A program made the translations under genes and the position numbers. From Candidatus Gastranaerophilales bacterium (GTDB lineage Bacteria > Cyanobacteriota > Vampirovibrionia > Gastranaerophilales > Gastranaerophilaceae), in assembly GCA_944325545.1 (NCBI GenBank), contig CALVAM010000011.1, positions 2,023 through 66,022 on the forward strand: 64,000 nucleotides of DNA, given 5' to 3'. The notes below the pieces were generated by a model. It worked only from the letters and a program-made list of their open reading frames with translations. It was not told the DNA's origin and ran no database searches. Positions 1-64,000 of the stretch are shown in pieces (positions within the stretch are counted from its first letter, which is position 1; the number at the start of each line of letters is the position of its first letter).

Positions 1-2
1 AA

Positions 3-197
3 GCTGAAGCTTTAGGGCGTTCTATGTTATTTAAAGGTGCTGATGATACAAATCACGATTTGAAAGCATTATTAGAAAACCCTCAAATTGCAGGAAACTC
101 TGATAAAGCTTTCGAATTAGCTTTCAAAATGGCTCAAGATGCAGGTTTAGAAAATCCATATGAAGAAGCTGCAAGTTTTGCAACAACTTCTATGTAA
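3..197 (+). CDS. 3' end of a hypothetical protein, truncated by the window edge
   Basis: Open frame from position 3 (AEALGRSMLFKG...FATTSM) ending TAA at 195-197; no recognisable motif. Confidence 0.7.
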   Translation, partial: AEALGRSMLFKGADDTNHDLKALLENPQIAGNSDKAFELAFKMAQDAGLENPYEEAASFATTSM

Positions 198-267
198 AAA
201 TTTTTTAAAATATATACAGCACTTATCTCTTTATGTTATTATGTTATAAAGAGAGTTGGGGGTATTT

Positions 268-966
268 ATGGAAGAGATGAATAATAAGCCTGTTGTTAAG
301 CTTATTTCTAAGCCTGATAATATGTTGAGAACAATTTACACTGCTGCAAGAACTTGTTATAGTGCGGATTCGCCTATTAATATTTATGACAAGGCAGAAG
401 ATGAAGCTAAAATGCTTAATCTAATAGAAAGAGTTGTAGGTTCAGGACATTATTCTGTTATAGAACATATACAAATTTCTTTTGCTATATCAAACGTTTC
501 AAGAGCTTGTACTCACCAACTTGTTAGACATCGTCATATGTCTTTTTCTCAAAAATCACAAAGATATGTGAAAGAAAAAGGACAATTTGATTATATTATT
601 CCTCCTACAATTGAGAAGAATGAAGAATTAAAAGCTAAATTTATCAGTTTTATGGAAGAAATTTCAAAAATGTATTGTGAATTTACTGATGCGGGAATTC
701 CTGCTGAAGATGCAAGAGCCGTTCTTCCTAATGCTGCTGCTAGTTCCATTGTTGCTAGTTTGAACTTGAGAGAATTAATTCACCTTGCTAATTTAAGACT
801 TTGTACAAGAGCTCAATACGAAATCAGAACACTCATAAAAATGATGTGTGATGAATTAATAAAAGAAGAAGTTTGGCTTAAACCTTATTTAGTACCAAAA
901 TGTGTTAGAAACGGTTTTTGTGATGAAGACAAATCTTGTGGAAGGATGCCTAAAGCGAGCGTATGA
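268..966 (+). CDS. thyX: FAD-dependent thymidylate synthase
   Basis: ThyX motif RHRHMSFSQKSQRY, plus GHYSVIEH, EDAR and LRLC..AQ.EIR; ATG at 268 behind a GGGGGT RBS preferred over TTG at 256. Confidence 0.95.
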   Translation: MEEMNNKPVVKLISKPDNMLRTIYTAARTCYSADSPINIYDKAEDEAKMLNLIERVVGSGHYSVIEHIQISFAISNVSRACTHQLVRHRHMSFSQKSQRYVKEKGQFDYIIPPTIEKNEELKAKFISFMEEISKMYCEFTDAGIPAEDARAVLPNAAASSIVASLNLRELIHLANLRLCTRAQYEIRTLIKMMCDELIKEEVWLKPYLVPKCVRNGFCDEDKSCGRMPKASV

Positions 967-1757
967 AAAAACTCGGTATAGTATTTATAATTCTTTTCAT
1001 TTGTTTAGTTATTTTTCATTTGTTGGTAATCCAGCCTAAAAAATATGTTGAAGAAGATTTATATGACAAAATCATAGAACGCGGAACAATAAAAGTCGGA
1101 ATTAATACTGATTCTAGGCCTTTTGGGTTTTATGATAAAGATTGGAATATTCAAGGATATGATGCCGATTTAGCAAGATATATTGCTCAATATATCTTAA
1201 AAAGTCCTAATGCGGTTGAGTTTTATCCGGTTACTCCTGCTAATAGAATTTTAAAAGTTTCTACAGGTGAGCTTGATATGGTTATCGCAACTATGACAAT
1301 TACTCCGCAAAGAAAAGATATTATAAAATTTTCAATTCCTTATGATTACGCTGGACAAGCTCTTTTAGTCAGATCCAATAGTAAAATAACTTCTATTGCC
1401 GATTTAGCGGGACTTAATGTTGGAGTTGTATTTGGGACTACTGCTGAAAAAAATATGTTAACACTTGCTCCTACTTCTACTATCATTGGTTTTAGAAATT
1501 ATCATGTTGCCTACGAAGCTTTAAAACAAGGAAAAATTGATGCATTAACTTCGGATGATACTATTCTTAGTACTTTTGCGTATGATGATAAAGATGTTAA
1601 ATTACTCCCTAAAAGATATTCTAAAGAACCCTATGGAATTGCTTTAAAGAAAAGTAAAAGCACTAAAAAATTAAAAGAAAACATTGATTTTGCAATAAAA
1701 GATATGCAAAGAAAAAATATTATTACAAGAATTAGAAGAAAATGGCTTAAATTATAG
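963..1757 (+). CDS. Polar amino acid ABC transporter substrate-binding protein (SBP family 3)
   Basis: RGTIKVGI, PFGF, GYDADLA, DMVIATMTITPQR, FSIPY and EPYGIA motifs; N-terminal hydrophobic anchor; ATGA overlap with thyX stop. Confidence 0.9.
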   Translation: MKKLGIVFIILFICLVIFHLLVIQPKKYVEEDLYDKIIERGTIKVGINTDSRPFGFYDKDWNIQGYDADLARYIAQYILKSPNAVEFYPVTPANRILKVSTGELDMVIATMTITPQRKDIIKFSIPYDYAGQALLVRSNSKITSIADLAGLNVGVVFGTTAEKNMLTLAPTSTIIGFRNYHVAYEALKQGKIDALTSDDTILSTFAYDDKDVKLLPKRYSKEPYGIALKKSKSTKKLKENIDFAIKDMQRKNIITRIRRKWLKL

Positions 1758-1758
1758 T

Positions 1759-2157
1759 TTAAGCTTTAACTTTAAACGCAAATTTTTTAAATAACACATA
1801 AGTGAAAATCGCAGCAGCTAAAGTTGCAAAGAATTGTGCTATATATACATTTGAATGAATAAATTTAACAAAAATTTCTAATAAACAAGCATTTATAAAA
1901 TAGCTAAAAATCCAAGTTGTACAGCATTTTAGATATTCTTTTTTCCAATCTCCTTTACTTCTAAAAACAAGGAATTTTTGAGTAGTAAAAGAAACAACAG
2001 AGGATATTAACCAAGCAAGAGCCAAGGCCATTTGATAAACTCTTTCACCAAAAATAATACAGATTAGTGAATAAATTAAATACGAAACACCGGCATTAAA
2101 TCCACCCACAAATAGAAATCTTATTTTATCTGATAAACCAAACCAAAACTTTTTCAA
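1759..2157 (-). CDS. GtrA family membrane protein (putative lipid-linked sugar translocase)
   Basis: IRFLFVGGFN, SFTTQKFLVF, four TM segments, C-terminal KKFAF. Confidence 0.88.
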   Translation of the reverse strand: MKKFWFGLSDKIRFLFVGGFNAGVSYLIYSLICIIFGERVYQMALALAWLISSVVSFTTQKFLVFRSKGDWKKEYLKCCTTWIFSYFINACLLEIFVKFIHSNVYIAQFFATLAAAIFTYVLFKKFAFKVKA

Positions 2158-2227
2158 AAAATCCTCCGACTATTAAATTAATGTCGGCAAAAAGTTTTAA
2201 AAAAACTTTTTGCCGCTATATTAATCC

Positions 2228-4489
2228 TTAAAACTTATATTCAGGAATCACAAATTGTTCATTATTTGCATCTTTTTCTACAAATTTCAAATAATAATCC
2301 AAAGCTTTTTCCTTAGAATTTTGATAAAACTCTTCTGAAATAAGTTCTCTATGTAATTCTGTTCTTTCGCCTGAATAATTACCTAAAACTCTTGAGAATT
2401 TTTCAATCATTTCAAGATTTTCACCACCTGAATAAGCTTTTGTTTTAGCATCTGTTCCGGATGGTCTTATTTCAACATATTTGTCTTTGAATTGTAAATA
2501 AGTTCCATCACCAACAAATTTTACAGAAACAAGATTATCGAAATTTAATTCTGCAAATGCATTATTAAGAACTTTTTTAACTGCTTCAACATCTGCAATG
2601 CCTTCTCTTATTGCAATTGCTAAAGATAAATAGAACATATCATTTTTAGTTCTTAATTTTTCACCTTCTATTTTTGCTAGTTTTAATTTTTCAATATCAG
2701 GTTCTGATTCGTTGTAATAAGAAATATCTTCTCTTACATCAAATTTTGCAATGATATTATTTTCTTCAAAAATTTCAATTAAGTATTCAGAAAGAGTTTT
2801 ATTATCTTCTTCCAATTTAGCAGCTAGAGCAGACGCTACAATAATAGCTTCCGTAGCACTTTTTTCTCTCATAGCAATTGCTTTTCTGCCAGCTAAAGAT
2901 TCAATTAAATCTTCAGAACCCATAATCATACCACCGGATTCTTCGCCTCCGAAAATTAATCTTGGTTGAACGCCCAAATTAATTGAATTTCCGAATACAT
3001 CATCTACAACAACTTCATCTTGAGGATTATTTTTAAGCTGCAATTCTACTTTTTTCATAATATTTGCAATTTCTTTAAATCCTACAGGGACATTTACAAC
3101 TTTAATTCCGTGAGCCTTTGCCCATTCATCCCAAGATAAAGCTGATGCTGTTGTTTTAATCATAAATCTAGGATGATTTTTGAATTTACCGCTTGCTTTT
3201 AATTGTTTTACACGATAATTCATTAACATCAAAAATGCTTGATTTGCACTGTAAACTGTTAATATTCTATCTTCATCCAATTGAATATATGAAATACCGT
3301 ATTCATCCAAATTTGGAACATTTCCACTTGCTTCAATTTGACAAACAGTAAGTCTATCGTGATCTGGGTCTGTAATTAATACAACAGTTCCTATAGGATA
3401 ATCAGCTAAAACTTTTTCATAGTGTAAAGATTCAATCACTGGGAAAAATCTTTCGCCATTAGGTTTTTTAGCAAGAACTGTTGCATCTACAGAATAATCA
3501 TAGAAAACTTTATTTCCTTTTGGATCAGTATCATATTTCCCGATACCGTGGAAGAATGGATCTTCTTCTGTATTATTCCATACAAATTTATCTTGAATAC
3601 CTAACTTTTCTAAAACTCTGCTCAAAGTTCTATAAGCACATCCGCCTACACTCTCAATAAATAATTTAGACTTCATTTTCTTAATGCTATCAAGATTTTG
3701 AGCAACGCCTGATTTTAAATATTCAACATATAAATCTACACCGTCATTCAATTTTGACATTATTTCTTCATCAATTAATTTATCATCACTTGCTGCTATT
3801 TTAATTTCATATTTACCTTCTTTTTCAGTAATATCAAAAATTTCTTGTATTTTATTTACAAATTCTAAAGATTCTTCAGGTAAATATTGGCTTCCTTGAG
3901 AATTTAAATCTTTAGTAGCAGTTTTTACAGAAATACCGTGACTTGAAGTAATATATTCTCCGCCAAGTAAATCAAGTTTGAACGCTAAAAATGAAGCTAA
4001 CCATATTGGGATGGTTTTTCTTTCCTTTGGAGTTAAAGTCTTAATACCTTGAGCAGCTTGTATTCTTGCAATAGCATCCAAATACAAATCTGAATTATAT
4101 CTTACTTCACTTCCCACAAGTTTTATAATTTCTTTTCCTGCATATTTTTCTCTTGCGACAAGTGCTTTAGCTAAAGTTGCTAAAACAATTCCAACTAAAT
4201 TAATAGGAAATCTTGTATCTTGAGGATATAAAATGTTTTGTGGACCTCTAATACCTGCTGTTGATACTTTTGCTTCTTTTGAATAATTTGCAAACCAATC
4301 TAGTAAATTTAATCCTTCTGGATTTTCTGAACTATGAGGATATAGGTGTTCTCTTTTTAATGTAAAAGTAAACTCACCTTTATTATCAAAATCCATTAGA
4401 TTCATATTTTTAATATAATCAGGAGTTTTATCAAAAACATTTTTGAACAACTCTTTTTCTAATTCACTTTTTGCTTCTTTTTTAATCAT
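2228..4489 (-). CDS. Alpha-D-phosphohexomutase (phosphoglucomutase/phosphomannomutase family), long form
   Basis: STAGIRG, phosphoserine loop ITSSHG, metal loop DPDHDR, GGEESGG, IRPSGT; ATG at 4489 has an AGGGAG RBS, preferred over 4570. Confidence 0.88.
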   Translation of the reverse strand: MIKKEAKSELEKELFKNVFDKTPDYIKNMNLMDFDNKGEFTFTLKREHLYPHSSENPEGLNLLDWFANYSKEAKVSTAGIRGPQNILYPQDTRFPINLVGIVLATLAKALVAREKYAGKEIIKLVGSEVRYNSDLYLDAIARIQAAQGIKTLTPKERKTIPIWLASFLAFKLDLLGGEYITSSHGISVKTATKDLNSQGSQYLPEESLEFVNKIQEIFDITEKEGKYEIKIAASDDKLIDEEIMSKLNDGVDLYVEYLKSGVAQNLDSIKKMKSKLFIESVGGCAYRTLSRVLEKLGIQDKFVWNNTEEDPFFHGIGKYDTDPKGNKVFYDYSVDATVLAKKPNGERFFPVIESLHYEKVLADYPIGTVVLITDPDHDRLTVCQIEASGNVPNLDEYGISYIQLDEDRILTVYSANQAFLMLMNYRVKQLKASGKFKNHPRFMIKTTASALSWDEWAKAHGIKVVNVPVGFKEIANIMKKVELQLKNNPQDEVVVDDVFGNSINLGVQPRLIFGGEESGGMIMGSEDLIESLAGRKAIAMREKSATEAIIVASALAAKLEEDNKTLSEYLIEIFEENNIIAKFDVREDISYYNESEPDIEKLKLAKIEGEKLRTKNDMFYLSLAIAIREGIADVEAVKKVLNNAFAELNFDNLVSVKFVGDGTYLQFKDKYVEIRPSGTDAKTKAYSGGENLEMIEKFSRVLGNYSGERTELHRELISEEFYQNSKEKALDYYLKFVEKDANNEQFVIPEYKF

Positions 4490-4614
4490 AAAAAGTTTCT
4501 CCCTATCTAAAATATATCTTAAATTATACCATACATATTTTATTTCTTTATATAAAAAATGGTTAGACAAAAATATCTAACCATTTTTGAGTTATTAATT
4601 TCTATATTATTTTT

Positions 4615-7011
4615 TTAAATAAACAGGTTGGAATTAGCAGAAGAGCTTTCTTGAATATATTTAGCAACTCCTCCGATTTCAACTCCATCAATTAATTCTT
4701 CTTCTTTAATCCCCATAACATCCATTGACATATTGCAGGCAATAAATTTTACTCCATTATCTTGAGCCTGTTTAATAAGTTCATTTAGTGTAGAAACATT
4801 TTTATTTTTCATAACCCATTTCATCATAATGGAGCCCATTCCACCCATATTCATTTTAGAAAGAGTTAATTTATCAGCACCTTTAGGCATCATCATCCCA
4901 AACATTTTATCAATAAGACCTTTTTTAACATTTTTATCTGGACGTCTTAAAATATTTAATCCCCAGAAAGTAAAGAATAAAGTAACATCTTTTCCTGCTG
5001 CCTTGGCACCATTTGCGATAATCATTGCAGCAAGTGCTTTATCCAAATCATTTGAAAAAACTACTATCGTTTGAGAATTTCCGACATTTAAAACTTTGTT
5101 TTCATTAGTATCTTTGTTGCCTTTTTGAATAACAGCCCTAATAATTTTATTTTCTACTCTTAAACCTAAAAGTTTATTCCCTGTAGAATTACACCATGCA
5201 TCAATATCGGATTTAAATCCTCTGTCTGTTGATGTAACTTCTAAAATATCACCGTCATTAACTTCAATAATTTTAGATGCAACCTTCATAATCGGTCCGG
5301 GACATTGAAGTCCGCAAGCATCTATTTTGATTCTTTCACCACTATTTATAGAAGAAATATTATTAGCACTTACTAAAGATTGAACTTTAGATTTTTTCTC
5401 AATATTACCTACTTTATCTTTTTTCAATTCTTTATACAAAGAAATTCCGCCCATCAAAGAATACACATTATTAAATCCGTTTTGGATTAAAATTCTTGAA
5501 GCTACATAACTGTTATATCCTGTATTACAGAATAAAATAACTTTTTCATTCTTAGGAATTTCATTTAATCTTGTTCTTATCTCTTCAACAGGAATATTTT
5601 TAGCACTTCCAATCGTTGCTATTTCAAATATTTCACGCGGTCTTACATCAATTAGATAAGCACCTTCTAAATCTTCATAATACGCAGGTTTAATAAAGCC
5701 TCTTAAAATATTATCAGCATTCATTCCCAAAATATTAACCCCGTCCTTAGCAGAAGAATAAGGTGGAGCATAACATAATTCACTATCTAAAAGTTCTTGA
5801 ACAGTTCCGTTATTTCTCATAACAGAAGCTATAACATCAATTCTTTTTTCAACTCCGTCAACTCCAACCGCTTGAGCTCCAAAGATTTTTCCTGAATTAT
5901 CAAACAAAAGTTTATAACAAATTTGAGTTGAATTAGGATAATATCCGGCATGATCTCTTGAAAATACAAAAGTTTTCCAATAATCAACACCTCTTTGTAT
6001 AAGTTGTTTTTCATTATTCCCCACTGATGCTACAGTTAAATCAAAAACTTTTAAAACAGAAGTACCTTGTGATTTTTTATAAGTTGATTCAATACCGCAA
6101 ATATTATCTGCAATAATTCTGCCTTGTCTATTCGCAGGACCTGCAAGAGGAATTAAAGAATAATTATCAGATACAAAATCTTTAACTTCCACTCCATCGC
6201 CGCCTGCATAAATATCAGGATTAGAAGTCTGCATTCTATCATTTACAACAATACCTCTATTAACTTCTAAACCAGCATTTTTAGCGATTTCAATTTCAGG
6301 TCTTACTCCGATTGCCATTATTACGATATCAAATTCTATTTCTTTAGACGATGATAGAATAATTTTATTACCATCAAATTTTTGAACTCCATCACCTAAA
6401 ATTAATTCAACACCTCTATCACGCATTTCATTTTGTGCAAAAGCTGCAATTTCCCAATCTACAGGTGCTAAAATCTGTTTTTGCATCTCTACCAAAGATG
6501 TTTCCAAACCCATTTCAACAAGGTTTTCTGCCATCTCTACTCCTATAAAACCACCACCGATTACTACAGCTTTTTTACAATTGTTCTCTTTTATATATTC
6601 TTTTATTTTATCTGCATCATATAAAGTACGAAGCGTAAAAATTTTATCCTTTGGTAAACCTTCAAATTCAGGAACAAAAGGGCTTGCTCCTTGAGCTAAT
6701 ACTAATTTATCATATGAAATCTCTTCATTGTTTTCTAATTTAACTGTTTTTAGTTCAGGATTTATACTAACAACTTTAGAAAATAATCTAACTTCTATAT
6801 TTAATAAATTATGAAATTTTTGAGGAGAAGATACCAAAATCTTTTCTCTTTCATCAATTACTCCTGAAACATAATAAGGTAAACCGCAATTAGCTATAGA
6901 AGTTTCACCTGTTTTTTCTAAAACTATTATTTCAGCATTCTCATCTAATCTTCTTATTCTTGCAGCAGCACTCGCTCCGCAAGCTCCTCCGCCTATTATT
7001 ACTACTCTCAT
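4615..7011 (-). CDS. CoA-disulfide/persulfide reductase fused to rhodanese, TusA/SirA and DsrE/F domains
   Basis: GGGACG FAD motif, ANCGLPY redox Cys, GGGFIGVE NAD(P)H motif, YAPPY; rhodanese FCNTG; TusA IDACGLQCPGP; DsrE TLFFTFWGL and IACNMSMDVMG. Confidence 0.92.
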   Translation of the reverse strand: MRVVIIGGGACGASAAARIRRLDENAEIIVLEKTGETSIANCGLPYYVSGVIDEREKILVSSPQKFHNLLNIEVRLFSKVVSINPELKTVKLENNEEISYDKLVLAQGASPFVPEFEGLPKDKIFTLRTLYDADKIKEYIKENNCKKAVVIGGGFIGVEMAENLVEMGLETSLVEMQKQILAPVDWEIAAFAQNEMRDRGVELILGDGVQKFDGNKIILSSSKEIEFDIVIMAIGVRPEIEIAKNAGLEVNRGIVVNDRMQTSNPDIYAGGDGVEVKDFVSDNYSLIPLAGPANRQGRIIADNICGIESTYKKSQGTSVLKVFDLTVASVGNNEKQLIQRGVDYWKTFVFSRDHAGYYPNSTQICYKLLFDNSGKIFGAQAVGVDGVEKRIDVIASVMRNNGTVQELLDSELCYAPPYSSAKDGVNILGMNADNILRGFIKPAYYEDLEGAYLIDVRPREIFEIATIGSAKNIPVEEIRTRLNEIPKNEKVILFCNTGYNSYVASRILIQNGFNNVYSLMGGISLYKELKKDKVGNIEKKSKVQSLVSANNISSINSGERIKIDACGLQCPGPIMKVASKIIEVNDGDILEVTSTDRGFKSDIDAWCNSTGNKLLGLRVENKIIRAVIQKGNKDTNENKVLNVGNSQTIVVFSNDLDKALAAMIIANGAKAAGKDVTLFFTFWGLNILRRPDKNVKKGLIDKMFGMMMPKGADKLTLSKMNMGGMGSIMMKWVMKNKNVSTLNELIKQAQDNGVKFIACNMSMDVMGIKEEELIDGVEIGGVAKYIQESSSANSNLFI

Positions 7012-7121
7012 ATATTCTCCTTAATTTTCCTATTTATTTTTAAGATACCATATTTATTTTTCACAAACAATTTTATATATTTTTTCTTAATATTTATGCT
7101 AAAGTATATTAGAGATTTATT

Positions 7122-8288
7122 ATGTTATACGATGAAGCTATAAAATTATTGACGAATAAAGGCAATTTTTACATAGATTTAGGTTTAGAAAGAATTTCTA
7201 AAGTCTTAGATTTATTTAATAATCCTCAAGATAAGCTTAAATATATTCATGTTGCTGGAACTAACGGAAAAGGCTCTGTTTGTTCTATTTTGGCTTCTAT
7301 TTTACAAGAAGCCGGTTATAAAACAGGACTTTACACAAGTCCGCATATTTGGGAATACACAGAAAGAATTAAGATTAATGGTAACGATATTCCTAAAGAA
7401 GAGTTCAGTCAACTTATTTATGAAGTCACAACAAAAATTAATGAAAATAAAATTCATTTAACAGAGTTTGAAATATTAACAGTTGTTATGTTTTTGTACT
7501 TTCAAAAAAATAATGTTGATATAGTTGTTTTAGAAACAGGACTTGGCGGTAGATTGGATGCTACAAATGTAATTAAAAATAATCTATGTTCAATAATTAC
7601 TCAAATTGATTTGGATCATACTGATAGATTAGGTAAAACAAAAGATGAAATAGCTTATGAAAAGGCTGGTATAATAAAGAAAAATTGTCCTGTTATTACA
7701 AGTATGGGATATGAAGCAATAAGAGATAAAGCAGATGAAGAAAATTCTATGTTTATTCTTGCAACACCTTTTGTTAATCCTATTTTTATAGAAGCTCTTT
7801 CTTTAAAAGGTATGCACCAAATTGAAAATTTGGCTCTTGCAGTTAATGCTATTAATTATTTATTCAAAGATATTTCTGATGAAACTATTATTGAAGGTTT
7901 AAAAAAAGTTAAAAATCCTTGCAGATTTCAATATATTCCTGAAAAAAATTTAATAATTGATGCTTCTCATAACCCTAATGGAATAAAAGCTTTAAGAGAA
8001 AATTTGGATTATTATTTCCCTAATGATAAACGAAGATTTATTTTCGGATGTTTAAATACTAAAGACTATGAAAAAATGATGAGTATTTTATTTAAAGAAG
8101 ATGATGAAGTTTTTATAAATGAATTTGATTATCCAAATGCTTGTACTTATGATGAATTAAAAGTTAAATGCCCTATAAGTGTTAAAAAATATAATCATTG
8201 TCTGAATTTAGATTTTGATAAATTAACAATAATTTGCGGTTCATTTTATATGATAGGAAATATGAAAGAATTAAAAAATTTTCTTTAA
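7122..8288 (+). CDS. folC: Folylpolyglutamate synthase/dihydrofolate synthase
   Basis: IHVAGTNGKGS, YTSPH, ETGLGGRLDATN, DHTDRLG, EKAGI, IDASHN, CGSFY. Confidence 0.95.
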   Translation: MLYDEAIKLLTNKGNFYIDLGLERISKVLDLFNNPQDKLKYIHVAGTNGKGSVCSILASILQEAGYKTGLYTSPHIWEYTERIKINGNDIPKEEFSQLIYEVTTKINENKIHLTEFEILTVVMFLYFQKNNVDIVVLETGLGGRLDATNVIKNNLCSIITQIDLDHTDRLGKTKDEIAYEKAGIIKKNCPVITSMGYEAIRDKADEENSMFILATPFVNPIFIEALSLKGMHQIENLALAVNAINYLFKDISDETIIEGLKKVKNPCRFQYIPEKNLIIDASHNPNGIKALRENLDYYFPNDKRRFIFGCLNTKDYEKMMSILFKEDDEVFINEFDYPNACTYDELKVKCPISVKKYNHCLNLDFDKLTIICGSFYMIGNMKELKNFL

Positions 8289-8290
8289 TT

Positions 8291-9157
8291 TTATTCTTCC
8301 CAAATATCAAAAAAATTATAAAATTGATGCGGATATTTAAGCGTATATTTTTCTAAAAATTCTACATATTTATTTTCTAATTCTTCTATGATTTCGGATT
8401 TATTAGTTTTAGTGGGAATAAATTTTTCAATTATAACTCGATATTTTTTACCTTCTTTTACACATAAAATAAAACGAATAGGAGCTTCCAGCATCAGGGC
8501 AAATCTTATTACACCAAGAGGGAGAGATATTGTTTTACCAAGAAAAGTTTTTTTATAGATTTTATCGGCATTTTGTGCGGATATTCTATCTCCTGCCATA
8601 AAAACATTTTCACCTTGTTTAAGTTTTTCTGAAATTAAAATCGATGTATTTAAATTAATTTCTTCTATAGGAAAAGTATCTAAAGCTACTTTTTTTTCAA
8701 ATGTATTGAGAAATTTCCTGAATATTTCACAAACATTTGCCTGCAAAAAGACGTTTACTTTTGTATTTTTATAATCCTCTAATAAACTTCTTAAAATCTC
8801 CACATTTCCAATATGAGTTGTTAAATAAAACACTCCTGTTTCAAAATCCGAATCTTCATATACAAAATTTTTATTATCAAAATCTCCTAAAAATGATAGT
8901 ATTTTATCGACAAGAGAATTGCCATAATTAATAAATTGTATCCAAGAATCCAATAAAATATTTTTACGACCTAAAATTTTAAAGAATTTTTCAGAAGCTT
9001 TTCTTCTATCTTTTGCCTTAAAAAAAGTTATTAAAACAACAAAAAAAGCTATTATTCTTAAGATATTTTTTCCAAAAATTTTATATAGATAAAAACTTAA
9101 TATGAGTCTTTTTTCACCGGCTCCGCTTTCAGAGAGTTGAAACCAATTTTTACGCAT
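8291..9157 (-). CDS. LpxL-like acyltransferase, resembling the acyltransferase half of aryl-polyene ApeJ
   Basis: WFQLSESG start, TTHIGNVE (HxxxxE-type), MAGDR, FLGK, W/FYNFFDIW-type C-terminus; last gene of the ape-like operon. Confidence 0.75.
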   Translation of the reverse strand: MRKNWFQLSESGAGEKRLILSFYLYKIFGKNILRIIAFFVVLITFFKAKDRRKASEKFFKILGRKNILLDSWIQFINYGNSLVDKILSFLGDFDNKNFVYEDSDFETGVFYLTTHIGNVEILRSLLEDYKNTKVNVFLQANVCEIFRKFLNTFEKKVALDTFPIEEINLNTSILISEKLKQGENVFMAGDRISAQNADKIYKKTFLGKTISLPLGVIRFALMLEAPIRFILCVKEGKKYRVIIEKFIPTKTNKSEIIEELENKYVEFLEKYTLKYPHQFYNFFDIWEE

Positions 9158-10199
9158 TTTTTACACACTCCAAAAGTGTATAATCAAATGCACCAAGATT
9201 ATCGTAAATATAGTTTATTCTTAGTCCTGATTTTTCAATAATTTTTTCCATATCAGAATAAGAATACATTTTACTGCAACCGTTTGCCATTGCTGTAAAA
9301 TATAATGATGTATGAACTAAAGAATATTTTGCACCCACAAATCTTTGTCTATCAATAAAAGGTTCTAAAATATAGATTTTTATATCATCTGAACTTGTTT
9401 TTACTAATCTTTTTAATATAAATTCAATTTGTTCCTTAGAAAAACAATCCAAAAACTGACTCATTAAAATTGCACCTGACATTTTTGGAAGTTTGGATTT
9501 TTCGTCTAAAATATCGGCAGAATGGAATTTACATCCTGCAAGCTCTTTATCATTTTTTATTACTTCAATATTTTCTTTTAAATCAATCATAGTAATATCA
9601 ATTTTAGGATTATTTTTCAAGCAAATTCTTTCAAACCTACCTGTATTTCCACCAATATCAAAGATTTTTTCACTATTTTCAATAATTTTATAAATGATAT
9701 TAAAACAATTATCTGAATAGAAATGATCGAATTCATACCAACTTTTTTTTATTACTTCAGGTAATCTTGATAGATAAGGATATATTGTCTTAGCTTCCGG
9801 AAATAGTTTTTTTATGCCCTCTGGAGAAGATTTTTCAAACGATGATTTTAACTCATCGGCTCCTAAATAGCATACATCTTTTACAAAATTAAAATTAACC
9901 CTTGTCATTTCATCATATAAAAATGTTTTTCCAAGTTGAGTAATATAAAATTTATCTTCTTTTTTCTCTACTATTTCTATCGCTTCAGCTACTTCTAAAA
10001 GTGTGTTCACAGTATATTCTGAAAGCTCTAAAATCTTTTGAATTTCTTCAATACTTTTAGGACTCTCATCTATAGTTTTTAAAATCCCAAATTCAAGCAT
10101 AGAATTTATTGCCTGAAAGCTCAAAGGTGCGAATGCTATTTTTTGAGCTTCTGTTAGTGATTTTATAATATTCTTTTTATGTTTATCTCTATTGTTCAT
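9150..10199 (-). CDS. SAM-dependent O-methyltransferase with N-terminal dimerisation/wHTH domain
   Basis: EAQKIAFAP, SAM-binding IFDIGGNTG, MSQFLDCF, ANGCSKMY. Confidence 0.85.
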   Translation of the reverse strand: MNNRDKHKKNIIKSLTEAQKIAFAPLSFQAINSMLEFGILKTIDESPKSIEEIQKILELSEYTVNTLLEVAEAIEIVEKKEDKFYITQLGKTFLYDEMTRVNFNFVKDVCYLGADELKSSFEKSSPEGIKKLFPEAKTIYPYLSRLPEVIKKSWYEFDHFYSDNCFNIIYKIIENSEKIFDIGGNTGRFERICLKNNPKIDITMIDLKENIEVIKNDKELAGCKFHSADILDEKSKLPKMSGAILMSQFLDCFSKEQIEFILKRLVKTSSDDIKIYILEPFIDRQRFVGAKYSLVHTSLYFTAMANGCSKMYSYSDMEKIIEKSGLRINYIYDNLGAFDYTLLECVKNA

Positions 10200-12204
10200 T
10201 CCCTGATTTTATCATAAAAAGACTTAGTAAATAAGAAATTGTAATCCCAATAAACAAAGTTATTCCAAGTGAGCTTATGAGTTTAAATCTTACAAATGAA
10301 AGCATCAAAAACGAAAATGCAGTTGAAAGGAATGAAATAAATACAGCATCCTTAGATTTTTCGCAATTTTGGGTTCTAAAAATTGAATAATCCAAACTAA
10401 ACCCTAGAATTAAAAATAGAGCCAAAATATTAAATAAATTTATTGGAATATTAAAAAGACTAATTATAGAAATTGAAAATAATATACCTAAAAGTGGTGA
10501 AATTATTATTCTAAAAGCCTGTTTTAATCCATAGTTAAAGCTTAAAAATAAATACAAAATCACAAATACTATAGGGAATAATTTTAAGCATTGTATTCTT
10601 ATTTTTTTTAACTCTTTTGAAATCTCTAACGCAGGATCTATCGCATTATCCACATTTTCACTTGTAATAATAAATGCTGTATTATTATCAAGCATGAATT
10701 TCTGTTTTAATGGAAAATTTTCTACATCATAATGAGTGAAATTTTTGTTTTCTAAAGCTTTTATTTGTGCTTGGGATAGAAATTTTCCATAAGATTTCAA
10801 ATTATTTTTATATAATTCTTTTACAAGTATGAAATTCTCTTTTTGTTTGTCAGTAGAAAAAATAAAATCACTCAAGCTGATTGAATTTTTAATATTCAAT
10901 TTTTCTTCTTTTTTAAGGATTTCATCAGTATTTTTACCGTTAATTAAGATATACTTAATATTTTTTTGCCCAAATAATTCTTGATTAAGTCTTTCAGATT
11001 TTATCAATTCTTTTGGCGGAGTATAAAGATTTTTCAAGTTATCATTGAATTTGAGGTTAAAAAATCCTAAAACTGTTATTCCAAAAATTATAGATAAAAT
11101 TAAAGGTTTGAATTTTGTTATATCAAATTTTGATAAACTGTTTATCTTAAAATCATTATTTTTAGATAAAATAAATACAACAAAAAAATACACCCCCAAA
11201 AGTCCTGATGCTGTAAATATTCCGATTTGTTTTAGTAATTCTATCCCAGAAAAATTCAAAATTAAAAAAGCAAAAACAGTTGTCAGCATGGAATTAGTAA
11301 GACTTTTTATAAAAAGTTTATTGTTATCATTCAAATAATAATGCAAAGAATAATCTAAACTTATTCCAATTAATGAGGTAGAAAAAACAAACGTTAAAAT
11401 GTGGATTTTATGAAAAATAATACTTGAAACAGAAAATCCCATCAAAAATCCAAAAATTATACTCGCTAAAATCGGAAGAATAATCTTATAGGATTTAAAA
11501 TAAAATTTGCATAATAAAATAAGAGCTAAAGTTGAAATTATACATATTATATTAATTTCAAGACTCGAGTTTTTAGATGCCAAATAAGAATGAATAGGAG
11601 TTCCTGTAAGGTATATTTTTCCATCATCTAATTGTTTTTGTTTATTTAAAATATTTTCTAATTCTTTATTATTGTCTATTTCTACTTGAGTAGAGCTATA
11701 AAATTTACCTTGATATTCTTTAATCTCTGTTTCATATCTTTTTGATAAAGAATTCAAAAAATCTCCCGATAACATATATGGGTCATTACTCGGATCAGAA
11801 AGAAAAATTCCAAAAGGATTATATAACCTTATAAGAGCATCATTTTCTATAGTTTTATAATCTTTTTTTTCTAATTGGTTTTTAATATTCTCACTCAAAA
11901 AATTTTCAGGGTAACTTCCATAAATATTTATAACATCGCTAAAAATCGGATTGTATTGCCTGTATTCGTTTTTTAATTCTTCAACTCTTTGAGGATTATC
12001 TGATTCAAAAATTATATTCAAATTTTTAGATGATAGTTGAGCAAGTTTTATTAAATTAGAATTATTATCCAAAAACGCTCTTGTAATTTCTGTATCAATA
12101 CCTTTAAGGCTAAATATTCCAACAATAAAAATTATAGTCGCAGTTAAGAAAAAAATAATTTTTTTAAACATGTTTTTCCCATTTGATATTAGTTTTAGTT
12201 CCAT
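10189..12204 (-). CDS. MMPL/RND-like exporter (ApeM-like)
   Basis: Two TM bundles separated by soluble loops, each with the signature GISLDYSLHY / GFSLDYSIF. Confidence 0.82.
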   Translation of the reverse strand: MELKLISNGKNMFKKIIFFLTATIIFIVGIFSLKGIDTEITRAFLDNNSNLIKLAQLSSKNLNIIFESDNPQRVEELKNEYRQYNPIFSDVINIYGSYPENFLSENIKNQLEKKDYKTIENDALIRLYNPFGIFLSDPSNDPYMLSGDFLNSLSKRYETEIKEYQGKFYSSTQVEIDNNKELENILNKQKQLDDGKIYLTGTPIHSYLASKNSSLEINIICIISTLALILLCKFYFKSYKIILPILASIIFGFLMGFSVSSIIFHKIHILTFVFSTSLIGISLDYSLHYYLNDNNKLFIKSLTNSMLTTVFAFLILNFSGIELLKQIGIFTASGLLGVYFFVVFILSKNNDFKINSLSKFDITKFKPLILSIIFGITVLGFFNLKFNDNLKNLYTPPKELIKSERLNQELFGQKNIKYILINGKNTDEILKKEEKLNIKNSISLSDFIFSTDKQKENFILVKELYKNNLKSYGKFLSQAQIKALENKNFTHYDVENFPLKQKFMLDNNTAFIITSENVDNAIDPALEISKELKKIRIQCLKLFPIVFVILYLFLSFNYGLKQAFRIIISPLLGILFSISIISLFNIPINLFNILALFLILGFSLDYSIFRTQNCEKSKDAVFISFLSTAFSFLMLSFVRFKLISSLGITLFIGITISYLLSLFMIKSGNEQ

Positions 12205-12685
12205 CTTTAGTGATTATTGTCATTTTTTTTATATAGTCACTACCTGAAATTTCTATTGATTTTAAATAATCATATGCAGGTGAATTTTTTTGTGGAACTA
12301 GACCAAGAGTCCAAGTGTTTCCTTGATTTGTAAAAAAGAATTTGAACTCTTTTTCAAGCTTTGAGTAATTCTTTTTAGAAATAGCAAGAATTATATTATT
12401 AATTTGACGATATTCCTTTGTTGTATATGAAGTTGTACTTTTTATCGGATAAGTTGTATAAAAAGTTACTCCAACATCTTCTTTAAATTCAAAATTTCCT
12501 GATGATTTTAGTATTACATTTGAATTAGGAAATATTTTTTCTTGACTGAATTTGCAATTTATGCTTTCAAGCTTTGGCAAATTATTTTCAAATTCGCTAA
12601 TTTTTTTCGGATAATCAAATACATTTGCAAAACTTTGCAAATTAAGCATAAAAAACATAAATAAAGCTAAAAAAATTCTAATCAT
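12164..12685 (-). CDS. LolA-like lipoprotein/lipid carrier (ApeL-like)
   Basis: Signal peptide, FSQEK...LKSSGNF, WTLGLVP; located between thioesterase and MMPL genes as in ape clusters; start may be 12697. Confidence 0.7.
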   Translation of the reverse strand: MIRIFLALFMFFMLNLQSFANVFDYPKKISEFENNLPKLESINCKFSQEKIFPNSNVILKSSGNFEFKEDVGVTFYTTYPIKSTTSYTTKEYRQINNIILAISKKNYSKLEKEFKFFFTNQGNTWTLGLVPQKNSPAYDYLKSIEISGSDYIKKMTIITKDGTKTNIKWEKHV

Positions 12686-13088
12686 TGTATTCCTCAACTG
12701 CTTTTACTAATTTTTCAGGAGCATTATACAAAGTCTCACCGGTCTTAAAATTTACTCCTATTTGCATGGTATTTGCTTTAAATATTTTTTCATTATTCAA
12801 ATAAATATTGTATTTAATAATAATAGCAGGTTCAAGCTCCTGTAAAATACACTCAACCACTATTCCTTCATCAAATTTAGCGGATTTTATATATTTCATA
12901 TCCATTTTTACAATAGGATACATAATTCCATCATTTTTCATATCATCATAAGTGTATTTAAGCTTTCTAAAAAAATCACATCTTGCCATTTCTAAGTATT
13001 TAACATAGTTTCCGTGCCAGACAACTTGCATAGGATCTACATCATAAAATGGTATTCTAATTTTTGTTTTAGTAACTATTTTTTTCAT
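12678..13088 (-). CDS. Hot-dog fold acyl-CoA/ACP thioesterase (4HBT/YbgC family, ApeK-like)
   Basis: FYDVDPMQVVWHGNYVKYLEMAR. Confidence 0.9.
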   Translation of the reverse strand: MKKIVTKTKIRIPFYDVDPMQVVWHGNYVKYLEMARCDFFRKLKYTYDDMKNDGIMYPIVKMDMKYIKSAKFDEGIVVECILQELEPAIIIKYNIYLNNEKIFKANTMQIGVNFKTGETLYNAPEKLVKAVEEYND

Positions 13089-14545
13089 AAATTCCCTACT
13101 AAATCATTTTTAATCGGTAAAATTCCACTTGAATAAGTTTTAATCTCATCTTTGTATTTAAAACTGATTCCTGTGTCTGTTTTTGTAAGTTCTAAATCAA
13201 TAATTTGATTAGGCTTAATAATATTTGCAAATTTTACCCTTCTAATTTGTCCACAATGACAATCTAAATTGTAAGCAAGTTTTATAAAAAAATCTACATA
13301 AAATAACTGTACAACACCTGCTAAAATCGGTAAATCTTCAAAATGACCTTTGAAAAAATTACTGTTCTCTAAAAATATAAGCCTAAATGTTATAGAATTG
13401 TCTTTTTTTACTCTTGATAAAATCAAAGGTAAAGAAAGATTCAATTCAAACAATTCTCTAATTCTTTCTTTATCAATTTTTCCTCTTATATTCTTAGGTA
13501 TTTCATCAAAGAATTTCCATTTTTGAGGAATTTTTTCAAAATCATCTTTGAGATGCTTCTTTAAACTTTTAATTAATTCAACAGAACCGCTTTTTAGTAA
13601 ATAATCTTTGCCTAAGTCATTTAAAACAGCTAAAGTTGCGATTTTTCCCGCAAATTCAAAACAGTAACAATCATCTATATATTCATTTTCTTTTATTTTA
13701 TTTTCAAGAATATCCGCATCAATTCGCTTTTCTTGAACTTTTAATACTCTATCGCTTCTTCCTACAAGCTCAATTTCATCTTCAAATATTTTCATTTTAT
13801 CTTTTATAATCTGATGATTTTCTTTAGAATACTCCGTTAAAATTTCTGTACAATCATCTTTTGAAGCTAAAATTTTTATACCTTTAAATAATTTTAAACG
13901 CTTAGAATTATAATCTTTGCGATATCCTATTGAGCCGCTTTCGCTGCTTCCGTAAATATCAATAACATCATTAGAACAAATAGATTTAGCATATTCATAA
14001 GTCTTATCTTCAAGCTTCGCACCTGCAGTAAAAATATATCTAGGCTTAACTTCTATTTGAACATCATATTTTCTCATTGTTTCCAAAAAAGAAGGAGTTG
14101 TTATAAGAACTGAATTTTTTATATTTAAATCCTCGGGATAATTAATTCTTTTAAGATTAATCATAAACCCTGAATTTAGAGGAAATACAAAATGAAATGT
14201 TGCACCAAAAAGATGTTCTAAAGTTGTAGTTGAAATAAATTCCAAATCCCCTTCAAAATGGAATTCTTCCAATAAATCATCACTTTCAATAATCATATTT
14301 TGAATAGTTTTTTTAACACAACTGTTTTTATCAGAAGTTGAACCGCTTGTATAGAATTCAATATCTTCATTATTTATTGCTTTTTTAAGAAAATCTATTG
14401 CTAATCTTAAATTTTCATCCTCAATATTATTTGATAGGAGTAAAGATTTTATTTCTTTAACAGTATAATTCTTATCTCCATTTTTGAAGATAACTTTTTC
14501 ATCATATTCACTGGTTTTAAAATATTTTAAAAAATTATTATCCAA
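13085..14545 (-). CDS. AMP-dependent acyl-CoA/ACP ligase fused to a C-terminal FabA/FabZ-like dehydratase (ApeH+ApeI-like)
   Basis: YTSGSTS, TTLEHLFG, IYGSSESG, GRSDR and GK adenylation motifs; C-terminal FFKGHFEDLPILAGVVQL hot-dog motif; TTG start. Confidence 0.8.
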   Translation of the reverse strand: MDNNFLKYFKTSEYDEKVIFKNGDKNYTVKEIKSLLLSNNIEDENLRLAIDFLKKAINNEDIEFYTSGSTSDKNSCVKKTIQNMIIESDDLLEEFHFEGDLEFISTTTLEHLFGATFHFVFPLNSGFMINLKRINYPEDLNIKNSVLITTPSFLETMRKYDVQIEVKPRYIFTAGAKLEDKTYEYAKSICSNDVIDIYGSSESGSIGYRKDYNSKRLKLFKGIKILASKDDCTEILTEYSKENHQIIKDKMKIFEDEIELVGRSDRVLKVQEKRIDADILENKIKENEYIDDCYCFEFAGKIATLAVLNDLGKDYLLKSGSVELIKSLKKHLKDDFEKIPQKWKFFDEIPKNIRGKIDKERIRELFELNLSLPLILSRVKKDNSITFRLIFLENSNFFKGHFEDLPILAGVVQLFYVDFFIKLAYNLDCHCGQIRRVKFANIIKPNQIIDLELTKTDTGISFKYKDEIKTYSSGILPIKNDLVGNL

Positions 14546-14600
14546 ATTTTTCCCTTTTATTTGAATTTTAACATTTATTTTTCGATACTAATAAACATTT

Positions 14601-14685
14601 GTCATTCCGAATTTATTTCGGAATCTTATCAACTTAAGATTTAAACCTTTTTTATTGTAAGATGCTGAAACAAGTTCAGCATGAC
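14601..14685. repeat. Inverted pair of 26-nt GTCA-hairpin units (REP/dRS3-like element)
   Basis: GTCATTCCGAATTTATTTCGGAATCT at 14601-14626; the unit at 14660-14685 reads GTCATGCTGAACTTGTTTCAGCATCT on the minus strand. Confidence 0.75.
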
Positions 14686-14697
14686 GTATTTAATATT

Positions 14698-14722
14698 CTA
14701 TTCACTACTCACTATTCACTAA
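14698..14722. repeat. Dispersed 25-nt heptamer element, copy 1 (CTATTCACTACTCACTATTCACTAA)
   Basis: Exact match to copies at 31351 and 33098; one mismatch to the copy at 31819. Confidence 0.9.
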
Positions 14723-15155
14723 CTTCATTTATCTTTCTAAGTCTACATCTTATTATGTATTCTATACCAAAAAATAAACCTACAAGCATATAGGAAATAA
14801 ATCCATTATATAAAATCCAAATCTCTTTTGATAAAAATACTGTTATAAGAGATACTAAAAAGTTTAAAAACATAAAAATAGACCAAAGATAAGTAAGATT
14901 TCTCGTGTATTTTAATACCCATTCTTTAGCGTCAGGCTCTATAGCTAAAGCAAATTTTTGAATAGCAGTTCTTTCTTGAAATATTGATGAAAAAAATACA
15001 ATAAAAAGTCCTAAATTTACCACAACAGGATAGTATTTAAAAAATATTAAATTCGTAAAATGAAATGCAAAAATTACCAAAAACATGGTAACAAAAGGCA
15101 AAATTGCTTTAAAAAATTTACCCAAGCAAGCCATAAACAGCTTCCACAATATCAT
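14712..15155 (-). CDS. COG4648-type membrane protein (ApeG-like)
   Basis: KYYPVVVN, FFSSIF, YTRNLTYLWSIF, W.LYNGFISYMLVG..FGIEY..R; start could be 15134. Confidence 0.82.
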   Translation of the reverse strand: MILWKLFMACLGKFFKAILPFVTMFLVIFAFHFTNLIFFKYYPVVVNLGLFIVFFSSIFQERTAIQKFALAIEPDAKEWVLKYTRNLTYLWSIFMFLNFLVSLITVFLSKEIWILYNGFISYMLVGLFFGIEYIIRCRLRKINEVSE

Positions 15156-15372
15156 TTACTGTTCTAATTTTTTTAAACTCATCAGGAGGTAATTTTTTAT
15201 CAGTAAATTTTTGCATTCTAACAGCAATATCTACCGCATCTATGCTATCTAAATCTAAATCCTCAAAAAGATTAGCTTCTAAATTTATAAGATTTTCATC
15301 AATCTCTAACTCTTCAACCAGGATATTAGTTAACTCATCAAGAATTTGTTCTTTTGTGATACTATTAGCCAT
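15118..15372 (-). CDS. Acyl carrier protein (ApeF-like)
   Basis: DLDLDSIDAVDI phosphopantetheine motif, FKKIRTVNDIV. Confidence 0.92.
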   Translation of the reverse strand: MANSITKEQILDELTNILVEELEIDENLINLEANLFEDLDLDSIDAVDIAVRMQKFTDKKLPPDEFKKIRTVNDIVEAVYGLLG

Positions 15373-15622
15373 TAATTTTCTCCTTAATGTATTCAGCTAA
15401 AGTATCAATAGAATAAAAATATTTCTTATTTTCTTCTTTATCGGAACTCAAAATTATATTAAATTTTCTTTTAATAGCCATACCAAGCTCTAAAGCATCA
15501 ATAGAATCCAATCCTAAACCTTCTCCAAATAAAGGTTCATCATTTTTTATATCATTAGGAGTTATGTCTTCTAACGCCAATGTTTCAATTATTAAATTTT
15601 TAATCTCTTCTCTTAATTCCAT
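15365..15622 (-). CDS. Acyl carrier protein (ApeE-like)
   Basis: PLFGEGLGLDSIDALELG, SIDTLAEYI. Confidence 0.92.
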   Translation of the reverse strand: MELREEIKNLIIETLALEDITPNDIKNDEPLFGEGLGLDSIDALELGMAIKRKFNIILSSDKEENKKYFYSIDTLAEYIKEKING

Positions 15623-15628
15623 ACCAGT

Positions 15629-15657
15629 ATTATATCATAAATTATATTTTAATACAA
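15629..15657 (-). promoter_or_regulatory. Sigma-70 promoter of the ape-like operon, probably leaderless
   Basis: Minus strand TTGTAT-N17-TATAAT with TGn extended -10; only 6 nt between the -10 and the ATG at 15622; no SD. Confidence 0.7.
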
Positions 15658-15659
15658 AA

Positions 15660-15684
15660 CAGGGCTAAATTATATTTAGCCCTG
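15660..15684 (-). terminator. Intrinsic terminator after the Hsp20 gene
   Basis: Perfect 11-bp stem CAGGGCTAAAT/ATTTAGCCCTG followed by TTTTG on the minus strand. Confidence 0.8.
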
Positions 15685-15708
15685 AAAAAGTTTAATTCTT
15701 ATTTTTAA

Positions 15709-16164
15709 TTAGTCTACAGTAAGTTTTTTAATGTTATCTTTCTTAAAATCAAGTTTAGGAGCAGTAATTTTTAAAATACCGTGTTCCAACTTAGCATTAG
15801 TTTTTTCAACATCAATTTCTTGAGGGAAATAAACAGTTCTAGAAAATTCACCATATCTGAATTCAGATTTTCTGTATCCTTTAGTATCTTCTTTTTGTTC
15901 TTCTTCTTTTTTTGCATTGATTGTTATATGGTTTTTATCAATATCGATATCCAAATCTTCCTTTTTAACTCCGGGAAGTTCAGCTTTTACACTATATTCA
16001 TTGTCTTTTTCGTGAAGTTCTACAGGCATTGCGAACTTGTCAACTTCTTCATTATAAATGTATTCTGGGAAAAAGCTGTCAAAATTTCTGTTTAAAATAG
16101 AACTGATTTCATCATTTACGGATTTTATAAACCCATCTGGTGATTTTTTAATTAAGAATTTCAT
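15709..16164 (-). CDS. Hsp20/alpha-crystallin small heat shock protein
   Basis: MPVELHE, AELPGVKKEDLDI, EFRYGEFSRTV.FP, AKLEHGILKIT.PK. Confidence 0.93.
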   Translation of the reverse strand: MKFLIKKSPDGFIKSVNDEISSILNRNFDSFFPEYIYNEEVDKFAMPVELHEKDNEYSVKAELPGVKKEDLDIDIDKNHITINAKKEEEQKEDTKGYRKSEFRYGEFSRTVYFPQEIDVEKTNAKLEHGILKITAPKLDFKKDNIKKLTVD

Positions 16165-16328
16165 GATGTTCTCCTTTCATATTTTATAAGTGTTTTTTTA
16201 ACATCTACTAACTTCAACACTTATATTATTACTCTGTTTTTCTAAAATTTAATTTTTTTAACCAAAAATTAACAATTCCCAATTTTATCTTGTTATGATA
16301 ATATTTTAAATAACTAAGGAGATTAATT

Positions 16329-17267
16329 ATGAGAGTGGGTTTTTTACAGAACTTAAGGAGTAAATTGGATGGGCTTTTTTCTGTACGCATGGTGGATGAA
16401 CATCTGGTAATACGATTATTTACTTTAAAATTTTGTAAAAAATTTGATTACAAATATGATTTTCAGCCTGCTAGTGAATACGGATTAAATCGAGAAATAC
16501 GAAATCCAAAAGTAATAGTTTCATTAACTACGTTTCCTGCAAGAATAGAAATTGTTTATAAAACAATAACAACAATTATGCAGCAATCAGTTAAACCGGA
16601 TAAAATAGTTTTATGGCTTGCAGAAGAACAGTTTCCGGATAAAAATTTACCTGAAAACCTTACGAGATTAGAACAATTTGGACTTACGATAAAATGGTGT
16701 GAAGATATTCGCTCATATAAAAAATTAATTCCATCATTAAAAGAATATCCTGATGATATTATTATTACATTAGATGATGATTATTATTATGATAAAGATT
16801 TATTAAAAACTTTAATAGAAGAACACAAAGAATATCCAAATTGTATTATAGCAAATAGAGCAATGCGTTTGATTGTTAAGAAAACTGGAAAGCATAGATT
16901 GCTAAAAAGAAGCTACATATACGATAGTTCATATTTACCAAGTTATAAAAATTTCTTTATAGGTTTTGGAGGAGTTTTATATCCGCCGCATTGTTTGTAT
17001 TCAGAAGTATTAGATAAAGAAAAATTTATGACAATAATACCAACAAATGATGATGCTTGGTTTTGGTTAAATGCAATAAGAAATAATACCAAAATTGTAC
17101 AATCAAGAAATGGATATAAATTAAAAATGTACCCTATTGAAAATTCACAAGAGCTTGGATTATATAAATTGAATTGCAATAATTCTCAATTAGGAATTAC
17201 AGGCGAAGTTGCTGCAAATATGTTCGCAGAACAATATCCTGATTTTAATTCACGCATTCACGAATAA
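16329..17267 (+). CDS. Glycosyltransferase (GT-A fold, GT2-like)
   Basis: VIVSLTTFPARI, PDKIVLWL, DIRSYKKLIP, ITLDDD (DxD-type), GFGGVLYPP, NDDAWFW. Confidence 0.85.
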   Translation: MRVGFLQNLRSKLDGLFSVRMVDEHLVIRLFTLKFCKKFDYKYDFQPASEYGLNREIRNPKVIVSLTTFPARIEIVYKTITTIMQQSVKPDKIVLWLAEEQFPDKNLPENLTRLEQFGLTIKWCEDIRSYKKLIPSLKEYPDDIIITLDDDYYYDKDLLKTLIEEHKEYPNCIIANRAMRLIVKKTGKHRLLKRSYIYDSSYLPSYKNFFIGFGGVLYPPHCLYSEVLDKEKFMTIIPTNDDAWFWLNAIRNNTKIVQSRNGYKLKMYPIENSQELGLYKLNCNNSQLGITGEVAANMFAEQYPDFNSRIHE

Positions 17268-17277
17268 ATTTATACAA

Positions 17278-18666
17278 TTAAACCGTAGCCATTTTTTCTT
17301 GAAGAGAGTGAGCAGAGTCTTCATATCCAGCTCTTCCCATAAGAGCATAAGTATAATTTTTAGCTTGTTCAACTCCGGGTTGGTTGAAAGTATTTATATT
17401 ATAAAGTTCTCCTGCTATTGCAGTTTGAACCTCTAACATATATAGTAGTTGAGCAACATTATATTCATCAATTTTTGGAATAGTAATCGTCATAGTAGGT
17501 CTTGAATAATCAGCTAAAGCAACTCTTGTAGAATCAGCTTCTGCATTGATTAAATCATTAATAGTTTTTCCGCCTAAATATCCAATTCCTGTGTATTCAA
17601 ATATTTTTGGAATTTCTAAAGTCGTATCAAAATTTTCAACTCTAATGAATGTAATAATTTTATTGTTAGGTCCTTCATTATAAAGCTGAATTTGAGAATG
17701 TTGATCAGTAGCACCGAGAGCTTTAATCGGAGTAGGTCCAATGTTAACTTTTTCTCCGTTATTATTGAATTCTTTACCTAAAGATTCAGCCCAAAGCTGA
17801 GCATACCAATCTGAAACATATTTTAATCTGCTTGAATATGGCATCATAACAGAAAGATTTTTACCTTTTTTTACGTCCATAAGATATTGGATTAAAGCTC
17901 CTTGAGCGGCGATATTTTGATAAATATCCGTATTTTTAAGTGCCAAATCCATGTCCTTAATGCCGTTCATAAGTTGGTCAATATCTAAACCAACTAAAGC
18001 AAAAGGTAAAAGTCCAACCGCTGAAAAAACTGAAAATCTACCGCCAACATCATCAGGAACAAAGAAAGTTTTAAAACCTTCTTGATCAGCAAGTTGTCTT
18101 AAAACTCCCATTTTTTTATCGGTAGTTGCAACAATATTCTTTCTATAATCGTCACCTAATTCTTTATACATCAAATCTTTAAGAATCATAAATTGTGACA
18201 TAGTTTCAGCCGTAGAGCCTGATTTTGTAATAACATTAACTAAAGTCTTTTTGAGATCTAGAATTTCTAAAAGCCCGCTAATAGTATCAGGATCAATATT
18301 ATCTAAAAAGAAAATTCTGGGAAGATTTCCTCTTTGTTCAGGAGTTAATAAATTCCAATAAGGTTTAAGTAATGCTTCTGTAACAGCAATTCCGCCAAGA
18401 GCAGAACCACCGATACCAAGAACTAAAATATTATCAAATCTATCTTCTACAAGTGAAGCAAATTCTTTAACATACCAAACAGTTTCTTCGTTGTAGCCTA
18501 AATTCATCCACTGTAGCCATTGACCATATTTATCTTTACGTTGATTTAAGCTTTTAATAATATCAGAGATTTTTTCTCTGTAGTTTTCAAATTCTTCATT
18601 AAGGTTTAAACCATTTTCTTCGCCGATAATTGATAAATCAGTGTTTTTATAATTTAGTTTAAGCAT
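17278..18666 (-). CDS. pgi: Glucose-6-phosphate isomerase
   Basis: LGIGGSALG, TKSGSTAET, DVGGRFSVFS, QLWAESLGK, DQHSQIQLY, FNQPGVEQAK. Confidence 0.96.
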   Translation of the reverse strand: MLKLNYKNTDLSIIGEENGLNLNEEFENYREKISDIIKSLNQRKDKYGQWLQWMNLGYNEETVWYVKEFASLVEDRFDNILVLGIGGSALGGIAVTEALLKPYWNLLTPEQRGNLPRIFFLDNIDPDTISGLLEILDLKKTLVNVITKSGSTAETMSQFMILKDLMYKELGDDYRKNIVATTDKKMGVLRQLADQEGFKTFFVPDDVGGRFSVFSAVGLLPFALVGLDIDQLMNGIKDMDLALKNTDIYQNIAAQGALIQYLMDVKKGKNLSVMMPYSSRLKYVSDWYAQLWAESLGKEFNNNGEKVNIGPTPIKALGATDQHSQIQLYNEGPNNKIITFIRVENFDTTLEIPKIFEYTGIGYLGGKTINDLINAEADSTRVALADYSRPTMTITIPKIDEYNVAQLLYMLEVQTAIAGELYNINTFNQPGVEQAKNYTYALMGRAGYEDSAHSLQEKMATV

Positions 18667-18824
18667 TTCAAATCCCTTATATAATACCCATATTTTAATT
18701 GTACTATTAACAATTATTTTTTCAAGGCATCAGTAAGGTAGAATGCATAATATAGCTTAGGTTTACAAAATTTTTTTTAAGAATATAATTATCTGCATAT
18801 AAAAATGTATATCAGGGGGTATAT

Positions 18825-19721
18825 GTGAAAATTTTATCTGTTAATTCTGTTGGTTATAGAAATAATAATTATCATCTAAAATTTAATAAAAATAACAAAA
18901 GTAATTTTTTACAATTAACTAATGAGCCTATCTCAACAGTAAATTTTAAAGGGATAAATACTTTATCTCAAAGTTTTGAATATGGTTTATCTTTGGAAGA
19001 ATTGAAAGACAGATTAAGTCCTGAAAAATATACAAAATGAGATTTATTATTTCCCAAAAGTATTGAATATAAAAGTTTAGCTGATGGGGATAAAAAAGCT
19101 TTAGCTCATTTAGTAAGAGCTTCTGAATATTTTAATGACGTTTATAAACGTTTAGATGATGTTCATAATTTAGAGTTTGAAAAATTTTTAGCAACAAGAA
19201 TTGCTCAAGGTGATGAAAAAGCTGTTTTGACTAAAAAACTTTATGATGGTCAAAAAGGTATAAATGCAAAATCTGTTGACGGGTCTGAAGTCAATTTAGC
19301 TAAAGGAATTAAAACAATTGCAGGAAAAGGGTTTTATACCCTTCAAAAACAAAAAGAGATTTTAACATCTTGGATAGTTGGATATTTACCTTTAGGAGCG
19401 GATTTAAGTAATGCACATAGAGCGAGAAATATTATGCAGTATAACTATTTTATCCAAAATGGCGGAATAAAATTTGATAGCAATGGTAAAATAAAAATAG
19501 ATTTTGCTAAAATTACTCAGTGCGGAGAAAAAATGCTTAATGATGCTATAAAGATACAATTAAGCAAAAGTGAAAAAATGGCAAAAGAATATATTGAAAA
19601 ATATGCTGTTTGGACAAAAGAATTGGATATACTTGCAAATAAACTGAAACCTATTGATAAAAGATTGAATTCTTATTTGTATTCTCCAATCGCAAAAGAA
19701 GTTTTGAAAAAAATAAAATAA
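18825..19721 (+). pseudogene. Disrupted paralogue of the M49-like peptidase at 50713-52605
   Basis: The two listed ORFs (18825-19040, 19227-19721) share one frame broken only by TGA at 19038-19040; the read-through aligns to the paralogue (LADGDKKALAHLV vs LADGDKEALKHLV) but skips about residues 176-504, including HExxH. Confidence 0.8.
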
Positions 19722-19806
19722 TTCCTAAGTTTCTTTGATGTATAATTAATTTAGATTATTTAAATATGTAAATCTCAATAAAGTTGATTAAAAAAGGGAA
19801 TTAATT

Positions 19807-22458
19807 ATGCTAAAAGGAAATGAAATCAGACAATTATATTTAGATTATTTTAAAAATAAGCATCAACATACTGTTGTAGAAAGTTCAAGTTTGGTGCCTG
19901 ATAATCCGACAGTATTATTAACAACTGCCGGAATGCTGCAGTTTTTACCAATCTTTTTAGGGATTCAGAAGTGCCCTTACGATCCTGCAAGAGCAACATC
20001 TTGTCAAAAATGTGCAAGAGCAGGCGGCAAGGATTCTGATATTGAAAATGTTGGAAGAACTCCAAGACATCATACCTTCTTTGAAATGTTAGGAAATTTT
20101 TCTTTTGGAGATTATTATAAAAAAGAAATTATTCCTTGGGCTTGGGAATTTGTAACTGAAGTTTTGAAATTAGATAAAGACAGACTTTGGATAACTATTT
20201 TTGAAACTGATGATGAAGCTTTTGATATTTGGAGAAGTGTTGGCGTTCCAGCTGAAAGAATAAAAAGAAAAGGTAAAAAAGATAATTTTTGGGGACCTCC
20301 CGGAGCTTCAGGTTCTTGTGGACCTTGCTCTGAAATTCATTATGATTTAGGCGAACAGTATAAGTGTTCTGATGACTGCGGTATTGATACTTGCGAATGT
20401 GATAGATGGGTTGAAATTTGGAACTTGGTATTCACAGAATTATACCAAGATGAAGAAGGCAATCAATCACCACTGGAAAAGAAAAACGTTGATACTGGCA
20501 TGGGCTTAGAACGTATCACAATGGTTTGTCAAGGTGTTGCTTCTACTTTTGAAACTGATTTATTGAAACCTATTTTGGATAAAGTTTCTGAAATGAGTGG
20601 AGTTCCTTACAAAAAATCTGAAAAAACGGATATTTCTTTAAGAATAATAACTGACCATGCAAGATGCGTTTCTTTCTTAATCTCTGATGGAGTAATTCCT
20701 GGAAATGAAGGAAGAAGTTATGTTTTAAGAATGATTTTAAGACGTGCATTAAGACACGGTAAAATTTTAGGTATGGATTTACCTTTTTTATACAAACTTG
20801 TTGATACAGTTGTTGAACATTATGGCGAAGCTTATCCTGATTTAGTTAAAAATAAAGCTAAAATCGTTGATGTTATTAAGAAAGAAGAAGAACGTTTTGC
20901 TAAGACTCTTGATAGAGGTTACAAAATGTTGGATGAATTTATATCTGAAAAGAAAGATATCGATGGCGAAAGTGCATTTAAACTTTATGATACCTATGGT
21001 TTCCCATTTGAATTAACAAAAGAAATTGCAGAAGAAAATTCTTTAAAAGTTGATGAAGAAGGATTTAAAGCAGCAATGCAAGAACAAAAAGAACGTGCAA
21101 AAGCTGCGACTGCAAAAATTTCTGTAACAGGCGATATTAAGTATGCAAAAGTAGAAGAAGAAGTTGGTTCAACTGAATTTGTAGGATATGAAGAAAATGT
21201 CTGTGAAGCTAAAGTTTTAGCATTAATCGAAGGAGAAGGTTTTGTAGACGTTGTATTAGATAAAACACCTTTCTACGCTGAATGCGGTGGACAAGTCGGC
21301 GATAGCGGTTTTATTTTTAATGAAAACTTAAAGGTAGAAGTTTTAACTACATTTAAAGTAAATCATTTATTTGTTCACAGATGCCAGGTTGTAAATGGTG
21401 AAATTAATGTCGGTGATATTGTGATTGCTCATATTGATACAAATAAACGCAAAGAAATAAGAGTTCACCATACATCAGCTCACTTACTTCAAGCAGCTTT
21501 GATTAAAGTTTTGGGAGATGAAGTAAAACAAGCAGGATCTCAAGTAGAAGAAAATCGTATGAGATTTGATTTTACATTCTCTCGTGCAATGACTCCTGAA
21601 GAAATTGTTAAAACCGAAGCTTTAATGAATGAATGGATAGATGATAAATTACCTGTTCAAACAGAAGTTATGGGAATAGAAGAGGCAAAACTTACCGGTG
21701 CTACTGCTTTATTTGGAGAAAAATACGAAGATGAAGTTCGTGTAGTATCAATTGGCGGAAAGAAAAAATGTCATTGCCATGGCGGAAAATGTAAAGGACA
21801 TCATAACCATCCTGAACATGAAGTTGTTTCAATGGAATTTTGTGCAGGAACTCATGCTAAAAATACAGGTGATTTAAGATTGGTTAAAATTATTTCAGAA
21901 GGTGCAATTGCAGCAGGAACAAGAAGAATTGAGCTTGTTGTTTCAAATGCGGCTATTGATTATTTAAATAAAAAATCTGCTGAAATTGATAAATTAGCTT
22001 CAAGATTTAAGCTACATTTTGATGAAGTAAATTCAAGAGTAGAAAAATTACTTGAAGAAAATCGTGAACTTCAAAAAGAATTGGAACAAACAAAAGCAGA
22101 TATGGCAAAATCTAAATTTGCAACATTTATTTCTAAAGCAGAAGAAATAGAAGGCGGTAAATTATTTGTATCAAAAATAGAAAATTTTGATGCCGATGCT
22201 GTTAAAGCAGGAATTGAAGCTCTTGCTAATAAATTAGGTGAATGTATTATAATCCTTGCAAATGAAAAGATGGTAATTTCAAAAGTTACTGAAGGCTTTG
22301 TCAAAAAAGGAATTAATGCAGGAAAATTAGTCGGTGAAATTGCAAGATATACAGGTGCTAATGGAGGCGGAAGACCTAATTTAGCTCAAGGCGGGGTTAA
22401 AGATTATACCAAGCTTGATGAAATTCTTGCTAAAATAGAGGCTGATTTAAAAGCTTAA
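19807..22458 (+). CDS. alaS: Alanine--tRNA ligase
   Basis: TTAGMLQF, HHTFFEMLGNFSFGDY, DTGMGLER, DHAR, LYDTYGFP, HTSAHLL, FCAGTH, GGGRPNLAQGG. Confidence 0.98.
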   Translation: MLKGNEIRQLYLDYFKNKHQHTVVESSSLVPDNPTVLLTTAGMLQFLPIFLGIQKCPYDPARATSCQKCARAGGKDSDIENVGRTPRHHTFFEMLGNFSFGDYYKKEIIPWAWEFVTEVLKLDKDRLWITIFETDDEAFDIWRSVGVPAERIKRKGKKDNFWGPPGASGSCGPCSEIHYDLGEQYKCSDDCGIDTCECDRWVEIWNLVFTELYQDEEGNQSPLEKKNVDTGMGLERITMVCQGVASTFETDLLKPILDKVSEMSGVPYKKSEKTDISLRIITDHARCVSFLISDGVIPGNEGRSYVLRMILRRALRHGKILGMDLPFLYKLVDTVVEHYGEAYPDLVKNKAKIVDVIKKEEERFAKTLDRGYKMLDEFISEKKDIDGESAFKLYDTYGFPFELTKEIAEENSLKVDEEGFKAAMQEQKERAKAATAKISVTGDIKYAKVEEEVGSTEFVGYEENVCEAKVLALIEGEGFVDVVLDKTPFYAECGGQVGDSGFIFNENLKVEVLTTFKVNHLFVHRCQVVNGEINVGDIVIAHIDTNKRKEIRVHHTSAHLLQAALIKVLGDEVKQAGSQVEENRMRFDFTFSRAMTPEEIVKTEALMNEWIDDKLPVQTEVMGIEEAKLTGATALFGEKYEDEVRVVSIGGKKKCHCHGGKCKGHHNHPEHEVVSMEFCAGTHAKNTGDLRLVKIISEGAIAAGTRRIELVVSNAAIDYLNKKSAEIDKLASRFKLHFDEVNSRVEKLLEENRELQKELEQTKADMAKSKFATFISKAEEIEGGKLFVSKIENFDADAVKAGIEALANKLGECIIILANEKMVISKVTEGFVKKGINAGKLVGEIARYTGANGGGRPNLAQGGVKDYTKLDEILAKIEADLKA

Positions 22459-22479
22459 GTTTAATTTTAATTTATTAGC

Positions 22480-22513
22480 GGCGAAGTTATTTTTAAATAA
22501 CTTCGCCTCTTTT
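22480..22513 (+). terminator. Intrinsic terminator after alaS
   Basis: Stem GGCGAAGTTATT/AATAACTTCGCC followed by TCTTTTT. Confidence 0.8.
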
Positions 22514-22587
22514 ATAATCTTGAAAATTTCAAAAAGTAATTTATAATTATATATATATTATATATGTAAATTTGAAAGGATTTAATT

Positions 22588-23070
22588 ATGGTAGATGGAT
22601 TATCATTGAATTTACAAATGTTACAAAATATTTCAGAAATGACAGGTGCAAAAAACAATAATACTGTTCAAAATAGTGAACCACAAGTATATGCAAAAGA
22701 TGGTGAGCCAAATTATAATGAAGACATGGATTATGATAAAGATGGCGTAGTCACAATGGAAGAGTATCAGAAATATTGTAAAGAAAATAATATAGAAATG
22801 GAAGAAACAGTTCAGACTGTACAAAATATGGCGGGGTCTGCTATACAAAAACAAGTTGCGGAACAAAAACCACAAGTTGATTATAATGAATACATGAAAT
22901 ATTGTGAGGATAATGTGGTTGAAAATACTAAACCTGAAGTAAGTACTGTTGTTTCTCATAATACTAATAAAGAATCCGGATTGGAAATCCGTAATTTAGG
23001 AAAAGCTTTTAGTAATTATTCAAATAACCAAATTAGACTTCCTGAAGCTCAAATTGAAAAAAATGCATAA
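22588..23070 (+). CDS. Hypothetical protein with one EF-hand-like loop
   Basis: DYDKDGVVTMEEY fits the DxDxDGxxxxxE pattern; AAAGGA RBS. Confidence 0.7.
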   Translation: MVDGLSLNLQMLQNISEMTGAKNNNTVQNSEPQVYAKDGEPNYNEDMDYDKDGVVTMEEYQKYCKENNIEMEETVQTVQNMAGSAIQKQVAEQKPQVDYNEYMKYCEDNVVENTKPEVSTVVSHNTNKESGLEIRNLGKAFSNYSNNQIRLPEAQIEKNA

Positions 23071-23179
23071 TCAGGGTATAAAAACTCTCCATTAACAACT
23101 TTACATTTTTTAATATAAAAGCAATTTTTTAATAAAAAACTACTTTATATTAGTAGTGTAGAAAAGTTGGAGTGTGTTT

Positions 23180-23863
23180 ATGACAAATCCTTATGCAATG
23201 GGTGGAGTTTATCCAAATCAAGGAGTATATCCTCAAGATTATTCGCAAATATATCGACAAAAATCAAATGGTTTACCTGTTTTAGGAATAGCAACTGTTG
23301 GCGGCTTAGGTGCAGGAGTTGTCGGATATATGAAAAATAGGCTTCCTGTTTCAAAAGACGGTGTTGTATCTGATAGTTTTGCAAGAGAGGCGTTTGATAA
23401 ACATATTGATAAAAATCTATCCAAAGATGGTAAAGAATTTTTTAAACAAGTGAAAAATATTATGGATAAAATTGATAGTATTAAAACACCTGAGCAATTA
23501 AAGAAATTGTTAAAGGAAAATAAAGCTATAAGTGAATCTAAAATAAACGGATTTTCTTTAGACACTTTATTAGAAACAGTAAATGCTGATAATATAAAAA
23601 ATAAAAAAGAAACATTGAAAAAAAGTATACAAGCAATTAATGATTACAATATTGACAACATGAAAGAGGCAATAAAAGCTTGTTGGGATAGCGATAGCAA
23701 AAAATTTGTAAAACCTGACAGTATGAAAGAAAATTTGTTTAATATAATCAAGAAAACAAATAAAACAGATGCTTGGAAAAAAGCTTTCAAATATGGTGGA
23801 ATAACTGCAGCTATAACTGGTGGTTTAGCTATACTATATAATATTTTTACAAATAAAAAATAA
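23180..23863 (+). CDS. Hypothetical protein with N- and C-terminal Gly-rich hydrophobic segments
   Basis: GIATVGGLGAGVVG and YGGITAAITGGLAILY; ATG at 23180 behind GGAG. Confidence 0.75.
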   Translation: MTNPYAMGGVYPNQGVYPQDYSQIYRQKSNGLPVLGIATVGGLGAGVVGYMKNRLPVSKDGVVSDSFAREAFDKHIDKNLSKDGKEFFKQVKNIMDKIDSIKTPEQLKKLLKENKAISESKINGFSLDTLLETVNADNIKNKKETLKKSIQAINDYNIDNMKEAIKACWDSDSKKFVKPDSMKENLFNIIKKTNKTDAWKKAFKYGGITAAITGGLAILYNIFTNKK

Positions 23864-23883
23864 TTTATAGTATAATTTAGTTT

Positions 23884-24648
23884 ATGAAATATCCAAACTT
23901 AGAAAAACTAATCGATATAATTGCAGTTTTAAGAAGTGAAAATGGTTGTAAATGGGATAGAGAACAAACTCATAAATCATTACGCCCAAATATGTTGGAA
24001 GAAGCTTATGAAGCTGTTGATGCAATAGATGACGGTGATATTGCAAATTTACGAGAAGAATTGGGCGATGTTCTTTTGCAAGTAGTTTTGCACGCTCAAA
24101 TTGCAAAAGATAATAAAGAATTTGATATAGAGGATGTCGCAAAAGAATTGAGTGAAAAATTAATTCACAGACATCCGCACGTATTTGGAGATGCTAAGGT
24201 TAATTCCACTCAAGATATTTTAAATGCTTGGGACAGATTAAAAAAAGAAGAAAAAAAAGATAGAAAATCAATTTTAGATGGGATTTCTAAATCACAATCG
24301 GCTTTGATGGCTGCTCAAAAAATTAGTAAAAAAGTTATTAAAGTTGGTTTTGAATGGGATTGTGTTGAGAGTTTAAAAGACTGTATTAAATCTGAATATA
24401 AAGAATTTGAAGAAGCTGTTGAAGAAGGAAATATTGATAGAATGGAAGATGAAATGGGTGATATTTTCTTTGCAACAGTAAACCTTGCTCGTTGGTATAA
24501 AATTGATTCTGAGCAGGCACTTTTGAGAGCTAATAAAAAATTTATGAAACGTTTTCGCAAAATGGAAGAAATTAAAGAAAAGCCTTTTGAAGAATATACA
24601 TATGAGGAATTTAATAATTTGTGGCAAAAGGCTAAATTATTAGTGTAA
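23884..24648 (+). CDS. mazG: Nucleoside triphosphate pyrophosphohydrolase (tandem-domain MazG)
   Basis: GCKWDREQTH, EEAYEAVDAI, EELGDVLLQVV, KLIHRHPHVFG, EDEMGDIFF. Confidence 0.95.
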   Translation: MKYPNLEKLIDIIAVLRSENGCKWDREQTHKSLRPNMLEEAYEAVDAIDDGDIANLREELGDVLLQVVLHAQIAKDNKEFDIEDVAKELSEKLIHRHPHVFGDAKVNSTQDILNAWDRLKKEEKKDRKSILDGISKSQSALMAAQKISKKVIKVGFEWDCVESLKDCIKSEYKEFEEAVEEGNIDRMEDEMGDIFFATVNLARWYKIDSEQALLRANKKFMKRFRKMEEIKEKPFEEYTYEEFNNLWQKAKLLV

Positions 24649-24662
24649 ATAAGGAGTAAGAG

Positions 24663-25007
24663 ATGAAAAAATTTTTAGGAATACTATTTTTAATAGCATC
24701 ATTTGTCGCACCAACTTTGGCAGAAGAATTTAGTACAGTTTGTGCAAGTCATATTTTAGTTCCGACAGAAATGGAAGCTATTAAACTAAAAAGTCAAATA
24801 AAAAGTTTTGATGATTTTAAATATTATGCAAGATTGTATTCAGAATGCCCATCAGGAAAAAATGGCGGAGATTTAGGCTGTTTTAGCAGAGGTCAAATGG
24901 TTAAGCCTTTTGAAGAAGCAGCATTTAATGGTAATATTGGAGAAGTTTCAGATCCGATAAAAACGCAATTTGGATATCATCTGATTTGGGTTACCGAGAA
25001 AAAATAG
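24663..25007 (+). CDS. Exported parvulin-type peptidyl-prolyl isomerase
   Basis: Signal peptide, ASHILV, SECPSGKNGGDLG.F.RGQMVKPFEEAAF, TQFGYHLI. Confidence 0.93.
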   Translation: MKKFLGILFLIASFVAPTLAEEFSTVCASHILVPTEMEAIKLKSQIKSFDDFKYYARLYSECPSGKNGGDLGCFSRGQMVKPFEEAAFNGNIGEVSDPIKTQFGYHLIWVTEKK

Positions 25008-25020
25008 GGAGTAATATTTA

Positions 25021-25302
25021 ATGAAAAAGATTTTAGCATTATTAATAGTTACAATACTATTTACATCAATAGTAAACGCAGCTCCGACAGAAGGTCGTCC
25101 AGGGAAAATTTCAGGTCGTTCAGTAGGAGCGGCTGCAGTTTCACTATTAATATGGCCGGGATTAGGACAACTTATCAATGATAATCCTTTAGATAAAAAT
25201 GTTACTCACGCTGTTTTAGGATTAACAGGAATATTTAGATTTTGGTCTTGTTATGACGCTTTTGTGGATAGAAAAGGCGGAGTTTGGCATAACAGAATTT
25301 AG
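25021..25302 (+). CDS. Small exported/membrane hypothetical protein
   Basis: Signal peptide, SLLIWPGLGQ TM2-like motif, FWSCYDAF. Confidence 0.75.
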   Translation: MKKILALLIVTILFTSIVNAAPTEGRPGKISGRSVGAAAVSLLIWPGLGQLINDNPLDKNVTHAVLGLTGIFRFWSCYDAFVDRKGGVWHNRI

Positions 25303-25310
25303 TAGGAACT

Positions 25311-26198
25311 ATGAAAAACAGAATTTTAGGAAATATAGCATTATTTTTAACTGCAATGATATGGGGACTTTCATTTGTTGCCCAAAGAGCAGGGATGGAA
25401 TTTATCGGACCATTTACATTTAATATGGTTAGAAGTTTTCTTGGTGCATTAAGTTTACTTCCTCTAATTTTTTGGGTAAAGTATTCAAAACCTGATACAA
25501 GAACTAAAAGACGAAAAAGATTTCAACATATAAATCTTGCAAGAGCCGGTATTGGTTGTGGTATTGCTTTATTTATTGCAATGTCGATTCAACAATATTG
25601 TATGCTCTATGCTACAGCAGGGAAAGCTGGGTTTATAACAGCTCTTTATATTATTTTTGTGCCTTTAATTTCGATTTTGCAAGGTGAAAAATTACAAAGA
25701 AATATTGTTATTAGCGTTATTTTAGCTACTGTTGGACTTTATTTATTATGTTATAAAACTGAAAGCGGTTTTAGTATTTATGACTTATTTTTACTAGTAG
25801 GTGCTTTTTTCTATGGGTTGCATATTCTTGTTGTAAATTATTATTCAGAAAGAGTAAATCCAATAAAAGCTTGTGCATTACAATTTTTTGTAGTTGGAGT
25901 ATTATCAACATTTTTAACGTTTATTTTTGAAACTCCTTCTATAAGTAGTATTATAGCTTGCAGAATTCCGATATTTTATGCAGGTGTATTAACTTGTGGT
26001 GTTGCATATACTTTACAAATATATGGACAAAAATATACAAAACCAATTATTGCAACTTTAATTTTATGTTTAGAATCTGTTTTTGCTGTAATAGGCGGAG
26101 TTTTAATTCTAGGCGAATCAATGATTCCGAAAGAAATTTTTGGTTGCATTTTTATGATTACGGCAGTAATTTTAGCTAATTTAAATAATAAAAATTAA
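25311..26198 (+). CDS. DMT/EamA family transporter
   Basis: AMIWGLSFVAQ, KAGFITALYIIFVP, LILCLESVFA; about 10 TM segments. Confidence 0.92.
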   Translation: MKNRILGNIALFLTAMIWGLSFVAQRAGMEFIGPFTFNMVRSFLGALSLLPLIFWVKYSKPDTRTKRRKRFQHINLARAGIGCGIALFIAMSIQQYCMLYATAGKAGFITALYIIFVPLISILQGEKLQRNIVISVILATVGLYLLCYKTESGFSIYDLFLLVGAFFYGLHILVVNYYSERVNPIKACALQFFVVGVLSTFLTFIFETPSISSIIACRIPIFYAGVLTCGVAYTLQIYGQKYTKPIIATLILCLESVFAVIGGVLILGESMIPKEIFGCIFMITAVILANLNNKN

Positions 26199-26271
26199 AA
26201 AATTCTATTATCTTAACAAAATTAAAGTCATGTGCTATTATATACAGGAATATAAAGAAGGAGAGAGTAAA

Positions 26272-27015
26272 ATGAATAAAACAGGCTTTACATTAGCGGA
26301 AGTTCTTGTAACTTTAGGAGTTATTGGAGTAGTTGCAGCATTAACTATTCCGGCATTAGAGCAAAATGTTGCATCATCAAAAGTCGGTCCTTCTTTAGCA
26401 AAAGCTGTTTCAAATTTTGAAAAAGCAAATCAAATGTTATTAACACAAAATGATGCAGCTTCTATTACAAATTTAATGGGTTCTGATTTTACTAAATCAG
26501 GAGAAGGCGGATATGGTGATAAATTATCTGAATATATTAAAATATCAATAGAAGAGCATCCTGAAAAAGTTCCTACATATAAGCAATATTTGAGTAATGA
26601 TGCTTATACAGCAGCTATTAATTCAGAAGAAATAAGTTCAGATTGGTCAGCAAATGCTTTCAAATCAGATGACGATATGATTTACTATATTTTCCCTGAA
26701 AGTAAAACGCTTCCAAATGGCTACAATAATATACCTTCAAACCAAAAAATTGGACAAGTATATGTTGATATAAATGGTTATAAAAAACCAAACAGACAAG
26801 CAAAAGATATTTTTAGATTTTACTTATATAACGATGGAACTTTAAGACCATATGGTGGAAAAGCTTTTGATAGAACTCAAGCAGAAGATAATTATCTTAA
26901 AAATGCTGAACTCAATTGGGCCGCAGGTGGTTGTAATGAAGAAAACGGAGCTGCTAAACCCGATACTTGTGCCGGTTCTGTATTTGATAATAATTTACGT
27001 GTTATTTATGAATAA
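26272..27015 (+). CDS. Type IV pilin-like / type II secretion pseudopilin
   Basis: Class III signal KTG^FTLAEVLVTLGVIGVVAALTIP with E+5; VYVDINGYKKPN motif; C-terminal Cys pair; ATG at 26272 behind GGAGAG. Confidence 0.9.
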   Translation: MNKTGFTLAEVLVTLGVIGVVAALTIPALEQNVASSKVGPSLAKAVSNFEKANQMLLTQNDAASITNLMGSDFTKSGEGGYGDKLSEYIKISIEEHPEKVPTYKQYLSNDAYTAAINSEEISSDWSANAFKSDDDMIYYIFPESKTLPNGYNNIPSNQKIGQVYVDINGYKKPNRQAKDIFRFYLYNDGTLRPYGGKAFDRTQAEDNYLKNAELNWAAGGCNEENGAAKPDTCAGSVFDNNLRVIYE

Positions 27016-27020
27016 GAAAA

Positions 27021-27039
27021 AAGGACATCAGATGTCCTT
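27021..27039 (-). terminator. Hairpin with a minus-strand U-tract (possible terminator of the flagellar operon)
   Basis: AAGGACATC-A-GATGTCCTT perfect inverted repeat; followed by TTTTC on the minus strand. Confidence 0.5.
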
Positions 27040-27083
27040 AAAAATGGTAAGTATATTAAAATTGTAGAATTTTTTATTTAACA

Positions 27084-27118
27084 CTGACACTCTTCATCCG
27101 TGAGGAGTGCCAGTTTTT
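27084..27118 (+). terminator. Intrinsic terminator with a plus-strand U-tract (pilin gene)
   Basis: CTGACACTCTTCA-TCCG-TGAGGAGTGCCAG imperfect 13-bp stem followed by TTTTT. Confidence 0.65.
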
Positions 27119-27121
27119 ATT

Positions 27122-28210
27122 TTATAGATAATTAAGTAAACTCATTCCCATAGAAGCAGATGATACTTGTAAACTGGCTTGGTAAGCATATTGAGCTTGA
27201 AACCAATCCGTAATTGCAGTAGTTAAATCAACATCTCGGATTTCAGATAAATATGAAGTTAAATTCATATTATTAGTATCTAAAGTAGATGTAGTCATTT
27301 CCAAACGATTATAAACTCCACCAAATTTAGTTTGTTCTTCAGTAATTGTCTTGAGAGAAGTATCAAACATGTCTAAAGTAGCGTTCATTTGTTCATAACC
27401 GGCTTCTGTATCACCATCAAGAACCATTTGGATAGAATTACTTAGCATTTTTAAAGCACCCATAACCCCAGAAGATTCTTCAGGAGCTCCATCAGTTAAA
27501 TCTCCAACATCACCTGTATATGCCATGCCATTTTCATAAGTATAAACAGGTTGACCTAATTCATCAGTAGTTTCAATTACCCTTTTCCCGTTTGCATCTG
27601 TATAGACTCCATTACCGGGCTCAACCGCAGCTTTATAGTATCCAAAAACTCTATCACCTGTCGTATTTATTACTTCAAAAACCCCGTCTGATACTTCGGT
27701 TTGTCTTATATAATCCTTGTTGTCATAAGGAGTACCGTTATAAACTACATCTCCATTTTCGGTTATTGTGTAAGGAACAGTTTTTGTATTAGCTCCTCCA
27801 AAAATAAAATTATCGTCATATTCAGTATTAGCTAAATCAACCATCGTCTTTAGAGTTTCATCTATTTCTACTTTTAAAGCTTGAAGAGAATCATTGCCAT
27901 AAGTTTGGTTATTAGCTTGCACCGCTTTATCCCACGCAGTTTGTAAATATCCTGTAGCAAGTGTCATTAAATCGTCTAATGAACTTAATTCACTTTTTGC
28001 CATTTCTACATTTGTAGAAAAAGTTTCGATTTGTCCTAATTGTCTATTGGTATTTAATATATTTACAGAAGCAATAGGATCATCTGTAATACTAAGAATT
28101 TTATGACCGGAACTTAATTGAGCATTAATTCGGTTATAATTGATAAGATTTTGTTGCATATCAGCTACTAATTGAGCATATCTTCCTGAAGTTGAAACTC
28201 TATCTACCAT
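27122..28210 (-). CDS. flgL: Flagellar hook-associated protein 3
   Basis: Flagellin-family termini: QLSSGHKI...DDPIA, FIFGG, FGGVYNRL, DVDLTTAI, MSLLNYL; follows flgK. Confidence 0.92.
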   Translation of the reverse strand: MVDRVSTSGRYAQLVADMQQNLINYNRINAQLSSGHKILSITDDPIASVNILNTNRQLGQIETFSTNVEMAKSELSSLDDLMTLATGYLQTAWDKAVQANNQTYGNDSLQALKVEIDETLKTMVDLANTEYDDNFIFGGANTKTVPYTITENGDVVYNGTPYDNKDYIRQTEVSDGVFEVINTTGDRVFGYYKAAVEPGNGVYTDANGKRVIETTDELGQPVYTYENGMAYTGDVGDLTDGAPEESSGVMGALKMLSNSIQMVLDGDTEAGYEQMNATLDMFDTSLKTITEEQTKFGGVYNRLEMTTSTLDTNNMNLTSYLSEIRDVDLTTAITDWFQAQYAYQASLQVSSASMGMSLLNYL

Positions 28211-28214
28211 CTTT

Positions 28215-29813
28215 CTAACCTCCTAATGTCATTAATACGTCAAGACAACTGTTACAAGTATTAAATACTTGTGCGGCTGCAGAATATGCTGTTTGATATT
28301 TCACTAAATCGACCAATTCTTCGTTTAAATCAACACCGCTTGTATTTTTAATTTTAGTAGCAACAGAATCAACTACACTAGTTTGTGTATCATATAATGT
28401 TTGCGTACTGCTGCCTGCAGATGCTACTTTCCCAACTAATGAAGTATAATAGCTTTCTAAAGACATTCCATTAAGAGCATCTTGCTTAGAATCCCTAGTT
28501 CCAAGCATTGCTACAACGTTTTGAGAATTTCCGACTGCATTTAAATCGACATTTGCAGGGTTTTCAAAATACGCACAAGAAATATTCCAAATCCCGTTAT
28601 CTGCCAGTAATGCATCATTTAACTTAATATTTCCTGCTGTAATTCCTGTTCCTGTACCGTCAGCTCCAACAAAAAGTAAATTGTCATCAGCACTGTCAAT
28701 TAATTTTTCTGTATCATTTGGGTCAATACAGTACGCACCTTCTCTTGTGTTTAATTCATTGAATATATCAGCTATAGTTTGTGCTAAAGTATCAAGACTT
28801 TCTCTAACAGTTCCGGCATTAGTTTCACCTTCTCCTGCTGTTGCAGAATGTAAAAGACCACCTAAGGTTCCCTCTGTTATCATTGAATTTGCATTTGAAA
28901 CTACTACTTTATTATTTTCTTCCGGATTAATTATACTTATAACCGCATTTTCTCCATCCCAATCATCAGGATAAGCTATCGGAGGATTTTGGGATTCACA
29001 ATAAGTCTTTGCAGTTTGAATATCAAGCTTGCCGACTACTTTTGAACCCTTAACTACTTCTGTAGTACCAATTGATACGTTAACTGTACCATTATGTTTT
29101 TCCTCTACAGAAATATCAACATATTGAGCAATGTCATTTAAAATCATATCGCGTTTATCAAGCAAATTATTTGCTTCTAAAGTACCTGTCTGAGTTACTT
29201 GTAAAGCTCTATTTATATCTGCTAATTCTGTTAATTTATCATTTAATGCTGTATATTGAACATATATTTTGGAATTTTCTAAAGATTCTTGATTTTCACC
29301 ATCACCAAGGGCTTTTGTTGTTAATTCATCTAACTCAATACTTTTTGAATTCATGACTGATGTTAGAGTCTTAGCAGTTTCTATAAAGTTAGTTCTGGCT
29401 GTAGAACTTGCAGGATATTCATTTAAATTGTTTAAAGCTTCATAAAAATCACTTAGAGCTGCATCTAAGCCTTCGCCTTCTAAATCATCCAGAATATCTG
29501 CTAAATCATTTAAAGTATCAAGTTGTTGATCCAATTTATTTTGTGTAGACAACTGATCTCTATAATAATTGTTTAAATAAGAATCAGTGTATCTCATAAC
29601 GTTAGCTATCATGACTCCGCCATTTGACCGAATTTGAGCAACAACATTATCTCCTATAGCTCCGCCAATATTTCTCGTAGCAAGGTTGACTTTTTGTTTT
29701 GAATAGCCTTCTGTATTCATATTAGAAACGTTATGTGATACTACACTAATGGCTTGTTCGTTTACTGAAAGTGTATTAGCAGTCATATTAAGCGATGATA
29801 ATAAGCTAACCAT
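28215..29813 (-). CDS. flgK: Flagellar hook-associated protein 1
   Basis: VSHNVSNMNTEGYSKQ, PASSTAR, NNLLDKRD, SGVDLNEELVDLVKYQTAYSAAAQV. Confidence 0.96.
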   Translation of the reverse strand: MVSLLSSLNMTANTLSVNEQAISVVSHNVSNMNTEGYSKQKVNLATRNIGGAIGDNVVAQIRSNGGVMIANVMRYTDSYLNNYYRDQLSTQNKLDQQLDTLNDLADILDDLEGEGLDAALSDFYEALNNLNEYPASSTARTNFIETAKTLTSVMNSKSIELDELTTKALGDGENQESLENSKIYVQYTALNDKLTELADINRALQVTQTGTLEANNLLDKRDMILNDIAQYVDISVEEKHNGTVNVSIGTTEVVKGSKVVGKLDIQTAKTYCESQNPPIAYPDDWDGENAVISIINPEENNKVVVSNANSMITEGTLGGLLHSATAGEGETNAGTVRESLDTLAQTIADIFNELNTREGAYCIDPNDTEKLIDSADDNLLFVGADGTGTGITAGNIKLNDALLADNGIWNISCAYFENPANVDLNAVGNSQNVVAMLGTRDSKQDALNGMSLESYYTSLVGKVASAGSSTQTLYDTQTSVVDSVATKIKNTSGVDLNEELVDLVKYQTAYSAAAQVFNTCNSCLDVLMTLGG

Positions 29814-29871
29814 TTTTACCTCATTTCTGATTTAAGCTTGTTCTTTAGAGCCTATAGGCTTACATTTACCT

Positions 29872-30369
29872 CTAGACTTCTTCATTTATGGTCCACATGT
29901 CTATATCATGTGTGTCTGTTTTTCCTGCTCCATTATAATTACATCCTTGAGGAGCAAAAGCATCAATAATTGTTTCCAACATCTTGTTAGATATTATTAT
30001 GCCATGTTTCAAGAGTTCCACATTTTGATTATTTAATAACGTTAACTCGGGAATAATGTTACAAATCTTTACTTTTCTTTCTTCTAATGCAGGAACAAAT
30101 TCCGGTGCGTGTTCCTTTGCATATCCTATAAAACGGGACATGTTAACATTTTCTCCCATTAATTCTATGGAGATTTTTTCTCTTGATTGATTAAGTTTAG
30201 TGATTTCATTATTTAATGCAACAATTCTATTATCTACATTTCCTAATTCATCAGCTTTTGATTGTTTCAAGATTTCTTTTTTTTCTTCAAACAAATCTCT
30301 TAGTCTTGAATATGCATCAATTTCTTTATCTAAGATTTCTATTAAGTTGTAAAATATTTTTTTATCCAT
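29872..30369 (-). CDS. flgN: Flagellar export chaperone FlgN
   Basis: Helical protein (EIDAY..L, LNNQNVELL) immediately upstream of flgK. Confidence 0.75.
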   Translation of the reverse strand: MDKKIFYNLIEILDKEIDAYSRLRDLFEEKKEILKQSKADELGNVDNRIVALNNEITKLNQSREKISIELMGENVNMSRFIGYAKEHAPEFVPALEERKVKICNIIPELTLLNNQNVELLKHGIIISNKMLETIIDAFAPQGCNYNGAGKTDTHDIDMWTINEEV

Positions 30370-30411
30370 TTATATCCTTGTATTAACTTGTTTTTAATAT
30401 GTTCAAACACC

Positions 30412-31020
30412 TTAGAATAAGTATTTGATGAATCTATTGAATATACCTTCGTTTTGGTTTCTGGAAATTGTACCTCTTCCTGATAATGCAAATTGTAGAT
30501 TAGAAACATTATAAGAGTATATTTCACCATCTACATTAAGCCATCTTGGATCTATAACGCCTGTTACAATGAAGTCCATTCTTTCATTTCCGTTTACAAG
30601 CGTCTTTTTACCTTGTACTGCTAAATTTCCATTAGGAAGTTGTTGAACGACTTGAACTGCAATTTGGTCTCCGAAAGACATTGTCCGCCCGCCAGCTGCG
30701 GAATTTGATACTTCATTTGTTCCGCCAAAACCGTCAGAATCTTTAAAAGATAAGCCAAACCATTTATTAAAAAATGACGTAAAAGTATCCACTGTATTAG
30801 AAGATTTTTCTGATGAATATGTTAAATTATCGCTTACTGTAATGTTTTCAGCCATAATTATAGAGATTAAATCGCCCACTTGCCTTGCTTGAACCCCTCC
30901 AAACAAAGAACGTGGAACGCCTGAATAATTTTGACTAGCTCCCAGTGTAAACAATGATTCAGCGTTTACTGTCATTATTGACATCGTTAATATTATCAAA
31001 CTTACAATGAACTTTTTCAT
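30412..31020 (-). CDS. flgH: Flagellar L-ring protein
   Basis: SLF...ARQVGDLISI, VVQQLPNGNLAVQG.K, ITGVIDP. Confidence 0.88.
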   Translation of the reverse strand: MKKFIVSLIILTMSIMTVNAESLFTLGASQNYSGVPRSLFGGVQARQVGDLISIIMAENITVSDNLTYSSEKSSNTVDTFTSFFNKWFGLSFKDSDGFGGTNEVSNSAAGGRTMSFGDQIAVQVVQQLPNGNLAVQGKKTLVNGNERMDFIVTGVIDPRWLNVDGEIYSYNVSNLQFALSGRGTISRNQNEGIFNRFIKYLF

Positions 31021-31047
31021 CTTATTATCCTCTTTATCCCTAAAAAT

Positions 31048-31323
31048 TTAGCAAAGATATTCCGCTATAACACTTCTACCGTATAATAAACCGTATTTTA
31101 TGTCATCATCCGAAATATTGAATTCTCCAACAGATTTAGCACATTCTCTCAATTCATCCACATCAATTTTATCTAACAAACTTACATTTGAAGTAGTATT
31201 AAGCCCTTGAGAATGTTGAACAACATCCATTTCCTCTTGTTTTGGAGGATTTTGAGCTGTTTTAAATGCGTTTAATGCACTAAATTGTTGTACTGAATTA
31301 TTTTGTCCTATTGATGATAACAT
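31048..31323 (-). CDS. Hypothetical protein inside the flagellar operon
   Basis: 91-aa ORF with AAAGGA RBS between flgJ and flgH; no FlgM signature recognised. Confidence 0.75.
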   Translation of the reverse strand: MLSSIGQNNSVQQFSALNAFKTAQNPPKQEEMDVVQHSQGLNTTSNVSLLDKIDVDELRECAKSVGEFNISDDDIKYGLLYGRSVIAEYLC

Positions 31324-31350
31324 TATTTATTCCTTTCGTAGTTTATAATT

Positions 31351-31375
31351 CTATTCACTACTCACTATTCACTAA
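31351..31375. repeat. 25-nt heptamer element, copy 2
   Basis: CTATTCACTACTCACTATTCACTAA exact. Confidence 0.9.
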
Positions 31376-31418
31376 TTACTTTTTCTTTATTTTTATTAAG
31401 CTTTTTACTCATTCTTAC

Positions 31419-31772
31419 TTAATTTCCGACGTATTTTTCCATTTGTCTGTAGATTTGATCTGCAAATCCAAAAGACGTTCTCGGATTGTTTGCAATATCA
31501 TGTCCCATTTGTTGGTATACTATTGATTTAAATGTATCAACGTAGTGAGTTTCTTTTCCAAATAGTCCATTTTCTCTATCAACAGTTTTGTCCATTTGGG
31601 AAAGCATTTTGGTTATAAAAATACTTTCAAATTCTGTTGCAGCTTTTCTTAACTGTTCTTTAGAATCACTTGAACCTTTAATTTGGTTATACAAAACTTG
31701 ATCTGAATTAACTGTCTGAGCATTTTGTAAACCGCTTTTTATTAAATCTATTGTAGGAGTTGAAAAATCCAT
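31419..31772 (-). CDS. flgJ: Single-domain FlgJ (rod-binding domain only)
   Basis: LRKAATEFESIFITKMLSQM.KTV and SFGFADQIYRQM; no muramidase domain. Confidence 0.85.
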   Translation of the reverse strand: MDFSTPTIDLIKSGLQNAQTVNSDQVLYNQIKGSSDSKEQLRKAATEFESIFITKMLSQMDKTVDRENGLFGKETHYVDTFKSIVYQQMGHDIANNPRTSFGFADQIYRQMEKYVGN

Positions 31773-31811
31773 ATTATCCTTTCATTATTGAATAGTTTAT
31801 AAGATAAATTT

Positions 31812-31843
31812 CTATTTACTATTCACTACTCACCATTCACTAA
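31812..31843. repeat. 25-nt heptamer element, copy 3 (one mismatch plus an extra heptamer)
   Basis: CTATTTA-CTATTCACTACTCACCATTCACTAA directly abutting the flgI stop. Confidence 0.85.
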
Positions 31844-32947
31844 TTAAATTATTACTAAATCAGCTTGTAAGCTTCCTGATTTTTTAAGTGCTTGTAAGAT
31901 AGAAATTAAATCAACAGGTGCAACTCCAATTGAATTTAAAGCTCTTACTAAATCATTAAGATTACTATTTGCAGGCATTGTAACTAAACTACCCGGAGCT
32001 TTGTTAATTTCTATATCAGAATTTTCAAACCCAACAGTCGCACCATTTGCAAACGCATTGGGTTGAGAAACATCGTTTGTTGTTGAAACTGTAACGGTTA
32101 TGTTACCGTGAGCTACCGCTGCAGGAAGTAATTTAACATCTGCTCCGATTACGACAGTTCCTGTTCTTTCATTAACAACAACTTTTGCTCTATCCATTGT
32201 TGGTGAAACTTCCAAATTTTCTAGAATAGAGATAAAAGTCACTCTATCATTCATGAATTTAGCAGGGATTTCCACTCTTACTGAACTTCCGTCAATAGCT
32301 TGAGCCGGTGCTATTTGAGATACTGATTTTGCAATTCTTGATACAAGAGTATAATCAGAACGGTCAATTGATAATGTAATAGAATTTTCATCACCGATTT
32401 CTGTATAAATATCTCTTTCAATTATTGCTCCACCAGGGATTCTGCCTGTTGTAGTAATAGCAGTTCTTGCAGAAGAACCTCCGGCTATTTTATTAATCCC
32501 ACCAACAGATAAAGGTCCTTGAGCTACCGCTACTGCTTCTCCGTTTGGTGCTTTTAAAATAGTTTGAACTAAAACTCCACCCTCTAAGCTCTTACAGTCT
32601 GCCATTGCTGATACTGTTACGTCGATTTTATCACCATTTTTAGAAAACGGAGGAACTGTTGCTGTTACTATTACTGCAGCAGAAGCCCCTTTTTGGATGT
32701 AGTTTTCTTGATCAATTACAGTACCTAAATTTCTTAATAACATTTTATTAGTAATCTGTGTAGAACGAGAATTATCACCTGTTCCAGGAAGACCAACTAC
32801 TACACCATAGCCTACTAATTGGTTTTCTCTAACTCCCTTAATATGAGTCAAATCCATGATTCTTACTTTTGCATCTATTGCTCTGCAAGGTAATAACCCT
32901 GTTAACATCATAAATATTACTAATAAACTTGATAAAACTTTTTTCAT
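31844..32947 (-). CDS. flgI: Flagellar P-ring protein
   Basis: GVRENQLVGYGVVVGLPGTGD, DCKSLEGGVL, VVVNERTGTVVIG, DLISILQALKKSGSL. Confidence 0.97.
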   Translation of the reverse strand: MKKVLSSLLVIFMMLTGLLPCRAIDAKVRIMDLTHIKGVRENQLVGYGVVVGLPGTGDNSRSTQITNKMLLRNLGTVIDQENYIQKGASAAVIVTATVPPFSKNGDKIDVTVSAMADCKSLEGGVLVQTILKAPNGEAVAVAQGPLSVGGINKIAGGSSARTAITTTGRIPGGAIIERDIYTEIGDENSITLSIDRSDYTLVSRIAKSVSQIAPAQAIDGSSVRVEIPAKFMNDRVTFISILENLEVSPTMDRAKVVVNERTGTVVIGADVKLLPAAVAHGNITVTVSTTNDVSQPNAFANGATVGFENSDIEINKAPGSLVTMPANSNLNDLVRALNSIGVAPVDLISILQALKKSGSLQADLVII

Positions 32948-32971
32948 ATACTTACCTTTTTTGTTTTGAGT

Positions 32972-33129
32972 TATGAGTGAGGAGTGAGGTGAAACGAGAA
33001 ATTTATTTCAAATTTTTCTTTTCTATTCACTATTTACTAATTACTACTTTTAACACCCTCTTCACTCATCACACCTCGCACATCACTTTTTACTAATCTA
33101 TTCACTACTCACTATTCACTAATCACTTT
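32972..33129. repeat. Degenerate heptamer tract between flgA and flgI, containing 25-mer copy 4 (33098-33122) and an oppositely oriented AGTGAGG run
   Basis: TCAC/TTAC units at about 7-nt period from 33023; TGAGTGAGGAGTGAGGTGA at about 32974-32992 in the other orientation. Confidence 0.8.
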
Positions 33130-33834
33130 TTATATATTTACCAAAACCTTATTTTCTCCGATTACTTTTCCATTGTATACTTTTTTATAATTTTTATTTT
33201 CTACATTGACGTAATCTCCGGTCATTCCATCCATCATCGCAGTTCCGTCAATCGATATCATTACTGCCCCATTTGATACAAAGAAAATTCTTACATCAGA
33301 ATTTCTTGCTACATCAGGACGCATTTTTACAAATCTTTTGTCAATAATTTCACCTTTTTGAAATGCTTTTTTAGTAGTGATTTCTTTTTCCAACATTTTT
33401 TCTGTAAGAATATAATCCATTCTCATTGAAACATCTACTTTTTTTACTTCTGTACAATCTTTTGTTAAAGTCTGTTCTCTTGCGATAAAATCACTAGCTA
33501 CAAGGACTTCTTCATAGACAATAGTTTGTACCGGTAAGTTTAATGATTTTACAAAAGCATTATTTACATAAATATCAACTCTTTTTATATCACGAGGAAG
33601 AATTTTATCTCCGCCTGATACAATTTTATAAGAGATTTTTCCATCAGGTAATTGCAATTGTGCAAAAGGAGTTGCAGAAACTTTTACTTCTACATCACCT
33701 GAGGTCATTTTTTTGTAGTTATCTTCTAAAATTTGAGCAACAGAAACTTTTACATTGGCAGAAGAAAGCATTTGAGCATTTGCTCCTAAACTTCCTACTA
33801 ACATTATTAAAGCTGTTACTACAATTTTTTTCAT
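33130..33834 (-). CDS. flgA: Flagellar P-ring formation chaperone
   Basis: Signal peptide, SAF-like domain, C-terminal G.AMMDG..G..V.VEN...KKV..GKV. Confidence 0.85.
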   Translation of the reverse strand: MKKIVVTALIMLVGSLGANAQMLSSANVKVSVAQILEDNYKKMTSGDVEVKVSATPFAQLQLPDGKISYKIVSGGDKILPRDIKRVDIYVNNAFVKSLNLPVQTIVYEEVLVASDFIAREQTLTKDCTEVKKVDVSMRMDYILTEKMLEKEITTKKAFQKGEIIDKRFVKMRPDVARNSDVRIFFVSNGAVMISIDGTAMMDGMTGDYVNVENKNYKKVYNGKVIGENKVLVNI

Positions 33835-33878
33835 CTACTACTTACCTTTTTGTTTTGAGACTCTAACTTTCTTATGAA

Positions 33879-33916
33879 CCCCACCCCCTAGCCCCCTCCC
33901 TCAAGGGGCGGGGGAA
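33879..33916. repeat. GC-rich REP-like hairpin
   Basis: CCCCACCCCCTAGCCCCCTCCCTCAAGGGGCGGGGGAA in an otherwise very AT-rich region; CCCCC.CCC/GGG.GGGGG stem. Confidence 0.55.
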
Positions 33917-33988
33917 TTGAATTCTCCCCTTTACTTATTATTTTGTTGGACTAGTAAGCTCAACCTAATTTTGTTTAATTTTCAAAAT

Positions 33989-34167
33989 TCTCTTCACTAG
34001 TCACTTCTCACTCATCACTTTTTAACAATCTCTTCACACCTCACTCTTCACTAGTCACTTCTCACTCATCACTTTTTAACAATCTCTTCATACCTCACTC
34101 TTCACTAGTCACTTCTCACTCATCACTTTTTAACAATCTCTTCACACCTCACTCTTCACTAGTCACT
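33989..34167. repeat. Tandem repeat, 54-bp unit, about 3.3 copies
   Basis: Units start at 33991, 34045, 34099 and 34153 (TCTTCACTAGTCACTTCTCACTCATCACTTTTTAACAATCTCTTCACACCTCAC); one substitution among the three full copies. Confidence 0.95.
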
Positions 34168-34170
34168 CTA

Positions 34171-34956
34171 TTATGACATATTATTAGTTAATTGAAGAAT
34201 ATTGCTTGAAGAGTTAATTATTTTTGAATTAGATTCAAAAGCTCTTTCTGCTTTAATCAAACCAACCAATTCATCAACAATTTGAACGTTAGAACCTTCA
34301 AGCATACCTTGTTGAATCAAACCTAAACCGTTTTGTCCAGGAGTATCTTGAACAGGGTTTCCTGAAGCTTGAGTTTCTTTGTACAAATTATGTCCGATTG
34401 ATAAAAGACCTGATGGGTTTTGGAATTTTACCAACTGAAGCGAACCAACAATAGATTGTTGAGTTTGTCCGGGAAGTGTTACTGATATATTACCGTCTTG
34501 AGTAATAGTAATTTCAGTAGCATCTCTTGGAATAGAAACAGAAGGCTGAATTAAAAGCCCGTCATTTGTACATAATTGACCTAAAGAGTCTACTTGCAAA
34601 CAACCGTCACGAGTGTAAGCAAGAGAACCGTCTTCTTTCATTACTTGTAAGAAACCTTCCCCTTCGATTTCGATATCAAGTTGACGTCCTGTTGAAATTG
34701 CAACACCTTGAGTGAATACACGAGTAGTCGCGGCTGTTTTTACCCCAAGCCCGATTTCTATACCAACAGGTTGATAAGTACCTTGATTCATCAATGCACC
34801 AGGAGTTCTTACTGCTTGTGATAACAAATCTTGAAACTCTATTCTTGATTGTTTAAATGCAGTAGTGTTAACGTTTGCTACGTTGTTTGCAATTACATCA
34901 AGATAGTTTTGTTGTGCTATCATACCTGTTGCTGCTGTTGTTAATGCTCTTAACAT
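34171..34956 (-). CDS. flgG: Flagellar distal rod protein
   Basis: ANNVANVNTTAFK, FQDLLSQ, IGLGVK, YTRDG, LEGSNV. Confidence 0.95.
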   Translation of the reverse strand: MLRALTTAATGMIAQQNYLDVIANNVANVNTTAFKQSRIEFQDLLSQAVRTPGALMNQGTYQPVGIEIGLGVKTAATTRVFTQGVAISTGRQLDIEIEGEGFLQVMKEDGSLAYTRDGCLQVDSLGQLCTNDGLLIQPSVSIPRDATEITITQDGNISVTLPGQTQQSIVGSLQLVKFQNPSGLLSIGHNLYKETQASGNPVQDTPGQNGLGLIQQGMLEGSNVQIVDELVGLIKAERAFESNSKIINSSSNILQLTNNMS

Positions 34957-35024
34957 TTTTTCCTCTTTTCCTCTTTATCTGGTAACCTTACCCCTGTTGA
35001 CGATTTTTATCCTTGTATTTTATT

Positions 35025-35852
35025 TTAACTTGTTCTTATTCGTCCTACAGATACTGCTGTTGTTAACATGTCACTATTTGTACTTACTATTTTGGTTAAA
35101 CTTTCATAATTTCTTGTGGTATTAATTGTATTAATCATTTCTTTTATTACGTTTGAATTTGAAAGTTCTAACATCCCTTGTTGTACAGTAAATTTTTCCG
35201 AACGTAATTCAGGATTATTGATAATATCACGCGGTACAAATTTTGCATCACCTATTTCAAACAAATCATCTTTATCCGCAAAATCGTAAACACCAATTGT
35301 TTGAAGCGGTATTTTTTGATTGTATGAGTTAATTTCAATATTTCCGTTTTCTGCAATTACGATATCTTTTCTATCTCTGAAAATAGTTTCATCATCCATA
35401 TCTTCAGGAAGCATTCTAATTCTTCTATTATTGATATCTAAAACAAACTCTCCTTGTTTTGTTTTAAGCCAATAACCTCTATCAACAACGAATGAACCAT
35501 TACGAGTATATGAAACATTACCCTCTGCATCTTGAATTTTAAAGAAACCATCACCTTCGATTGCTACATCATAAGGATTTGAAGTCTTCGTTAATGCTCC
35601 TTGTGAAAAATCGTGAGTATATTGCATACTCTGACTTCCGCAACTTAAACTTCCTATATATTCATTTGAATGATTACGAATTACAGAACCTTCTTTGTTG
35701 TATACAGCTGATTCCATAATATCTTTAAATCTTAATGAACCTTTTTTATAACCTACTGTATTAACATTTGCCAAATTATTAGCAGTATTATCATTCATAT
35801 CCATAAGAGCGAGCATGCCGTTAGCAGCTGATTCAAAACTTCTTACTATCAT
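35025..35852 (-). CDS. flgF: Flagellar proximal rod/basal-body protein
   Basis: ANNLANVNTVGYKK, DFSQG, DVAIEGDGFF, YTRNGSF, LELSNSN; upstream of flgG. Confidence 0.85.
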   Translation of the reverse strand: MIVRSFESAANGMLALMDMNDNTANNLANVNTVGYKKGSLRFKDIMESAVYNKEGSVIRNHSNEYIGSLSCGSQSMQYTHDFSQGALTKTSNPYDVAIEGDGFFKIQDAEGNVSYTRNGSFVVDRGYWLKTKQGEFVLDINNRRIRMLPEDMDDETIFRDRKDIVIAENGNIEINSYNQKIPLQTIGVYDFADKDDLFEIGDAKFVPRDIINNPELRSEKFTVQQGMLELSNSNVIKEMINTINTTRNYESLTKIVSTNSDMLTTAVSVGRIRTS

Positions 35853-35905
35853 TACTTCGCTCCTTTCTTTTTAACTTGAGGGGCTAAATCCAATCTATTG
35901 TACAT
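35852..35905 (-). CDS. Putative micro-ORF 3 (MYNRLDLAPQVKKKGAK)
   Basis: AAGGAG SD upstream; its TAA overlaps the flgF ATG (TAATG). Confidence 0.35.
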   Translation of the reverse strand: MYNRLDLAPQVKKKGAK

Positions 35906-35960
35906 TTACCCCCGCTCCTTTCTTTTTTACTAGGCGGGTTAAGTTCAATCTAATAAACAT
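35895..35960 (-). CDS. Putative micro-ORF 2 (MFIRLNLTRLVKKKGAGVNVQ)
   Basis: AAGGAG SD upstream; overlaps the end of micro-ORF 1 by 11 nt. Confidence 0.35.
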   Translation of the reverse strand: MFIRLNLTRLVKKKGAGVNVQ

Positions 35961-36015
35961 TTACCCCCGCTCCTTTCTTTTTTGCTTGGCGGGTTAAGTT
36001 CAATCTAATAAACAT
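35950..36015 (-). CDS. Putative micro-ORF 1 (MFIRLNLTRQAKKKGAGVNVY)
   Basis: ATG directly follows the slt stop (TAAATG); GAAAGGGGGG upstream; ends TAG. Confidence 0.35.
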   Translation of the reverse strand: MFIRLNLTRQAKKKGAGVNVY

Positions 36016-36561
36016 TTACCCCCCTTTCATTTTTTCATAGTTGCTTAAAACACTTTTTACGTAATTCTGTGTTTCCATATATGGTGGTATCCCACCGTAT
36101 TTTTTTACTGCATTAGGCCCTGCATTATATGCTGCTAATGCTAATGACTTGTTATTATCAAATCTATCCATTAAACCTTTTAGATATTTAGTTCCGCCTT
36201 GAATATTTTGTTCTGCATCATAAGCATTGGTAACCCCAAGTCCTTCTGCGGTTGATGGCATTAATTGCATAAGTCCCATTGCACCGCATTTTGATGTCGC
36301 ATTTGGGTTAAATCCTGATTCTTGTTTTACTACAGCTTTTACGAAATCAGAATCTAAACCGTTTTTCTCTGCATATTTTTCTATTAATTCATTAATCTCA
36401 GTTCTTGAAGTTTCAGTAGAATTTTTCTTATTAGAAATAGATGAGTCTAAGATTTTTTGAAAATCTTCATCAGGCTTAGCTCCATAAGACATAAGTGATT
36501 GAAATTGATTTTCAATCATACTTATTCTCTGTAAAGTTATATCCAAGCTCGTAAGATTCAT
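36016..36561 (-). CDS. Lytic transglycosylase (SLT domain) heading the flagellar operon
   Basis: AVVKQESGFNP, GAMGLMQLMP.TA, QNIQGGTKYL, ALAAYNAGP, ETQNYV. Confidence 0.95.
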   Translation of the reverse strand: MNLTSLDITLQRISMIENQFQSLMSYGAKPDEDFQKILDSSISNKKNSTETSRTEINELIEKYAEKNGLDSDFVKAVVKQESGFNPNATSKCGAMGLMQLMPSTAEGLGVTNAYDAEQNIQGGTKYLKGLMDRFDNNKSLALAAYNAGPNAVKKYGGIPPYMETQNYVKSVLSNYEKMKGG

Positions 36562-36695
36562 CTTACGTCACCTTCCTCTTATTTTCTACTTACCCAAGTC
36601 TATTTTTCTACAATTTTAGGATATTTCTTCCCAATAAAAGTGTAATATATTTTTATTGAAGCAACATCAATCATAGGGTTAGAATTTTTATACTT

Positions 36696-36717
36696 ATCTA
36701 GACCATGTGGTCTAGAT
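36696..36717. promoter_or_regulatory. Perfect inverted repeat, candidate operator upstream of the slt-flg operon
   Basis: ATCTAGACCA-TG-TGGTCTAGAT; no U-tract on either side. Confidence 0.5.
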
Positions 36718-36795
36718 GAATATTGATTTAATATAAGCAGGTTATATTTTGATAAAAATCAATTTTTATTTGTCAAAACAATATTTTAGAAGATT

Positions 36796-37809
36796 TTATT
36801 CTGCAATTTTTATATATGCTTTAAAAATCTTATTTGAAATTGTGTCGTCAAAGGCTTTTTGAATTTTATCAAGGGGGTAAGTGGTTGTTAGATTTTTTAC
36901 ATTTACTTTTTTAGATGTTATTAATTCATAAGAGTCTTTTAAATCACTTGGAGAAGGGGAATAGCTTCCTAAAACAGTTAGTTCTTTGTAATAAATTTCG
37001 TTATTAGGATATCCATTACTTAGCGGAGTGCTTGAAAATACTAAAATTTTACCACCCTGTCTTATTGATGATAAAGCGACATCAATTGCTTTATCGGCTC
37101 CTGAAGTCATAAAGACAGCATCAACTCCATAGTCATTTGTTTTGTCTTTTATAATTCTTGAGAATTCTTCGAGGTTTTTGGAATTAAAAGCTTGAATTCC
37201 CATTTTATTTGCAAGGGTAATTCTTTCAGGGATTAAATCACAACCGTATACATTGAATCCTAATGCTTTTAGACCTTCACTCATTAAAAGTCCGATTGAG
37301 CCAAGACCGACTACAAGAACGTTATCATTTTTTAAAAGATTGCATCTTTTAATTGCTCTAATACAGCAACCTAGTGGTTCATAAAATGAAATTTCTTCTT
37401 CTGAAATATCGTTTGGGATAATATATGCAACATTTTCTAAATGTTCTTCTGAAACATAAACAAGTTCACTAAAACCTCCGGGGAAGATGTTTGTTTTTTT
37501 AAAATGTTCGCACATTGAAACATTACCGTGTCTGCAATAGTTACATTCTCCACAAGGAATATGATGAGAGGTTACGATTTTATCTCCGATTTTAAAATTA
37601 GTATTAGAATTTATTTCAACAATTTCTGCAACGATTTCGTGTCCTAAAACTGCACCATTTTTGACAATTTTGTGTTTAAATTTTACAATATCAGAACCGC
37701 AAAGTCCGCAACCTAAGACTTTTACTATTGCACCTCTTCTGTTATCAAGTTTTATATCATCAATTTCTTTTACTACAATTTTATCGTTTTCTATTTGTGC
37801 GGTTTTCAT
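36796..37809 (-). CDS. Zinc-dependent medium-chain dehydrogenase (sorbitol/threonine dehydrogenase-like)
   Basis: CGLCGSD, GHE, structural Zn CGECNYCRHGNVSMC, GLGSIG. Confidence 0.93.
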   Translation of the reverse strand: MKTAQIENDKIVVKEIDDIKLDNRRGAIVKVLGCGLCGSDIVKFKHKIVKNGAVLGHEIVAEIVEINSNTNFKIGDKIVTSHHIPCGECNYCRHGNVSMCEHFKKTNIFPGGFSELVYVSEEHLENVAYIIPNDISEEEISFYEPLGCCIRAIKRCNLLKNDNVLVVGLGSIGLLMSEGLKALGFNVYGCDLIPERITLANKMGIQAFNSKNLEEFSRIIKDKTNDYGVDAVFMTSGADKAIDVALSSIRQGGKILVFSSTPLSNGYPNNEIYYKELTVLGSYSPSPSDLKDSYELITSKKVNVKNLTTTYPLDKIQKAFDDTISNKIFKAYIKIAE

Positions 37810-37821
37810 TTTTATTAACCT

Positions 37822-38691
37822 CTAATATTCGTTTCTGACTCTCGCAAATTTTGTATTTGCGTAAAAATATTTTAAAATCTGATAAGCGTTATAACCTCTT
37901 TTTGCAAGGTTGTTAGCTCCATATTGGCTCATTCCGACTCCGTGTCCGTTCTTTTTTATACCATCGTCAAAAGAAGGAACAGATTTTAGGAATGGTAAAT
38001 CTGCAGACCATACTTGCCCACCTGTTCTTGTTTTTCCTCCTGCTGAAGCTGAATAATAAGCCGGTACAATTTTACCTTGGCATACTAATACAATACCTTC
38101 TGTTTCACTAACAGCATCATTTGTATTTTGTTTTTCAGCACTCGCTCCTCCATATGCTTGGTCTTCAGGAGTGTCTTTTAAATCGTAACCATATTTAGCT
38201 CGTTTTCCTCTATTTGCTATAGCGTAGCTTCTTGCTGCAATTGCTTGTGCTTTATGAGCTTCGTGTTCCCAACTTGATGGCATTTCTGATGGAACCACGC
38301 CTCTAAGATATTTTTCTATAGGAATATCATTTATGACAGTTAGTCCAAGACCGTCATTAATAACTTTGAAATGCCCTCGATACCATTTTCTTTTTACACT
38401 TACAAAACCGTTTTCTTCCGGTTTTATTATAATTTTTTTAGCGTTAATTTTTTTCCACTCACCATCAACTTTTATTGCTATAACTCCTCGATAGGATTTA
38501 AATTCATAGCCTTTCATTTTCTCCATAATGAATATAAGTTTATTGGTATCGCTATTTATTATTTGAGCTTGTGTTGATGCTCCTATAAATGTTTTATTTA
38601 CTTGAGTTTGAAGCCCTATTTTTATTGCAAAACAAGGCGGTATAAAATTTAACAATATGAAAATTATAAATAAAGCTTTCCTAATCCCCAT
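37822..38691 (-). CDS. SpoIID/LytB domain peptidoglycan lytic enzyme
   Basis: EKYLRGVVPSEMP, KAQAIAARSYA, DQAYGG, GHGVGMSQYGA, ILKYFY; ATG at 38691 lies 6 nt after TATAAT. Confidence 0.92.
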   Translation of the reverse strand: MGIRKALFIIFILLNFIPPCFAIKIGLQTQVNKTFIGASTQAQIINSDTNKLIFIMEKMKGYEFKSYRGVIAIKVDGEWKKINAKKIIIKPEENGFVSVKRKWYRGHFKVINDGLGLTVINDIPIEKYLRGVVPSEMPSSWEHEAHKAQAIAARSYAIANRGKRAKYGYDLKDTPEDQAYGGASAEKQNTNDAVSETEGIVLVCQGKIVPAYYSASAGGKTRTGGQVWSADLPFLKSVPSFDDGIKKNGHGVGMSQYGANNLAKRGYNAYQILKYFYANTKFARVRNEY

Positions 38692-38771
38692 ACTAAAATT
38701 ATACATCAAAGAATTATTTTGGACTTTTTTGTTGTATAATCAAGAAAAAGAATTAATTTGGAGAAATATAA

Positions 38772-40775
38772 ATGAGTAAGTATTTATTGGAAGTAGGTGT
38801 TGAAGAATTACCATATAAATTTATTCCTATGGCGATTTCTCAACTTAAAACAGGGTTTGAAAACTTTTTTAAAGATAATAATGTTAATTATAAAGATATA
38901 AGAGTAATGGCAACTCCAAGAAGATTGGCTGTTATTGTTGATGGGCTTGATGCAGTTCAACCTGATGTTGAAAAAGTTGTTAAAGGGCCAATTGCAAAAG
39001 TTGCTTTTGATGAGAATAATAATTTAACTAAAGCCGGAGAAGGTTTCGCTAATAAAAACGGTGTTGGGGTAAATGAGCTTTATGTTGAAGATAATTATGT
39101 TTTTGCAAAGATTGTTGTAAAAGGAAAAGATACAAGAGAATTATTACAAATTAATGTTCCACAGATTTTTGCAAAATTACAAGGTCCGCATTTTATGAGA
39201 TGGGGAAATAATGATGTGAAATTCTCTCGTCCTATTCGTTGGGTTTTATCTATTCTTGATGGGGAAGAAGTTAAACTTACTATTATTGATAAAGAATCTT
39301 CTAATTTAACAAATGGACATAGATTTTCTACTCAAAATATAGTAATTAATAATCCTGATGAATATGTTGAAAAATTGAAAGCTGCCTATGTTATTGTTGA
39401 CCAAGATGAGAGAAAACAAAGAATTCTTGAGCTTACTAAAATAGAGGCTGATAAATTGAATGCCGTTACAAAAATTTCTGATGATTTATTGGAAGAAGTA
39501 ACTTTCATTTGTGAATATCCTGTAGCGGTTACTTGTAATTTTGATGATGCTTATCTTACAATTCCGCAAGAAGTTGTAGTTACTGTTATGGAAACTCATC
39601 AAAGATATTTTGCCCTATATTCTAAAGACGGAAAATTGATAAACAAATTTGTAACTATTACAAACTATATTGGTAATGAATTTGAAAACATAAAAGCAGG
39701 TAATTTACGTGTAATAAAAGCTCGTCTTGATGATGCGGTATTTTTCTTCAATGAAGATACTAAAAAACCTTTGGAAGCTTATGTTGAAAACTTAAAAGGT
39801 ATGACTTTCCAAAAGGGTATGGGATCTGTTTATGATAAAACTCAAAGAATTGTTAAACTTTCAGAAAAAATTGCATCAGCTCTTGGAGTAAATAAACTTT
39901 CAATAAAAAGAGCTGCTGAATTGTGTAAAGCTGATTTAGCCACAAATTTAGTATTTGAATTTACTGAATTACAAGGGTTTATCGGAGCAGATTATGCAAG
40001 GGTTTCAGGAGAAGAAATCGGTGTTCAAGAGGGTATTAGAGAACATTATTTCCCTCTAAATGCTGATAGTGAAACCGCAAAATCAATCGAAGGTCAAGTT
40101 GTAGGTATTGCTGATAAAATTGATACTATTTCAGCGGTATTCGTTGCAGGTAAAAAACCTACCGGTTCATCCGACCCTCTTGGGGTAAGACGTGCCGCTT
40201 TGGGTATTATTAAAACTGTTTTAGAGCATAATTTGAAATTAGATTTATCTAAATTAATAGATGAAACTTTAGAATTGTTACCTATTAAAGCTGATGTAAA
40301 ATCTGATATTGAAGAGTTCTTTACTCAAAGATTAATAATTTTCTTGAATGATAAATATTCTAAAAATGTTCTTGAAGCATGTTCAGGTGATATTTGCGGA
40401 AAATCACCTTGTGTTGATTTATGTGATTATTTAGAAAGAGTAAAGGTTGTTTCAACATTGAATGATGAAAAACTTTTAGAAAATGCAAATCGTGTTTTAA
40501 GAATTTTAAAAGAAGAGGTAAAAGAAGAGGTTGATGTGGCTCTATTTAATTTACCTGCTGAAAAATATTTATATGAAGCAGTTAAGGGAATTGAATTTGC
40601 TGGAGATTATAATAAATATTTGGCAGATTTGATTTCTATTAATCCTACTGTTACAAAATTCTTTGATGAAGTTCTTGTAATGGATAAGGATGAAAAGATT
40701 AAGAATAATAGACTTGCACTATTGAACACTTTGAAAAATAAGTATATAATATTAACAGATTTCTCAAAAATGTAA
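38772..40775 (+). CDS. glyS: Glycine--tRNA ligase beta subunit
   Basis: LLEVGVEELP, TPRRLAV, MRWG, RPIRW, HQRYF, EFTELQG, GSSDPLGVRR, NNRLALL. Confidence 0.97.
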   Translation: MSKYLLEVGVEELPYKFIPMAISQLKTGFENFFKDNNVNYKDIRVMATPRRLAVIVDGLDAVQPDVEKVVKGPIAKVAFDENNNLTKAGEGFANKNGVGVNELYVEDNYVFAKIVVKGKDTRELLQINVPQIFAKLQGPHFMRWGNNDVKFSRPIRWVLSILDGEEVKLTIIDKESSNLTNGHRFSTQNIVINNPDEYVEKLKAAYVIVDQDERKQRILELTKIEADKLNAVTKISDDLLEEVTFICEYPVAVTCNFDDAYLTIPQEVVVTVMETHQRYFALYSKDGKLINKFVTITNYIGNEFENIKAGNLRVIKARLDDAVFFFNEDTKKPLEAYVENLKGMTFQKGMGSVYDKTQRIVKLSEKIASALGVNKLSIKRAAELCKADLATNLVFEFTELQGFIGADYARVSGEEIGVQEGIREHYFPLNADSETAKSIEGQVVGIADKIDTISAVFVAGKKPTGSSDPLGVRRAALGIIKTVLEHNLKLDLSKLIDETLELLPIKADVKSDIEEFFTQRLIIFLNDKYSKNVLEACSGDICGKSPCVDLCDYLERVKVVSTLNDEKLLENANRVLRILKEEVKEEVDVALFNLPAEKYLYEAVKGIEFAGDYNKYLADLISINPTVTKFFDEVLVMDKDEKIKNNRLALLNTLKNKYIILTDFSKM

Positions 40776-40870
40776 AAATTTGTAACAAATGGATAAAAAA
40801 CAGTCAATTTTTACCTTGAGGACACTTTAATATAGTACAAAGTGAAGGTAGTAAAAATAAAGAGGTCGTT

Positions 40871-41167
40871 ATGTTTAACCTAGATTTATTTAAGTCACTA
40901 AAAAGAATATTTGATCCGAAGACTAATTTATTGACTTTTTCAAGCGGACAAAGAAAAGCCAATGAAGATTATATAGCATCTCTGTCAAGTACAGAGTTGA
41001 AAATAAAGACTGACGAACAGAGGCTGGAAGCAATGGTCAGACAACAATTAAAAGAAGAATTTCCTAATATTGAGAAAAGCTCTTCTTACGACTTATTAGT
41101 GGATGCTGTTATCCACAATTACAAGTCAAAACAGCTTCAAGCCACCGATGATGCTGAAATTAGATAG
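40871..41167 (+). CDS. Hypothetical protein
   Basis: 98-aa ORF with AGAGG RBS; no motif recognised. Confidence 0.75.
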   Translation: MFNLDLFKSLKRIFDPKTNLLTFSSGQRKANEDYIASLSSTELKIKTDEQRLEAMVRQQLKEEFPNIEKSSSYDLLVDAVIHNYKSKQLQATDDAEIR

Positions 41168-41256
41168 ACATCATCAATTTATATCAAACAAAACTAGCCG
41201 GTAACGTAAGTAGCCGGTTTTTTGTTTTTCTATTTTTATTTATGTTGTAATTACAA

Positions 41257-41286
41257 TTGAAAGGCATGTAAAAGATGTGCTATAAT
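41257..41286 (+). promoter_or_regulatory. Sigma-70 promoter of the rubrerythrin gene
   Basis: TTGAAA-N18-TATAAT with TGn extended -10; palindrome TTGTAATTACAA at 41245-41256 abuts the -35. Confidence 0.6.
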
Positions 41287-41336
41287 CCAAAATGTTAAAA
41301 GGTGAAATCTTAGGATTTAAAAGAAAGGAATTAATT

Positions 41337-41879
41337 ATGGCAAAATACGTTTGTACAGTATGTGGTTATACAGCAGAAGGTGAAGCTCCTGAAAAATGCC
41401 CTGTTTGCGGTGCTGCAAAAAGTGCTTTTACTGAAATGAAAGAAGGTAACAAAAATTATGCTGATGAACATAGAATTGGCGTAGCTAAAGATGTAGATGC
41501 TGAAATTTTAGAAGGCTTACGAGCTAACTTTATGGGTGAATGTACAGAAGTTGGTATGTATATCGCTATGGCAAGACAAGCTGATAGAGAAGGGTATCCT
41601 GAAATTGCTGAAGCTTTCAAGAGATATGCTTTTGAAGAAGCTGATCACGCTTCAAGATTTGCTGAGTTATTAGGTGAAGTTGTTACTAATTCAACTAAAA
41701 AGAATCTTGAATTAAGAGCTGAAGCTGAATTCGGTGCTTGTGACGGTAAAATGATGATTGCCAGAAAAGCTAAAGAATTAGGTTTAGATGCAATTCATGA
41801 TACAGTTCACGAAATGGCTAAAGATGAAGCTCGTCACGGACGTGGCTTTGATGGACTTCTTGCCAGATACTTTGGTTAA
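41337..41879 (+). CDS. Reverse rubrerythrin (N-terminal rubredoxin plus ferritin-like domain)
   Basis: CTVCGY...CPVCG, EEADHA, DEARHG; ATG at 41337 behind AAGGA. Confidence 0.93.
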
Positions 41880-41896
41880 TTCTCAATAGATATCTA

Positions 41897-41926
41897 AAAG
41901 AGGTTAGAAATTTTCTAACCTCTTTT
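41897..41926 (+). terminator. Intrinsic terminator after rubrerythrin
   Basis: AAAAGAGGTTAGAAA/TTTCTAACCTCTTTT inverted repeat. Confidence 0.85.
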
Positions 41927-41997
41927 ATTTATAATTCTCTTTGTTTATTTCGGAAGTACGAAATATTTTTGTCAATAATAGCATTATTATAAAATTT

Positions 41998-42261
41998 ATG
42001 CAATATAATGATGAAATAATTTTAAAAGCTATTGGAACAGTAATTTCTAAAGAAAGAAAGCGACGTAATTTGAAATTTACCATTTTTTGTTATGAAAATG
42101 ATATTTCAAAAACAACGCTTTATATGATTGAAAAGGGTAAAATAAAACCTTATGTTACAAATTTATTAAAAATAATAAATGCTTTAGGTTTAACTTTTGA
42201 AGAATTTGGAAGGCTTTTGGATAAAGAATTGCCTGATGATTATATTAATAGCGAAGAATAA
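41998..42261 (+). CDS. XRE-family helix-turn-helix regulator
   Basis: IGTVISKERKRR, ISKTTLYMIEKG...P.VTNLLKI..ALG; ATG at 41998 preferred. Confidence 0.85.
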   Translation: MQYNDEIILKAIGTVISKERKRRNLKFTIFCYENDISKTTLYMIEKGKIKPYVTNLLKIINALGLTFEEFGRLLDKELPDDYINSEE

Positions 42262-42265
42262 ATTA

Positions 42266-43885
42266 TTATTTATTATAATCAGCAAAATGTCTGTAATCTT
42301 TTAAATTATTTATTGCCATCATATCAGCAACTCTTGATGCTTTCTTTTGCTCTTTTGTTATGTATGCATTCATTAAAACAGACGGTACTATTGAAGTTCC
42401 GATTACTGTCATTATATATTTTATAAAATTATTTGCTTGTTCAAGTGTTGATTTAGCATTTCGTTTTAAGAATTTGAAACCAAGAGCAACACCAATTCCA
42501 CCGGTAATTAATCCTAGTGGATACATTAGGGATTGTCCTAATGCTTCAATATTTTCAGAATATTTTTGAGAATTTTCATCGACTTCATTGAATGCCATAA
42601 ATGTATTTCTCTGCAGTCTTTTTGCATCTTTTAATTGTTCGGGACTTAAATTTAGAGTTTCGATAGCTTTATAAAGTCTTTTTTCTTCTTTTGCAGAAGT
42701 TTTTTTGTATTTTTGATATTCTTTGTTATCTTTCCAAAGTTTTTGTAAAAATTTGAAAAATCCAGGTTTTTCTTTTTGTTCTATTTGAATATCTTTTATA
42801 TTAGCGATATTTTTATCATCAACATAAATTAATTGTTCAGGGTTCTGCATTAATTCCTGTTTTACTTTAAATCTTCCTACTCTTGATGCTTCTTTTTGGA
42901 TTTGCGTTGCAAAGATTGAGCTACCTATCATTGTTATAAATCCTAGTATATTAGCTATTGCATTTCCGGATTTAATCTTTAACTTGTCACTTATTTTTGC
43001 AGAAATTATTGAGAATAAACCGCTAAAAGCAGTTGCTCCAATTAATACTCCTTGAGTTGCAAGTTCAGCATTTTCTGCATAATCTTGAGAGGCAATATCA
43101 ATTTTTTCAATCAAATTTGTTAATAATTGTTGATCTTTTTTTGCATTTTCGATATCTTTTGGCGATAGTTCTTCGTTTAAATGTTGTTTATGTTCTTCTA
43201 ATTCATATTCAAAAAGTTTTCTTTGTTGCTGATATTCTTTACTTCCAATTGTCATTTCTTTTACAGTAGAAAAGCTTTCTTTTAAATTTTTCATTAAAGG
43301 TTTTTTCTCTTCTTCTAAAGCCATTTTTTCAGCTCTGCGTTTTGCTTCTTGGATTTGTTCAGGGGTAAGCATTGCAAATCCGTTTGGATTTTTTAAATCC
43401 TTTCTCATTGCTTCATAGCGACCTTTTTTGGATGCTGATACTTGTGCTTTCGCAGCCCATGCCTCTAGTGGAAATACTGCAACTGTTCCTATGATACCTC
43501 CAATTACTGAAGGAATTGCTGCGGTCATTATTTCTTTATTTTTATTATTCTTAAAAATTCTTGTTAAAAATTTATTTACAGCCTTAATGCGTGATACTCC
43601 AAAACCAAGTGCAGCTCCGCCCAGTAATGCTAATTCTAAAACCTCTCCTGTGACAACTTCTGTTGCCATTTCCATATCTTCTGCTCTTTTTTGTGAATAT
43701 TCATCCATTATATCTATTGCTCTTAATAGAGTCTTACTTCTTTGGATGTCTTCACTATTTATTGCTTTTGGATTTTCTTTTAGATATTTTATACGTTTAG
43801 CTTCTGTTTTGTCACGGTTTTCTTTCCAGTTATTGTATTCTGGAATAAGTGCTCTATAATTTTTGTAATCACCAAACATTGACAT
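42266..43885 (-). CDS. Hypothetical membrane protein with a three-fold internal repeat
   Basis: Three units, each with a D..SQ..AE helix, two Gly-rich hydrophobic segments and S(K/R)xG/A motif. Confidence 0.8.
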   Translation of the reverse strand: MSMFGDYKNYRALIPEYNNWKENRDKTEAKRIKYLKENPKAINSEDIQRSKTLLRAIDIMDEYSQKRAEDMEMATEVVTGEVLELALLGGAALGFGVSRIKAVNKFLTRIFKNNKNKEIMTAAIPSVIGGIIGTVAVFPLEAWAAKAQVSASKKGRYEAMRKDLKNPNGFAMLTPEQIQEAKRRAEKMALEEEKKPLMKNLKESFSTVKEMTIGSKEYQQQRKLFEYELEEHKQHLNEELSPKDIENAKKDQQLLTNLIEKIDIASQDYAENAELATQGVLIGATAFSGLFSIISAKISDKLKIKSGNAIANILGFITMIGSSIFATQIQKEASRVGRFKVKQELMQNPEQLIYVDDKNIANIKDIQIEQKEKPGFFKFLQKLWKDNKEYQKYKKTSAKEEKRLYKAIETLNLSPEQLKDAKRLQRNTFMAFNEVDENSQKYSENIEALGQSLMYPLGLITGGIGVALGFKFLKRNAKSTLEQANNFIKYIMTVIGTSIVPSVLMNAYITKEQKKASRVADMMAINNLKDYRHFADYNK

Positions 43886-43946
43886 TTTAAAAGACCTTTT
43901 TTTGTTATAAAAACTATAAAAATATTTTTTGCTAGTTTAAATAATA

Positions 43947-44837
43947 TTAATCTTTATTTATTATTTCTTGTAGTTGTTGTAAAAAAAGTTTAGCACATTT
44001 TGAGAGTGGTTGATTTTGTTTCCAAGCGATTAAAATTCCTGCATTTAAACTTGGTTTTAATGGTTTAAAGCATAATTTACTTTCTTCTGTTAAATTTATT
44101 AACTTATCGATACAAAGAGCATTTCCGAAACCCTCTTCTACCATAATGGATGCATTGTATAATAAATTATATGTTCCAACTATATTCAAGTTTTCAAAAT
44201 TATATCCTAACCAGCCTGAGATAAGATTTTTTACTAAAAATTGTCTTGAAGATAATATTGGAATATCAATTAAATCATTGGGTTCGATAAATTCTTTTTT
44301 AGCTAAAGGTGAATCTTTTCTGATTAAAAGTCCCCAATTATCTTTTTGTTCTAATTGTATGAATTCATATTCTTTTTTATCTACAGGTTCTATAAATAAA
44401 CCAAAATCAAGTAAACCTTTGTTTAATTTTTCTTTTACATCTTCTCCGTTACCACTATAAAAATGGTATTTTATATTAGGGAATTTTACTGACAGATTTT
44501 TTATCGCTCTGGCAACAACTCGCATAGCGTCTGTTTCTCCACCGCCAAAGTATAAATCTCCCGTGATGTTTTTATCATTAAAAAGAAATTCGGCTTCTGT
44601 TTTATTTGTGAGTTCTATAATTTCTGTTGCTCTGGCTTTTAGTAATTTCCCATCATCGGTTAATATTATTTTTTTATTTCGTTTTCCTCTTTCAAATAAT
44701 GTTGTTTTTAATTCTTTTTCTAATTCCATTAGTTGTCTTGAAAGTGTTGGCTGAGTTATATGTAAGCTCTCTGCTGCTTTTGAGATGCTTTCTTCTTGTG
44801 CTACTTTTAAAAAGTATTTTAATAATCTTATTTCCAT
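43947..44837 (-). CDS. LysR-family transcriptional regulator
   Basis: LKYFLKVAQEESISKAAESLHITQPTLSRQL HTH; substrate-binding domain. Confidence 0.96.
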   Translation of the reverse strand: MEIRLLKYFLKVAQEESISKAAESLHITQPTLSRQLMELEKELKTTLFERGKRNKKIILTDDGKLLKARATEIIELTNKTEAEFLFNDKNITGDLYFGGGETDAMRVVARAIKNLSVKFPNIKYHFYSGNGEDVKEKLNKGLLDFGLFIEPVDKKEYEFIQLEQKDNWGLLIRKDSPLAKKEFIEPNDLIDIPILSSRQFLVKNLISGWLGYNFENLNIVGTYNLLYNASIMVEEGFGNALCIDKLINLTEESKLCFKPLKPSLNAGILIAWKQNQPLSKCAKLFLQQLQEIINKD

Positions 44838-44861
44838 AAAAAAATTTTATTTTATTTTTAT

Positions 44862-44899
44862 ATACCTGTCAAGCATAAAAATTTATACTATATAGGTAT
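44862..44899. promoter_or_regulatory. Two LysR-type T-N11-A boxes in the divergent promoter
   Basis: ATAC-N7-GCAT at 44862-44876 and perfect ATAC-N7-GTAT at 44885-44899. Confidence 0.7.
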
Positions 44900-44959
44900 T
44901 TGTAATTTTAATAAAGGTAGTAAATAATGAATATTATAAAAATTTAATGAAGGTAGTTT

Positions 44960-45529
44960 ATGAATTTAGAAGAATTTTTAGAATATTTAAATAGTGGTAA
45001 AGAAGTTGTTGCAAATTCAGAAGTTCATAAGTATATGACAGAATTGGCAGATGAAGCAATGATGCTGTCGCAAGAGTTAAATAATAAATATAATCCTCCG
45101 AATAAGGTTAATGAATTATTTTTTAAATTAATAAATAAACCTGTGGATGAAACATTTAGGCTTTTTCCACCTTTTTATACTGATTGTGGAAAAAATATTA
45201 CTTTAGGAAAAAATGTTTTTATAAATTCTTGTTGTCATTTTCAGGATCAAGGCGGAATTATTATTGGTGACAATGTTTTGATTGGTCATAATGTAGTTAT
45301 TGCAACATTAAATCACAATCAAAATCCTCAAAAAAGAGCTTCGATTTTGCCAAAACCTGTAAAAATTGGGAATAATGTTTGGATAGGCTCAAATGCTACA
45401 ATTTTACCGGGAGTTACGATTTCTGATGGTGCAATAATTGCGGCGGGGGCTGTTGTTACAAAAGATGTTAGCGAAAACTCTATAGTAGGTGGTAATCCTG
45501 CTAAATTGATAAAAGAAATTGAGGTGTAA
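44960..45529 (+). CDS. Maltose/galactoside O-acetyltransferase family (hexapeptide repeat)
   Basis: [38 protein letters not shown]. Confidence 0.93.
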
Positions 45530-45532
45530 GTT

Positions 45533-46474
45533 ATGTTGTATGATACTCATTATAAAGAAGGTAAAAAAGTTTGGTTCAAGAAGTTTGATTTAAAAATAGC
45601 AGGATTAATATTTCTCCCAAAAGATTTTGATGAAAATAAAAAATACCCTTCTATTGTTATTACACATCCTGGAGGAGGAGTGAAAGAACAATGTTCATCT
45701 CTCTATGCTTGGAATTTAGCACAAAACGGATATATTACTTTAGCTTTTGATGCTTCGCATCAAGGTGAGAGTGAAGGATTCCCAAGGTATTTAGAAGATC
45801 CGACTTCAAGAGTTGAGGATATAAGAAGTGCTGTTGATTATTTAGTATCACTTTCGTATGTTGATGAAAATAAAATAGGTGCGATGGGTATTTGTGCCGG
45901 TGGTGGTTATACCATGAATGCTATTCAAACTGAAGCTAGAATTAAAGCAGCGGCAGGAATTAGTACTTGGGATGTCGGAGATAGTGCAAAAAATGGTTTC
46001 CCTGGAGTGAATGTTGAAAATTTTATGCAAAAGTTATTAAATGAAGTCGCTGATGCAAGGACATTCGAAGCTAGAGGGGGAGAGGCTAAATTTTGGAATT
46101 ATGTTCCGGAATCTGAAGCTCAAATAGATGAAAATACTTCTCAAATACAGAAAGAAGCTTATGAATATTATCGTACCGAAAGGTGTTTTTATCCTACATC
46201 TGTAAATAAATATTTGGTATCAAGTAATGATAAACTCGCTGCGTGGGATGCTTTTGCTCATATTGATACTGTTTCTCCAAGACCTCTGCTTTTCATTGTG
46301 GGCAGCAATGCTGATACCTTATATTTTACAGAAGATGCTTATAGTAAAGCTAATCAGCCTAAGGAAATTTTTACAATTGAAGGAGCTTCTCATGTTGATT
46401 TGTATGATAAGCCTGAGTTTGTAAATCAAGTTGTAAAAAAATTAGTTGAATTTTTTAATGAATATGTAAAATAA
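45533..46474 (+). CDS. Alpha/beta hydrolase (YcjY/COG1073-like)
   Basis: HPGGGVKEQ, FDASHQGESEG, nucleophile loop GICAGGGY (Cys), GASHVDLYD. Confidence 0.9.
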   Translation: MLYDTHYKEGKKVWFKKFDLKIAGLIFLPKDFDENKKYPSIVITHPGGGVKEQCSSLYAWNLAQNGYITLAFDASHQGESEGFPRYLEDPTSRVEDIRSAVDYLVSLSYVDENKIGAMGICAGGGYTMNAIQTEARIKAAAGISTWDVGDSAKNGFPGVNVENFMQKLLNEVADARTFEARGGEAKFWNYVPESEAQIDENTSQIQKEAYEYYRTERCFYPTSVNKYLVSSNDKLAAWDAFAHIDTVSPRPLLFIVGSNADTLYFTEDAYSKANQPKEIFTIEGASHVDLYDKPEFVNQVVKKLVEFFNEYVK

Positions 46475-46498
46475 ATTTTAATATATTTTAAATTTTTA

Positions 46499-46527
46499 TT
46501 GATAAAAATAAATTAACATTCTATAAT
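46499..46527 (+). promoter_or_regulatory. Sigma-70 promoter of glgA
   Basis: TTGATA-N17-TATAAT. Confidence 0.7.
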
Positions 46528-46576
46528 CGTTTATCACAAATTAAAGTTGAATGTTAAATAAGAGGAGTTTTTATCT

Positions 46577-48022
46577 ATGAAGATTTTGTTTGCAGCTGCA
46601 GAAGTTTCTCCGTTTTCTAAAGCAGGTGGATTATCTGATGTTGTAGGAAGTTTGCCTAAAGCTTTGGAAAAAGATGCTGAAATTGCGATTTTTACTCCTC
46701 TTCACGGATGTATTGATTATAAAAAATGGGGTTTAAAAGAATTAGAAAATTCAGAAATGTGGATTACCTTCGGAAGTTCTCCGCAAAAATTTAAGCTTCA
46801 TATGACAAAACTTCCTAATACAAATATTAATGTATTTTTTGTCCAAAATGATTGGTATTTTTCTTGTTTTCAGGAAGTCTATCCGCGTTGGCTTGATCCA
46901 AGATATGAACATGAAAGATATATTGCTTTTTCCCTTGCAACTTTAGAATATGCTAAACAATTAAATTTTAGAGCGGATATTATTCATTCTAATGATTGGC
47001 ATACTGCGATGATTCCTCTTTATATAAAAGCAAATTATAAGTTTGATGAATTTTGGTCTAAAACTAAAAATGTTTTTGAAATCCATAATCTTGCTTATCA
47101 AGGGGTTTGGTTTGAAGATATTTTAGATTTTGCAAATATGAGAAAAGATATCGTATTTAATGAATGGGGTTGTGAACATTATGGAAAAGTTAATTGGATG
47201 AAAGGGGCTATTAATTATTCCGATAAAATCGTTGCAGTATCTCCAAATTATGCTAAAGAAATTCTTACAGGAGAATATGGTGAAGGTATGGATTATACCT
47301 TAAGAGGGAAAACTGATAGACTTATGGGTATTGTTAACGGTATCGATTATGATGTGTTTAATCCAAAAACAGATAAAACTCTGACTAAAAATTATGATGT
47401 TAACTCTTTAAAAAATAAAGAAGAAAATAAAAAGAAAATTCTTGAATATTTTGGACTAAAATATAATCCAGAAAGGCCTTTAATTGCTTTGATTTCAAGA
47501 CTTGTAGAACAAAAAGGTTTGGATTTAATTAGGCAAGTAGAAAATGATTTAAAGAATTTGGAAGCTGATTTTATTTTCTTAGGTTCCGGAGATAAGGCTT
47601 ATGAAAATTTATTTATTTGGCTTTCTAATAATTCTTCAAATATCAGAACTTATGTTGGTTATAGAGGTGATTTAGCTAATCAAATTTATGCAGGAAGTGA
47701 CTTTTTTCTAATGCCTTCTCGCTTTGAGCCTTGCGGATTATCTCAACTTATTGCAATGAGATTCGGCTCTTTACCAATTGTTAGAGCAACTGGCGGACTG
47801 GAAGATACTGTTACAGGATATCCATTAAACAATTCTAACGGGTTTAAATTCTGGAGATATGACGGTTGGGATATGAAAGAGGCTATTCTTACCGCTATGA
47901 ATGTTTATAAGGATAAGTATACTTTTAATGCGATGAGAAAATCTGCTATGGAAGCCGATTTTAGTTGGAAAGAGAGTGCTAAAAAGTATTTGGAAATGTA
48001 TAAATCTCTTATGCTAAAATAA
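46577..48022 (+). CDS. glgA: Glycogen synthase
   Basis: KAGGLSDV, HSNDWHT, HNLAYQG, SRLVEQKG, PSRFEPCGLSQL, TGGL.DTV, DFSW. Confidence 0.97.
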   Translation: MKILFAAAEVSPFSKAGGLSDVVGSLPKALEKDAEIAIFTPLHGCIDYKKWGLKELENSEMWITFGSSPQKFKLHMTKLPNTNINVFFVQNDWYFSCFQEVYPRWLDPRYEHERYIAFSLATLEYAKQLNFRADIIHSNDWHTAMIPLYIKANYKFDEFWSKTKNVFEIHNLAYQGVWFEDILDFANMRKDIVFNEWGCEHYGKVNWMKGAINYSDKIVAVSPNYAKEILTGEYGEGMDYTLRGKTDRLMGIVNGIDYDVFNPKTDKTLTKNYDVNSLKNKEENKKKILEYFGLKYNPERPLIALISRLVEQKGLDLIRQVENDLKNLEADFIFLGSGDKAYENLFIWLSNNSSNIRTYVGYRGDLANQIYAGSDFFLMPSRFEPCGLSQLIAMRFGSLPIVRATGGLEDTVTGYPLNNSNGFKFWRYDGWDMKEAILTAMNVYKDKYTFNAMRKSAMEADFSWKESAKKYLEMYKSLMLK

Positions 48023-48026
48023 TTGT

Positions 48027-48515
48027 ATGAAGAAAAAGATTGCAATTGTTTATTCCAAATATACTCCGACAATTGATGCTATTATTTATAATTTGAAAAA
48101 TGTCGAGATTTGTTGTTTTCAAAATGAAATTACAACTAACGACGATGTCGATTTGATTGTAGGAGTTGGAGTTGAAAAATATGAAGATAAAAATATTTTA
48201 ACTTCTCATTATTCACTTTTACCTTCTTTCCCTGATGAAGAGCCTGTAAAAAAAGCTGTTTTGGAAGGAGTTAAAGTTACAGGGATTACTTTTTATTATA
48301 CAAATCCTAAAAAAATTATTGCACAATACCCGATAATTATTTCTAATGGTGCTGATTTTCTTGAAATTGAAAATGAATTAAAATATATAGAACAAACTTT
48401 TTTCCCGATAATTATCGAAAAAGTTTTAAATAATGAAATCATTGACATGAAAAAGATTGGGAAGTCTTCTACTTGCTCTAGCTGTGGTGGAGGGTGTTCA
48501 AGTTGCAAAAACTAA
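48027..48515 (+). CDS. Degenerate PurN-like (formyltransferase fold) protein with Cys-rich tail
   Basis: HYSLLPSFP, GVKVTGIT, IIAQ recognisable; catalytic Asn and Asp loop absent; C-terminal CSSCGGGCSSC. Confidence 0.7.
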   Translation: MKKKIAIVYSKYTPTIDAIIYNLKNVEICCFQNEITTNDDVDLIVGVGVEKYEDKNILTSHYSLLPSFPDEEPVKKAVLEGVKVTGITFYYTNPKKIIAQYPIIISNGADFLEIENELKYIEQTFFPIIIEKVLNNEIIDMKKIGKSSTCSSCGGGCSSCKN

Positions 48516-49285
48516 ATGTCTTAATTGCAGGAGATGGTGTTTCTGCGGATTTGATTAAAGCTTCTAAATATCTTAATAAGTTATATATTACTTCTGACAT
48601 AAAAATTGATGGGTGTATAAATATTAAATTTAATACTTTTGTAGAACTTGCTAAAAAATGCAAAGCTTTGAAAATAGATGTAGTTTTTGTAGAAAATGAA
48701 AAATGGATTTTACAGGGAATTTCTGATGTTTTAAGAAATAATTTTATAAATTGTATAGCCTTAAATTCAAATTGGGCAAATGTTTTAATTGATTTTGGAA
48801 AATCAAAAAATTTATTACATAAATATAAAATACTTACTCCAAAAAATTTAGCATATCCAAATGAATTTCCTGTAATTGTTAAATCTAATAGATACGTTAA
48901 TATTGCTAATTCTGTAAGCGAAGTTATTAAATATAGAAATAAATTGGCATCTGTATCAGAAGAAATTGCAAGGGCTTCTTTTTTAGAAGAATTTGTGGAA
49001 GGGAATTATTGTAAAATTACATCTGTCTTTGATGGTAAAAATCTTGTTTCTATACCTGTTCAAGGGCTTTCAATTGAAAAATTATTAGAGTATAATCAAA
49101 ATTTACAAGAAATGTTAATCACAGAAAATGCTAATTTTATAGGTTTTTTTAATTCAAAAATTATTTATAATGATGAAATTGTAAACATTGGTTTTGATTT
49201 TGAATGGCAAAATTTTGATTATGATATATTATATTTGGCAACTTCAACAATATATCAAAAATTAAACGAAATTCAATTTATTTAA
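48503..49285 (+). CDS. Degenerate, truncated PurD-like (ATP-grasp) protein
   Basis: Similarity to the PurD N/B domains (IDVVFV..E, FPVIVK, FLEEFVEG, FDGK); lacks GGREHA, GPE and GLAAGKGV; TTG at 48503 fits the GGAGG spacing better than GTG at 48494. Confidence 0.65.
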   Translation: MQKLNVLIAGDGVSADLIKASKYLNKLYITSDIKIDGCINIKFNTFVELAKKCKALKIDVVFVENEKWILQGISDVLRNNFINCIALNSNWANVLIDFGKSKNLLHKYKILTPKNLAYPNEFPVIVKSNRYVNIANSVSEVIKYRNKLASVSEEIARASFLEEFVEGNYCKITSVFDGKNLVSIPVQGLSIEKLLEYNQNLQEMLITENANFIGFFNSKIIYNDEIVNIGFDFEWQNFDYDILYLATSTIYQKLNEIQFI

Positions 49286-49287
49286 GT

Positions 49288-50622
49288 TTAAATATCCTTA
49301 TCATCAAAAAGTTTGTTGAAAAAGTTTTTAATTTTTTGTCTTAAACTTCTTTTGGGTTTTATTTCTTCCGTTTGTTTAGGTTGAACATTTTGAGCGTTGT
49401 ATTTGTTATTAAATTTTTTTCCCCATTTACTGGTTTTTCTTTTTATTTTTTGATTTCTTTTTGAGTCTTCCAGAGCTTTCTTTTTTTCTGCAAAAATTCT
49501 ATCTTTTTTAGAAACTTTATTAGTTTTTATTTTTATTGGAACTTCTTCTTTTTTTGTAAAATCAAACCAATTAAAATTAGATTTTTGGTTTAAATCTATT
49601 TTAGCTACATTATCTAAATTCAAAGTATGGTTTTCACTTGTATTTAGAAACGCTTTTTTATCTATATTTAAGTTTTTTCTTGTCTTTAGATTAAAAAATA
49701 AAGCTACTATGTTTTGTTTTATTTTATGAACAAATTTGTTAGTTTTTTTCTCACTCGTATCTTGAATATTAATATCTTTAATTTTAGTTTTTTTAGAATT
49801 ATAAGTATAATCTTTTAAATAACTTTCAGGAGCTTTATCTAAATTCAAAGTATTGTTTTCACTTGTATTTAAAAACGCTTTTTTATCAACATTTAAACTT
49901 TTTCTTGTTCTTAAGTTGAATAAAAGAATTTCAATATTAAGCTTTAACTTATCTAAAAAGTTTAATTTTTCATTAGTTTCTATAGCAGCTTCTTTTATTG
50001 GCGAATCTTTTTTAGTCGTTTCTTTTTTTGTAATTTTTTCTGTTTTTTTAGAAATTTGTTCTATATATCCTCTTTCTTCTTTAGAATTAAAAGGAATTAA
50101 TTTATAATTAAAAGTTTGAATATTGTCTTGTTTGTTTGTAGAAAATATTATATTATTAGTTGTTTTTGTATTGTTTTTTGGAACTGTTTCATTTGAAGTT
50201 GTTTTGAAATTTTCGTTTTTGTAAAAACCTTGAGTTTCTGTTTTTCTTTTATTAGTTTTTTTTAAATTTTCAGCAGCTTCTTTTGTTTTATCTTGGAGTT
50301 TTTTATTAATTTCTTCAAGTTTAGTTTTTAATTCTTGTTGATTTTTTTCTGAAAGATTTAGTTTTTCAAGAGCTTTTTTTAAACTTTCATTTAATCCTTT
50401 ATTTTTGTGAATAGCAACTCCGGCAACAGTTGCAGAACCTAAAAAACCTAAAGTAAGTAATATATCTTTAGTGTTAAAACTTGATTTTTTTGTTGGAATT
50501 GTTTTTATAAAATCATCATTTATAAAAGATTCATTTTGACTAAGAGTAGGATTTTCAATCTTTTCTTCTGACTTAAAGTTTATAAATTTATTAGGAATAT
50601 TAAAATTATTAGAAATTTTCAT
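49288..50622 (-). CDS. Lys/Asn-rich hypothetical protein with one TM segment and an internal repeat
   Basis: LLTLGFLGSATVAGVAI; about 80-nt near-duplicates at 49610 and 49835 (225-nt spacing). Confidence 0.7.
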   Translation of the reverse strand: MKISNNFNIPNKFINFKSEEKIENPTLSQNESFINDDFIKTIPTKKSSFNTKDILLTLGFLGSATVAGVAIHKNKGLNESLKKALEKLNLSEKNQQELKTKLEEINKKLQDKTKEAAENLKKTNKRKTETQGFYKNENFKTTSNETVPKNNTKTTNNIIFSTNKQDNIQTFNYKLIPFNSKEERGYIEQISKKTEKITKKETTKKDSPIKEAAIETNEKLNFLDKLKLNIEILLFNLRTRKSLNVDKKAFLNTSENNTLNLDKAPESYLKDYTYNSKKTKIKDINIQDTSEKKTNKFVHKIKQNIVALFFNLKTRKNLNIDKKAFLNTSENHTLNLDNVAKIDLNQKSNFNWFDFTKKEEVPIKIKTNKVSKKDRIFAEKKKALEDSKRNQKIKRKTSKWGKKFNNKYNAQNVQPKQTEEIKPKRSLRQKIKNFFNKLFDDKDI

Positions 50623-50655
50623 ACTAAACCTTTCAAGAAATAATACATAATAATT

Positions 50656-50692
50656 AAAGCACCTGAAAAAATAAATTGCTATCAGGTGCTTT
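50656..50692. terminator. Probable intrinsic terminator after the M49-like gene
   Basis: AAAGCACCTGA/TCAGGTGCTTT stem with a 15-nt loop. Confidence 0.6.
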
Positions 50693-50712
50693 TTTATTAA
50701 GTTTTTGTTACA

Positions 50713-52605
50713 TTATTCATTTAAAAGCTTATCTGCTAAAGGTGATTCGACTTTTCCATTTAGAGTTTTGGATACTTTTTTAATGTTTTCTGACATTGTT
50801 TGCATTTCAGGAGTCCATACAAAATTATCCATCACATATTTTTCCCCTTTAGAAAAATCTCCTTTCATTTGTACTTGGATAATTTCTTCAAGCATTTTCT
50901 TTGCAGTTGGTATCATTTTTTCTATATTAACGTTTAAGATACCGTCTTTAGAAATTTCCATTGCACCTTCTTTTATAAAATAGTAATTTTGCATAACTGA
51001 ACGAACTCTATGAGCTTGGCTTAGAGTTGGTTTAGAAGTCATCATATTATCTGCTGCATATGTTACTATTATTTGATTTCTTTGCTCAGGTGTATACATT
51101 CCTGCCTCTGTTAATACATCAAGCATTGCAAGAGAAACCATATCAGCTTTATTTTCTTCAATAATTGATTTATATTTACCCAAACCTTCTGTACCTGATT
51201 TTGGTCCAAGAGAATGTCCGTTTTCATGTCCTACTGTGAACCAGTGATCTGCTTCGTCGTTATAATATTTATGTAGTTCAGGGTTTAGAGTTGCATCTAA
51301 ACGTTTCTTCATTTTTTCTCTAGCATCATCCGATGTAATTAATCTTATTTGTCTATGATAAACGTTTCTTCTTCCGCCATCTAATTCTATTATTGATAAT
51401 TTATCATCATTAGGTAAATTTTCTGCAAGAGTTATCCCTGCTCTAAATTCTCCAACATCACCGTTTACTGCAACTAAATCTACATCAACCATTGTTTGTT
51501 TAGATTCTTTATCCGGTGAAATGTTTTGGATATAACTATCTTTGAAAGGCATATTTTGTGCCATTAGCGGTAAATAATTTTTAACGCCTAAAATAGCTTC
51601 TGTACCTTTTTTATTAACTATTCCGACACGACCGCCTAAAAAGTCTTTAGCAACAGGAGTGATTCCATTTTCATCAAGTAATTTTTTTAATTCAGGATTT
51701 TCAACTACAGTTTCTGTTAATTCATCTGAATAATTTTCTCTTGTTATTGTAAATTCTAACGGAGTATCTTGTAGGGTTGCCCATTTTTTATCCGCATAAG
51801 CATCTAACATTGGGTCTGCTGTTCTTAAAGCTTTTGCCTGCAGTTTTAAGAATTCGTTAAAATCTTCATTTGTTGATGTTTCTGCGGCCTTTTCAAGTTC
51901 TGATGACATATAAGCAAAATCATCTTTAAATTTATCTACATAATCTGTAGCTACAAGTTCATTTCCAACTCTTTCTACAACAGAGCGTTGATTTAGAATT
52001 TTAGCAACTTCATCTACTTTACCTTCTTTTAACATTTTAATTAATATATTGTGAAATTCTTCTTTTTCTAAGTCTTGAGGATAAACACCTTTTCCGGGTC
52101 TTTCTTTGACACCTTTAGCCAGTTCTATCATATTGCTTTCTCTATCAAGTGAACAAACTCCTTTTTGAGCATCAAAAAGAATCTTTGTTAATTTTGCTTG
52201 CTCGTTACCTTTTGCAATTTCTTTTTCCAAATATTCTTGAAAAGGTAAGTTATTAGGGTTATCAAGCTGCATATTAACTTTATCCAAAACCTTTGCAGCC
52301 TTTACTAAATGTTTTAAAGCTTCTTTATCTCCATCTGCTAATTCTAAATATTCAGGTGCGTCAACTGCTAGCATTTTTTTTGTTGTTAGATAGTCTTTGT
52401 GAGTTCTTTTTTCTAACTCTTCCATAGAAAGATTTAATTCGTAATCTTTTTTATTAATATTTACATTATTAATCATACTCATTCTATTAAGCTCCTCTAC
52501 TAATTTTTGTGAATCATCTTTTTTTATATTTTTATTATCATCTTTGGAAATATAATTTTTCCCAAAAAGATTAATATTATTTTTATTTAAACGATTTATT
52601 TCCAT
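50713..52605 (-). CDS. Peptidase M49-like (dipeptidyl peptidase III-like) zinc metallopeptidase with a low-complexity N-terminus
   Basis: GHENGHSLG (HExxH), downstream IEENKAD third-ligand motif, AENLPND, GKGVYP. Confidence 0.85.
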   Translation of the reverse strand: MEINRLNKNNINLFGKNYISKDDNKNIKKDDSQKLVEELNRMSMINNVNINKKDYELNLSMEELEKRTHKDYLTTKKMLAVDAPEYLELADGDKEALKHLVKAAKVLDKVNMQLDNPNNLPFQEYLEKEIAKGNEQAKLTKILFDAQKGVCSLDRESNMIELAKGVKERPGKGVYPQDLEKEEFHNILIKMLKEGKVDEVAKILNQRSVVERVGNELVATDYVDKFKDDFAYMSSELEKAAETSTNEDFNEFLKLQAKALRTADPMLDAYADKKWATLQDTPLEFTITRENYSDELTETVVENPELKKLLDENGITPVAKDFLGGRVGIVNKKGTEAILGVKNYLPLMAQNMPFKDSYIQNISPDKESKQTMVDVDLVAVNGDVGEFRAGITLAENLPNDDKLSIIELDGGRRNVYHRQIRLITSDDAREKMKKRLDATLNPELHKYYNDEADHWFTVGHENGHSLGPKSGTEGLGKYKSIIEENKADMVSLAMLDVLTEAGMYTPEQRNQIIVTYAADNMMTSKPTLSQAHRVRSVMQNYYFIKEGAMEISKDGILNVNIEKMIPTAKKMLEEIIQVQMKGDFSKGEKYVMDNFVWTPEMQTMSENIKKVSKTLNGKVESPLADKLLNE

Positions 52606-52667
52606 AAGGATTCCTTCTGTAAATTATTGATTGATTTAATTTATTAATTTTATGTTTATTTTCATTT

Positions 52668-53498
52668 TTAACCTAACATTGCGACATTTGTTTTACCAAA
52701 TTTTGCCGACAAATCATCAATATGATGAATTAAATAAACATAAGGCTCCAAATCCTTTTCGTTTAAATCAATAATAGCTCCCCATTCCGCACGGGCATGA
52801 TGAGCTGCAATCATTTTTGCAACTCGTTTAAATCCTGCTAGCATACATATTGAAAATCCGTACTGAGAATGAGAAACCCATTCTTTTCTAAAGTTTTCAT
52901 CGTAATCTATTAAACCTGATTCAGTATCAATTGTATATTCAAATATTTTCCCGATATCATGTAACAAGCAAGCTGCAAATACTTCATCTTTATTAACTCT
53001 TTGGAAAAAGTTTTGAAGATTACTTTCTGCATATTTTACACATTCTAAAGTATGTACAAGTAAGCCTCCGATATAATTATGATGCATTAATTTTGCAGCA
53101 GGGGAAATTAAGATTTTTTCTCGATTTTTTTCATAAATATCTAAAACAAAGTTTTTTAAATCATTATTTTCAATTTTATTAATGTAAGAAATTAATTCAT
53201 TATAAGAGTTTTCCTGTTCTTGCTTATCTAAACCTGTTTTAGCTTCTTTTATTAGTTCTAAAGAAGAAACTAAACAATTATTATATTTTTCGTTAAAAGA
53301 ACCTGATACAATTTTTAATTCATTTCCTGAGCGGAATAATTTTGAATCGATTCTATTTAAAGCTTCTTCCCAAAGAATGCAATTCAAAAATTCTCCGGTT
53401 TTAGGGTCTTTTAATTGCAATTTCCCCATTTTTGTTCCGGATTTTGTATCGCCGATTGAGAACGTCACTACTTCGTAGATAATATCAGTACTAAACAT
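52668..53498 (-). CDS. OB-fold plus HD-domain protein (YhaM-like 3'-5' exonuclease)
   Basis: N-terminal OB-like domain; SPAAK.MHHNYIGGLLVHT, LLHDIGK, AHH, HHIDDLSAK. Confidence 0.88.
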   Translation of the reverse strand: MFSTDIIYEVVTFSIGDTKSGTKMGKLQLKDPKTGEFLNCILWEEALNRIDSKLFRSGNELKIVSGSFNEKYNNCLVSSLELIKEAKTGLDKQEQENSYNELISYINKIENNDLKNFVLDIYEKNREKILISPAAKLMHHNYIGGLLVHTLECVKYAESNLQNFFQRVNKDEVFAACLLHDIGKIFEYTIDTESGLIDYDENFRKEWVSHSQYGFSICMLAGFKRVAKMIAAHHARAEWGAIIDLNEKDLEPYVYLIHHIDDLSAKFGKTNVAMLG

Positions 53499-53613
53499 TA
53501 AGATTTCTCCTATAATTTGCCTAAATTATAGCATAAAACTCCACTAAATAGCAAAAAAGATGAATTGAACGCTTACAATTCACCTCTTACTTAAAATAAG
53601 AAAATATTAAATC

Positions 53614-53937
53614 TTATTTTTTAAATTTTTTCTGTTCTTCATTATATTTGTCTACAGATTTTCCAACAGCTCCGCCAAGAGAACCAAATATCGCACCATA
53701 AGCTAAATATGCTGCAGGAGCTGCTATGCCGCCACTTAAAAAAGTAATCGCAGCTAAAGCTCCAACTCCGACTACAGCACCAATCCCAGCACCTTTAACA
53801 GCCCCTTTGCCTTTAAAAGAAACTGTATCTGTTGCGAGAGTTTCATTAGAGTTTGTTGGAATTTCGTTTCTAAATTTCTTGTTAATTTTTCTAGGCGAAC
53901 AGGTAAGCCCATAACTTTGGATAGCATTGATTTTCAT
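53614..53937 (-). CDS. Small glycine-zipper membrane hypothetical protein
   Basis: GAVKGAGIGAVVGVGA...GAIFGSLGGAVG; ATG at 53937 has a GAGGGT RBS, and the promoter position excludes the 53964 start. Confidence 0.78.
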   Translation of the reverse strand: MKINAIQSYGLTCSPRKINKKFRNEIPTNSNETLATDTVSFKGKGAVKGAGIGAVVGVGALAAITFLSGGIAAPAAYLAYGAIFGSLGGAVGKSVDKYNEEQKKFKK

Positions 53938-53970
53938 AATATAAACCCTCATGGTTAAACACACTCGGCA

Positions 53971-53999
53971 AGTATACTCTAAAGTATGTAAAATGTCAA
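53971..53999 (-). promoter_or_regulatory. Near-consensus sigma-70 promoter
   Basis: Minus strand TTGACA-N17-TATACT. Confidence 0.8.
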
Positions 54000-54087
54000 T
54001 ACTTTTGTAGTAAAAATTTACATTATTAATTAAATTGCCATATTGGGGAATATATTATTTTGTGATTAATTTTATTATGTATTTGCT

Positions 54088-55665
54088 ATGACAAATAATT
54101 TTAATGAAGATTACCAATATGATAGTTGTACCGCTAACGGAAGATGTTCTGTTAATCCAAGAATATCTTCGCTTCAAGAGGTTTTGATTTTATATTTAAA
54201 GCTTCTTGCTCACTATGCTCTGAAATTATATGAAAATAATAAAAAAGAGGATATTGCTAAAAATATTATTCTTAATATTATATCTGTAATGGTTTTAAAT
54301 TCTGATTTTTCAGAAAAAGATTTTGAAAAAATAATTTTGAGATTAAATAATGAATTACCTAGAATTAAAGAAGAATATGCTTCTTTATGTGAACAAAATG
54401 ATTTGGTGCCGGATTACTTAAAATCGGTTTTAAAATTTGATAATAAAGCAGATATAATTAAATCTATTCAACTTGGGGAAAAAGAATTATTAAAAAAAAT
54501 AGAATCAATTTCTCAAGAAATTAGAAATTTATATACAATCTTGTTAGTTTTAGCCAAAAGTATTTGCATAAATCTTTTGGATTTAGAAAGTTTTTCTGTA
54601 AATAATGAAGAAGCTTATATTTATATCTTGAGATTGTTAGACAGTTTAAATGTCAATAAATATAAATTGGAAGAAATAAAAACATTGATAAAAGATGCTG
54701 TAAGATTTGATAACACTTTAATGGAAGAACTTAGAAATGTTCAAGAAAAAAGGTATGGAACGCAAAGAGAAACTATTGTATCTTTTTCAACAACTCCTTC
54801 AAAAGCTTTATTGGTTGTAGGTTCTAATATAAAAGAATTAGAGGATGTATTGGACGCTTTAAAGGAAACTGAAATTGATGTTTATACACACGATGAAATG
54901 ATGCTCGCTCATACTTTTCCTAAGTTCAGTGAATATAAGCATTTGAAAGGACAATACGGACAAGGAATGGATAATTGTTATTTAGATTTTGCAACTTTCC
55001 CGGGACCAATTTTATTAACAAAGCATTCTTTGTATAATGTAGAAAATTTGTATAGAGGTAGGCTTTATACGACTGATATTGCGTATTCAAAAGGTGTAAT
55101 CTCTATTGAGAATAAAGATTTTTCTCCAATAATTAATTCTGCTCTGGAAGCAAAAGGTTTTAAAACAGGGAAAAAAATCGAGTCAGTTGACGTCGGATAT
55201 AACTTTGATAAAACTTTTGAAAAGGTAAAAAATAAGTTTTTGAAAGGAAATTATTCAAGAATTTTTCTTATAGGCTTAAATGCTTATACTTTAGAGCAAA
55301 AATCGTATTTTGAAAATTTAATTAAGAAAACTCCTAAAGATGTTTTAATTGTTTCACTTTCGTATTGTGAGGATACTGATAATATTATTTGTATAAATGC
55401 TTGTTTTGATACTTTTGCGATAAGTAAATTTGGCGAAAAAATAATTAAAGAATTTGATATTCCGATTACGATCTTTTTCCCAAGGTGTGAAAGACATAGT
55501 ATTTCTCAGATGTTGTATTTATCAGAATTTGATAATGTTAAAATTTATGTTGGAAGATGTGCTCCAATATTATTAAATCCAACATTGATAGAAACTTTGG
55601 GTAAGTTTTTTAATATAAAAAGTCTTTCCAGTGTAAAAAAAGATTTAGAAAGTATTTTTGAATAA
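54088..55665 (+). CDS. Hybrid-cluster protein (Hcp/prismane)-like protein lacking several cluster ligands
   Basis: CT..G.C, IDVYTH.EM, HLKGQYG, FPGPILLT, RLYTT recognisable; N-terminal CxxC, the GH His, TxNC and GCD Cys are absent. Confidence 0.75.
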   Translation: MTNNFNEDYQYDSCTANGRCSVNPRISSLQEVLILYLKLLAHYALKLYENNKKEDIAKNIILNIISVMVLNSDFSEKDFEKIILRLNNELPRIKEEYASLCEQNDLVPDYLKSVLKFDNKADIIKSIQLGEKELLKKIESISQEIRNLYTILLVLAKSICINLLDLESFSVNNEEAYIYILRLLDSLNVNKYKLEEIKTLIKDAVRFDNTLMEELRNVQEKRYGTQRETIVSFSTTPSKALLVVGSNIKELEDVLDALKETEIDVYTHDEMMLAHTFPKFSEYKHLKGQYGQGMDNCYLDFATFPGPILLTKHSLYNVENLYRGRLYTTDIAYSKGVISIENKDFSPIINSALEAKGFKTGKKIESVDVGYNFDKTFEKVKNKFLKGNYSRIFLIGLNAYTLEQKSYFENLIKKTPKDVLIVSLSYCEDTDNIICINACFDTFAISKFGEKIIKEFDIPITIFFPRCERHSISQMLYLSEFDNVKIYVGRCAPILLNPTLIETLGKFFNIKSLSSVKKDLESIFE

Positions 55666-55757
55666 CTCATTGTTCTAATCTTAAATTTAAGGTATATTAA
55701 ATTATGGAATTTATTTATAATTTCAATTTATTTGTCTTAAATTAGAAGAGGTCTAAA

Positions 55758-56906
55758 ATGCAAAACAAACCTGTTGTTATAGTTCTTGATAAAAATGAGA
55801 ATTCAAGAAAAGTTTTGATGTCATTTTTACAAGATTTTGATTTGATAGAAAATATAGAAGTGTATGAAGATTATGATAGAGGTTTTGAAAATATAAAAAA
55901 ACAAAATGGTGAAGCTATTGTAATTGTTGATATAACAGATATTGATTCAGATGAATTTATTGAAAAGGTACGTTTACATGCTTCTAAATTGATAATAACT
56001 TCGACTGATTATTCAACAAATACGATTGTAAAAGCATTAAGAATGGGTGCGAAAGAATTTTTACCTAAGCCTATTATAAAAAATGATTTATTGAGAACAA
56101 TTTCTTCTTTAATTAATAATGATTATTCAGAGGTTTATTCTCAATCTAAGATAATTACTGTATATTCTAATAAGGGCGGCATAGGAAAGACAACACTTGC
56201 AATAAATCTAGCTAAAGAATTAGAAAAAGTGACTAAATGTAAGGTTGCATTAATTGATTTAAATCTTCAGTTGGGAGATGTTTCTACTTTTTTAAATTTA
56301 AATCCTACATTTGATGTTAGTTATGTAATCAAAAATTTTATAAATAAAGATGAAGAGATTTTTTTGAAAGCTTTTGAGCGATATAAGGATAGTTTATTAT
56401 ATATTTTATCTGATCCTACATATATAGAACAGGCTGAAAGTATTTCTCCGCAGGATATTACAAAATTGTTTAATGAATTAAAAAAAGTTTTTTCATATAT
56501 AGTAGTTGATATGTCTTCTAATATTGATGAAAATTCTTTAAAAATTCTTGATTTATCAGATTTAGTTTTATTTACAACTATCGTAAATGTTCCGGCAATT
56601 AGAAATGCACAGAGATGTTTAACTTTATTTAATTCAAGAAGATATCCTAAAGATAAGGTAAAAATTATTGTTAATAGATATATAGAAAGTGATGATATAA
56701 AAATAGAGGATATAGAAAATACGCTAGGAGAAAAAATTTATTGGAGAATTCCTAACAATTACTTCACAATTATGGAAGCTATCAATAAAGGTATTTGTGT
56801 TTCAGAAATTAATTCAAATTCTAATATTGCAAATAATTTCCGCGATTTAGCCGCAAAAATTTCTGATGATATAATAGAAAAGACCGTAATGCAATATAGA
56901 GTTTAA
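55758..56906 (+). CDS. CpaE/TadZ-like protein (receiver-like domain plus MinD/ParA ATPase)
   Basis: KALRMGAKEFLPKP, SNKGGIGKTT, IDLNLQLGDV, IIVNRY, RIPNNY. Confidence 0.88.
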   Translation: MQNKPVVIVLDKNENSRKVLMSFLQDFDLIENIEVYEDYDRGFENIKKQNGEAIVIVDITDIDSDEFIEKVRLHASKLIITSTDYSTNTIVKALRMGAKEFLPKPIIKNDLLRTISSLINNDYSEVYSQSKIITVYSNKGGIGKTTLAINLAKELEKVTKCKVALIDLNLQLGDVSTFLNLNPTFDVSYVIKNFINKDEEIFLKAFERYKDSLLYILSDPTYIEQAESISPQDITKLFNELKKVFSYIVVDMSSNIDENSLKILDLSDLVLFTTIVNVPAIRNAQRCLTLFNSRRYPKDKVKIIVNRYIESDDIKIEDIENTLGEKIYWRIPNNYFTIMEAINKGICVSEINSNSNIANNFRDLAAKISDDIIEKTVMQYRV

Positions 56907-56919
56907 AAGAGGATAATAG

Positions 56920-57717
56920 ATGTTAACTTATATAAAAGAAAGTTTTAAATTAACTAATAAATTTATTATATTGGCAACTCCATTAATATTGTTTTCTTTG
57001 TTGTCCAGTTTATATATTATATTTTCGATGAATGGGAATTTGTTAGGTTTAATTTTTGCTTTAATATTGTTTTTGATGATGGTTGGGGCTTTTTTATCAG
57101 GTTGGTTTTTTATGATAAAGCAAGCTATTGTATCATCTGAAGAATATGAAGATCCAAACTCTTTAATAAAAGAATTTCCTGCAGGCGTAGGGGAGTATTT
57201 TTTAAATTCTTTAGGAATGATAATAAATGTTTTTATTGTTGTTGTATTCTTTTTGGGCGTATCTTATTTTATAGGGATGAAATTTATTGGGCAAATTGGA
57301 ATTTCTGCAGTAGAATTTTCTAAGGCAGTTACCTCACCTGAAACTTTGAGAACTTTCTTGCTATCGTTGACTGATGAACAATTGTTTAGGTTAAATGCTT
57401 GGAATTTATTACTGTTGGTTAGTATGGTAGTTACATATTTTGTGATTTTTTTGTACCCGCCAACGATGTTTTTTAAGGAAAAAAATCCGTTTAAAGCTTT
57501 GTTTGGGACTTTTAAGGATTTATTTAGTAGAAATATTCTGAAAAATATTTTGTTATATTTGATATTGTTTGTTGCTTATTTCTTTATTTCGATAGTTACA
57601 ACTATTTTGGGTGGTAATATTTTTGCTCATTTTATATTAACATTGATAAATTTTTACTACATGATTTTTGCAGCTGTTTTAATATTTTATTATTATCATA
57701 AGAATTATATGAATTAA
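56920..57717 (+). CDS. Multi-pass membrane hypothetical protein
   Basis: About six hydrophobic segments; GAGG RBS; probably co-transcribed with the CpaE-like gene. Confidence 0.8.
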   Translation: MLTYIKESFKLTNKFIILATPLILFSLLSSLYIIFSMNGNLLGLIFALILFLMMVGAFLSGWFFMIKQAIVSSEEYEDPNSLIKEFPAGVGEYFLNSLGMIINVFIVVVFFLGVSYFIGMKFIGQIGISAVEFSKAVTSPETLRTFLLSLTDEQLFRLNAWNLLLLVSMVVTYFVIFLYPPTMFFKEKNPFKALFGTFKDLFSRNILKNILLYLILFVAYFFISIVTTILGGNIFAHFILTLINFYYMIFAAVLIFYYYHKNYMN

Positions 57718-57733
57718 TATGAATTAATAAATC

Positions 57734-59509
57734 TTAAGAAAGTTTTCTAATCAATTCCTGAGCTTCTTCATCTTCAGGGAAAATTGAAACAATTTTTTCT
57801 AAAAGTTCTAAGGCTTTATCATTGTTGTTTAATTTTTCGTAGCATTTCGCAAGGCTCATTAAAATTGAAATATTATCAGGTTTTTTAGATAGTAAATTTT
57901 CAAAGATATTTATAGCAGATTGATACTCGCCAAGTTCAAAATATGTTAAAGCAAGTGTATTTTGGGTTTCAATATCAGGATTTTGTTCGACTGCTTTTAT
58001 TAGGTATAGTTTAGCTTCGTCATATTCTTTTCTTGCAAATAGGATTCTGCCGACGCAAAATTGAATATATTCGTGATGAGGATTTATTTTAAAAGCTTTC
58101 ATAATATAATTTTTAGCTTCATCTAATTGGTTCAGTACTAATTTGTTTAATGCCATAAATGTTAGTGCCAAAATATTTTCCGGTTCAAGCTCTAAGGCTT
58201 CTGTATAATATCTCTCAGCTTCGTTATTTTTAGATGTTGAGTATAAAAAATTTCCATATTCAAATATTATTTCAAAATCGTTTGGTGCTAAGTTTAAAGC
58301 CATCTTAAATTCATCTTCTGCATAATCAAATAATCTTTTATTTAAATATATAATTGCTAAATCTTTGTGAGCTTTCGCAATATTAGGATTCATTTTTATA
58401 ACTTTTTTTAGTATTCTCTCTGCTGTATCAGTATCACAAAGGGTTGATGACAACACTGCATACTGATGTAATGTTTCAGCTGTCGGATTGTTTTTTAATA
58501 AGATGTTATCGTAAATATCTTTTGCTTTTGATAAATTATTAACTTTTATATATAAACTTGCAAGTTTTTGTGCAGGTAGTATAAATTTTTGATTAACAAA
58601 AACCATTTTTTCCAACATATTAATTGCGGTTTTTGTATCCCCTAAAGCTTCCAGGCATGTCACTAAATTATATTTATAATTTTCTTTTTCCGGATGTTGT
58701 ATGATTAGTGTTTTGTAAATATTTGCGGCTTCTTCATATTTTTCAGATTTTACCAATGACATTGCATAAGCAATTTTAAAACTTTCATCTTCTTCATCAA
58801 GTTTAACGGCTTCTTTTAAATATACACAAGCTTCTTCATGATTTTGTTGAATTTGAAAAGCAGAACCTAAATTAAAATAAGCCATAGGATTTTCAGGAGA
58901 AATTTCTAAAGCCTTTTTATAATATTTAATAGCTTTTTCCCCTTGGCTTGTTGCCATATATGCAGTTCCTAAACTATTTAAAATTCCTAAATTTTCCGGT
59001 TCTTTTTGCAAAGCTCTTTCAAAAGGTTCAATGCTTTTTGAAAATTCTCTAATTTTCATATAAGCAGTACCGATTACAAAATCAAAAATATATTCTTCAT
59101 CAGATAAACCGTTTGCAATAATTGCATATTTTAAAGCTTCTTCAGGTTGGTTTAGTTTCATTAATATTACGCATAAGTTTTTGTATGCTTCTAAATATTC
59201 TTTACGTAATTCGATGACTTTAATGTAGCTATTTTTTGCAGAAATAAGGTCATTATTTTTATCATAACAATTTGCTAAATAAAACCAAGAAGTAGCATCA
59301 TCCGGAGCATATTTTAAAACTGTTTCAAAATTATTTTGTGCTTCTTTCCACTCTTCAAGATTTATAAAAGTTAAACCCGCAAGTTTTAATAATTCTATAT
59401 TATTACCATCTTCTTTGAGAGCAGGAATTATTAACTCTTTAGCTTCATTAAATTTTTTTTCACCAACAAACTTATTAATTCTGTCAATATCTATCATTTT
59501 ATGCTCCAA
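57734..59509 (-). CDS. Tetratricopeptide repeat protein
   Basis: Many 34-aa repeats (e.g. [33 protein letters not shown]). Confidence 0.92.
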
Positions 59510-60497
59510 AATAATTTTTTAATCCTGAAGAAATATTTGTATTTCTGCATAGTTTTTTTAGTTTTGAAATTGCGCGATTTTCAATTTGTCTTATTCTTTC
59601 TCGGGATACTCCATAAATTGAACCAATCTCATCAAGAGTCTTTTTATTTCCGTCATTGTTTAATCCGAATCTTAATATTAAAACATCTCTTTCTTTTTGA
59701 CTTAGTTGATCCAGCATATTTTTAATATCATCAAGCATGCTCTCTTGTGATACTAAACTATCCGGAGCAATTGTTGATTCATCAACAATATAGTCAATGA
59801 TTTTGTTAGAATCATCTTTTTGTCCGGTCGGAGTATCTATACTAATTGTAGATTGTGTAGATTTTACAATTGAGTTTAATTTTGTTACGGAAATTCCCAT
59901 TTTATCTGCAATTTCTTGCTTATTAGGAATTCGTCCCAACTCTGTTGTCAAATCCATAGTAGCTTTTTTGATTTTGTTTATAGATTCAATTAAATGGATA
60001 GGTAATCTTATAATTCTTGCTTTATCAGCTATTGCTCTTGTTATTGATTGTTGTATCCACCATGTTGCATATGTCGAAAATTTGTAGCCTTTTGTGTAAT
60101 CAAATTTTTCGGTAGCTTTTATTAGTCCCATATTACCTTCTTGTATAAGATCTAAAAATGACAGGCCTCTTCCGATATATTTTTTTGCAATGCTTACGAC
60201 TAATCTTAAGTTTGCATTGATTAATACTTTTCTCGCAATTTCACTTTGAGTTTCATATATTTTTTTTGCAACTTCTAATTCTTCTTGAGCTGATAGTAGA
60301 GGTATTTTTCCTATTTGTTGCAAATAAATTCTAACAGAATCGTCTGAATTAACTGAATTTAAACTTTCCTGTGTCTTTGGCTCTTCTATGGAAATAGAAT
60401 CATCATCTTCTTCTATAGGTTTGATACTGTTAAAATCAACTCCTTCCTCAGAAATATCATCGATAGTGAGATTTATGGATTCTTTTTTTCTATTCAT
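59499..60497 (-). CDS. RNA polymerase sigma-70 factor, RpoD/group 2-like, without region 1.1
   Basis: [52 protein letters not shown]; ATG at 60497 preferred. Confidence 0.93.
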
Positions 60498-61239
60498 TTT
60501 TAATACCTCTTTGTTTGACGCTCTCAAATAATATTATAGCAGTGGCATTTGAAACATTTAAAGAATTAAAATTTGTTAACATTGGAATTTTAACTTTAAA
60601 ATCGGATAATTTTATTAATGATTTTGAAATGCCTGAATGTTCTGCTCCCATGATTAATGCAAAATTCATATTTGTATAATCAACATCGTAATAATTATCT
60701 TTTGCATGATGATCAGAAGCAATTACCCAGTAGTCGTTTTCTTTTAGTTTTTGAACAGCATTAACTAAACTGTTAACTTTTATTATTGAAATGTGATTAA
60801 TAGCACCAGCACTTGTTTTTTCTACTGTTGAATTAATTAAAACGCCTCTCCTTGATGGTAAAATTATGGCTTTTACGCCTGCACAAACACAAGAACGGAT
60901 GATTGCTCCGATATTATGTGAATCCTCAATTCCGTCTAAAATAACTACAGATGTATCAGAAGTTTTATTTTGTTCAAGAAAATCTTCTAATTCTACATAT
61001 TTAACTGGAGATATTAATGCAATAACTCCTTGATGTCTTCCTTCTGTTTCAATTTGATTTAATTTTTGTGGTGCAACAAATTGATAGATTATTCCGCGTT
61101 CTGTTGCTAAATTTTTTATTTTTTCGATTTTTTGATCTGATCGCGAATTATTGGAAATAAGAATTTTATTAAATTCTCGAGTTCCGGCTTCTAATGCTTC
61201 TATTATTGAATTTTTACCATAGATATAATTTTCATTCAT
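60490..61239 (-). CDS. rlmB: 23S rRNA (Gm2251) 2'-O-methyltransferase, TrmH family
   Basis: [39 protein letters not shown]. Confidence 0.9.
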
Positions 61240-62147
61240 TAATTTGAAACCTTTAACATTCTTTCAATGCAGTTTGAACTGGCTTGTCTTATTTTTTCGT
61301 CTAATATAATTTCAGTTGTTTCGTTTTTTAATGCATTTAAAATTTCTTCAAGAGTAGTTAATTTCATGCTTTCACAAAGCATGTTGTCTTTTATAAGAAT
61401 AAATTCTTTATTTGGATAGTCTCTTTTTAATCTGTCATATACACCTTTTTCAGTTACGATTATGAATTGTTTATCTGAGCTGTTTTTTACGTAATTGATA
61501 ATACCGCTGGTACTTCCGACATAATCGCCTAACTTACTTACTTCAGGTTTGCATTCCGGATGAATTAAAATTTTTGCATTAGGATATTTATTCCGAGCGT
61601 CTTTAATGTCTGACACGTTAATATTGTGATGGACAGGACAATTACCGTTGTAGGTTATTATTTTTACGCTATTAAGTTGGTTTTCAACCCATTTACCGAG
61701 GTTTTGATCCGGCAAAAATAATACTTTATCTGAATTTAAACTCTTTACTATTTGTAAAGCATTAGAACTTGTACAACAGATGTCACACTCCGCTTTTACT
61801 TCTGCAGTAGAGTTTATGTAGCAAACTATTGGAATGTTAGGGTGCTTTGATTTAAAATCAAGCATTTGTTTGTGGTTTATCATGTCTGCCATTAAACATC
61901 CTGCATTTATATTAGGTAATATAACTTTTTTGTCTGGAGATATTATTTTTGCAGTTTGAGCCATAAAATATACTCCTGCAAATATAATTATGTCTGCGTT
62001 TGTTTTTTTAGCTTGTTGACTCAAATATAAAGAGTCTCCTACAAAATCCGCCACTTCATCAATTTCTATGTTTTGGTAACTATGGGCAAGAATTATTGCA
62101 TTTTTTTCTTTTTTTAGATTATTTATCTCTTCAATTAATTTTCTCAT
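61239..62147 (-). CDS. nadA: Quinolinate synthase
   Basis: ILAHSYQ, GDSL, GVYFMA, GCLMAD, YINS, CTSSNA, CPVH, HPEC, CESMK. Confidence 0.96.
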   Translation of the reverse strand: MRKLIEEINNLKKEKNAIILAHSYQNIEIDEVADFVGDSLYLSQQAKKTNADIIIFAGVYFMAQTAKIISPDKKVILPNINAGCLMADMINHKQMLDFKSKHPNIPIVCYINSTAEVKAECDICCTSSNALQIVKSLNSDKVLFLPDQNLGKWVENQLNSVKIITYNGNCPVHHNINVSDIKDARNKYPNAKILIHPECKPEVSKLGDYVGSTSGIINYVKNSSDKQFIIVTEKGVYDRLKRDYPNKEFILIKDNMLCESMKLTTLEEILNALKNETTEIILDEKIRQASSNCIERMLKVSN

Positions 62148-62213
62148 CTATTTATCCTGTGTACAAATTTTATATTTTATTGTACAATAAAAAAAAATAG
62201 GAAGAAAGAGAAA

Positions 62214-63875
62214 ATGGAATTATTTAAAAAGAGTTCAATAATTGGTGTGGCTATAACTCCTGAGAGAGGCCTTGAGATTGCAGAAATAAATTTTTTAACT
62301 AAAGAAGTTATTAAATACGGAGTTAGATCTTTAGAGTTTGATATTCATCAGCGTGCTATTGCAGATTTGGATATTTTTAAAGAAACTTTACAGGATTTGT
62401 TGTTAGAGTTACAAATTCCTAAGAATTCTCCATTGGTTTTATGTACTCCTACTGTGGCTTTTAAAGTTAATGATTATCCAGCGGCTTTGGATGATGGACA
62501 AATTTCTAATGCTATTGAGGAAGAATTAGCTGAAAATCCGTTTTTCAAAAATACCGATCCTAGTATAAGTGCTGCAATGTTACCAAATTCGTCTATGCAA
62601 TTCAACAAAGTTGCTTATGTCGCTTCTCAAAAAGTTATGTTAATTGAGATAGCAATGATTATTAAAGAACTTGGTTATAAGATTCATGCAATTGAAACAT
62701 CTGTAAATGCTACATTGAATACATTGATGTATAAAGAACAGATTAATGTTTCCGATGATTCAAATTGGGTAATGTTAATTATTGAAAATTATTGTTGCCG
62801 TTTGATTTTAATGAATGGTAAGAATTACGTTGACGCTTTTGAAGAAAGGGTTGTAATTGGAGAAGTTTTAGGGGATGATGAAAATTATTCTGCTGTTGTT
62901 TCTGCAATTGATCCATTGTTGAAAAACTTACCTTCTAAGTATTTATATATAGTTTCTAAGACAGATTTGATTAATGCTGAAATTGTTGCAAGTAAGATAA
63001 GCTACTCTGCAAGGATTATACACTTGAACGCAAATAGATACAGTTTAGAAAAAGATTTATCATTTGCTCCAACTGTCGATGAAGCTGTTGCAGGTTTTAT
63101 TAGTATGGATGTAATTGGTGCGGCTATTTACAGAGAGTTTATGCCGTATGCAAGTGCGTGCTTCAATCTCTATAACAAATCTTTGGGTGATATTTATATT
63201 TTAGAACAACCTCCTGAGTTTAATTTTAGAGGGAAAAATATTGTATTATCTAACGAAAATTTAATAAAAATATTTATAGTTATTGCAATTCTTGTAATAA
63301 TCCCTTCTGTTATTGGATTTTCTATAGTTTCAAAATATGTTTCTGATTTGAATTCTAAAGGGCAAGAATTGGATTCAAAAATTACACAAATTCAAAAGTT
63401 TTTAAAAGAAAATGAAAATGTTTCTTCTGATTTGTTTGATGAAGGTGATGAAATTAAGGTTGGATTAGTTCATAATAAAAATATTTATTCTTATTATACA
63501 ATAGTGGGAACTGAAATTCCTAAAAAGCTATGGTTAACTCATTTAAATTTTAATGATAAAGTAACAATTGAAGGTCAAGCAGATAATTTGGAGAGTGTTT
63601 ATGCATTTTTTAGGAGTTTGAAGGATTATAATCCGGATTCCAAAATTGAATTGCAGGAATTGTCTTTAGCGTCTAATTCGGCTCCGCTTGAAATCAATAA
63701 TGATGAAGATTTGGAGGTAGACTCTGTTTTAACCTCTTTGAATGCTGATTTTTATCAATTTAAAATTTCTAATGCTCCAAAGGAAGTTAAAAATAAAAAT
63801 GGTAAAGATAAAAATGGTAAAGATGACAAAAAAGGTGTTGGAAATTTACCTGATTTAGAAACAATAAAAGAATAA
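62214..63875 (+). CDS. Fused PilM-like/PilN-like type IV pilus assembly protein
   Basis: N-terminal actin-like PilM-type domain; single TM near residue 355; periplasmic PilN-like LWLTHL...VTIEGQA. Confidence 0.7.
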   Translation: MELFKKSSIIGVAITPERGLEIAEINFLTKEVIKYGVRSLEFDIHQRAIADLDIFKETLQDLLLELQIPKNSPLVLCTPTVAFKVNDYPAALDDGQISNAIEEELAENPFFKNTDPSISAAMLPNSSMQFNKVAYVASQKVMLIEIAMIIKELGYKIHAIETSVNATLNTLMYKEQINVSDDSNWVMLIIENYCCRLILMNGKNYVDAFEERVVIGEVLGDDENYSAVVSAIDPLLKNLPSKYLYIVSKTDLINAEIVASKISYSARIIHLNANRYSLEKDLSFAPTVDEAVAGFISMDVIGAAIYREFMPYASACFNLYNKSLGDIYILEQPPEFNFRGKNIVLSNENLIKIFIVIAILVIIPSVIGFSIVSKYVSDLNSKGQELDSKITQIQKFLKENENVSSDLFDEGDEIKVGLVHNKNIYSYYTIVGTEIPKKLWLTHLNFNDKVTIEGQADNLESVYAFFRSLKDYNPDSKIELQELSLASNSAPLEINNDEDLEVDSVLTSLNADFYQFKISNAPKEVKNKNGKDKNGKDDKKGVGNLPDLETIKE

Positions 63876-63886
63876 AGGATATAATA

Positions 63887-64000
63887 ATGGATAAAAGTAA
63901 ACGATATTATGGTGTTTTGGCTTTTCTGGCTGCGGTTGGGTTATTAATTTTTATAGTTTACTCTTTGTTTTCTCCTAAGATAGAAGAGATGAAAAGTCTT
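63887..64000 (+). CDS. 5' end of a probable PilO-like membrane protein, truncated by the window edge
   Basis: MDKSKRYYGVLAFLAAVGLLIFIVYSLFSPKIEEMKSL...; AAGGA RBS; TM followed by PK as in PilO, downstream of pilMN. Confidence 0.55.
   Translation, partial: MDKSKRYYGVLAFLAAVGLLIFIVYSLFSPKIEEMKSL

Follow-up and report, generated by a model that had tools for sequence, protein, structure and literature searches.

Two overlapping genes derived from purN and purD in a purine-salvaging member of the Gastranaerophilaceae, probably retained as relic pseudoenzymes

Two overlapping reading frames downstream of glgA

The stretch of DNA analysed here (the window) comprises 64,000 nucleotides from a Candidatus Gastranaerophilales bacterium of the family Gastranaerophilaceae, a gut bacterium related to the cyanobacteria, and all coordinates are counted from its first letter. 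Two open reading frames, here named A and B, lie downstream of the glycogen synthase gene glgA. Both are on the forward strand and, as an earlier note on this DNA had described, uninterrupted and overlapping. The features of the locus are as follows.

46499..46527, + strand: sigma-70-like promoter match TTGATA-17-TATAAT, the best match upstream of glgA (11/12 positions)
46577..48022, + strand: glgA, ADP-glucose-type glycogen synthase (TIGR02095, 507 bits)
48027..48515, + strand: ORF A, PurN-derived, 162 aa, with a shrunken N-terminal subdomain and the C-terminal subdomain kept
48474..48512, + strand: Cys-rich C-terminal tail of ORF A, CSSCGGGCSSCKN, of the pattern C-x2-C-x3-C-x2-C
48489..48493, + strand: GGAGG, Shine-Dalgarno-like sequence for B, read directly, inside Gly codons of the tail of A
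48503..49285, + strand: ORF B, PurD-derived, 260 aa, with the N domain and the core of the ATP-grasp A domain, without the C domain

ORF A starts 4 nt past the stop codon of glgA, and B ends 2 nt short of the stop codon of a convergent gene. The sequence at the overlap of A and B reads ...TGT GGT GGA GGG TGT TCA AGT TGC AAA AAC TAA. The start of B is most likely TTG 48503 rather than GTG 48494, which would give a protein of 263 aa; the TTG is favoured because GGAGG lies 9 nt before it and because the representative of the database cluster is likewise 260 aa long. The promoter upstream of glgA is a consensus match, in a region where the total of such matches is not above that in shuffled sequence, and it probably drives glgA, A and B as a single transcript in this genome.

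As single sequences, both proteins gave weak scores against the models of their presumed ancestors. A scored 26.6 bits with PF00551 and 33.3 bits with TIGR00639, below the curated equivalog cut-off of 150.1, and B scored 22 bits with GARS_N and 22.6 bits with TIGR00877, below the cut-off of 288. The signal was far stronger when profiles of the two families were used, with an E value of 1.4e-15 for the A family against PurN (3p9x) and of 1e-16 for the B family against PurD (3lp8). Structure prediction with AF2 agreed with this assignment. The model of A (pLDDT 83.5) found PurN structures as its best Foldseek matches (TM 0.67-0.72), and the model of B (pLDDT 92.7) found PurD as its top match (TMq 0.82). 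For either protein, over 100 homologues of equal length were found, with identities down to about 40%. One homologue of A is already labelled PurN in a JGI record, and the matches in the ESM Atlas were solely 'hypothetical protein' and formyl-transferase clusters of Melainabacteria.

A therefore shares with PurN (TIGR00639, PF00551; PDB 3p9x and the E. coli structure 1cde) the formyltransferase fold, detectable homology and common descent. It retains His108, the SLLP loop and the C-terminal subdomain, the latter marked by H-x-SLLP, GVKVTGxT and IIAQYP. It differs from PurN in its length (162 aa compared to about 200-212), with about 35 residues deleted from the N-terminal subdomain, in the Cys4 tail, and in a genome without a purine pathway. 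Alignment with intact relatives confirmed the absence of the SGxGSN loop, the catalytic Asn and the D144 loop, all of which the earlier note had reported. The GAR phosphate loop SGNGSN is replaced by SKYTPT, Asn106 by Thr and His137 by Tyr, and the Asp144 loop is shortened, leaving only His108 of the catalytic Asn106/His108/Asp144. The earlier note had mentioned neither this retained His108 nor the deletion of about 35 residues and the change of His137.

Similarly, B shares the N domain and the central ATP-grasp sheet with PurD (TIGR00877; PDB 3lp8, 1gso), whereas it has only 260 aa compared to about 425. The N/A/C domain set of PurD is incomplete in B, since the A domain is truncated and the C domain, most of which the earlier note had found missing, is wholly absent. 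The losses of GGREHA, GPE and the Gly loop were also confirmed: the alignment with intact relatives shows AGDGVSAD in place of GSGAREHA, ENE in place of GPE, and no glycine-rich ATP loop GLxxGKG. Beyond the losses listed in the note, B is also without the EYNVRxGDPE Mg motif (R[LF]GDPE signature, PS00184), including both Mg ligands, and without the DFKKL...NTGGMG loop. About 49 positions of B are conserved at the protein level. Many of these conserved residues are ancestral fold determinants, and no clear mark of a new site was seen among them.

Given that the substrate loops and catalytic residues are lost, neither A nor B should be able to make GAR or to formylate it. Both proteins thus combine descent from an enzyme with loss of the catalytic residues, as expected of pseudoenzymes.

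Fused, split, eroded and lost forms in the family

In other genera of the Gastranaerophilaceae, PurN and PurD are fused into a single protein of 582-690 aa, encoded directly after purM (loci L071-L073 and L079). The motifs SGNGSN, NxHPSLLP, VDSG, GSGAREH, GPE, GLxxGKG and GDPE are intact in these fusions, and the 582-aa protein of L071 contains Formyl_trans_N together with GARS_N, GARS_A and GARS_C. At two further loci (L078 and L080), purM is followed by split, overlapping genes for PurN (196-206 aa) and PurD (368-421 aa). The catalytic motifs of this split PurN are intact and the Cys-rich tail is already present at its end. Among loci L074-L077, partly eroded forms were read, namely an A of 202 aa paired with a B of 370 aa, an A of 216 aa paired with a B of 250 aa, and a B of 285 or 373 aa without A. 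In this series the window's pair stands at the reduced end; the loss of motifs was read from the sequences themselves for the window and for the representative loci L074-L077. Even within the window's genus, long forms occur (A of about 205 aa with B of 397-409 aa). The standard in the genus is an A of 160 aa with a B of 260 aa, and other members have a mini-A or are without A.

The fused and split relatives resemble the A-B pair in their purN-then-purD order and in common QYP/LYP signatures, and the split relatives also overlap in like manner and carry a matching Cys tail. They differ from it in their full length, their intact motifs, their position beside purM and the presence of purM in their genomes. 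From these sequence features, the purM-adjacent PurN and PurD of the relatives are presumably active. We consider it probable that this bacterial family has a purN-purD pair of its own, of which A and B are the surviving members that have been reduced furthest. A narrow literature search found no report of a bacterial PurN-PurD fusion, and our literature searches found no description of a Cys-tailed PurN, of such an erosion series or of the A and B proteins.

Within the tail of A, C157 is invariant and C150, C153 and C160 are nearly so (alignment A1), and the tail is disordered or of low confidence in the AF2 model. Of the 68 clusters that represent the relatives of A, 65 carry a tail with at least three Cys, and in 63 the phosphate loop is gone. 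It follows that selection keeps the tail and the C-terminal subdomain of A. This is most evident in the mini-A forms of some genus members (104-134 aa), which retain only the part from H-x-SLLP through the Cys tail and are without the entire N-terminal subdomain, half of the folate cleft. The earlier note had taken the tail as a gain of the eroded protein. The tail is indeed there, but it is already carried by the motif-intact split PurN of L078 and L080, and it is missing from the fused PurN-PurD. Judged by this distribution, the Cys tail predates the erosion and was not gained along with it.

We then searched the rest of this metagenome-assembled genome (1.82 Mb, 99.6% complete, about 29% G+C) for the purine pathway. 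Genes for purM, purC and purE were absent from this 99.6%-complete assembly. The sole purF-like match was to the amidotransferase (GATase) domain of a 631-aa frame, and there was no true purF; the sole PurH-like match was a 298-aa frame corresponding to the C-terminal part of the model. No PurN scored above the cut-off elsewhere in the genome. Of three genes of about 315 aa that resemble formyltransferases, one is Fmt (279 bits) and two are Fmt-like, and a 413-aa PurD-like gene on another contig (C3) is itself without GGREHA, GPE, the glycine loop and GDPE. With these candidates rejected, no canonical purN or purD was found elsewhere in the genome. The presence of hpt makes purine salvage possible. 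The genus of the window can no longer make purines de novo and depends on salvage.

Across the family, purM was found in 58 of 201 genomes. Within these 201 genomes, all 14 fused frames occur in genomes with purM, and all eroded short forms (genera g1, g6, g8, g11 and g14) occur in genomes without it. Many purM-less genera have neither A nor B. On the motif losses together with the missing pathway, we rejected the idea that A and B are divergent but working PurN and PurD.

Selection on A and B and their separate retention

To determine how these genes evolve, we estimated dN/dS across relatives. With the two closest species, A gave values of 0.11-0.21 and B of 0.16-0.23, whereas those of glgA, the HD protein and the 630-aa peptidase were 0.016-0.033. 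In 14 independent species pairs across the B tree, B-only lineages included, dN/dS was 0.10-0.24 for A and 0.06-0.24 for B, and 0.012-0.054 for neighbouring genes. The upper bootstrap limits were at most 0.47 where substitutions sufficed, and 0.71-0.74 in two A pairs of low divergence. All 57 B ORFs that were fetched are open, at 42-92% identity and with dS up to more than 1, and in a neutral simulation the B ORF was still open after 10% substitutions with P = 0.003. Stops flagged in B by the genome search are the natural terminal stops. A and B are therefore under moderate purifying selection, with intact ORFs across species as expected of pseudoenzymes in use, and on the dN/dS values and ORF integrity we rejected their identification as pseudogenes. 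The genes are functional, though far less constrained than their neighbours: they evolve 3-10 times faster, and B is only 42-60% identical within the genus, compared to 82-99% for glgA and the 630-aa peptidase.

Selection on A is weak, as indicated by its repeated loss (at least four times; see below) and by two in-frame TAG codons in the A copy of one genome (G518), and very slow decay is one conceivable reading of the entire series. According to such an explanation, A and B would be functionless remnants of the pathway, and their apparent constraint would be a by-product of, for example, operon structure, translational coupling or the cost of misfolding. The shrinkage of B (421, 370, 285, 260, 250 aa) and of A (about 205, 160, 104-134 aa, then none) is consistent with it, as are the fast evolution of both genes, the stops in G518, the repeated loss of A and the absence of both genes from many purM-less genera. 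However, low dN/dS is also found in lineages that have B only, all of the 57 B ORFs are open, conservation extends to about 49 positions of B and to the four Cys in the tail of A, and B persists in 94 of the genus's 98 species. We therefore regard slow decay as unlikely.

A second alternative is that one or both proteins have taken up a new chemistry on other substrates, with A acting, for example, as a 10-formyl-THF hydrolase (PurU- or FDH-like) or as a formyltransferase for another amine, and B as a ligase that uses the remaining cleft. Longer A-like forms of about 200 aa, found in purM-less genera, speak for this. They keep His108, His137, Asp144 and, in most cases, Asn106, and only their phosphate loop is degenerate, which makes a changed substrate or simple hydrolysis plausible; with the catalytic triad kept, these forms might still use formyl-THF. 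In the window's own A family His108 and SLLP are invariant, and most B members keep the ATP-grasp Lys and EE positions. Nevertheless, members of this A family vary at the Asn106 position and have lost the Asp144 loop, mini-A forms have only half of the folate cleft, and B has neither the glycine-rich ATP loop nor the Mg ligands nor the C domain. New chemistry is thus an improbable explanation for the pair in the window.

The earlier note had proposed that A and B are retained jointly, as a non-catalytic complex co-expressed with glycogen synthase, perhaps for nucleotide/folate sensing or for metal binding, roles that are conjectural. Retention without catalysis holds in so far as the ancestral catalytic equipment is lost and selection persists, but a joint complex is unsupported. 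B was found in 94/98 genus genomes (65/68 of those of high quality) and A in only 54/98, always directly upstream of B. At 22 of the 57 loci B stands alone, with no A remnant at these loci, and A was absent genome-wide in 5/5 B-only genomes tested. On a quick tree of B, A was lost at least 4 times (4-6). In the other direction, 83 of the 201 family genomes have Cys-tailed A-like genes, which in at least seven other genera occur without B; genera g19, g26, g2, g12, g9 and g3 have such a gene with neither a B-like gene nor purM. The strict co-occurrence expected of an obligate two-subunit complex is therefore not seen, and A and B are kept independently rather than as an obligate pair. We also looked for an A-binding surface on B, as positions conserved only alongside A, and found none of note. 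The conserved positions of B, including Cys53 and Cys84, are alike with or without A.

Linkage to glycogen synthase is weak. In the window's genus only the A-B unit is constant within the neighbourhoods, and the only other recurrent neighbours are glgA, directly upstream of A or B in 11/57 loci, and the convergent 630-aa peptidase gene, downstream of B in 20/57 loci. In relatives' loci glgA is 89-99% identical, with dN/dS of 0.012-0.020. In other genera the gene order is oadA-oadB-[purM]-A-[B]-glgC, represented by purM-A-B-glgC (L080), oadB-A-B (L076 and L077) and oadB-A-glgC (L081, L083, L088 and L089). It is glgC that recurs in the other genera and glgA in the genus of the window. Closeness to glycogen genes is best explained as inherited gene order, the adjacency to glgC following from an ancestral oadA-oadB-purM-purN-purD-glgC (L080, L076, L077, L081).

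It is very unlikely that A and B form a complex that works with glycogen synthase, such as a sensor of nucleotides or folate that governs glycogen synthesis. Several observations favour such a complex: the genes overlap whenever both are present, with the ribosome-binding site of B within A, their ancestors are fused in some genera, glgA precedes the pair by 4 nt in the window and precedes B by 3-9 nt in four B-only loci, and A-like genes directly precede glgC in four other genera. Against it, each gene is widely kept without the other, no position of B is less conserved when A is missing, glgA is rarely adjacent, and inherited order accounts for glgC. The fast evolution and variable neighbours also raised the possibility of a defence or mobile cassette, which was rejected as there was no PADLOC match and the descent from the pur operon is vertical.

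Probable non-catalytic roles and known parallels

The explanation that we favour, and consider likely from the sequence evidence, is that A and B are relic pseudoenzymes, each kept for a non-catalytic role of its own. The ancestral state would have been a purM-purN-purD operon, with PurN and PurD either fused or encoded by overlapping genes with a Cys-tailed PurN. De novo purine synthesis would then have been lost in the genus, leaving salvage, while A and B would have remained translated, folded and selected, each for its own sake. B would be the constant part, present in nearly all species of the genus, and A an optional accessory, whittled down to the C-terminal subdomain and the Cys4 tail and repeatedly lost. 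The N domain of B, now its most conserved part, may provide a binding site for an adenine nucleotide or for a partner protein, perhaps on a face bearing the FNTFxELAxKCKxLxIDxVxVE stretch, and the residual ATP-grasp core may share in this binding. A may bind a metal via its Cys4 tail.

A more specific version of this idea would make the Cys4-tailed C-terminal half of PurN a small, hitherto unrecognised metal- or redox-binding module that was already a second job of the active enzyme and has outlasted catalysis, and B a new regulator, derived from the N domain and ATP-grasp core of PurD, that binds adenylate or a partner and possibly tunes GlgA or GlgC. We think this version is unlikely. If true, it would provide a stepwise natural record of two enzymes becoming binding proteins in one family.

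The reading of A and B as relic pseudoenzymes has partial parallels. The 'extra' PurD-like proteins of Haloarcula and Halorubrum are without the Mg-binding motif, have a divergent P-loop and, in the judgement of Brown et al. (2011, PMC3261824), are no genuine GAR synthetases. Like B, they are PurD homologues judged non-catalytic. They are, however, paralogues beside a working PurD in purine-synthesising archaea, whereas here the pathway is gone and B is a truncated descendant of the operon copy. The cellular homologue of the herpesvirus vGAT proteins is FGARAT/PFAS. These viral proteins form a second parallel, in that a purine-biosynthesis enzyme fold is used for binding or regulation without catalysis; they are pseudoenzyme homologues of a glutamine amidotransferase (PMC7605207). 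They differ from A and B in being viral and in having a known cellular partner.

Automatic annotation may call A and B 'formyl transferase' and 'PurD family', and could thereby credit gut bacteria with a purine synthesis that they are without. The distribution of purM, present in fewer than a third of the family genomes, shows widespread purine auxotrophy in the Gastranaerophilaceae. Within this one family the purN-purD pair ranges from fused through split, motif-eroded and truncated to lost, with selection measurable at the reduced end, and so offers a rare natural series for how enzymes turn into pseudoenzymes and for which part of a fold is worth keeping.

Neighbours of the PurD-derived frame in the window

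The PurD-derived frame that overlaps the PurN-derived frame at 48027-48515 (+) ends at 49285, and two further genes follow it:

49288-50622, minus strand, 444-aa protein rich in Lys and Asn and containing internal repeats, its gene convergent with the PurD-derived frame
50713-52605, minus strand, 630-aa protein with an HExxH motif, which reads HENGH

The stop codons of the PurD-derived and 444-aa genes are 2 nt apart, so that there is no space for a terminator between them. The 444-aa protein evolves fast, with 79-90% identity where neighbouring genes show 99%, falling to 33-43% against more distant species, and a family search with it gave no match. The 630-aa protein, for which no match was found in Pfam or NCBIfam, is extremely conserved across the genus (82-99% identity; dN/dS of 0.02-0.05). 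A weak paralogous stretch was also observed at about 18930-19607 of the window, with 33% identity over 236 aa.

Other purine-enzyme and formyltransferase relatives in the same genome

Four further relatives of purine or formyltransferase enzymes were located elsewhere in this genome, which has no de novo purine pathway:

C3:15597-16838 (L005:1492-2733), second PurD-derived protein (413 aa), scoring 188 bits where the cut-off is 288
C14:11755-12600, minus strand, 298-aa PurH-like frame, scoring 94 bits where the cut-off is 528
C1:65673-66233 (L001:1108-2067), minus strand, Fmt-like formyltransferase
C25:20135-20512 (L002:1327-2271), plus strand, Fmt-like formyltransferase

The 413-aa protein has none of the PurD motifs GGREHA, GPE, glycine-rich loop and GDPE, and its gene adjoins that of a class II fructose-bisphosphate aldolase. 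Weak matches to the profile of the window's PurD-derived protein, of similar length (~400-450 aa), were found in the other purM-less genera g16, g12, g5 and g2. The PurH-like frame aligns only to model positions 211-507 and is another truncated relative of the missing pathway; it might serve in AICAR recycling. The genome also has a true fmt, whereas each of the two Fmt-like proteins, 314-319 aa long, scores under the cut-off for fmt.

Fused, Cys-tailed and divergent forms across the family

Two further gene arrangements that involve PurN or a PurN-like protein occur in other genera of Gastranaerophilaceae:

L071:1561-3309, L072:1473-3245, L073:2095-4017 (minus strand) and L079:1211-3274, fused PurN-PurD with intact motifs
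L081:3791-5725, and also L083, L088 and L089, region of a Cys-tailed PurN-like gene in four purM-less genera

The fusions (582-687 aa) retain all catalytic motifs and lie immediately 3' of purM; a limited literature search found no description of such a bacterial PurN-PurD fusion. At the Cys-tailed loci purD is absent, and the order is oadA, oadB (oxaloacetate decarboxylase), the PurN-like gene and glgC, followed by two conserved genes (~195 and ~215 aa) without a Pfam match. Their PurN-like protein (~200 aa) keeps the Asn/His/Asp triad, with a degenerate phosphate loop.

In the family-wide survey, genera g7, g13 and g5 had a purM of ~305 aa scoring 194-214 bits, under the 236-bit cut-off, and a purD of 368-391 aa with a partly deleted N domain. 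Catalytic motifs are retained in both, although both are shortened or divergent. These genera may simply have a fast-evolving yet working pathway. Alternatively, the sequences may show the first steps of the erosion that the PurN- and PurD-derived pair in the window has undergone.

Follow-up and report, generated by a model that had tools for sequence, protein, structure and literature searches.

What can an Hcp protein do once the residues that hold its clusters have been replaced? The question is raised by a gene in the 64,000-nucleotide stretch of a Candidatus Gastranaerophilales bacterium genome analysed here (the window; coordinates are window positions on the plus strand unless noted otherwise). 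Its coding sequence occupies 54088..55665, running uninterrupted from an ATG at 54088 to a stop codon ending at 55665, and specifies a protein of 525 amino acids. A first-pass annotation, made from the sequence alone, had described the product as a full-length Hcp homologue lacking about half of its cluster ligands. We refer to this Hcp-like protein and its clade provisionally as HcpL, a name that corresponds to no curated family.

A predicted Hcp fold at full length

HcpL scores 112.8 bits against the Pfam prismane/CODH domain PF03063 (cut-off 27), and phmmer aligned its residues 11–523 collinearly with Hcp chains in the PDB (E-values of 1.9e-35 to 8.9e-30). The AlphaFold model (pLDDT 88.7, pTM 0.89) was matched by Foldseek to Desulfovibrio vulgaris Hcp (1E1D) with a TM-score of 0.78 and an E-value of 6e-28, and to solved Hcps overall with TM-scores of 0.76–0.78 at 20–23% identity; identity to Escherichia coli Hcp in a MAFFT alignment is 22%. 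Model confidence falls below a pLDDT of 50 at residues 1–13 and is low through residues 1–20; otherwise it is lowest, at 71–74, in residues 291–300, 311–320 and 491–500. On these data HcpL is a true full-length Hcp homologue, as the first-pass annotation had proposed, and is modelled with the complete three-domain class-I fold. It nevertheless falls short of both NCBIfam equivalog cut-offs, with 228.6 bits where TIGR01703 requires 360.8 and 221.7 where NF003658 requires 367. Its matches in the ESM Atlas are labelled 'Prismane family' and come mostly from Melainabacteria.

Replacement of the cluster ligands

Ligand equivalences, given in D. vulgaris numbering, were taken from a HMMER alignment to 1E2U and a MAFFT alignment with E. 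coli Hcp, and the codons were checked. Where canonical Hcp has its N-terminal CxxC (Cys3 and Cys6), HcpL has DYQY (residues 8–11, 54109..54120), with both cysteines lost and Y11 a tyrosine in 119 of 121 members of the close clade. The other half of the cubane loop (Cys15 and Cys21) survives, glycine included, as C14-x3-G18-x-C20 (54127..54147), which leaves two of the four cubane ligands, the N-terminal cysteines that carry a [4Fe-4S] or [2Fe-2S] cluster in Hcp.

Non-ligating residues stand at four of the seven hybrid-cluster ligand positions. In the GHD motif, His244-Asp has become S246-N247 (in VVGSN, 54823..54828), Asn-Cys312 has become H313-S314 (in TKHS, 55024..55029), the G-C-D of the loop carrying the persulfide residue Cys406 has become G396-L397-N398 (in IGLN, 55273..55281), and a tyrosine occupies the Cys434 position in Y426-C427 (55363..55368). 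For Cys406 the equivalent residue is L397 or N398, HMMER and MAFFT being one column apart, and the loop has no cysteine either way. The three ligands kept are E270, the Glu268 equivalent in H268-D269-E270 (THDE, 54889..54897; read from alignment and codons), C439, the Cys459 equivalent (55402..55404), and E468, the Glu494 equivalent in C467-E468 (55486..55491). Because two of four cubane and four of seven hybrid ligands have given way to non-ligating residues, the sequence supports the earlier proposal that HcpL cannot hold the usual cubane and hybrid clusters. With the hybrid [4Fe-2S-2O] cluster site lost, HcpL is probably not a NO or hydroxylamine reductase.

Every substitution listed in the first-pass annotation is present, and the glutamate of its HxE motif and the late glutamate are kept; of the two later cysteines that it regarded as retained, C439 is a conserved ligand equivalent and C427 merely adjoins the Cys434 position. 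Its count of about half of the ligands missing holds for the query but understates the change in the family, as none of the seven hybrid-ligand positions is conserved across the HcpL clade, where these columns vary freely. C439 is a cysteine in 98% of the close clade versus 5% of the wider family, and C427 in 68% versus 3%; the E270 position has E or D within the close clade and is variable beyond it, and most relatives have Asp at the E468 position.

An ordinary Hcp seen through a faulty alignment, or a decaying pseudogene, is barely credible as an explanation of these losses. Relatives are labelled 'hydroxylamine reductase' in their source annotation, and 20–23% identity to solved Hcps could mislead an alignment; HMMER, MAFFT and the structure-based Foldseek match nonetheless concur on the substituted positions, and the motifs flanking the ligands (GxN, YTHxE, FPGPI-LT and G-x-x-P) are conserved and anchor the alignment, so we rejected alignment artefact. 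Decay was rejected on selection and reading-frame integrity, and the scores under both NCBIfam cut-offs also speak against an ordinary Hcp. An intact ORF is present in 290 of the 301 genomes (query genome included), and only two of the roughly 150 listed matches contain stops. Selection on the gene is purifying, with dN/dS values of 0.06–0.075 at close range (0.062 and 0.075 against relatives at 93–94% identity) and 0.18 at 72% identity.

A near-universal lineage beside canonical Hcp

Of 300 Gastranaerophilaceae genomes sampled, 289 have a homologue of HcpL; these represent 57 of 60 genera and include all 12 sampled genomes of the query's own genus. The homologues separate from canonical Hcp as one clade, with an SH-aLRT of 100 for the 32-row clade that includes the query, whereas matches at class level outside the family were, where checked, canonical Hcps with full ligand sets. 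Divergence is rapid, with identities of 45–63% within one genus and about 30% across the family; copy number is variable, and several genomes have tandem copies. No description of this group turned up in the literature or among curated models. Its monophyly, its breadth of occurrence and its scores below both NCBIfam cut-offs fit the earlier suggestion of a new Hcp subfamily, and HcpL appears to be a distinct and seemingly undescribed one.

A canonical Hcp paralogue of about 511 amino acids (L077–L079 in our set) is encoded in about half of Gastranaerophilaceae genomes. It has all 11 ligands (CCCC / HECCCCE), scores 518 bits to 8CNR and is 24–26% identical to HcpL. Since about half of the related genomes keep both proteins, HcpL is no simple stand-in for Hcp. 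Neither the query genome nor any of the 12 genomes sampled from its genus yielded a canonical Hcp, and HcpL is the only prismane-family gene in this genus.

Two pairs of conserved cysteines

As the ligand columns drifted, other cysteines were kept or gained. C14 and C20 are cysteines in 98% of the close clade and 87–89% of the wider family. C467, new to the family, is found in 100% and 84%, respectively, and occupies the Tyr/Phe position that immediately precedes the Glu494 equivalent; among 20 canonical Hcps this position has F, Y or L in 16, Q, N, G or a gap in one each, and Cys in none. A second family-wide gain, C491 (55558..55560), is a cysteine in 99% and 81% and lies in a G-x-C-x-P motif, where D. 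vulgaris and Methanothermococcus thermolithotrophicus Hcps have G-P-T-L-P. All four cysteines, which the query carries, occur together in 160 of 183 family proteins and in every single-copy genome-derived member (69 of the 72 proteins tabulated), the exceptions being three tandem copies in one genome (G222). A fifth widely conserved cysteine, C101 (54388..54390; 85% and 81%), is lost independently of the others. In the model, C467 and C491 each lie in the loop that follows one of two consecutive strands in domain 3, near former ligand Glu494, and strand topology suggests that the two, like C14 and C20, are close to each other.

The pattern of loss points to two separable pairs. In a statistic that ignores kinship, C14 and C20 are lost together with an odds ratio of 128, and C467 and C491 with an odds ratio of 80; independent contrasts that account for phylogeny give the same direction but no significance (p 0.06 and n.s.). 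C467 is unchanged in all eight independent contrasts in which C14 is lost, which argues for two pairs rather than one four-cysteine site, and a single joint site was accordingly not favoured, the two pairs being lost independently.

Genomic context and a possible dithiol relay

In six other genera, a glutaredoxin-like gene lies 1–24 bp upstream of HcpL on the same strand at 28 of 29 loci, with the active-site motif CPYC at 21, CPFC at 2 and CPYS at 5; at one locus it is annotated as overlapping HcpL. No upstream glutaredoxin was seen in the genus-level clade of the query (0 of 33 plus 0 of 11 loci), and the linkage is also absent in five other sampled genera. The query genome has a glutaredoxin homologue on another contig (C5), unlinked to HcpL, and encodes a GCS2-type glutamate–cysteine ligase and glutathione synthetase domains.

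At the query locus, the intergenic region 5' of HcpL (53965..54087) includes a weak promoter-like site (TTTACA-16-CATATT, 54017–54044) and no glutaredoxin gene; it separates HcpL from a divergent small gene on the minus strand (53614–53964). Downstream, and with no terminator-like site in between, follow genes identified with Pfam and NCBIfam as a receiver-domain/MinD-like ATPase (55758–56906) and a 265-aa membrane protein (56920–57717). These accompany HcpL at 21 and 24 of 33 clade loci, respectively, and are genus-specific neighbours, unlinked to HcpL in other genera. A role for the ATPase in HcpL maturation, like that of CooC, or in signalling with HcpL was considered and rejected: it has no CxC motif, its best match is MinD, far below the cut-off, and in other genera it lies hundreds of kb from HcpL. 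An HD-domain gene was rejected as a partner likewise. The idea that HcpL is a sensor, put forward in the first-pass annotation, finds no support, the response-regulator/MinD-like neighbour being specific to the genus.

The reading that best accommodates these observations, to which we assign a probability of about 0.5 as a whole, is that HcpL is a functional, fast-evolving but strongly selected Hcp paralogue, nearly universal in Gastranaerophilaceae, that uses the Hcp scaffold for thiol-redox chemistry. The Fe–S electron relay of Hcp would have been replaced by a dithiol/disulfide relay, in which C14 and C20, left over from the cubane loop, would sit at the former electron-entry point. The small CPYC glutaredoxin, with glutathione, would reduce HcpL, and, in the cavity of the former active site, the C467/C491 pair would act on a substrate or partner.

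Several observations count against the dithiol reading: the glutaredoxin link is missing in the query genus and the five sampled genera; co-loss is not significant once phylogeny is considered; the C-x3-G-x-C spacing, an S/T-N-x-x-F motif and a lysine near the cubane motif are kept and also fit Fe–S binding; and the six to eight cysteines conserved in the genus-level clade resemble a metal site as much as a dithiol.

A tentative alternative is that HcpL still binds an Fe–S cluster through remodelled ligands and serves in electron transfer or redox sensing without a catalytic cluster. In one form, a [4Fe-4S] cluster would be held by C14, C20 and two of C101, C467 and C491, in exchange for the lost CxxC; in another, a cluster would bridge two subunits through C14 and C20 of each, much like the CODH D-cluster. 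The canonical spacing and glycine of C-x3-G-x-C persist although the family diverges to 30% identity, and the close clade retains N71, F74 and K157, which are invariant near the cubane motif of canonical Hcp. The family as a whole gave up exactly two cubane ligands and gained two cysteines, and C467 takes the place of the aromatic residue adjoining Glu494, which in D. vulgaris Hcp we take to be located between the two clusters. Bridging clusters with two cysteines per subunit are established in the prismane/CODH superfamily (PMC9311411), which gives the second form a precedent. Against both forms, the pairs are lost separately: proteins with FSCC, ASCC or HGCC at the four positions keep only the second pair and those with CCAL, CCGF or CCYN only the first, the surviving pair persisting each time and the replacing residues never being alternative ligands. 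The partner glutaredoxin also keeps its active-site proline, and CPYC-type glutaredoxins are disulfide reductases rather than cluster carriers. The model is, moreover, of low confidence at residues 1–20.

A non-redox pseudoenzyme, in which the Hcp fold would serve as scaffold, binding partner or regulator with structural or roleless cysteines, is improbable. The loss of catalytic ligands, the fast evolution, the variable and sometimes tandem copies and the variable genomic context would suit it, but four to five cysteines have been conserved while overall identity fell to about 30%, dN/dS is low and a glutaredoxin gene abuts HcpL in six genera. Strict anaerobes are, besides, unlikely to have structural disulfides in their cytoplasm.

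A possibly refitted pocket in the query genus

In the genus-level clade of the query, where the glutaredoxin is unlinked and canonical Hcp is gone, the former active-site pocket has acquired the additional conserved residues C297, H313, C364 and C439. C297 (54976..54978), a glutamine in canonical Hcp, and H313 are each invariant in 121 of 121 members, as is C467, and C439 and C491 are present in 118 and 120. Position 364 is Cys (TGT) in 119 of 121, including the relatives at 93–94% identity, and Ile (ATC, 55177..55179) in the query. In the rest of the family C297, C364 and C439 are rare (27%, 6% and 5%). The first-pass annotation, which had allowed for relocated ligands, missed both these residues and the family-wide C467 and C491, which bear out its caveat in part. 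Given the extra invariant pocket residues, the dithiol chemistry of the best-supported reading may be further elaborated in this genus.

A more far-reaching proposal, which we consider unlikely, is that in this clade alone the old pocket was rebuilt as a new metal site with a new catalytic activity. The putative site would comprise C297, C439, C467 and C491, with H313, H268, E270 or D/E468 as possible extra ligands, and would hold a cofactor unlike the hybrid cluster, such as a simple Fe–S cluster or a mononuclear metal. Near-invariance of C297, H313, C439, C467 and C491 in the 121-member clade is consistent with it, as are the ancestral ligand status of C439 and E270 and the clade's loss of the glutaredoxin linkage and canonical Hcp. 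In the model the residues lie in, or one helix turn past, the loops after the β-strands of domains 2 and 3, the places where Hcp has its ligands. On the other hand, the rest of the family still has C467 and C491 but seldom C297, C364 or C439, so any rebuilt metal site would be a late addition. The query genome itself has Ile for C364, and these very loops are among the least confidently modelled parts of the protein. That the refitted pocket (C297, H313, C439, C467 and C491, with C364 in nearly all members) binds a cofactor new to the prismane family is similarly doubtful. Were it so, the Hcp/CODH scaffold would carry three kinds of active site, this one joining the Ni–Fe C-cluster and the Fe–S–O hybrid cluster, and the rest of the HcpL family would represent a simpler dithiol stage.

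Implications

Hcp is widespread yet poorly understood, and a strongly selected lineage of this kind suggests that its scaffold can be reused for other chemistry. As a naturally 'cluster-less' form, HcpL also provides a control for telling which roles of Hcp, such as the S-nitrosylase role proposed for it, depend on the cluster and which on the scaffold. HcpL genes are annotated 'hydroxylamine reductase' or 'hypothetical'. Because HcpL is the sole prismane-family gene in the query genus, metabolic reconstructions that credit these gut Melainabacteria with Hcp-type NO or hydroxylamine detoxification are probably wrong. Its near-universal presence makes HcpL a lineage marker for Gastranaerophilaceae, common gut bacteria of animals and humans, in which its function is evidently important.

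Comparison with known systems

We compared HcpL with class I Hcps from D. vulgaris (1E1D, 1E2U and 1W9M), D. desulfuricans (1GN9) and M. thermolithotrophicus (8CNR) and with class II Hcp from E. coli (7DE4). With class I it shares PF03063, length, the predicted three-domain fold, the second half of the cubane loop and the framework motifs YTH, FPGPI, a GxYG-like motif and D519. Unlike class I, it lacks Cys3, Cys6, His244, Cys312, Cys406 and Cys434 and has gained C467 and C491. All three Hcp classes conserve their cluster ligands (PMC10502027), whereas none of the seven hybrid ligands is conserved across the HcpL family. Gene partners differ as well: glutaredoxin for HcpL, and Hcr or ferredoxin for Hcp.

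Kinship to CODH is more distant. A PDB search gave no sequence match of HcpL to CODH chains, and Foldseek aligned the folds with a TM-score of about 0.49 and an rmsd of about 14 Å. Ni,Fe-CO dehydrogenases (CooS/CdhA) have a C-cluster His and five Cys together with B/D-cluster motifs; in HcpL the ligand positions are substituted. CooS-V of Carboxydothermus hydrogenoformans (7B7Q) is a deviant member of the prismane family (PMC9311411), and structural groups of Ni-CODHs with incomplete active-site motifs have been described (PMC6344411). These proteins provide a precedent for substituted ligands, an altered cofactor and an obscure physiological role. They have, however, lost a single ligand or a few and continue to bind Fe–S/O clusters, whereas HcpL has lost most, and, unlike HcpL, they form dimers of the CODH type that contain B and D clusters.

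For the proposed mechanism the closest parallels are glutaredoxin-dependent, cysteine-based reductases such as ArsC, PAPS reductase and glutaredoxin-dependent peroxiredoxins. These have no sequence or fold kinship to HcpL, and the analogy is one of mechanism only: the gene for a small CPYC glutaredoxin lies next to that of an enzyme, and the glutaredoxin would recycle the enzyme's conserved cysteine pair.

HcpL is a full-length Hcp homologue lacking most hybrid-cluster ligands

The intact open reading frame at 54088–55665 (forward strand; G+C of the window around 28%) encodes a 525-aa Hcp-like protein, provisionally named HcpL together with its Gastranaerophilaceae family. HcpL matches the Pfam Prismane profile with 112.8 bits, and its residues 11–523 are collinear with all solved hybrid cluster proteins (Hcps), with E values of 1.9e-35 to 8.9e-30. 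An AlphaFold model based on a 115-sequence alignment (pLDDT 88.7, pTM 0.89) has class I and II Hcps as its top PDB matches (TM 0.76–0.78) and is weakest at residues 1–20 and loops 291–300, 311–320 and 491–500, the former cofactor-binding elements. HcpL is a genuine full-length Hcp homologue, as the first-pass annotation had proposed.

The ligand substitutions described in that annotation were recovered on aligning HcpL to D. vulgaris Hcp with HMMER, in a MAFFT alignment with E. coli Hcp as anchor and on checking the codons. Cys3 and Cys6 of D. vulgaris Hcp are absent, with DYQY at residues 8–11, and Cys15 and Cys21 are kept as C14 and C20. His244 is replaced by S246, Cys312 by S314, Cys406 by L397/N398 and Cys434 by Y426, next to a poorly conserved C427; Glu268, Cys459 and Glu494 are kept as E270, C439 and E468. 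His244, Glu268, Cys459 and Glu494 are cluster ligands in Hcp (PMC9311411), and the ligand residues are conserved across all three Hcp classes (PMC10502027). No alignment column for the seven hybrid-cluster ligands stays conserved over the HcpL family; the His244 column, for example, holds S, N, T, D or E and the Cys312 column S, E, A or Y.

Two cysteine pairs are conserved in the HcpL family

Four cysteines, C14, C20, C467 and C491, occur together in 160 of 183 HcpL family proteins. Of 72 genome-derived members tabulated, 69 are single-copy and every one of these has all four; the remaining three are tandem copies from one relative, G222. A fifth cysteine, C101, is conserved at 81–85%. C14 and C20 form the remaining half of the cubane loop, with its Gly and spacing preserved. 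C467, immediately preceding the Glu494 equivalent, and C491, in a G-x-C-x-P motif after the next β-strand of domain 3 in the AlphaFold model, are both new: ligand-complete, canonical Hcps have mostly Phe, Tyr or Leu at the former position and varied residues, commonly Thr, Ser or Ala and never Cys, at the latter.

Losses of these cysteines are pairwise, with odds ratios of 128 for C14–C20 and 80 for C467–C491 and weak associations across pairs. The trend persists in phylogenetically independent contrasts without being significant: C14 and C20 change jointly in five of eight contrasts and oppositely in none (p 0.06), and over six contrasts C467 and C491 change around 3.4 times in the same direction and 1.0 time in opposite directions. 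C467 is unchanged in all eight contrasts that lose C14. Because losses are pairwise and C467 stays constant where C14 is lost, we read the sequence pattern as suggesting two separable pairs rather than one four-Cys site. The preserved half-loop geometry would suit a remodelled or subunit-bridging Fe–S cluster held there, a possibility we consider distinctly less probable than not, as the pairs are lost independently and the CPYC motif of the glutaredoxin partner described below contains Pro.

In G222 the three tandem copies (C23:43500–50500; ORFs 1917–3542, 3539–5179 and 5225–6835) adjoin an epimerase gene; two lack C14 and C20, the third lacks C20, and all three keep C467 and C491. Adjacent tandem matches also occur in relatives G220, G261, G227, G234 and G217, so copy number is variable.

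The genus-level clade holding the window's HcpL, 121 proteins of at least 50% identity, retains the Glu268 and Cys459 equivalents and has a larger invariant Cys/His set: C297 and H313 are present in 121 of 121 proteins, C364 in 119 and C439 in 118, and conservation is partial for C427, C435 and C160. That the pocket of this clade alone holds a new metal site formed by C297, C439, C467, C491 and H313 seems unlikely to us. The window's own copy has ATC (Ile) at codon 364 (55177–55179) versus Cys in the 119; two relatives' loci, 93–94% identical, have TGT there, with all three codon positions differing and the frame kept. It departs from the clade's consensus (at least 95%) at five positions, against a clade median of 1 and maximum of 11.

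HcpL is widespread in Gastranaerophilaceae and under purifying selection

A word-indexed search returned 481 relatives, of which the best 120 share 50–94% identity, and exhaustive HMMER searching at E ≤ 1e-30 gave 128 clusters built at 50% identity; relatives carry the names Candidatus Gastranaerophilales or Melainabacteria MAGs. In GTDB, 289 of the 300 Gastranaerophilaceae genomes sampled encode HcpL, as do 57 of 60 genera. All 12 genomes sampled from its own genus carry it, with identity inside the genus of just 45–63%. In a class-wide sample all 48 Gastranaerophilaceae genomes gave a match, that of G198 being to a canonical-type Hcp only, and the matches checked in other families were canonical Hcps with complete ligand sets.

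In a maximum-likelihood tree HcpL proteins form one clade (SH-aLRT 100) apart from canonical Hcp, and HcpL falls well short of the equivalog cut-offs of both NCBIfam 'hydroxylamine reductase' models (228.6 versus 360.8; 221.7 versus 367), bearing out the suggestion of a distinct subfamily. Four proteins on the canonical side of the tree (P0208, P0213, P0226 and P0235) carry some ligand substitutions, such as K or N for His249 or replacement of Cys433/458; ligand erosion in Hcp therefore also occurs outside the Gastranaerophilaceae clade.

HcpL dN/dS is 0.062 and 0.075 against the 93–94% identical relatives and 0.18 at 72% identity, similar to neighbouring genes. HcpL is thus fast-evolving yet under clear purifying selection, and the decay of orthologues that had been raised as a concern is not seen, given these values and the presence of HcpL in 289 of 300 genomes.

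Around half of related genomes encode a second, canonical Hcp (around 511 aa, 11 of 11 ligands, 518 bits to 8CNR). None was found in the source genome, G000 (1.82 Mb, 99.6% complete), and the HcpL search matched once in each of the 12 genomes sampled from its genus.

A glutaredoxin-like gene adjoins HcpL in other genera

In six other genera, all but one of 29 loci (28) have a glutaredoxin-like gene (around 75–80 aa; Pfam GST_N_3 and Glutaredoxin matches) 1–24 bp upstream of HcpL on the same strand, its active site reading CPYC at 21 loci, CPFC at 2 and CPYS at 5. In these genera, six of 13 whose context was sampled, the two genes lie between rpsG–rpsL, which is convergent, and a UDP-GlcNAc 2-epimerase gene that is divergent; the surroundings differ again in four more genera. 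No glutaredoxin gene was found at any of 44 loci of the genus-level clade; this variant has neither glutaredoxin linkage nor a canonical Hcp.

On another contig (C5:84911–85132), G000 encodes a CPYC-type glutaredoxin homologue that stands alone. A GCS2-type glutamate–cysteine ligase (C2:1214–2014) and a glutathione-synthetase ATP-grasp domain (C16:25379–25900) make a glutathione/glutaredoxin system plausible and, with that homologue, imply that this fermentative gut melainabacterium probably makes and uses glutathione.

In this genus HcpL is instead preceded by divergent genes for an HD-domain protein and a small Gly/Ala-rich protein (53614–53964, reverse strand; 116 aa, GTG start as listed, probable membrane segment). 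Downstream, 55758–57717 begins with a receiver-domain and MinD/ParA-like ATPase (382 aa; its MinD score of 90 bits is well short of the cut-off), followed after 13 bp by a multi-pass membrane protein (265 aa) with weak similarity to the BPSS1780 family. Either both genes or just the membrane gene lie 3′ of HcpL at 24 of 33 clade loci; of the two, the ATPase alone was searched for in other genera, where it is located elsewhere. The MinD-like and HD genes are distant from HcpL in other genera and are therefore ruled out as family-wide partners. The 116-aa protein shares only 35–50% identity between most species in the genus and 70–100% in the three closest relatives; the adjoining HD-domain gene is 76–100% identical among the clade's loci. 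Neither of two long reverse-strand ORFs, 49288–50622 (444 aa) and 50713–52605 (630 aa), matches a Pfam family at E ≤ 0.001.

A candidate dithiol relay and its comparison with Hcp

Our results establish that HcpL keeps the fold, has lost the hybrid-cluster ligands and conserves two cysteine pairs under selection; the ligand loss first noted is genuine and biologically meaningful. At roughly even odds (probability around 0.5), we infer that the Fe–S relay of Hcp, from surface cubane to buried cluster, has been swapped for a dithiol/disulfide relay, which would run from C14/C20 to C467/C491, be recycled by glutaredoxin and glutathione, and act on some substrate inside the old Hcp cavity. With such a relay HcpL would not be an NO or hydroxylamine reductase. 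That it is a non-redox scaffold we regard as very improbable.

Members are labelled 'hypothetical protein' or 'hydroxylamine reductase' in databases, and a literature search found no papers on this Gastranaerophilaceae lineage. Within the superfamily, ligand-deviant precedents come from the CODH side: CooS-V (PMC9311411) and groups with incomplete motifs (PMC6344411), proteins that still bind clusters. Class I Hcp is the nearest known system in fold and length, but HcpL fails three of its defining features: it scores under the equivalog cut-offs, its cubane motif is incomplete and its hybrid ligands are largely replaced. It is therefore not filed as an Hcp.
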